From: Faecalibaculum rodentium
GTDB lineage: Bacteria; Bacillota_I; Bacilli_A; Erysipelotrichales; Erysipelotrichaceae
Assembly: GCF_001564455.1 (NCBI RefSeq)
Contig: NZ_CP011391.1
Coordinates: 180,001-212,000, forward strand
Length of the DNA: 32,000 nucleotides
Direction: 5' to 3'
Positions 1 to 32,000 of the stretch are shown in pieces. Position 1 is the stretch's first letter. The number at the start of each line of letters is the position of its first letter. Below the pieces are notes generated by a model. The model did not search any database, was not told the origin of the DNA, and was given only the letters and a program-made list of their open reading frames with translations. The translations under genes and the position numbers were made by a program.

Positions 1-10320: not shown

Positions 10321-11304
10321 ATGAAGAAGAAACTGCTTGCAGCTCTGTCTGCTTCAGCCATACTGCTGGCGGGCTGTCAGACCGATTCCAAACCCGTGAT
10401 CGGTGTGGCTCAGCTGGTGGACCAGACATCCCTGAACATCATCCAGAATGCGATGCTGGATGAGTTTGAGGAACTGGGATACAAAGACGGTGAAAACGTG
10501 GTCATCGACTAGCAGAATGCAGCGGGCAAAGCCGAGAACCTGAACACGATCTTTTCGCAGTTCCAGAGCGAAGATGCTGCAGCTGTTGTAGCCATTACCA
10601 CAGCAGCCGCGCAGTCGGCACAGAACTTTACGGACAGTTACCCGGTGATTTTCTCGGCGGTGGCAGATCCTGTGGGAGCCGGAATCGTGAAGGATCTGGA
10701 ACATCCGGAGGGCAATATCACGGGGACAAGTTTCGAGGTGCAGGTGGACCAGATCATCGATCTGATCATGGAACTGAATCCCGATGCGAAGACCATCGGT
10801 GCGCTCTATACACCCGGCGAGGTGAACGGAGTTTCCACACTCAACCGGTTCAAGACGTACGCGAAGGAAAAGGGTCTGGAAGTGATTGACGGCACCGGAA
10901 CCGATCTGACCACTCTGCAGCAGGCAGCGCAGATGCTCGTGGAAAAATGCGATGTGCTGTTTTCGCCGAATGACAACATCGTGGCTTCGGGCATGACGGC
11001 GCTGGCATCCATTGCCCTGGAAAACCAAGTTCCGTATTATGCTGCATCGGATTCCATGGTGCAGGATGGGGCCTTTGCCACGGTGGGCATTGACTACGAG
11101 GAACTGGGAAGGGAAACCGCCAGGATGACTGTGGAAGTCCTCAAAGGCAAGGATCCTGCGGATATTCCCGTCAAAGTCTTCCGGGACAACCTCAGCATCT
11201 ATATCAACCAGAAGACGCTGGACAGTCTGGAAAAGGACTGCAGGACAAAGCTGGTCCTGCCGGAGCCGGTGATGAAGGCGGACAACCTGAAACTTCTTGA
11301 TTAG
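10321..11304 (+). pseudogene. ABC-transporter substrate-binding lipoprotein (ABC_sub_bind/BMP-like) interrupted by an in-frame TAG at 10510-10512
   Basis: The signal peptide has a lipobox (MKKKLLAALSASAILLAGC). ORFs 10018-10512 and 10645-11304 are in the same frame. The reading VVID*QNAAGKAENL continues across the stop, where homologues as I recall carry IDYQNA. No permease or ATPase genes are adjacent. Confidence 0.75.
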
Positions 11305-11346
11305 ACAAACACCCCCGGAAGGAAAAATCCGGGGGGTGTTTGTCTG
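11305..11346 (+). terminator. Intrinsic terminator after the substrate-binding protein gene
   Basis: ACAAACACCCCCGG-aaggaaaaat-CCGGGGGGTGTTTGT, then a T-rich TCTG tail, starting immediately after the TAG stop. Confidence 0.7.
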
Positions 11347-11400
11347 AATCCGTGTCTGAGGGGAGCGGGCAGGCAGAAGATTTGGGATTGAGCACTTTGG

Positions 11401-11442
11401 CAGCTAACCACCGCAAAATGGCAGCAAGCCGTTGCTGCCATT
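11401..11442. repeat. Palindrome-containing repeat, copy A (downstream flank of the AlbA_2 gene; probably its terminator hairpin)
   Basis: The sequence is CAGCTAACCACCGCAAAATGGCAGCAAgccgTTGCTGCCATT. Roughly 80% of positions match the left half of the 12737-12794 palindrome in the same orientation. The inner arms AATGGCAGCAA/TTGCTGCCATT form a hairpin 4 nt from the stop codon. Confidence 0.7.
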
Positions 11443-11445
11443 CTT

Positions 11446-12705
11446 TCAAAGCAGGAAGTATTCAACGGATCTTGAATTACCTGTTCTTCCAATGATGTGA
11501 GCTGCCATCAGCTGATTCAGGAGGTTTGTGGTTTTGGAACGGGAAAAACCGCAGTGGTCTTCAATGGCCTGTCTCCCGGCAAACTTTTTTTCCATGAGAA
11601 ACAGATAAATCTTCTGCTGATCCGGACTCAGATCAGTCAGCTGATTTACAACTGGAAGCGTGACTGAAATTGTGTTTTCCGCCGCATGGAAAGACGGCTT
11701 GACGATTTCATTTTGATAGCTGTTCAGGATTCGTCTCACACCGGTACCGAAACGTTCGATCAGACCAAGCCGCAAAAACACATAGGCAATATGAGGATTG
11801 CGTGGTACGGAGTAGAAATCCTGGAAGTACAGTGTTTCGTTCATGTTTTCGGGAAATCCTCCCGGCGAAATGATTTCTATTCTGTCTTCCAGCATGGCAA
11901 TCTGGATCCGGGCATTCCCGATGGACCAGTCGCGATGAACCAGAGCATTGGCCAGTGCTTCACGGAAAGCCACCTCGGGGATACGGAGGGATACGGTCCG
12001 TTCCATCCCTTCGATGCGTTCTGAAGAGTAGAAGAGAAAGAACAGATCGCAGGCATCATTGTATATATCCAGAACAGACTGTTTTTCCAGTGTTCTTCTT
12101 GCAAGGATCTCATTGTGATCAGTTCCGAAGCGGACAATGTCTACTCCAGGGAAACTGTTTTCAGATGAAAAAAGGAGACCCGCATTGGTATATCCGTAGC
12201 TTTTATCGTAGAGATCAAAAGTGGTCATTGTATCCTTTCCCAGTGTTTCCAGACCGATTTTTTTCTGAAGCAGCTTTTCCAGTGTGGGAAAGGTCAGGTC
12301 CTCTTTCTTGCAGGGAAGCTGATCGAATGTCAGATTCCTGTCTTTCAGAATCATATCCATCAGCAAAGAGCGGTCAATGGGAACTGTGGAAGAATCGCGG
12401 CGTATATAGGCCTGGCCCTGATAAAAATAAGGAGCAAAAGGGCTTTTCGAAACTTCGAGTGTGACCGTTCTGTTACCCTCATCAACATGGATATTGAATG
12501 CTGGAACAGGGTTCAGTGAATTGTTGATTTTGTTTTCAATGCTTAAAGCGGAGCTGGTCAGATCCCTGAGACCTTTGATTTCCAGTGTATCGGTGACACC
12601 AAAAACGATTTTTCCGGTCCTGAAATTTGCGTAGGCAGAGACAGTTTTAAGGAATGAATCTGTTACTTTTTCCTTATATTCCAGAGTGTCTGATTCTCTT
12701 TCCAT
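11446..12705 (-). CDS. AlbA_2 (Schlafen-like) + HATPase_c_4 + C-terminal wHTH protein; the family is usually annotated as 'RecG-like ATP-dependent DNA helicase / putative transcriptional regulator'
   Basis: ATG 12705 is preceded by GAAGGAGAA. The N-terminus DTLEYKEK...FLKTVSAYANFRTGKIVFGV matches AlbA_2. ALANALVHRDW...IEIISPGGFP matches the HATPase_c_4 region. The tail is HTH-like. The segment is visibly AT-richer than its neighbours. The upstream part of the 480-aa ORF crosses the palindrome and was discarded. Confidence 0.85.
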   Translation of the reverse strand: MERESDTLEYKEKVTDSFLKTVSAYANFRTGKIVFGVTDTLEIKGLRDLTSSALSIENKINNSLNPVPAFNIHVDEGNRTVTLEVSKSPFAPYFYQGQAYIRRDSSTVPIDRSLLMDMILKDRNLTFDQLPCKKEDLTFPTLEKLLQKKIGLETLGKDTMTTFDLYDKSYGYTNAGLLFSSENSFPGVDIVRFGTDHNEILARRTLEKQSVLDIYNDACDLFFLFYSSERIEGMERTVSLRIPEVAFREALANALVHRDWSIGNARIQIAMLEDRIEIISPGGFPENMNETLYFQDFYSVPRNPHIAYVFLRLGLIERFGTGVRRILNSYQNEIVKPSFHAAENTISVTLPVVNQLTDLSPDQQKIYLFLMEKKFAGRQAIEDHCGFSRSKTTNLLNQLMAAHIIGRTGNSRSVEYFLL

Positions 12706-12736
12706 ACAGTATTCTCCTTCAGTAAAGTCAGTATAG

Positions 12737-12794
12737 CAGCTAATCGCGAAAAAATGGTAGCAACGTGTTGCTACCATTTTTTCGCGATTAGCTG
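12737..12794. repeat. Perfect 58-bp palindrome (28-bp arms, 2-nt centre), copy B of the flanking repeat
   Basis: CAGCTAATCGCGAAAAAATGGTAGCAAC-gt-GTTGCTACCATTTTTTCGCGATTAGCTG lies 32-89 nt upstream of the AlbA_2 start codon. The inner hairpin is flanked by A6/T6, so it has a bidirectional terminator shape. Confidence 0.9.
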
Positions 12795-12902
12795 CCATTT
12801 TCCAGCCGGACCGCCAGCGGAACCTGCCGGACGTGCCCGTCTGCCCGCTGCCAATGTTCGCTCTGGCCACAGCCCGCAGGGCTGGCATTGCCCGGAAAAC
12901 CC

Positions 12903-12958
12903 CACAACAAAAGGAGGACGCATCCCTTCAAACTGATGCGTCCTCCTTCTTTCTTTTT
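12903..12958. terminator. Bidirectional intrinsic terminator downstream of metA
   Basis: AAGGAGGACGCATC-ccttcaaact-GATGCGTCCTCCTT is flanked by ACAACAAAA on the left and CTTTCTTTTT on the right. Confidence 0.8.
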
Positions 12959-12981
12959 ATGTAGTCCGCTGTTCTGCGGCC

Positions 12982-13947
12982 TCAGTCCCGGACTTCCTTC
13001 GCCTTCTCCCGCCGGCTTTTCTCCCGTAGGGGCTGGATTTCGCCCAGGTCATAGGGCGTGGTCTGGTAGACGAAATAGTTGATCCAGTTTGCATACAGCA
13101 GGCTGGCACTGGACCGCCAGGATACCACGGGGTCTCTGGTGTCGTCGTTATCCGGGTAGTAGTTCTGCGGCATGTCGATGGGCAGGCCCTTGTGCTTGTC
13201 CCGCAGGTACTCCTTTTCCAGGGTCCGCGGATCATACTCCGAGTGACCGGTGATGAAAATCTGACGCCCGCCCTGGGTGCTCACGGCGTAGATCCCTGCC
13301 TCGGGGCTCGAGGCCAGGACCTTGAGCTGCGACTCATTCCGGATCCCCGCTTCATCGGACTCCGTGTGACGGGAATGGGGCACCATGAAGGTTTCGTCAA
13401 ATCCCCGGAACAGCATGCTGTTGGGGCGCTCCGTGTGATGCGCAAAGACCCCGAACAGCTTTTTGTCCAGCTGATGCTTGGCAATGCCGTAATGATAGTA
13501 CAGTCCCGCCTGGGCGCCCCAGCAGATGTGGAATGTCGAGTGCACATGGGTCCGGCTCCACTCCATGATTTCACAGAGCTCCGGCCAGTACTCCACCTCC
13601 TCGAAGTCCATGTTCTCCACCGGTGCCCCGGTGATGATCATGCCGTCAAAATACCGGTCTTTGATGTCCTCGAAGGTGGAGTAGAAGCGCAGCATGTGTT
13701 CCTGCGAGGTGTTCTTCGATTCATGACTCGCCGTCTGCATGAGTTCGAGCTCCACCTGCAGCGGGGTGTTGGACAGCAGCCGGCACAGCTGGGTCTCGGT
13801 TTCAATCTTCGTGGGCATCAGATTCAGGAGAAGGATCTGCAGGGGCCGGATGTTCTGTGTCCTGGCCCGGTCCTCTTTCATCACGAAGATGTTTTCGTTT
13901 TCCAGCGTCGTGACAGCCGGCAGGTCATTGGGGATGCAGATCGGCAT
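12982..13947 (-). CDS. metA: Homoserine O-acyltransferase (MetA family)
   Basis: MPICIPNDLPAVTTLENENIFVM...LQILLLNLMPTKIETETQ...HICWGAQAGLYYHYG. The start overlaps the metY stop by 1 nt (TGATG). Confidence 0.95.
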   Translation of the reverse strand: MPICIPNDLPAVTTLENENIFVMKEDRARTQNIRPLQILLLNLMPTKIETETQLCRLLSNTPLQVELELMQTASHESKNTSQEHMLRFYSTFEDIKDRYFDGMIITGAPVENMDFEEVEYWPELCEIMEWSRTHVHSTFHICWGAQAGLYYHYGIAKHQLDKKLFGVFAHHTERPNSMLFRGFDETFMVPHSRHTESDEAGIRNESQLKVLASSPEAGIYAVSTQGGRQIFITGHSEYDPRTLEKEYLRDKHKGLPIDMPQNYYPDNDDTRDPVVSWRSSASLLYANWINYFVYQTTPYDLGEIQPLREKSRREKAKEVRD

Positions 13948-15218
13948 CAGGCCTGCTCCAGTGCCTGGGCGAGGTCGTCAATGAGATCCTGTGCATCTTC
14001 CAGCCCGCAGGAGAACCGGATCATGGAGGGGGAGATCCCGCATTCTGTGAGCTGTTCATCCGTCATCTGCCGGTGCGTCGCACTCGCCGGGTGCAGGCAG
14101 CAGCTCCGGGCATCCGCGACATGGGTTTCGATCGCTGCAGTTTTCAGCGCCTTCATGACGCGCTCCGCTGCCGCGCGCCCGCCTTTGATCTCGAAGCTCA
14201 CCACCCCGCAGCAGCCATCCGGCAGATATTTTTCGGCCAGGGCGTGATACTTGTCCCCGGGAAGGCCCGCATACTGCACGGCTTCCACCTTCGGGTGGCT
14301 GTCCAGAAACTGCGCCACCGCCAGTGCCGTCTCGGAGTGCCGCTTCATCCGCAGGTGCAGCGACTCGAGCCCCAGGTTGATATAGAAGGCGTTCTGCGGC
14401 GACTGCACACAGCCAAGGTCCCGCATGAGCTGGGACGTGGCTTTGGTGATATAGGCGCCGCCCTGGCCGAATTTTTCGGTGTACACCACCCCGTGGTAGC
14501 TTTCGTCGGGTGTGGTCAGGCCGGGGAAGCGGTCATTCTGTGTCCAGTCGAAGTTGCCGCTGTCAATGATCGCCCCGCCGATGCTGGCCCCGTGGCCGTC
14601 CATGTATTTGGTCGTGGAATGCGTCACGATATCTGCCCCGTGTTCAATGGGCCGGCAGAGAACCGGGGTCGCAAAGGTGTTGTCGATCACCAGAGGAACC
14701 CCGCCGTCATGGGCAGCCTTGGCCCAGGTTTCGATGTCCAGCACCGTGAGCGCGGGATTGGCAATGGTTTCCCCGAAGACCGCCTTTGTATTGGGACGGA
14801 TCGCCGCCCGGATTTCTTCATACGTGCTGTCGGGAGACAGGAACGTCACATCCACGCCCATGCGTTTCATGGTCGTGCCGATGAGATTGAAGGTACCGCC
14901 GTAGATCGAACTGGATGCCACGATGTGGTCCCCCGCCCCGGCGATGTTGAACAGCGCCATGAAGTTTGCGGCCTGTCCCGAGGATGTCAGCATGGCCGCC
15001 GATCCGGCCTCCAGGGCGCAGATCTTCGCCGCCACGGTGTCATTGGTGGGATTCTGGAGCCGGGAATAGAAATAGCCTTCGGCTTCCAGGTCAAAGAGCT
15101 TTCCCATGTCCTCGCTGGTGTCATAGCGGAACGTCGTGCTTTGCACAATGGGGATCTGCCGGGGTTCTCCGTTCCCTGGGCGATAGCCCGCCTGTACACA
15201 TTTGGTGCCTTGTCTCAT
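13947..15218 (-). CDS. metY: O-acetylhomoserine sulfhydrylase (PLP-dependent, Cys/Met metabolism family)
   Basis: ATG 15218 is preceded by GGGAGGA. Motifs QSTTFRYD, YSRLQNPT and THSTTKYMDGHG (PLP lysine) are present. The ORF-track extension to 15596 runs through the T-box leader and was discarded. Confidence 0.93.
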   Translation of the reverse strand: MRQGTKCVQAGYRPGNGEPRQIPIVQSTTFRYDTSEDMGKLFDLEAEGYFYSRLQNPTNDTVAAKICALEAGSAAMLTSSGQAANFMALFNIAGAGDHIVASSSIYGGTFNLIGTTMKRMGVDVTFLSPDSTYEEIRAAIRPNTKAVFGETIANPALTVLDIETWAKAAHDGGVPLVIDNTFATPVLCRPIEHGADIVTHSTTKYMDGHGASIGGAIIDSGNFDWTQNDRFPGLTTPDESYHGVVYTEKFGQGGAYITKATSQLMRDLGCVQSPQNAFYINLGLESLHLRMKRHSETALAVAQFLDSHPKVEAVQYAGLPGDKYHALAEKYLPDGCCGVVSFEIKGGRAAAERVMKALKTAAIETHVADARSCCLHPASATHRQMTDEQLTECGISPSMIRFSCGLEDAQDLIDDLAQALEQA

Positions 15219-15271
15219 ATCTGTATCCTCCCTGTTCTCTGTTCCTGTGCCGATGCCTGCAGCCAGGCCCG

Positions 15272-15490
15272 GAAAATAAAAAAGCGGCTGCCACAGGACG
15301 AAAGCCGCGCTTCGTGGTACCACCTGAATTCGCAGGCGTCTGCCTGCCTCGAGGAAATAACGGTTCCTGCCGTTCCGCCGTTTCTTGCGGACTGCTCCCG
15401 GGCCATGTTCACCGGGTCCCTTGCAGATCCTTTCACCGTACAGATCCTCTCTGGGGCTCAGGGCTTCGGCTACTCTTCCGTTCCACGCAT
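15272..15490 (-). promoter_or_regulatory. T-box riboswitch leader of metY-metA (probably Met-specific), including its terminator
   Basis: The minus strand carries AGAGUA, an AGAGAG bulge, a GGUGAAAG distal loop, the T-box sequence AAUUCAGGUGGUACCACG (15313-15330) and the terminator GCGGCU...AGCCGC+UUUUUU (15272-15310). A possible -10 TATAAT is at 15498-15503. Confidence 0.8.
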
Positions 15491-15561
15491 TTGGTTTATT
15501 ATAGCAGACGACAGACAGGATGGAATACCGGTTTTGGTGGACGAGAATGGAATAAAAAAGA

Positions 15562-15721
15562 TTACCGTGATAAAGCCCTTTCACATAATATCCCACAATG
15601 TGGCGATTATTTTACCGCAGGGCTTTTGTATCCTATGAGTGAGCCAAGGATAGAGGCTCACTTCATAATCAAATTCCCTTTCTTAAACTTTCTTGGAAAA
15701 GAGGCCGCAAGGTCTCTTTTT
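15562..15721 (+). ncRNA. Candidate structured RNA / sRNA, paralogue 1 (unclassified)
   Basis: This 160-bp unit is paralogous to 15854-16013. It has a CCACA-a-TGTGG hairpin and a GTGAGCC-aaggataga-GGCTCAC hairpin (15639-15661). A conserved core TTCATAATCAAATTCCCTTTCTTAAACTTTCT follows. It ends in the terminator AGAGGCC-gcaa-GGTCTCT+TTTTT (15699-15721). A possible promoter is TTACCG-N18-TAATAT (15562-15591). Confidence 0.4.
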
Positions 15722-15727
15722 CAATTG

Positions 15728-15866
15728 TACCGGGCAAAACCGCGCATTTTACGGCGGTCAATGATTGACTCGGGTAACCAGAACGCGCATTGGTCTGACC
15801 CTTTACGGTGGTAAAAAAGTGAATCGGGTAAACCCTGGATTTGTCAAGACTTTTTAATGTGGTAAA
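15728..15866. repeat. Tandem 51-54 bp repeat array carrying TTAcgGTGGTAAA-like 13-mers
   Basis: 13-mers sit at 15749 (TTACGGCGGTCAA), 15803 (TTACGGTGGTAAA) and 15854 (TTAATGTGGTAAA), plus an isolated copy at 15562 (TTACCGTGATAAA). CGGGTAAnCC and GCGCATT sub-motifs also repeat. Confidence 0.6.
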
Positions 15867-16013
15867 GCGCTTTCACACACTTTCCCACAGTGTGGCGATG
15901 ATTAAAACATACACCCTTGGTAGACTAAGGACGAGTCAAGGATAGGACTCACTTCATAATCAAATTCCCTTTCTTAAAACTTTCTGCAAAAGGCCCGTGC
16001 AAGCGGGCTTTTT
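15854..16013 (+). ncRNA. Candidate structured RNA / sRNA, paralogue 2 (unclassified)
   Basis: The architecture matches paralogue 1: CCACA-g-TGTGG, GAGTC-aaggatag-GACTC (15933-15950), and an identical core with one extra A (TTCTTAAAACTTTCT). The terminator has an unrelated sequence, GCCCG-tgcaag-CGGGC+TTTTT (15993-16013). Confidence 0.4.
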
Positions 16014-16058
16014 GTATTGCGGAGAAAAAACTGCAACGCAGGAAAAGGAGGAATCTGC

Positions 16059-16466
16059 ATGAATGACAGAAAAACGGACACCAGGAATCTGGACGGGACA
16101 CAGTTTGCGGCGTTCAGCCGGGAGATGGAGCACCGGATGGAGCAGCTGCTGTGTATGAAAAGACTGCTGGAGCAGACGAAGACGGCAATGGATGACTGCC
16201 GTGAGCCGGCCCGTACACTGTATGACTGGTATTTCAAAGGCAGCTGGCTGCAGGACAGAGACCGGGAAGAAAAACACCCGCTGAAGCAGCCGGCGGGTGT
16301 CTACAGCGAAGACGGACTGTATGACCTGTTTCAGGATCTGGAGGATCTTTGCAGATCAGTGGAAGAGGCAGTCCGTGACTTCCGGCTGCAGATGAATCCG
16401 GAAACCGGAGACGGAGAAAAAAGCCGGGGGATTGTGCAGGACGGACAACAGAGCCAGAAACAATAA
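16059..16466 (+). CDS. DUF4298-like small cytoplasmic protein (hypothetical)
   Basis: ATG 16059 is preceded by AAGGAGGAA. The block LYDWYFKGSWLQD...GVYSEDGLYDLFQDLEDL matches the pattern I recall for DUF4298 (YY.S..W..D ... VLSEDGLYDLL). Length is 135 aa. Confidence 0.65.
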   Translation: MNDRKTDTRNLDGTQFAAFSREMEHRMEQLLCMKRLLEQTKTAMDDCREPARTLYDWYFKGSWLQDRDREEKHPLKQPAGVYSEDGLYDLFQDLEDLCRSVEEAVRDFRLQMNPETGDGEKSRGIVQDGQQSQKQ

Positions 16467-16486
16467 TAAACACAAAAAGTACTGTT

Positions 16487-16527
16487 GGATTACATCCGGC
16501 ACAGTCAAATGCTGCTGGATTGAATCA
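16487..16527. repeat. Pair of operator-like palindromes spaced 30 bp apart (left pair)
   Basis: GGATTACATCC (16487-16497) and GGATTGAATCA (16517-16527), each inside a ~30-bp unit tgCTGnTGGATTnAATC...ACAATC. Confidence 0.6.
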
Positions 16528-16627
16528 GATACAATCACATCCTGATGCACTTTCAGACTGCTCTCTCATTTGTCAGTTGCGCAGGTGGGCGCAGGCGGAC
16601 TGGTGCAGAGAATGGCCTTTCACTGGC

Positions 16628-17068
16628 TCAGGGAAAACAAAACGCCGCCTGCGCAGCTTCCCGGGTTTGGCAGGGACCGGAGAAGATGCGGGGAAGGACT
16701 GTCCGCAAAGCGGCTGTGCACAATGGAAATGCATCCGATGAAAGAAGTTCGTAATAGGAAATCTTTTTTCCGTTTTGCCTGATGGCAGAATCCGGAAATA
16801 CATAAATTCTCTGCAGAAGTTCATCCTCATCCTGCATGACTGCCTGCATTCTGACTTCATCAGTCTGCGGATACAGGGAACTTCCCTGATCTCAGAGAGG
16901 AGCCAGTTTGATTGCATCGCTTTCCCGATTGTAGAGAAATCTCCAGTTCCGATATGCGAAGATTCGAACCGCCTGGAAGATGATGCGGAATGTTTCTCTG
17001 TCTGCACTGATGGCTTGTGTACCAGCGGCTTGCGGCCAGCACTGTGCCGGCTGCTTCGGCGGGTCTTC
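16628..17068 (-). pseudogene. Decayed ORF of unknown family (no start codon, in-frame TGA at 16892-16894)
   Basis: One minus-strand frame reads protein-like text (AISADRETFRIIFQAVRIFAYRNWRFLYNRESDAIKLAPL*DQGSSLYPQTDEVRMQAVMQDEDELLQRIYVFPDSAIRQNGKKISYYELL). It is bounded upstream by TAG and lacks an initiator. The region is AT-richer than its flanks. Confidence 0.3.
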
Positions 17069-17146
17069 CTAAAGGACAGTCAGAGCTCAAGATGCATCAG
17101 CTGCATGGTGAATATGAATGGTATGGTTCAGCTGCATAGATGTGCT

Positions 17147-17187
17147 GGATTAAATCCAACACAATCCAACAGTGTTTGATTTAATCA
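17147..17187. repeat. Pair of operator-like palindromes spaced 30 bp apart (right pair)
   Basis: GGATTAAATCC (17147-17157, perfect) and TGATTTAATCA (17177-17187, perfect), in direct orientation relative to the left pair. A further CTGATTCAG lies at 17206-17214. Confidence 0.6.
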
Positions 17188-17276
17188 GACAAAATCCATA
17201 CAAATCTGATTCAGCGCTGCAAAACCGGTCATCGTCACCGGGCCGGCCCGCCCTCCACTGACAGACTCCACAGTCG

Positions 17277-17355
17277 GAAAAAGACAGAAAACCACCGCCC
17301 TTTTGCAGTCCCTTCACCCGCCAAGGGAAGGCAGCTGCAGCAGGACGGTGGTTTT
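17277..17355 (-). terminator. Intrinsic terminator of the ABC operon
   Basis: On the minus strand, AAAACCACCG...CGGTGGTTTT encloses an inner CCCTT/AAGGG hairpin and is followed by TTTTCTGTCTTTTT. It starts 16 nt after the permease stop. Confidence 0.7.
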
Positions 17356-17370
17356 ATCATGCAGTCAGGA

Positions 17371-18672
17371 TCACTGCCGCAGGGCAGTCACAGCCGGAAT
17401 CTTCACGGCACGGGCGGCGGGGAAGAACCCGGAGGCCAGACCGATCGCCAGGGAGAATCCCATCCCCAGCAGCGCCAGCCACCAGGGAATGGCCGACAGC
17501 TGCATGCCTGCAACCTGATTCATGCCAAAGGAAATGAGATACGACAGCACGATTCCCGCCGCGCCGCCCAGAAAGCCGATGAGCCCGGACTCCGTCAGAA
17601 ACAGCAGCCGGATGTCCCGGGTCCGGCACCCCAGGGCCTTCATGATGCCGATCTCCCGGGTCCGCTCGGTAATGGACATGATCATCGTATTGGTGATGCC
17701 GATTGCTGCCACCAGCAGGGAAATGGCACCCAGGCCCCCCAGCACCAGCTGTATGGTACGGGCCTGTTCATCCATGGATTCCCGCAGGCTCTTGTAGGAA
17801 TTCGTCATGTACCCTGCCGTTTTCAGCGACGCTTCCACATCCGGGACTTCCTCCATGTCGGCGGTCTTCACATCGATTTCGCTGTAAGTCTTTGACGGAG
17901 AAGTCATGCCAAACCGCCGGCTGGCTTCTTCCATGATTTCCTGCAGGGCTTTCTGGTCCATGATGATGCCCTCGGAGGTTTCATACCCCAGGGAATAGTT
18001 CTCCTCCAGCATCCCCACCGGCCGCAGCTGGACTTCATAGGGCTCGCCTTCCGGATCCATGGGATTGGACAGAGACAGCGTCAGTTCCGTGTTCATGGGA
18101 TCAAACCACGGAGCCGGGGCGTTTTCCGCGGTGAAGTTTCCGCTTTCGTCCATGCTGTAGCGGTCCACCATGTCTTCTCCCTCCGGACGGGCTGTATCCC
18201 GGAAACTGTAGGCCGAATACTGCCCCACCAGGACCGGAACCGCCGATGAGGTCCGGGAAAGGTTCAGGCTGCCCATCAGGGGTTTGTACCCCGCAGCTTC
18301 CAGCTCATTGCGGTCCACACCCACCACATTCGCCCAGCCAGACTGGTAACGGCCGTTGGAGGCAGTGATCCCGGACATGAAGTCACTCAGGGATTGCTTC
18401 GCGATCACGGTCTTAGCCCCGGGAGTCTCCTGAATCGTGCGCAGATCGCTGTCCTGCAGTATGCCGTCTGCCTTGCCCATGACCTGAATCAGCGTCAGGT
18501 CCCCCATGCCTGCCATCATTTCTTCGGTGGACTTCGTCAGTCCCACGCCAATGGACACCATCACGACAATGGAAGTGCAGCCGATCATGACGCCAATGGC
18601 GGTCAGGATGGTCCGGGACAGCCGCTGGCGCAGATTGTGGATGGCCAGAGACAGGATGTCAGAGGGTTTCAT
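17371..18672 (-). CDS. MacB/FtsX-type ABC transporter permease with a large extracytoplasmic domain
   Basis: MKPSDILSLAIHNLRQRLSRTILTAIGVMIGCTSIV (TM1) is followed by a ~230-aa loop and then three C-terminal TMs with the FtsX signature (REIGIMKALGCRTRDIRLLFLTES). ATG 18672 was chosen, and a TTG at 18732 is also possible. The gene overlaps the upstream gene by 14 nt. Confidence 0.88.
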   Translation of the reverse strand: MKPSDILSLAIHNLRQRLSRTILTAIGVMIGCTSIVVMVSIGVGLTKSTEEMMAGMGDLTLIQVMGKADGILQDSDLRTIQETPGAKTVIAKQSLSDFMSGITASNGRYQSGWANVVGVDRNELEAAGYKPLMGSLNLSRTSSAVPVLVGQYSAYSFRDTARPEGEDMVDRYSMDESGNFTAENAPAPWFDPMNTELTLSLSNPMDPEGEPYEVQLRPVGMLEENYSLGYETSEGIIMDQKALQEIMEEASRRFGMTSPSKTYSEIDVKTADMEEVPDVEASLKTAGYMTNSYKSLRESMDEQARTIQLVLGGLGAISLLVAAIGITNTMIMSITERTREIGIMKALGCRTRDIRLLFLTESGLIGFLGGAAGIVLSYLISFGMNQVAGMQLSAIPWWLALLGMGFSLAIGLASGFFPAARAVKIPAVTALRQ

Positions 18673-20293
18673 GGCTGTCCGGGCCGCTCTTTGGATCTTT
18701 GCTGTCGCTGTTTTCCGGTTCCGGATTGTCAAAGAGAGCCGTCACATCCCCGGGCTTCGCCAGAGTGGCTTTCTTCTTCTTTCTGCTGCGCAGCCACCAG
18801 AATGCCGCAGCCGCCAGAACGATCAGGCCTGCCGCCAGCCAGCCCCAGGGAATGGACGGCGTTTCTTCTTCCATGGGCATCATTTCGCCGCCTTCCGGTG
18901 CTGTGGGTATGTTTTCCTGCACCGGCAGTGTGAGCTCGAAGGACTTCTTCACTTCTTCCCCGGCAGTGTTTTCCCAGGCTATGACAGCCTTGAAGGTGTG
19001 ATCTCCGGCTTCCTGCGGGGTCAGAATCAGGTCGATGCTGCCCGAACGCCCGGAGTCGATGTTACCCAGGTTCTGCTTTGGACTCAGAGTCGTCATGTCG
19101 CCCTCCACATAGGCCTCCAGGTTGTACACCGTGCCCTTTCCCTTGTTGTTGTAGGGAACACTCAGGGTGTATTCCTGACCTGCCACCGCCGGGGTCAGAT
19201 CCTTTGGCGCCTCCAGCTCAAACCGGTCCGGTTCCGTGACTGGGATGGCAATGCGCTCCTGTGCGGTTTTCTCCAGACGCTGGTCTCCATCCACATACTC
19301 ATAGGTGAAGCTCACTGTGCAGGAGGGTGAAGAACTCTTGTCCATGTTCAGGGCCTTCATGGGTATTTTCTGCGAACGGACAGCCCCGGCGCCCAGGTTC
19401 TCGAAGAAGAATGTGTTGCTGGAATTGGTGATGGTCAGCCCCTCTTCCGTTTCCACGCTCATGAGGATATTTTCCACAGCCAGGGATTTGGAGGTGTTCC
19501 GGAATTCGATGGAGAGATCGAATTTCTTTCCTGCCTGCACAGACTCCCCACCATAGGTGTACTTCGAAATGATGATATGCGGCGTGGCGGTCTGGATCTT
19601 CACCGGCTCCGAACCCTCGCCGCCGTAGGATCCCCCGAAGCCGCCATAGGCATCCCCGCCATCTGTTCCGGGATCGGTCTGTGTGCCGTTTTCCGGATTC
19701 TGTTCCGGGTCCTGGCGATCTGCCTCTTTCTCCGAAACTTCATAAATCCGCACATCCTTGCGGGCTGCACCGCCGGCGGTCTCCAGGGTGAAGGCAAAGT
19801 TGTCCTCCTTGCCCCGCCAGGCCACATCCTCAAAAGTCACCTCCAGACGCAGGGGCTTGTCCTGCTGTGAAGCCAGTGTGATCACCGGTGTGCCACCCTT
19901 GAAGGCATCCGACAAGCGGGTCACGGCCAGGTTTTCCGGATCTTTTCCCGGCTGTGATGGCGTGAAGGCCGAAGTCGGACGGGGAGAAGTCAGAGTCAGT
20001 TTCAGGTCGGCTCTCTGCCCCTTTTCCCAGGCATCGGACTCTTTGCCTTCAATGAAGACCCGGATATCGGAAATGCTCACAAGCCCGGCCAGGTTCTCCT
20101 TCTGATCCTGTCCGTCCGTTCCCGGATTCTTTGTGTCAGCCGGATCTGTGGCCGGTGTCTTTGTCTCTTCTGTTGTTTCGCGTTCAGGCTGCGGGTGCGC
20201 ATTCTGTGCCATGACAGGCATGACCGGAACGGCCAGCAGAGCCGCCAGCGCCAGGGCGCTCAGTCGTTTTTGTGTTCTGTATGCTGATTCCAT
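18659..20293 (-). CDS. Secreted, C-terminally membrane-anchored surface protein with Ig-like (CARDB/COG1361-like) repeats; ABC-associated
   Basis: It has a signal peptide (KRLSALALAALLAVPVMPVMAQN), acidic T/P/E/D linkers and a G/Y-rich linker. Two beta-rich modules follow (KYTYGGESVQAGKKFDLSIEFRNTS..., AVAGQEYTLSVPYNNKGKGTVYNLEAYVEG...). The C-terminus has a TM WGWLAAGLIVLAAAAFWWL followed by RSRKKKK. The domain family assignment is by eye only. Confidence 0.75.
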   Translation of the reverse strand: MESAYRTQKRLSALALAALLAVPVMPVMAQNAHPQPERETTEETKTPATDPADTKNPGTDGQDQKENLAGLVSISDIRVFIEGKESDAWEKGQRADLKLTLTSPRPTSAFTPSQPGKDPENLAVTRLSDAFKGGTPVITLASQQDKPLRLEVTFEDVAWRGKEDNFAFTLETAGGAARKDVRIYEVSEKEADRQDPEQNPENGTQTDPGTDGGDAYGGFGGSYGGEGSEPVKIQTATPHIIISKYTYGGESVQAGKKFDLSIEFRNTSKSLAVENILMSVETEEGLTITNSSNTFFFENLGAGAVRSQKIPMKALNMDKSSSPSCTVSFTYEYVDGDQRLEKTAQERIAIPVTEPDRFELEAPKDLTPAVAGQEYTLSVPYNNKGKGTVYNLEAYVEGDMTTLSPKQNLGNIDSGRSGSIDLILTPQEAGDHTFKAVIAWENTAGEEVKKSFELTLPVQENIPTAPEGGEMMPMEEETPSIPWGWLAAGLIVLAAAAFWWLRSRKKKKATLAKPGDVTALFDNPEPENSDSKDPKSGPDSHETL

Positions 20294-20982
20294 GTTTCCT
20301 CCACAATGTTTCCGTCTTTCAGTGTGATGATGTGATCTGCCCAGGCTGCGGCGTCCGGGTCGTGACTGACGATGACGATCGTCTTGCCCGACTGCCGGGA
20401 AAACCGGTGCATCATCTCCATCACCGCCCGGGAACTCTTCGAGTCCAGGTTCCCCGTGGGCTCATCCGCGAAAATGATCTCCGGGTCCGTGATGAAGGCC
20501 CGGGCAATCCCGGCACGCTGCTGCTGGCCCCCGGACATCTGACCGGGTTTGTGACGCATGCGGTCTTCCAGGCCCACTGCCTTAAGCAAAGCGGCGGCTT
20601 TTGCCTCTCTTGTATTCCGGCTGATGCCTTCAAAGAGCAGCGGAAGCGCCGTGTTTTCCAGCAGGCTGAGATGCGGCAGCAGATTGTAGGACTGGAAAAT
20701 GAAGCCCATGTGCCGCCGGCGGAAATCCGTCAGCTGTGTCTGGTCCAGCAGGTTGATGATCGTGCCGTCTATGCGGACAGCGCCGGACGTGGCCGGTTCC
20801 AGTCCCGCCAGCTGATTGAGCAGGGTGCTTTTCCCTGAACCGCTGGGTCCGAAGATGCAGCAGATTTCCCCCCTTGCAATGTCCAGGGAGACATCGTCCA
20901 GTGCCACCACCGGATCATCCTCCACCGGGTATTCCCGCCGCAGGTGCCGGACTTCAATGATGGGCTGCGGTGTGTTGTTCAT
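20260..20982 (-). CDS. ABC transporter ATP-binding protein (MacB/LolD-like)
   Basis: ATG 20982 is preceded by GAAAGGGA. It carries Walker A GPSGSGKST, the signature MSGGQQQR and Walker B IIFADEPT. It overlaps the next gene by 34 nt. Confidence 0.93.
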   Translation of the reverse strand: MNNTPQPIIEVRHLRREYPVEDDPVVALDDVSLDIARGEICCIFGPSGSGKSTLLNQLAGLEPATSGAVRIDGTIINLLDQTQLTDFRRRHMGFIFQSYNLLPHLSLLENTALPLLFEGISRNTREAKAAALLKAVGLEDRMRHKPGQMSGGQQQRAGIARAFITDPEIIFADEPTGNLDSKSSRAVMEMMHRFSRQSGKTIVIVSHDPDAAAWADHIITLKDGNIVEETWNQHTEHKND

Positions 20983-21238
20983 AGTGATCCCTTTCTTCCT
21001 GTCTGGTGAGGACGCCGGCTCCGGTGTCACCGGAGGCCGTACGTGTGTCATATACAGCGTACCGTCCGCAGGACCTGCTTTTTCTTAAAAACTTTCAAAG
21101 TTTCCGGCATAGTCTGTCAAGTAAGAGAGCATCTGGCGGATCTGTGATGCTGCGGTCCGTGCAATCCGGGGAGCAGTCTGTGTATCCGGACCGGAAAATG
21201 GCAGACGGATGCAAAATTCAGGGCCGGGGCAAGGTATA

Positions 21239-22630
21239 ATGAAACGTATGAGACAAGCCACACTGTTTGACATGACAGACGAATCCCGGGAATCTCCTGT
21301 GCAGGAATCTGCCAGGGATGGAAATGCGAACGCCCCCCTGGCCGACCGCATGCGGCCCGTGACCCTGGAGGACTACATGGGGCAGGAAGCCCTGGTCGGT
21401 GAGGGCCATGCACTCCGGCAGATGATCGAATCCGATGCCGTCACCTCCATGATTCTCTGGGGACCCCCGGGGGTGGGAAAAACCACCCTGGCCCGGATCA
21501 TTGCCCATGGCACGAAGTCACGCTTCGTGAACTTCTCCGCCGTCAACACCGGGGTGAAGGACATCCGCCTCATCATGAAAGAAGCACAGGAGGCCCGGGA
21601 TGCGGGCATTCCCACGATTCTGTTTGTCGACGAGATCCACCGCTTCAACAAATCCCAGCAGGATGCCTTTCTGCCCTATGTGGAAAGCGGGCTGATCACA
21701 CTCATTGGCGCGACGACTGAAAATCCCAGCTTTGAGCTCAATTCCGCTCTGCTCTCCCGGTGCCGGGTGTTCACACTCGAGGGGCTGAAAAAGGAAGACC
21801 TGAAGAAGCTCCTGGAACGGGCATTGAAGGATCCGGCAGGGCTTGGAACCATGCAGGTGCACATCACGCCGGAACAGATCGACAAAATTGCCGGTTATGC
21901 CCATGGGGATGCCAGGTTCTGCCTCAACACCCTGGAAATGGCGGTAAAGTCCTCGCCCCAGGATATGGAAGGCGTGCACATCACGGATGAGATCCTGAGC
22001 CAGACGCTGTCCCGGAAATCCATGATGTACGACAAGGACGGCGAAGAGCACTACAATGTGATTTCCGCCTTCCACAAATCGGTCCGCAACTCCGATCCCG
22101 ACGCCGCGCTGTACTGGCTGGCCCGCATGCTGGAAGCCGGGGAGAATCCCCTGTACCCCGCGAGGCGGATGATCCGCATGGCGAGCGAAGACATCGGGAT
22201 GGCAGATTCCCGGGCGATGCAGATCGCCATTGCGGCGTATCAGGCTGCCAGCTATCTGGGGATGCCGGAATGCAATGTGCATCTGGCGCACTGTGCGGTG
22301 TATCTGTCCCTGGCCCCGAAATCCAATGAAATGGAGAATGCCTACTTTGCAGCCCGGGATGATGCCAGGGCCACGCTCGACCAGCCTGTGCCTCTGCATC
22401 TGCGCAACGCCGAGACCCGGCTCATGAAGGACCTGGGATACGGGGACGGCTATGAATACTCCCACAACTATCCCCACCGCATGACAGATATGGTGTGTCT
22501 GCCGGAGGGACTGAAGAACCGGACCTATTATCATCCATCGGATCAGGGATCGGAGGCGGCGGTCCGGCGGCGGATTGCGCAGATACACGCCATAAAACAG
22601 GAATATGCACGCAGCAGGAGGAAGAAATGA
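21239..22630 (+). CDS. rarA: Replication-associated recombination protein A (AAA+ ATPase)
   Basis: [18 protein letters not shown], Walker A [9 protein letters not shown] and Walker B [11 protein letters not shown] are present, with a MgsA C-terminal domain ([26 protein letters not shown]). The start is ambiguous between ATG 21209, 21239 and 21248. Confidence 0.9.
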   Translation: [463 protein letters not shown]

Positions 22631-23106
22631 TCAGAGAAATTCATTCGCTGCAGGAAACCGCTCAGTTTGCGGAAGAACTTGCACAGAAAATACAGAACCA
22701 TACCGTGACCCTGTGTCTGGACGGCGACCTGGGGGCGGGGAAGACCACCTTCACCAAGTCCCTGGGTCGTGCGCTGGGTGTGAAGTCCGTCATCAACAGC
22801 CCGACGTTCACGATCATGAAAAACTACACCGACGGCGCAGGGAATCCCTTCACGCACATCGATGCCTACCGCCTGGAGGGCGCCGGACAGGATCTGGGGT
22901 TCGACGAAGTGTTCGACGAAGGCATCAGTGTGGTGGAATGGTCGCAGTACATCCCGGACCAGCTCCCGGCGGACACCATCCGCATTGCGATCACCCAGGG
23001 AACCGGGGAAGACCGGACGTTTGACGTGACGGGCACCGGTGTCTGGGCAGCTGTGTTTGCACCGGAAACCGCGCAGGCCGATGCCGGAAAGGAGACAGTC
23101 GCATGA
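22627..23106 (+). CDS. tsaE: tRNA t6A37 biosynthesis ATPase TsaE
   Basis: ATGA overlap with the rarA stop. Motifs LDGDLGAGKTTFTK, SPTFTI and HIDAYRL are present. Confidence 0.9.
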   Translation: MIREIHSLQETAQFAEELAQKIQNHTVTLCLDGDLGAGKTTFTKSLGRALGVKSVINSPTFTIMKNYTDGAGNPFTHIDAYRLEGAGQDLGFDEVFDEGISVVEWSQYIPDQLPADTIRIAITQGTGEDRTFDVTGTGVWAAVFAPETAQADAGKETVA

Positions 23107-23738
23107 TCACACTGGCCATGGATACCGCCTACCGCCACCTGACTGTGGGGCTCTTTGAGGACACGAAGCTGCTGGCGGGCACAAGCTTTGAATGCTTCAA
23201 GAAACAGAGCGAGAATCTCTTCCCGGAACTGGAGAAGGCGCTGGAGAAGGCAGGGCTCACGATGCAGGACATCGACCAGGTGGTCATCACCGACGGACCC
23301 GGCAGCTATACCGGGGTGCGTATTGCGATGACGGTGGCGAAGGTGCTGGCCAGCCAGAGGCAGATCCCGCTGTACACCATCAGCACCCTGCAGCTCTATG
23401 CGGGGACAGCGCCGGCTGTGAACGTGCTCCTGGATGCCCGGGGCCACAGAGCCTATGCGGGGCATGTGGAAAACGGCGTGCTGACTGAACCGGAAACGAT
23501 CCTGACCGAGGCGGAGTACCGGAAATTCCTGGACAGCCACCCGGGGAGCCTCATGGGAGACGTGCCGGTGGAAGGAACAGAACCGGTGCATCCGGACTTC
23601 CTGCAGAACTTCATCGACCTGCAGGCACAGTGGGTGCCTGTCAAAAACGTTCATGCGGCTGTGCCCCGGTATCTGAAGGAATCCGATGCCTACAAAACAG
23701 CCCCGGCAGCCGCCGTTGCGGAGTCCCATGCAGGCTGA
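23103..23738 (+). CDS. tsaB: tRNA t6A37 biosynthesis protein TsaB
   Basis: ATGA overlap with tsaE. LAMDTA...GPGSYTGVRIAMTVAK is present. It sits between tsaE and rimI/tsaD. Confidence 0.88.
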   Translation: MITLAMDTAYRHLTVGLFEDTKLLAGTSFECFKKQSENLFPELEKALEKAGLTMQDIDQVVITDGPGSYTGVRIAMTVAKVLASQRQIPLYTISTLQLYAGTAPAVNVLLDARGHRAYAGHVENGVLTEPETILTEAEYRKFLDSHPGSLMGDVPVEGTEPVHPDFLQNFIDLQAQWVPVKNVHAAVPRYLKESDAYKTAPAAAVAESHAG

Positions 23739-24225
23739 GGCACAGACTCTGGTCCTGCAGGAAGCGGGTCCGGAGGATGTGGACCGGTTGACGGCCATGG
23801 AAGCCGCCTGTTTTGCCCTGCCCTGGACCAGGGACAATGTGGCGGGGGAGATGGAAAGCAATCCCTTCAGCCACGGCTGGTTCCTGGTGCGCGCCGGTGG
23901 GGATGGCATGTCGGGGGAGGCTGTGGCGTATGCCTTCATGTGGGAGACCTTCGAAACGGCACAGATTGCCCGGATCGGCGTACTGCCGCCATTCCGCCAG
24001 CAGGGGCTGGGGCTGAAGTTTCTGGCGCTGCTCAAGGAACGGGCAGCGGGTTCGGGCTGCGAGTTTCTGCGGCTGGAAATGCGGGCCTCCAATGAAGCGG
24101 CGAGAAAACTGTACGAAAAAGCCGGCCTGATCCAGGCTGGTGTGACGAAACGATATTATTCGGATGGGGAAGACGCCATATCCATGGTGGCGGCCCTGGA
24201 AAGCGAGGAAACGACATGCTGGTGA
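23728..24225 (+). CDS. rimI: Ribosomal-protein-alanine N-acetyltransferase (GNAT)
   Basis: ATG 23728 overlaps tsaB by 11 nt. The GNAT core is IGVLPPFRQQGLG...LEMRASNEAARKLYEKAG. The tsaB-rimI-tsaD context is canonical. Confidence 0.85.
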   Translation: MQAEAQTLVLQEAGPEDVDRLTAMEAACFALPWTRDNVAGEMESNPFSHGWFLVRAGGDGMSGEAVAYAFMWETFETAQIARIGVLPPFRQQGLGLKFLALLKERAAGSGCEFLRLEMRASNEAARKLYEKAGLIQAGVTKRYYSDGEDAISMVAALESEETTCW

Positions 24226-25217
24226 TCGGCATTGAAAGCAGCTGCGACGAAACCGCAGCAGCGGTGGTCAGAGACAAAAAGGAGATCCTGTCTTCGGTGA
24301 TTGCCTCTCAGATCGACACGCACAAGGCCTTTGGCGGGGTGGTGCCGGAGGTGGCGAGCCGGATCCATGTGGAGAACATCTCCGGTGTGATACAGCAGGC
24401 CATTGACGAAGCGGGCATTTCCATGGAGGACGTGGATGCGGTGGCCGTCACAGCGGGACCCGGTCTGGTGGGGTGCCTGCATGTGGGTGTGCAGGGTGCG
24501 AAGACCCTGGCGGCGGTGTGGAACAAGCCGCTGATCCCGGTTCACCACCTGGCGGGACACATCTACGCCAATGAACTGGTGACGGATCTGCAGTTTCCGC
24601 TGGTGGCACTGGTGGTCTCCGGCGGCAACTCCGAGCTGGTGTACATGAAGGATGAAAACTCCTTCGAGATCCTGGGCCAGACCCAGGATGACGCCATTGG
24701 CGAGGCCTACGACAAAGTCGCCCGGGTCATGGGTCTGGGCTATCCGGGCGGACCGGTGATCGACAAGCTGGCACAGCAGGGCAAGGCAGTGTATGACCTG
24801 CCGGAGCCGAAGACGCAGGGCCGCTATGATTTCAGTTTCTCGGGCCTGAAGTCCGGGGTGCTGCAGTTCATCAAACGCTGTGAGCGAAAAGGCCAGACCT
24901 TCACACAGGAGGACCTGGCGGCGAGCTTCCAGAAAGCTGCCCTGGATGAAGTCTTCGACCGGGTGAAGCTGGTGCTGGAAGACCACCCGGAAGTGAAGCA
25001 GTTTGTGGTGGGCGGCGGCGTATCCGCCAACTCCGGTCTGCGGGCCCGGGTCGACGAACTTCGCCAGGAATACCCGGACAAGACCTTCACCGTGCCCCCC
25101 ATGCGCTGCTGCACCGACAATGCGGCGATGATTGCCGTGGCAGGAGAAATTGCGGCAGAACAGGGGCGTGTGGCCGATGCCCGGCTCACGGCGGATCCCG
25201 GGTGGGAAATCTGCTGA
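24216..25217 (+). CDS. tsaD: tRNA N6-adenosine threonylcarbamoyltransferase TsaD
   Basis: IGIESSCDETAAAVV, HHLAGHI, VSGGNSEL and GGVSANSGLR are present. Length is 333 aa. Confidence 0.95.
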   Translation: MLVIGIESSCDETAAAVVRDKKEILSSVIASQIDTHKAFGGVVPEVASRIHVENISGVIQQAIDEAGISMEDVDAVAVTAGPGLVGCLHVGVQGAKTLAAVWNKPLIPVHHLAGHIYANELVTDLQFPLVALVVSGGNSELVYMKDENSFEILGQTQDDAIGEAYDKVARVMGLGYPGGPVIDKLAQQGKAVYDLPEPKTQGRYDFSFSGLKSGVLQFIKRCERKGQTFTQEDLAASFQKAALDEVFDRVKLVLEDHPEVKQFVVGGGVSANSGLRARVDELRQEYPDKTFTVPPMRCCTDNAAMIAVAGEIAAEQGRVADARLTADPGWEIC

Positions 25218-25293
25218 GGAAAGACCCGGCAAGGGTATTCAAAGGCCGGTGGCTCACGGTATCATGAACAGTACGAGACCAGGAGGACAGGGT

Positions 25294-26019
25294 ATGGATG
25301 AATGCAGGCAGACTGCGGCGCCTCTGGACGCATCGCAGATACAGGCGGTCATTTTCGATATGGACGGCCTGATGTTCGACACCGAATCAATGTTTCTCAA
25401 AGTGCTGCCGGAAATCGGCATTGCCAATGGATTTGACCTGCCGCCGGCTGCGGCCCGAGCCATGATGGGCTGCGACAGCCGGAAAGCGGTGGAGCTGGAG
25501 GACCGGTATCCGGGGCTGGATCAGTGCCTGAACGGGGAGTATACGCCCAACCGGCTGAAGTATTTTTTCGAAATGTTCCCCGCACCGGGATCGGCGGACA
25601 AGCCGGGATTAGGGGAACTGACGGCATGGCTGGAAGAAGCGAAGATCCCCTATGCGGTGGCCAGCAGCAGCACGCGCAATGACATCATGGCCTTTCTCGG
25701 CCATGCGTCCAGGACCCTGCACCCTGCGGCGGTGCTGTCGGGCAAGGAAGGCTTCAAATCCAAGCCGGACCCGGACATCTTCCTGGCGGCGGCCATGGAA
25801 CTGGGCTGCGATCCTGCCCATGCCCTGGTGCTGGAAGATTCCGCCCATGGCGTGAAAGCCGCAAAGGACGGGGGCTTTCCCTGCATCTGGATCCCGGATG
25901 TGGTCCAGCCCGATGAAGAAATGAAGCAGAACATTCAGATGGAGCTGCCGGACCTGGCAGCGGTGAAGGACTGGCTGAAAGCAGCCCGTGACAACAGACA
26001 GGAAAAGGAAGGTAAGTAA
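25294..26019 (+). CDS. HAD-superfamily hydrolase (beta-phosphoglucomutase/phosphatase-like, subfamily IA)
   Basis: ATG 25294 is preceded by AGGAGGA. HAD motif I is [13 protein letters not shown], motif II is ASSS, and motifs III/IV are K...[14 protein letters not shown]. Confidence 0.85.
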
Positions 26020-27560
26020 TGGCAGACAAAATCGTCGTGCTGGATTTCGGATCCCAGTACAATCAGCTGATCGCAAGACGGATTCGCGAATTCGGCGTTT
26101 ACTCCGAACTGCATTCCAATGAAATGACACTGAAGGAAATCCAGGCCCTGGGGGATGTCAAAGGCATCGTGTTCTCCGGCGGCCCCAACAGCATTTACGA
26201 AGAAGACGCCCCGAAGTGCGATCCGGCGATCCTGGAAAGCGGAATCCCCATCCTGGGGATCTGCTACGGCATGCAGCTGATGCAGTATGTGCTGGGCGGC
26301 AAGGTGGAAAAAGCCGATTCCCGGGAATACGGCCGGACCGAAATCGATGTGGTGCACCCCACACAGCTGTTCGAGGGGCTCCCGGAACACCAGACTGTCT
26401 GGATGTCCCATGGCATCAAGGTCACGGACCTGGCGCCGGGCTTCGAACAGGTGGCCAAAAGCGACAACTGCCCCTATGCAGCGGCAGCCGATGTAAAAAA
26501 AGGCATGTACTGCCTGCAGTTCCACCCGGAAGTCCGTCACTCTGAATACGGAAACGACATCCTGAAGAACTTCGTCTTCAAAATCTGCCAGGCCGAAGCG
26601 AACTGGTCCATGAAGAACTTCATTGAAGTGGAGAAGGAAAAGATCCGGGAACAGGTGGGCGACGACAAAGTCCTTCTGGGTCTCTCCGGCGGTGTGGATT
26701 CCAGTGTCGTGGCGGCGCTGCTGCACGAAGCCATCGGGGATCAGCTCATCTGCATGTTCATTGACCACGGTCTGCTGCGCAAGGGCGAAGGGGAGTCCGT
26801 CATGGAAACCTTCGGGAAGAACATGAATGTGAACCTGGTGAAGATCGATGCAAAGGACCGCTTCCTGAAAAAGCTGGAAGGCGTCAGCGATCCGGAGAAG
26901 AAGCGCAAGATCCTCGGCAACGAATTTGTCTACACTTTCGACGAGGAAGTCAAGAAGCTGACGGAAGGGGAAGACATCAAGTGGCTGGCACAGGGAACCC
27001 TGTATACGGATGTGATCGAATCCGGCACCAAGACGGCGCAGACCATCAAGTCCCACCACAACGTCGGCGGTCTGCCCAAGGACATGCAGTTCAAGCTGAT
27101 CGAGCCGCTGAACACGCTGTTCAAGGACGAAGTCCGTGCCCTGGGCACGGAACTTGGGCTGCCGGAGGAAATGGTATGGCGTCAGCCGTTCCCCGGACCG
27201 GGTCTGGGCATCCGGATCCTGGGCGATGTGACGGAAGACAAGATCAGAATCGTGCAGGACTCCGATGCGATCCTGCGGGAAGAAATCGCGAAGGCCGGCC
27301 TGGACCGGGACATCTGGCAGTACTTCACCGCGCTGACCAACATGCGCAGCGTGGGTGTCATGGGAGATGAGCGGACGTACGACTATGCCGTGGCCATCCG
27401 TGCAGTAACGTCCATTGACGGCATGACCGCCGACTGGGCCCGGATTCCCTGGGATGTGCTGGACAAAGTGGCCAACCGGATCGTTAATGAAGTGCCCCAC
27501 GTGAACCGCGTGCTGTACGACATCACCTCCAAGCCTCCCGGAACCATCGAATTCGAATAG
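26019..27560 (+). CDS. guaA: GMP synthase (glutamine-hydrolysing)
   Basis: The TAATG junction overlaps the HAD stop. GATase motifs ([14 protein letters not shown]), the ATP-PPase P-loop SGGVDSSV and the C-terminal KPPGTIEFE are present. Length is 513 aa. Confidence 0.97.
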
Positions 27561-27568
27561 AAGCAGCC

Positions 27569-27606
27569 AAAAAGCCGGGCGGTTCCCGAGAACCGTCCGG
27601 CTTTTT
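27569..27606 (+). terminator. Intrinsic terminator after guaA
   Basis: AAAAAGCCGGGCGGTTC-ccga-GAACCGTCCGGCTTTTT. Confidence 0.85.
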
Positions 27607-27832
27607 GCGCTGCCTGTGGTGGAGCTGGTCACATGGAGGATCCGGTACTGTGAGAGCTGTGAACCGGACATCAGGCAGGAGGAAGTGTGCTGTTAAAATG
27701 GAGTCAGCAACACACGGGAAGGAGAATGACCTGAGATGAAAGGTGATATTCCACCGCGGACCATGCGGGAAATGCAGAGGTTTGCACGGGAAAGTGGAGT
27801 CTTCGGGGAAAAGAAATGGAGGCATTTCAGGA

Positions 27833-28039
27833 ATGCGGGAAGCGGACTGGTTCTTTTCTTCGCTGACTGTTCTTCAGTCAGCGGATTTCGAAATGGCAGA
27901 GGATGACGATATTTACCGAATAGGTGTAATGGCTCAGTTCAGTGTGACTTTTGAGCTGGCATGGAAAGCGCTGCGTGCAGTCCTCCAGCTGTATGGCGTT
28001 GATGCAGATACTGAATCTTGCCGCAAGATGCTGGGGCTG
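27833..28039 (+). pseudogene. Truncated HEPN-type 'nucleotidyltransferase substrate-binding' (HI0074-like) gene fragment
   Basis: DWFFSSLTVLQSADFEMAEDDDIYRIGVMAQFSVTFELAWKALRAVLQLYGV matches the family pattern I recall (..IQRFEFTFELAWKTLK..L...G). The C-terminal half, including the RxxxxH region, is absent. The ORF then runs into the malQ terminator and gene. No partner nucleotidyltransferase ORF is present. Confidence 0.45.
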
Positions 28040-28075
28040 AGGATTCCCGGCGAATCTGCAGCCGTTTTTTCATGC

Positions 28076-28104
28076 AGAAAAGGCCTCCGCAGCAGGCAGA
28101 GGCC
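28076..28104 (-). terminator. Intrinsic terminator after malQ
   Basis: On the minus strand, GGCCTC-tgcctgctgcg-GAGGCC is followed by TTTTCT, about 15 nt after the stop. Confidence 0.65.
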
Positions 28105-28119
28105 GGCAGGAAACTGGAG

Positions 28120-29682
28120 TCAGCCTTGGACGTCCGTCACAGACTCGATCTCCGCATCCACGACGTTTTTCTTGCGCGGATCGATCCGCTGCTCCGGCAG
28201 CCGCCGGTAGACCCTGGTCAGATACCGCAGGTGCCGCATTGTGTCTTCATTCAGCTGCCCCGGCGTCAGGCGCCACTGCCAGCTGCCAAGCTCACCGGGC
28301 TTGTTCATCCGGCTCTCGCTGCCCAGACCCAGCAGGTCCTGTACCATGACGATCGTCGTATCCGACGGAGAAGCCAGAAGCGTCGACAGCATCTTCCAGT
28401 TCAGCTTCGAGTCATCCCAGGAATCCAGATATTCCCGGACATACTCCTTGTCCTCCCGCGAGAGACCATTGAACCAGCCGTAAATCGTGTCATTGTCATG
28501 CGTTCCCGCGTAACCCACACTGTTGACAGGATAGGAAAACGGCAGATACTCCTGGCCTTCGGTTGTATTCGTAAACAGACCGAATTCCAGCACCTTCATC
28601 CCCGGATATCCGACTTCCTCCAGCATCTTCTCCACCGAAGGTGTCAGGATCCCCAGATCCTCCGCAATGATGTTCTGCTGGCCGATGGCTTTCTTCATCT
28701 CCCGGAACAGATCCGCACCCGGACCCTTGCGCCACGTTCCATGCAGGGCATTCGGTGCATCCGTCTCCACCGTATAGAACGAATCGAAGCCCCGGAAATG
28801 GTCGATCCGCAGAATGTCATACAGATTTGCCATCCGCTGGATCCGCCGGATCCACCAGTGATAGCCGGTCTTTTTGTGGTACGCCCAGTCATAGACCGGG
28901 TTGCCCCACAGCTGGCCCTCGGCGCTGAAGGCATCAGGCGGGACCGCCGCCACCACCGTGGGATTGGACTGTTCGTCCATCAGAAACAGCTCCGGGTGAC
29001 TCCAGGCATCCACAGAATCCATCGCCACATAAATCGGGATATCGCCCAGGATTTCCACATGATGGTCATTGGCGTACTGCTTCATGGCATTCCACTGCCG
29101 GAAAAACAGGAACTGGATCGCCTTGCACATATCCACTTCATTCCGGAAGCGTTCTGTCCATTCCGCGGTTTTCTTCCGGTCATAGACCTTGTACTCCTGA
29201 GGCCAGTCCCGCCACGCACTGCCGCCGTGCGCCTGCTTGATCGCCATGAACAGCGCATAGTCATCCAGCCAGTCGCGGTTGGCCATCAGAAACCGCTGAT
29301 AGTCCGCAGGCGGGTTCTGCAGCAGGCGCCATGCTGCGGTCTTCAGAATGTTCATCCGTTTGCTTGCCAGAATCGGGAAATCCACCCGGTCGGGATAGGT
29401 ATACCACTGCTCATGCTGGAATTCATGCCACTGCAGCAGGCCGTCAAACGCCAGCTGATCCAGATCGATCAGATAGGGGTTTCCCGCGAAGGTCGAATTC
29501 GAGGCATAGGGAGAATCCCCGTAGCCTGTGGGATTGATCGGCAGGATCTGCCAGATGCTCTGTCCATTCCGTTCCAGCAGATCGATGAAGTCCCGCGCCG
29601 GCTGACCCATGGACCCGATGCCATAGGGACCCGGCAGAGACGTTATGTGAAGCATTACGCCGCTTTTTCTCATGTCCGTCAC
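28120..29682 (-). CDS. malQ: 4-alpha-glucanotransferase (amylomaltase, GH77)
   Basis: GVMLHITSLPGPYGIG...DSPY...LRIDHFRGF...IIAEDLG...GTHDNDT are present. The start is GTG 29682 or ATG 29673. Confidence 0.95.
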   Translation of the reverse strand: MTDMRKSGVMLHITSLPGPYGIGSMGQPARDFIDLLERNGQSIWQILPINPTGYGDSPYASNSTFAGNPYLIDLDQLAFDGLLQWHEFQHEQWYTYPDRVDFPILASKRMNILKTAAWRLLQNPPADYQRFLMANRDWLDDYALFMAIKQAHGGSAWRDWPQEYKVYDRKKTAEWTERFRNEVDMCKAIQFLFFRQWNAMKQYANDHHVEILGDIPIYVAMDSVDAWSHPELFLMDEQSNPTVVAAVPPDAFSAEGQLWGNPVYDWAYHKKTGYHWWIRRIQRMANLYDILRIDHFRGFDSFYTVETDAPNALHGTWRKGPGADLFREMKKAIGQQNIIAEDLGILTPSVEKMLEEVGYPGMKVLEFGLFTNTTEGQEYLPFSYPVNSVGYAGTHDNDTIYGWFNGLSREDKEYVREYLDSWDDSKLNWKMLSTLLASPSDTTIVMVQDLLGLGSESRMNKPGELGSWQWRLTPGQLNEDTMRHLRYLTRVYRRLPEQRIDPRKKNVVDAEIESVTDVQG

Positions 29683-29916
29683 TCATTTCTATTCTCTATG
29701 AAAGTATTGTAAGTTTCCCGCGGCGATTGAACAGCCTCAATGAACCAGGAATTGCAAAACGGACTACAGTGTCACAGACCGCCCCTGGAATCCGCAGATG
29801 CCGATGATGGGGGAAAGGGGCGAAAAGGAGAAGAAGGGAGACTTCGATGTCCGGGATTCCATTCGGTTTTCGGGGCAGAATCATCCATCCTGTCTGTCTG
29901 TGACAAGCCACCCGCC

Positions 29917-29944
29917 TTGCAGGATGACCGTTTCCCGCTATAAT
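29917..29944 (+). promoter_or_regulatory. Sigma-70 type promoter for the MATE leader
   Basis: TTGCAG (29917-29922), a 16-nt spacer, then TATAAT (29939-29944). Confidence 0.6.
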
Positions 29945-29963
29945 GGATATCACAGCAAGACAG

Positions 29964-30049
29964 ATCCCCTGCGTCGCCGGATGCAGGACAAGGACGCCCG
30001 GGTTTCCGCCGCAGGCCATTGAAGGCAGGAACCTCAGGCGTCCTTTTTT
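29964..30049 (+). promoter_or_regulatory. Candidate riboswitch/attenuator: a small hairpin competing with an intrinsic terminator in the MATE 5' leader
   Basis: The hairpin GCGTC (29971-29975)/GACGC (29993-29997) has the loop GCCGGATGCAGGACAAG. The terminator is AGGACGCC (29991-29998)/GGCGTCCT (30037-30044) plus T6. GACGC is shared by both helices, so they are mutually exclusive. Confidence 0.45.
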
Positions 30050-30088
30050 CGGCCTGTGCCAACTGAACGCAATGGAAAGGAGACTTTC

Positions 30089-31483
30089 ATGACACACTCT
30101 GCACGCATTCACGATCCCGCCCTGAGAAACGAATTCATCCGCTACACCTCCCTGAGCATCATCGGGATCCTGGGCGTTTCCTGCTATATACTCGCCGACA
30201 CCTGGTTCATTGCCGCAGGCCTGGGCACCACCGGTCTTGCGGCCCTGAACCTGGCCATTCCCGTCTACAGCTTCCTGTGTGGCATCGGGATGATGCTCGG
30301 CATGGGCGGCTCCACCCAGTACACCCTGGCAGGAGCCAGGGACCAGACAGGAAAGAAAGACCGGATCTGGACAGACACCGTGATCCTGGGACTGGTCCTG
30401 TCCATTCCCTTTGTGCTTTTCGGAGCCTTCGGTCCCGATACCGCAGCGACGTGGCTCGGTGCCGATGCCCAGACCCTGGCAGACACCGCCATATACCTTC
30501 GCTGGCTCATGCTGTTTGCACCGGCCTTTCTGCTCAACTACATCCTTCAGGCTTTCATGCGCAACGACGGAAGCCCCCACCTCGCCACCTGGGCCCAGCT
30601 GGCCGGCAGCTTCCTGAACATCGTCCTGGACTGGTTTTTCATTTTTCCCTGCCACATGGGCATGTTCGGGGCCATTCTGGCCACAGTGCTTTCACCCGTT
30701 ACCGGGATCCTGGTCATGCTCCCGCACTTTTGGTCAAAGAGAAACACCCTGCACTTCACAAAAGGCCTGCCAGACAGTCATGTCATGAGACAGGACATTT
30801 CCCTGGGCTTTCCTTCCTTCGTGACCCAGGTCTCTGCCGGCATTGTGATGATTGTCCTCAACACCATTTTCCTGAAACTGGCCGGTAATACCGGCGTGGC
30901 GGCCTATGGTGTGATTGCCAACGTCACGTGTGTCACCACCGCGGTCTTCAACGGCATTGCCCAGGGAATGCAGCCTTTGACCAGCGCCGCCTGTGCTGCT
31001 CATGATCCCGCCCGCCAGCGGCTGTGCCTGCGCTATGCCCTGGTGACGGCGATGATATTTGCGGCAGCCGTCTGCCTGGTCACCTGGGTCTGGCCCGGTC
31101 CCATTGCGGCGGTGTTCAACAGCGAACAGGACCCCATGCTCCAGGCCATTGCCGTTCAGGGACTGGAACTGTATTTTCTCTCCACGCCCTTTGCCGGCAT
31201 CTGCATCATTCTCTCCACCTGGTTTGCCTCGGTCCACGCCCCGAAACCCGGCCAGGTGATGTCCATCGCCCGTGGATTTGTGCTGGTGATTCCCCTGGCC
31301 TATGGCATGGCTGCCCTGTTTTCCACCGCCGGCGCCTGGCTGTCCGTGCCTGTAGCTGAAGCACTTACCGCATTGCTGGGCTGGGTGCTGTACAGAAGAT
31401 ATCTTCGGTCAGCAGAAAGCGGGAATACCGGGATCTCCTGGCAGATGCCACAGAAAAACGGAAATCACTCCAGTGTGATTTGA
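30089..31483 (+). CDS. MATE family efflux transporter
   Basis: ATG 30089 is preceded by AAGGAG. The 464-aa product has 12 predicted TMs and a typical MATE N-terminus (IRYTSLSIIGILGVSCYILADTWFIAAGLGTTGLAALNLAIPVY). The antisense 319-aa ORF was rejected. Confidence 0.88.
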   Translation: MTHSARIHDPALRNEFIRYTSLSIIGILGVSCYILADTWFIAAGLGTTGLAALNLAIPVYSFLCGIGMMLGMGGSTQYTLAGARDQTGKKDRIWTDTVILGLVLSIPFVLFGAFGPDTAATWLGADAQTLADTAIYLRWLMLFAPAFLLNYILQAFMRNDGSPHLATWAQLAGSFLNIVLDWFFIFPCHMGMFGAILATVLSPVTGILVMLPHFWSKRNTLHFTKGLPDSHVMRQDISLGFPSFVTQVSAGIVMIVLNTIFLKLAGNTGVAAYGVIANVTCVTTAVFNGIAQGMQPLTSAACAAHDPARQRLCLRYALVTAMIFAAAVCLVTWVWPGPIAAVFNSEQDPMLQAIAVQGLELYFLSTPFAGICIILSTWFASVHAPKPGQVMSIARGFVLVIPLAYGMAALFSTAGAWLSVPVAEALTALLGWVLYRRYLRSAESGNTGISWQMPQKNGNHSSVI

Positions 31484-31542
31484 AAACCGGAGAAACAGAA
31501 AGCCGCAAACCTGGTGAGGGGATGCGGCTTGATGATTCCGAA

Positions 31543-32000
31543 TCAGTTTTTCATGCTGTTCTGCATTTCCTGCCAGTACTGTTCAAACAGCTGTTCAGAA
31601 CTGGTAGCCTGCAGATATTCATTGGTGCGGTCCTGTTTGTCAAGCCAGGAATAAAGCTGATGAGCTCTGTTTCTTCCTTCTGTCCTGCCTTTCCTGATGC
31701 CCGCTGCTTCGCCCTTTCTGATGCCTGCTGCTTCGCCCTTTCTGATGCCTGCTGCTTCGCCGTGCTGGAATCCAGCCCGCAGAGCTGCATCCGCCTGTGC
31801 CTTGCTCAGACACGTATATGCCAGTTCCATGGTATATTCCTCCTTCGATTCAATCATCTTCAACAGTTCTTCGTCATCAATCTCCATGCCGCTCAGATAT
31901 GCCAGTCCTTTGACTGTCCACACCGGATGATGGATTTCTCCTGTATTCACAGTATACTGCCTGCCCTCCCGTTTTGCCTTGAGCAGTCCGGCGAAATATC
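31543..32000 (-). CDS. C-terminal part of an unknown protein with a 3x EAAGIRKG repeat; the 5' end lies beyond the window. It may be the tail of an Rpn/PD-(D/E)XK 'putative transposase' family protein.
   Basis: The minus frame is open to the window edge (YFAGLLKAKREGRQYTVNTGE...). The repeat-plus-helical-tail layout resembles the (E/K)G(I/R)-repeat tails I recall in Rpn-family proteins. This is a weak call. Confidence 0.4.
   Translation of the reverse strand, partial: YFAGLLKAKREGRQYTVNTGEIHHPVWTVKGLAYLSGMEIDDEELLKMIESKEEYTMELAYTCLSKAQADAALRAGFQHGEAAGIRKGEAAGIRKGEAAGIRKGRTEGRNRAHQLYSWLDKQDRTNEYLQATSSEQLFEQYWQEMQNSMKN
31689..31760. repeat. 24-bp x3 tandem repeat inside the CDS
   Basis: CCTTTCTGATGCCTGCTGCTTCGC-like units, two identical and one with 3 substitutions. 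They are in frame and encode GEAAGIRK x3. Confidence 0.9.

Follow-up and report, generated by a model that had tools for sequence, protein, structure and literature searches.

The window analysed here is a stretch of 32,000 nucleotides from Faecalibaculum rodentium (contig NZ_CP011391.1, positions 180,001 to 212,000), in which three matches reach the Rfam gathering score, namely two group II intron families and a T-box. The T-box precedes two genes on the minus strand, and the start codon of the nearer one, metY, is separated by 837 bp from the start codon of a DUF4298 gene on the plus strand. This neighbourhood (metY T-box, DUF4298 gene and a gap of ~840 bp) had been described in an initial annotation of the region and is upheld by Rfam and Pfam. 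Within the gap lie two direct copies of one unit, at 15562-15721 and 15854-16013, 292 nt apart and positioned exactly as that annotation had them, and in the 3' half of each a short RNA gene is predicted:

12982-13947, minus strand: homoserine O-succinyltransferase gene, behind the T-box (Pfam)
13947-15221, minus strand: Cys/Met PLP enzyme gene (metY), behind the T-box (Pfam)
15291-15494, minus strand: T-box (Rfam, gathering score)
15639-15721, plus strand: predicted sRNA copy 1, ~82 nt (fold; 5' end inferred to within 2 nt), with the hairpin at 15639-15661, the unpaired core, predicted to be complementary to translation-initiation regions (anti-TIR), at 15662-15695, and the terminator and U5 at 15696-15721
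15933-16013, plus strand: predicted sRNA copy 2, ~81 nt (fold; 5' end inferred), with the hairpin at 15933-15950, the unpaired core at 15951-15986, and the terminator and U5 at 15987-16013
16059-16466, plus strand: DUF4298 gene (Pfam)

The two units share 72% identity over their first 92 nt (the 5' side) and 89% identity over 45 nt of core, where a single 1-nt indel (AAAC vs AAAAC) separates them. A 26-nt core pattern and a 5'-block pattern each have exactly two matches in the window, against none expected from 100 shuffles, and the window carries this one repeat family only, with no inverted-repeat ends seen. On the plus strand, each copy folds into a short hairpin that a long unpaired stretch separates from a strong terminator hairpin with U5 behind it. 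The 5' hairpin is GUGAGCC/GGCUCAC in copy 1 and GAGUC/GACUC in copy 2, and the terminators are AGAGGCC/GGUCUCU+U5 and GCCCG/CGGGC+U5, respectively. Compared with shuffled sequences, the plus-strand fold has z scores of -6.1 (copy 1) and -3.5 (copy 2), and the minus-strand fold is weaker (-3.2 and -1.8). The 3' end of copy 2 lies 46 nt upstream of the DUF4298 start codon. Neither repeat has a gathering-score match in Rfam 15, and at E<=10 the repeats yield only noise from terminator-like matches, in keeping with the earlier view that the element stands outside the known Rfam families. The locus is present in 229 blocks of public assemblies, one strain variant of which carries ~10 SNPs across the 837-bp gap and none within the two RNAs. 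A further Faecalibaculum species has almost the same RNA sequences, whereas its promoters and spacer are only ~60-70% identical (by eye). This points to selection on the two RNAs.

The initial annotation had treated the two units as an isolated pair and had named conservation outside this genome as a check. A search with the exact core 20-mer ATAATCAAATTCCCTTTCTT, over one genome per prokaryotic species, returned 63 loci, 60 of which are family copies, in ~41 genomes (a number counted from record titles), so that the window copies are two members of a multicopy family that recurs across species. The remaining three loci (L008, L049 and L062) were rejected as family copies, as they lack the hairpin and the terminator. 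The hosts are nearly all Erysipelotrichaceae (Dubosiella, Faecalibaculum, Ileibacterium, Allobaculum, Holdemanella, Absicoccus, Faecalitalea, Faecalicoccus, Catenisphaera and Floccifex), and a few family copies lie in bins labelled Bacteroidaceae, Segatella or Waltera. Genomes carry from one to at least eight copies, often in tandem: Holdemanella and its relatives have one copy each, a Faecalibaculum metagenome-assembled genome (MAG) has four, arranged as two tandem pairs, and Dubosiella muris, D. newyorkensis, strain M10-2 and strain OPF54 have six to at least eight. A profile search of the fetched loci revealed further, diverged copies next to those found by the 20-mer, so that three copies stand in tandem in Ileibacterium valens (L004) and in D. 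newyorkensis (L005), and in the window the nhmmer family profile matches at 15639-15700 (copy 1) and 15930-15993 (copy 2). One IMG/VR contig carries a copy, located at the edge of the stored stretch.

All family copies are intergenic. The gene upstream is usually encoded on the strand of the sRNA itself, and in about one third of the loci the downstream gene, the function of which varies, has the opposite orientation, which makes a role as leader or attenuator unlikely. Many genera have an arrangement in common, in which the gene of a conserved ~107-aa protein is followed by one to three sRNA genes and a GT4 glycosyltransferase gene. The ~107-aa protein has two hydrophobic segments (by eye) and no Pfam match, and the GT4 neighbour is nearest, below threshold, to the IagA/BgsA enzymes, which make the glycolipid anchor of lipoteichoic acid. 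In other genera, the sRNA is found downstream of a different conserved protein of ~176 aa, which has no above-threshold Pfam match. In the papers searched, the core sequence was found in none, no sRNA was found described in these genera, and a search for regulatory RNAs in Erysipelotrichaceae found no report. The copies hence constitute a large and apparently undescribed sRNA family across gut-bacterial Erysipelotrichaceae, and represent a new family within a known kind of sRNA.

Only three parts are common to all aligned copies, namely the 5' hairpin, the unpaired core CACUUCAUAAUCAAAUUCCCUUUCUUAAA(A)CUUUCUUG and the terminator. The hairpin usually reads GAGCY/RGCUC and is 86% paired in register, a figure that falls to 22-38% once the partners are shifted against each other; two-sided changes are seen at five of its seven pairs, and its covariation score was reached by none of 500 shuffles. 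RNAalifold recovered the same hairpin independently and left the core unpaired. In the diverged copies the stems are unrelated in sequence (GAACAG/CUGUUC, GGGGUUA/UAACCC and GACC/GGUC). A terminator hairpin (-11 to -27 kcal/mol) followed by a U run is present in 65 of 65 copies, with 56 distinct stem sequences among them, and terminators were also called by a scan tool in L017 and L033. The 65 copies imply RNAs of 83-106 nt (median 89). Since the hairpin and the terminator both contain G-U pairs, which are valid on the plus strand only, transcription should proceed from the plus strand. The invariance of the core 20-mer is in part a product of the exact-20-mer collection; its flanks, which were not selected for, are almost invariant too, and four neighbour copies that were found by position alone have the 20-mer with at most two changes, although their stems differ. 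The invariant single strand spans ~35 nt across genera and paralogues.

The predicted RNA is accordingly read from the plus strand and consists of a 5' hairpin, a ~35-nt invariant single strand and an intrinsic terminator. Comparison over the ~41 genomes strengthens the earlier proposal of plus-strand, non-coding sRNA genes, each with its own intrinsic terminator. The same holds for stems that change in sequence while their pairing is kept, which is seen in the folds as well as in the family, and for the CU-rich unpaired core as an anti-Shine-Dalgarno-like seed. That the product is RNA rather than protein is in keeping with the lack of a conserved coding frame, given the 1-nt indel within the core. 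The loop AAGGAUAG, which had been described as conserved, is so in Faecalibaculum and a few relatives, but not across the family.

Upstream of the hairpin, the family copies split into two classes. Class A, to which both window copies belong, has the direct repeat (A/T)TCACA-N4-(A/T)TCACA, often with a third element, (G/A)ACATA, about one helical turn further on, and a -10-like box (TATAGT, TATACT, TATTCT or TATCCT) a few nt upstream of the hairpin. The loci and the window together (0.5 Mb) contain 29 matches to [AT]T[CA]ACA-N4-5-[AT]T[CA]ACA, 26 of which lie 30-120 nt upstream of a same-strand sRNA. Class B, about half of the family, is devoid of the repeat block and has in its place what reads as an ordinary sigma-A promoter with an extended -10 element (GAGCRTT..TTGGCA-17-TGnTTTAAT), which stops just before the hairpin. 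The -10 boxes of the window and the -10/-35 motifs of both classes were assigned by eye; an automatic -10 statistic proved too noisy. A promoter scan of the window called no promoter; the same tool did report one in Floccifex (L033), TTGAAT-16-TG-TATAAT, which ends 6 nt short of the hairpin, and the terminator as well. The palindrome TTAC-N4-GTAA is a second motif, with 13 exact sites in 496 kb, eight of which sit 76-130 nt upstream of an sRNA hairpin, where 0.43 would be expected, and in three loci two such palindromes are paired at -76 and -103. The alternative spacing TTAC-N6-GTAA was rejected, with no sites near sRNAs. In the window, the predicted promoter and operator elements, in part aligned with the two Faecalibaculum MAG loci L011 and L030, are as follows:

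15562-15575, no strand assigned: degenerate TTAC-N4-GTAA palindrome TTACCGTGATAAAG, candidate operator upstream of the copy-1 promoter (by eye; alignment with L011 and L030)
15579-15609, plus strand: copy-1 class A block, TTTCACA-TAAT-ATCCCACA then GGCGAT (register alignment with class A promoters; the second repeat is CCCACA, so that the assignment to class A is by register and not by the repeat pattern)
15629-15634, plus strand: putative copy-1 -10 box TATCCT (by eye; invariant in the window, L011 and L030)
15749-15760, no strand assigned: degenerate TTAC-N4-GTCA palindrome in the spacer, part of the direct repeat D3 (repeat search, alignment)
15803-15814, no strand assigned: exact palindrome TTAC-GGTG-GTAA, candidate operator 127 nt upstream of the copy-2 hairpin (kept in L011 and L030)
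15854-15867, no strand assigned: degenerate palindrome TTAATGTGGTAAAG upstream of the copy-2 promoter (alignment)
15871-15901, plus strand: copy-2 class A block, TTTCACA-CACT-TTCCCACA then GGCGAT (in register with copy 1 and other class A promoters)
15921-15926, plus strand: putative copy-2 -10 box TAGACT (by eye)

The palindrome copies (exact at 15803; degenerate at 15562, 15749 and 15854) account for the extra repeat D3 in the spacer. The 5' block (TAAAGC..TTTCACA..CCCACA..GGCGAT), which the initial annotation had included in the RNA, reads as promoter and operator DNA and is missing in about half of the copies. The sole stem predicted within it, AAAGCCCU/AGGGCUUU in copy 1, has no counterpart in copy 2, L011 and L030, and a strain SNP (CC to GG) breaks it without compensation. 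On these comparisons, the region upstream of the hairpin is most probably promoter and not RNA, and the start of the RNA is placed at the hairpin base. Since the block reads as promoter and its stem is not conserved, the RNAs are predicted to occupy ~15639-15721 and 15933-16013. Rather than the transcript of 120-160 nt suggested before, each 160-bp unit would then comprise a promoter plus an RNA of ~82 nt.

The tandem direct hexamers of class A, spaced about one helical turn apart, have the layout of an OmpR/PhoB-type response-regulator promoter. The motif TTCACA fits the B. subtilis PhoP box, TT(A/T/C)ACA, a resemblance that serves as a lead only. No OmpR-family gene was detected in any sRNA locus or in the window (tblastn with E. 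coli PhoB as query), and a regulator encoded nearby was hence rejected.

The reverse complement of the core, AAGAAAGGGAAUUUGAUUAUGAAG, has the form of a Shine-Dalgarno sequence separated from an AUG by 7 nt of A/U-rich spacer. In the core itself the order is CAU-AAUCAAA-UUCCCUUUCUU, so that CAU stands opposite the AUG and UUCCCUUUCUU opposite the purine-rich Shine-Dalgarno sequence. The same 23 nt of core complement occur as the real clpP initiation region in L008, an unrelated bacterium. As a conserved target clpP was rejected, since the relatives of the L008 ClpP are from Gastranaerophilaceae/Cyanobacteria, i.e. another phylum and not a host of the family; the coincidence shows only that the core complement works as an initiation region. 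Duplex energies with ~6,650 candidate start regions (loci plus window, ~0.5 Mb) were no better than those of shuffled cores. Among the neighbours, the 107-aa gene was rejected as a target, with start regions that average -13.9 kcal/mol and reach -18 to -26 kcal/mol only in Dubosiella, and the duplex energies of GT4, DUF4298 and metY were unremarkable, so that these were rejected as well.

Taken together, each unit is probably an independent gene for a ~82-nt trans-acting sRNA, which belongs to a multicopy ("sibling") Erysipelotrichaceae family and the core of which pairs with translation-initiation regions. The core would pair with the initiation regions of several target mRNAs and thereby block binding of the 30S subunit, which would lower translation of the targets and probably also the stability of their mRNAs. 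Because the promoters of the copies differ, the copies may answer different signals, and the family would then integrate several inputs and adjust the dosage of the RNA, in the manner of the CiaR-dependent csRNAs of streptococci and the LisR-dependent LhrC1-5 of Listeria. A broader formulation, which we favour by a modest amount over its negation, is that of lineage-wide sibling sRNAs that have reached at least eight copies in the Dubosiella/Faecalibaculum/Ileibacterium clade, carry a ~35-nt near-perfect mirror of an idealised initiation region behind two interchangeable promoter types, have an origin independent of that of the streptococcal csRNAs and would restrain the initiation of translation as a general brake that is tuned by signals.

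A more radical version of the sibling-sRNA reading is that the RNA is real and may titrate a conserved protein or a ribosomal site by means of its CU-rich repeats CCCUUUCUU ... ACUUUCUU, instead of pairing with mRNA. The length of the invariant stretch exceeds that of a usual seed, the core contains two CUUUCUU motifs and the target scan was without enrichment, all of which would fit titration. However, the CAU-N7-UUCCC register matches the geometry from Shine-Dalgarno sequence to AUG exactly, there is no known candidate protein, and the search for targets spanned ~0.5 Mb only; moreover, the unpaired region of the csRNA siblings is conserved to a similarly high degree (PMC3091779). Titration is thus considered unlikely. 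It is more doubtful still that the whole 160-nt unit is transcribed with the 5' block as a structured RNA domain: the block is conserved between both window copies and folds into a stem in copy 1, but this is the stem that copy 2, L011, L030 and the strain variant fail to keep, about half of the family has a sigma-A promoter in place of the block, and phased direct repeats next to a palindrome are typical of protein-binding sites. Just as doubtful is the possibility that the RNAs are true, diverged members of the csRNA family (RF02379) by common ancestry. The architecture is the same, both have UUCAUAAU followed by UCC, and RF02379 is the one sRNA family with full-length (model 1-93), sub-threshold matches placed exactly on predicted RNAs in other genomes (24.4 bits in L017; 23.4 and 19.2 bits in L005). 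These scores fall far short of the 57 bits of the gathering score, and no match was obtained in the window even at E<=10. In addition, the CiaR box NTTAAG-N5-TTTAAG is found in none of 70 upstream regions and the csRNA nonamer [A/C]UCCUAAA[A/C] in none of 70 copies, the nearest string being UUCUUAAAAC, and the best local alignment of the unpaired regions, the 8-mer UUCAUAAU, is not significant (p ~0.2 against shuffles).

Two further explanations would do away with a trans-acting RNA altogether. A cis-acting leader or attenuator of the downstream gene is suggested by the short distance from the end of copy 2 to the DUF4298 gene, and a minus-strand function by the Shine-Dalgarno sequence followed by the mini-ORF AUG-AAG-UGA that this strand encodes. 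Both are very improbable, since convergent downstream genes of varying function are difficult to reconcile with a leader, no alternative antiterminator fold is predicted, and the tandem copies have a predicted promoter and a terminator each; on the minus strand, the G-U pairs would become A-C mismatches, and the element would face the end of the upstream gene, which is usually on the plus-sense strand of the element. That the copies are repeated DNA without an RNA function, such as a MITE, an IS end or the remnant of a duplicated gene, would agree with their multicopy and tandem occurrence, and yet hardly deserves credence: the single repeat family of the window shows no inverted-repeat ends, the indel falls inside a core that lacks a protein-coding frame, the positions are syntenic across genera (107-aa gene, sRNA, GT4), blastn against plasmid and phage collections gave no match to the element, and the RNA-structured part alone is conserved, with flanks that differ.

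The reading as sibling sRNAs that pair with initiation regions would provide an entry point into the biology of hosts that include the gut commensals Faecalibaculum rodentium, Dubosiella newyorkensis and Holdemanella biformis, since the sRNA is conserved and multicopy, has clear boundaries and a predicted seed, and comes with two predicted cis-regulatory motifs through which its regulators could be sought. Its annotation would also introduce a new family of the Rfam type and account for many intergenic regions that look "empty" in these genomes.

Several known sRNA systems share parts of this design. RoxS/RsaE (RF01820), which the initial annotation had used for comparison, is a single-copy sRNA with several CCCC/UCCC motifs. 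It resembles the present family as a Firmicute sRNA in which C-rich unpaired motifs pair with Shine-Dalgarno sequences; the present family differs in being multicopy and in adding an anti-start-codon element. LhrC1-5 of Listeria monocytogenes are LisR-dependent, multicopy and arranged in tandem, and pair through CU-rich/UCCC motifs, located in three loops or linkers, with ribosome-binding sites; they are controlled by a two-component system that answers envelope stress. Multicopy tandem genes and a CU-rich/UCCC motif are found here as well, and many copies adjoin a glycosyltransferase gene of the membrane-glycolipid type, whereas there is only one UCCC, within a single long unpaired stretch. 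In the window, L005 and L017, Rfam lists neither RsaE/RoxS (RF01820) nor LhrC at E<=10.

The design of the streptococcal csRNAs, which combines anti-AUG and anti-SD elements, is closer than that of RoxS/RsaE. In csRNAs, an unpaired region with an anti-AUG (CAU) and an anti-SD element lies between two stem-loops, and each genome has several highly similar sibling genes, some of them adjacent, with direct repeats for a response regulator in their promoters, namely the CiaR box 10 bp from the -10 box (PMC3091779). The csRNAs (ccnA-E, RF02379) and the present family are thus both ~80-100 nt long, with a 5' stem-loop and a terminator that flank the unpaired anti-AUG/anti-SD region, and in both several sibling genes per genome, some adjacent, are preceded by direct repeats of the response-regulator type. 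They differ in the promoter repeat, which here is (A/T)TCACA-N4-(A/T)TCACA and located ~35-60 nt upstream of the -10 box (by eye), in the anti-SD element (UUCCCUUUCUU here, CUCC in csRNAs), in the ordinary sigma-A promoter of about half of the copies and in the host family. Because the Rfam score, the CiaR box and the nonamer of the csRNAs all fail, the family is, as judged from these sequence features, a csRNA analogue by design and not a member. If this is true, it represents a second and apparently independent instance of the csRNA-type design, i.e. anti-AUG plus anti-SD siblings behind response-regulator boxes, which bears on how often such a solution evolves.

A strong clustering upstream of a subset of the sRNA promoters is seen for the palindrome TTAC-N4-GTAA: 8 of its 13 sites fall there, vs 0.43 expected. 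In L003, L010 and L023, three loci from other genomes, it occurs at -76 and -103 relative to the sRNA hairpin, and the sites in the window include:

15749-15760, degenerate copy of the palindrome (TTAC-N4-GTCA)
15803-15814, TTAC-N4-GTAA palindrome

The palindrome looks like a candidate operator of some dimeric regulator, distinct from the TCACA direct repeats of the class A sRNA promoters. One of only three such repeats without an adjoining sRNA gene, TTCACA-N4-TTCACA at 4330-4345 of locus L007, could mark a further member of the same regulon as the sRNA genes; no clear gene was identified downstream of it.

In many genera, the gene immediately upstream of the sRNA gene encodes a conserved protein of ~107 aa (MKLSKREREALA...RNGKK..LKKID.Y) with two hydrophobic segments (by eye), for which Pfam and NCBIfam searches returned no match; its gene is found, among others, at:

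L023, 1632-1952
L061, 2530-2850
L005, 6032-6358
L012, 3759-4133

The same upstream slot is occupied in Absicoccus, Faecalicoccus and Faecalitalea by a second conserved protein of ~176-185 aa (...GKRMWF..DGFFFGDRFFKFKDI...), which had no match above threshold.

Complete family copies with flanks of Erysipelotrichaceae type were also recovered at L015, L044 and L050, from bins that carry the names Bacteroidaceae, Segatella copri and Waltera intestinalis, and binning contamination is more likely to account for them than real presence in the labelled taxa. A further copy comes from a viral contig:

L064, 14590-14683, typical sRNA family copy on a 39.8-kb viral contig (IMG/VR)

Located at the margin of the stretch stored for the contig, this copy may represent host DNA beside a prophage. 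In the Gastranaerophilaceae-like genome of L008, clpP (6470-7089) has a start region (AAGAAAGGGAAUUUGAUUAUGAG) in which 23 of 24 positions agree with the complement of the sRNA core. We judged this to be the coincidence of a good ribosome-binding site, because this organism belongs to a different phylum.

The wider window contains the following features:

8241-10120, group II intron (Rfam and intron-encoded ORF)
8241-8412, intron domains D1-D4 (Rfam match)
8697-10010, intron-encoded reverse transcriptase/maturase ORF (RVT_1 and GIIM)
10046-10120, intron 3' end (Rfam match)
11446-12888 (-), gene whose product combines Schlafen AlbA_2 and HATPase_c_4 domains
12982-15494 (-), T-box leader and met operon
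17371-18732 (-), MacB/FtsX-type permease gene
18659-20293 (-), 544-aa ORF
20260-21051 (-), ABC ATPase gene

The 544-aa ORF, which has no match in Pfam, is flanked by the ABC ATPase and permease genes (17371-21051, -). The T-box leader (15291-15494, -; 102 bits) precedes an operon of a metY-like Cys/Met PLP enzyme gene and a homoserine O-succinyltransferase gene; its promoter, TGcTATAAT, was assigned by eye at ~15500-15512 and lies ~130 bp from the divergently oriented copy-1 sRNA promoter (by eye). The met operon is adjoined by the Schlafen AlbA_2/HATPase_c_4 gene, whose domain architecture is known from defence or DNA-processing contexts.

Follow-up and report, generated by a model that had tools for sequence, protein, structure and literature searches.

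The window analysed here is a stretch of 32,000 nucleotides from Faecalibaculum rodentium, and the region of interest within it is a non-coding leader that lies immediately 5' of a MatE gene. This gene (30089-31483, + strand), presumably the one regulated by the leader, encodes a MATE family efflux transporter of the MepA/VmrA-like type, 464 aa in length, with a Pfam MatE match at E=7e-35. The best NCBIfam model for the protein is PRK09575, with a score under that model's cut-off. A full-length 464-aa homologue is 93% identical, and identity to Faecalibaculum proteins is 83-93%. A Shine-Dalgarno sequence, AAGGAG (30077-30082, + strand), can be read from the sequence 6 nt before the ATG at 30089 and is also present at the corresponding locus of a Faecalibaculum MAG (L001), which carries the same leader.

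At its 5' end the leader is preceded by a putative sigma-70-type promoter (29917-29944, + strand), recognised by inspection as a -35 element TTGCAG (29917-29922), a 16-nt spacer and a -10 element TATAAT (29939-29944). The two hexamers and their 16-nt spacing recur in L001, where the spacer sequence itself has diverged. Transcription would start near 29951. A consensus-based promoter scanner made no call at the leader; TTGCAG agrees with TTGACA at 3 of 6 positions. The next gene in the 5' direction, a malQ-like 4-alpha-glucanotransferase gene (28120-29682), lies on the other strand and is transcribed away from the leader, so the terminator that we describe below cannot be the end of another gene, a reading that we considered and ruled out on these grounds.

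Comparison of the two Faecalibaculum loci shows where this region has been held constant. The element at 29968-30049 is 92.8% identical to its counterpart in L001, against 52-65% for the flanking non-coding DNA and 81% for the MATE coding sequence. That the riboswitch-like element is more alike than either its flanks or the gene behind it clearly points, at the level of sequence comparison, to selection acting on the leader.

The same stretch carries other recognisable elements. A T-box leader (15291-15494, - strand) matches Rfam RF00230 at 102 bits, the gathering score being 93. A group II intron on the + strand is represented by domains D1-D4 (8241-8412, 105 bits) and by the catalytic D5/D6 (10046-10120, 44 bits), so that the whole intron would measure about 1.9 kb and probably contains an ORF. 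Just downstream of the MATE gene, a 135-aa ORF (31543-31950, - strand) contains three tandem copies of GEAAGIRK. At the relative locus L001, a yjdF/azaaromatic riboswitch (536-655, - strand, 72 bits) is found about 2.3 kb upstream of the MATE gene, and no counterpart of it was detected in the window at Rfam gathering thresholds.

Predicted fold of the leader

The MFE and the centroid folds of the leader agree in consisting of a first hairpin, P1, two unpaired bases and a long interrupted hairpin (29990-30045) that leads into a U-tract, and the fold energy stands at z = -2.9 relative to shuffles. P1 (29968-29987, + strand), the candidate first half of an aptamer, is an 8-bp hairpin present in both folds, in which CCUGCGUC (29968-29975) and GAUGCAGG (29980-29987) enclose a GCCG loop (29976-29979); evaluated separately, it is assigned -14.4 kcal/mol. 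The dinucleotide AC (29988-29989, + strand) is the linker of 2 nt that stays single-stranded in the fold when P1 and the full terminator have both formed.

The long hairpin is an intrinsic terminator (29990-30049, + strand) and would serve as the expression platform. Its stem (29990-30045), which contains an 18-nt inverted repeat (I1), is divided in the fold into an outer (29990-29998 with 30037-30045), a middle (30000-30006 with 30028-30035) and an inner (30008-30010 with 30024-30026) segment, all on the + strand, and it overlaps a tract of six U residues (30044-30049); the MATE start codon follows 40 nt 3' of this tract. The inner segment is capped by the 13-nt loop GCAGGCCAUUGAA (30011-30023, + strand), the candidate second half of the aptamer, which contains A30013, G30014, G30015, C30016 and G30021, and A30027 is bulged out of the inner stem. 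By itself the terminator is predicted at -30.0 kcal/mol, and together with P1 at -44.4 kcal/mol. A terminator scanner made no call at the leader, the terminator loop being above that scanner's limit.

An earlier note on this DNA had described a riboswitch-type leader with an intrinsic terminator, and in this it is borne out by the fold, by covariation and by homology to validated RNAs. The strings on which it built are present, namely TTGCAG and TATAAT at a 16-nt spacing, AGGACGCC at 29991-29998, GGCGUCCU at 30037-30044 and the U6 at 30044-30049. Its central helix has not survived: GCGUC (29971-29975) and GACGC (29993-29997) do occur and do enclose GCCGGAUGCAGGACAAG, but the 5-bp hairpin that they could form is irrelevant, as it is absent from the MFE and centroid folds, is predicted at only -6.5 kcal/mol and competes for GCGUC with P1, which is favoured. 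The switch that the note envisaged, in which the GACGC strand is contested between this hairpin and the terminator, is likewise not sustained, since the pairing is not conserved in relatives.

We also considered an antiterminator pairing between CCUGCGUCG (29968-29976) and CGCCGCAGG (30007-30015), detected as repeat I5. It was set aside because its 3' arm falls within the covarying columns of the inner stem and the conserved loop; such a pairing is also unnecessary for the published mechanism of the riboswitch class discussed below.

Correspondence with validated guanidine-IV RNAs

The guanidine-IV riboswitch has been described as the mepA motif (Salvail et al. 2020) and as GGAM-1 (Lenkeit et al. 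2020). Salvail et al. define it by a P1 hairpin, a terminator stem with a highly conserved loop and a helix, P2, that forms between both loops, and they point out that P2 and the full terminator cannot exist at once, given how short the linker is. In their collection, MepA/MATE genes are the most frequent neighbours of the motif. In the same study a truncated Clostridium botulinum construct bound guanidine with a KD of ~64 uM, the substitutions G26U and A63U abolished binding, and a Lactobacillus brevis representative is stated, on data that the paper does not show, to have acted in the same way as that of C. botulinum. Lenkeit et al. showed guanidine binding for RNAs from Lactococcus lactis and Raoultibacter timonensis, guanidine-dependent anti-termination in vitro and an 80-fold induction in vivo. 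A single-molecule study published in eLife gives the C. botulinum sequence and mutated C30-G71, described as a kissing-loop pair.

The leader in the window can be written in the same form as these validated RNAs. The C. botulinum RNA reads AAGUUGCC-ACCG-GGUAGCUU ... UUUAUUCC-UUUAGGUCUUAGUA-GGAAUAAA, that of Lactococcus ACUCC-ACCG-GGAGU ... GCAUUUC-AGUAGGUCUGAGAA-GAAAUGU, and that of Raoultibacter timonensis UCUGCC-GCCG-GGUAGA ... CCCCUAUC-GUUAGGCCAUAGAA-GAUAGGGG; the counterpart in the window is CCUGCGUC-GCCG-GAUGCAGG ... UUUCCGCC-GCAGGCCAUUGAA-GGCAGGAA. P1 aligns to P1 of the validated RNAs and has the expected apex, an NCCG loop closed by a C-G pair and followed by G-R-U. The terminator, with its U-tract, bears in its loop the strongly conserved (G)NNAGGYCNNNGAA; this loop, which in the window lacks one nucleotide of the variable part, aligns to GUUAGGCCAUAGAA in Raoultibacter, AGUAGGUCUGAGAA in Lactococcus and UUUAGGUCUUAGUA in C. 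botulinum. The linker of 2 nt between the two hairpins is as short as the class calls for.

The loops of the two hairpins are complementary in the manner expected of P2. On the 5' side, GCC (29976-29978, + strand) can pair with GGC (30014-30016) of the terminator loop, giving G29976-C30016, C29977-G30015 and C29978-G30014, which in our alignment match A29-U72, C30-G71 and C31-G70 of C. botulinum. The validated RNAs keep the same rule, with ACCG facing AGGU and GCCG facing AGGC. When the published residue numbering is mapped onto the window by our own alignment, none of the five positions where substitutions had abolished guanidine binding is lost in the leader: G26 and A63 of C. botulinum correspond to G29979 and A30013, and Lactococcus G66, U67 and G72 correspond to G30015, C30016 and G30021 (all + strand), the U-to-C difference at C30016 being one that covaries with G29976.

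The leader departs in minor respects from its validated counterparts. Counted from the loop, the second pair of P1 is U-A in the window, in L001 and in a further relative, L010, in place of the commoner C-G; the machine-read text of the published alignment has the same U-A variant, for example in Lbr-1-1 (UCGCCGGAU). The terminator loop has 13 nt where 14 are usual, and the missing base falls in its poorly conserved 5' part. In L001 the inner stem is preserved through a register shift. Neither the U-A pair, the shorter loop, the bulged A30027 nor the register shift in L001 affects a position known to matter. In L010 (1365-1426, + strand) the terminator loop reads UUACGGCC, in which a C separates the A that is >97% conserved from the GG of the kissing helix.

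Rfam searches and covariance models

At gathering thresholds, Rfam 15 gave no match in the leader when the whole window was searched. At E<=10 over 29850-30150 the only matches were xerDC (E=0.65, 18.5 bits, gathering score 72.5) and the plant microRNA MIR1846 (E=2.7, 15.6 bits, gathering score 77.5), both of which we regard as noise, and ykkC-III was not among them. RF01763 (ykkC-III) is included in Rfam 15. The four related leaders that we searched likewise returned nothing, and two of them that are strong members by the models described next, L002 and L013 (41-51 bits), were unmatched even at E<=1. Rfam 15 appears to be without a guanidine-IV model, and since such strong members go unmatched as well, the empty result is no evidence against membership of the leader in this class.

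We built models of our own. The same leader is also found before distant MATE homologues: in L002 (a Blautia MAG, 43% identical), L010 (66%) and L013 (51%). In these relatives the first hairpin has a variable lower stem, with compensating changes, under a fixed top of GYC-GCCG-GRU, and the terminator loop follows G-N-N-A-G-G-C-C-N-U-N-G-A-A. The first covariance model, R1, was made from the three validated RNAs only, with P1 and an 8-bp inner terminator stem annotated, all pairs of which are formed in 3 of 3. Run with filters off over both strands of the whole window, it placed its best match exactly at 29968-30033, at 13.2 bits and an insignificant E=0.34; a model of three sequences is too weak to decide membership for the window alone. 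It matched L002 at 51 bits and L013 at 41 bits.

To widen the sample we scanned metagenomes with the DNA pattern CCGGRT...AGGYCWTWGAAG, generalised from the Raoultibacter RNA. Of the 120 stretches returned, most were chance matches, and twelve had P1, the terminator and a significant R1 score (26-65 bits). Genes 3' of the metagenomic members encode SMR (PF00893), PnuC-like (PF04973) or MatE proteins. For GGAM-1, Lenkeit et al. list the genes found 3' as SugE (31%), PnuC-like (25.2%) and MATE (22.6%, annotated PRK09575, COG0534). These are the same three leading classes, which confirms that R1, and R2 below, represent the published class. The pattern also hit the window itself at 11559-11625 (- strand), including a terminator-loop 13-mer, CAGGCCATTGAAG; this site is within a 480-aa ORF (11446-12888, - strand), has neither P1 nor terminator, and was rejected as a second riboswitch and counted as a chance match.

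The second model, R2, was built from 14 sequences (L002, L013 and the 12 metagenomic members), with the window, L001 and L010 excluded. It matched the window at 29968-30033 with 31.6 bits and a rough E=2.8e-7, the next best match reaching 9.1 bits; 12 of its 14 seeds were gathered by a pattern that the window also satisfies, so that the loop columns are partly pre-selected, and significance arises only after one iteration. The E-values are rough by construction. L010 and L001 were matched at 29.3 and 26.9 bits. These three thus score 27-32 bits with R2 where the other members score 58-74 bits; with seeds that all have the other P1 variant, a lower range is what R2 should give them.

The leader shared by the loci L007-L009, whose MATE protein is 61% identical to that of the window, gave no R2 match and could not be aligned to the motif. 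About 90 nt 5' of the MATE start (~1400-1500), these loci have a terminator-like hairpin, GACGCCGG...CCGGCGUC, followed by U4 and containing GCCGGAU. This leader may be a decayed riboswitch.

Covariation among relatives

Covariation was analysed on a 16-sequence alignment (A4) that had been fitted to the model. Standard pairs fill 98.5% of its pair cells; shifting the 3' partners by 1-3 columns reduces this to 37-43%. Changes on both sides are seen in 12 of the 17 pairs, and none of 500 shuffles reached the observed covariation score. The signal extends over both hairpins, with 4 of the 6 modelled P1 pairs and 7 of the 8 modelled inner-stem pairs of the terminator covarying, and it is found in the tertiary contact as well: the first P2 pair is G-C in nine members and A-U in seven, with no mismatches. 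Of the two competing helices, the 8-bp P1 and the 5-bp hairpin of the earlier note, covariation in relatives supports the former only.

Identity of the leader and alternative explanations

The anatomy of the leader, its match to the validated RNAs, the retention of the mutationally tested positions, the covariance models, the covariation, the gene context, the evidence for selection and the published literature together make it very probable that the leader (29968-30049, + strand) is a guanidine-IV riboswitch (mepA / GGAM-1) controlling a MepA-like MATE exporter. It is, as such, an ordinary member of an already described and experimentally validated class and not a new motif, as the earlier note had entertained. 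Two other parts of that note hold up: the leader is most likely an ON switch for the exporter, by analogy with the class, and guanidine is the likely ligand, a conclusion that the note reached by a partly wrong route and that we draw from class membership.

That route led through guanidine-III. The note saw a variant of ykkC-III in which a GCGUC/GACGC hairpin enclosing CCGG-N-CAGGACAAG would bind guanidine and compete with the terminator for GACGC. The complementary 5-mers exist, GACGC does belong to the terminator stem, and CCGGAUGCAGGACAAG resembles the guanidine-III core as the note gave it, yet we consider this reading very unlikely. Among all Rfam families searched over 29850-30150, ykkC-III gave no match at E<=10. 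The CCGG pseudoknot partner expected upstream is missing from the sequence, as the note itself had recognised, and control here is by termination. Formation of the 5-bp hairpin (-6.5 kcal/mol) would exclude the conserved and covarying 8-bp P1 (-14.4 kcal/mol), and both the GCGUC/GACGC pairing and CAGGACAAG are lost in L002, L010, L013 and the metagenomic members. The string in question begins with the last five bases of the P1 3' strand, runs across the 2-nt linker and ends two bases into the terminator stem; its columns are variable in relatives (UCAGAAAGAC, AGCGGAGAAC, AAGGAAUUAG and others), and the 9-mer is found twice in the window, the second time at 19856-19864 on the minus strand. The resemblance of AGGACAAG to guanidine-III thus involves non-homologous, non-conserved positions, the very outcome that the note had named as grounds for abandoning a guanidine-III-like loop.

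Two further readings accept a guanidine-IV-like fold and question what it does. One is that the fold has drifted, so that it senses another small cation or a guanidine derivative, or persists as a decayed copy in which attenuation is constitutive. In favour of this, R2 gives the window, L001 and L010 27-32 bits where the others reach 58-74, all three have the U-A pair of P1 as well as an altered terminator loop, and L007 has lost a recognisable aptamer, showing that decay occurs in this lineage. Set against this, the two loops remain complementary for kissing and every position validated by mutation is preserved, the lower scores are those expected from seeds with the other P1 variant, and the element is more conserved than coding sequence between the two Faecalibaculum genomes, which argues for function. 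The U-A variant, moreover, has a precedent in the published alignment, in Lbr-1-1, and if this name denotes Lactobacillus brevis, then its representative behaved like the C. botulinum RNA. We judge that drift has a small chance of being the right explanation. There is also a slight chance that Faecalibaculum and L010 form a subgroup that is a specificity or tuning variant of guanidine-IV, responding to another guanidino compound or over another concentration range, an idea suggested by the U-A pair under the P1 loop, the shortened or altered terminator loop and scores of about 30 bits where 58-74 is typical. If it were so, what the MATE pump of these mouse-gut Erysipelotrichaceae exports would be a compound different from free guanidine. 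Finally, attenuation might depend on the ribosome, through a leader peptide encoded by a 49-codon ORF (29943-30092), or on an unknown RNA-binding protein. Translational attenuation is common to many drug-efflux and resistance genes, which lends such a reading some general plausibility, and the ORF does overlap the leader. Its ATG, however, is located within the -10 box, so that a transcript from the conserved promoter would not include it; the ORF has no Shine-Dalgarno sequence and no Pfam match, and its start is lost in L001. The conserved nucleotides of the leader are found in two hairpin loops that covary with one another, the mark of an RNA-RNA tertiary contact and not of a coding signal, and we give this last reading almost no credence.

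Proposed mechanism and implications

As a guanidine-IV riboswitch, the leader would be expected to work as follows; that it binds guanidine, acts as an ON switch and works by kissing loops is carried over from other members of the class. Transcription would start a few bases 3' of TATAAT (29939-29944), and P1 (29968-29987) would form first, exposing its GCCG loop. The inner terminator hairpin (30003-30031) would then emerge from the polymerase, presenting the loop GCAGGCCAUUGAA (30011-30023). With guanidinium present, the two loops may dock through G29976-C30016, C29977-G30015 and C29978-G30014, with conserved neighbours forming the binding pocket. Because only 2 nt join P1 to the complete terminator, the docked state would hold the 5' strand of the outer stem (29990-29998) away from 30037-30045. 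The terminator would still be incomplete when the polymerase reaches the U-tract (30044-30049), allowing read-through into the MATE gene, whose product is presumably a guanidine exporter. In the absence of ligand, the terminator of ~19 bp would form and transcription would stop. That docked loops and full terminator are mutually exclusive in this leader is what the published guanidine-IV model predicts, and we infer that this copy is functional.

The value of the assignment lies mainly in correcting annotation. Pipelines based on Rfam miss the leader and leave the MATE gene labelled as a generic 'multidrug' pump, and scans relying on Rfam 15 would miss the guanidine-IV class systematically. 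With the riboswitch recognised, it follows that guanidine induces the pump and is probably what it exports. Export of guanidine by MATE proteins has so far only been proposed in the literature. As that hypothesis is already published, our assignment opens no new question. It does extend guanidine sensing to Faecalibaculum, a genus common in the mouse gut; by name, the genus is absent from the supplementary taxon lists of 2020.

Comparison with known guanidine riboswitches

The three guanidine riboswitch classes to which this leader can be compared differ in how much of it they account for. Guanidine-III (RF01763) folds into a compact H-type pseudoknot of ~41 nt and acts on translation and mRNA stability; most of its examples precede SMR genes in Actinobacteria. 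Our leader has in common with it guanidine as the probable ligand, regulation of an exporter and the short string CCGG..CAGGACAAG; it differs in that it has no covariance-model match and no pseudoknot partner, acts through a terminator and does not conserve the string. Guanidine-II (mini-ykkC) has two ACGR tetraloops and controls translation. The likeness here is one of principle, as guanidine-II also consists of two hairpins whose loops kiss on guanidine binding; our leader, in contrast, combines a GCCG loop with a 13-nt loop that forms part of a terminator, and it has no match in Rfam. The analogy between guanidine-IV and guanidine-II is one that Lenkeit et al. themselves draw.

With guanidine-IV the likeness extends to the details. 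Apart from such minor differences as the U-A second P1 pair, the 13-nt terminator loop and the bulged A30027, the leader shares with this class a P1 whose NCCG loop is closed by C-G, a terminator loop carrying ..AGGYC..GAA, and a 3-bp kissing helix P2 between the loops that shows R-Y covariation, and it is placed directly 5' of a MepA-like MATE gene in a Firmicutes-type host.
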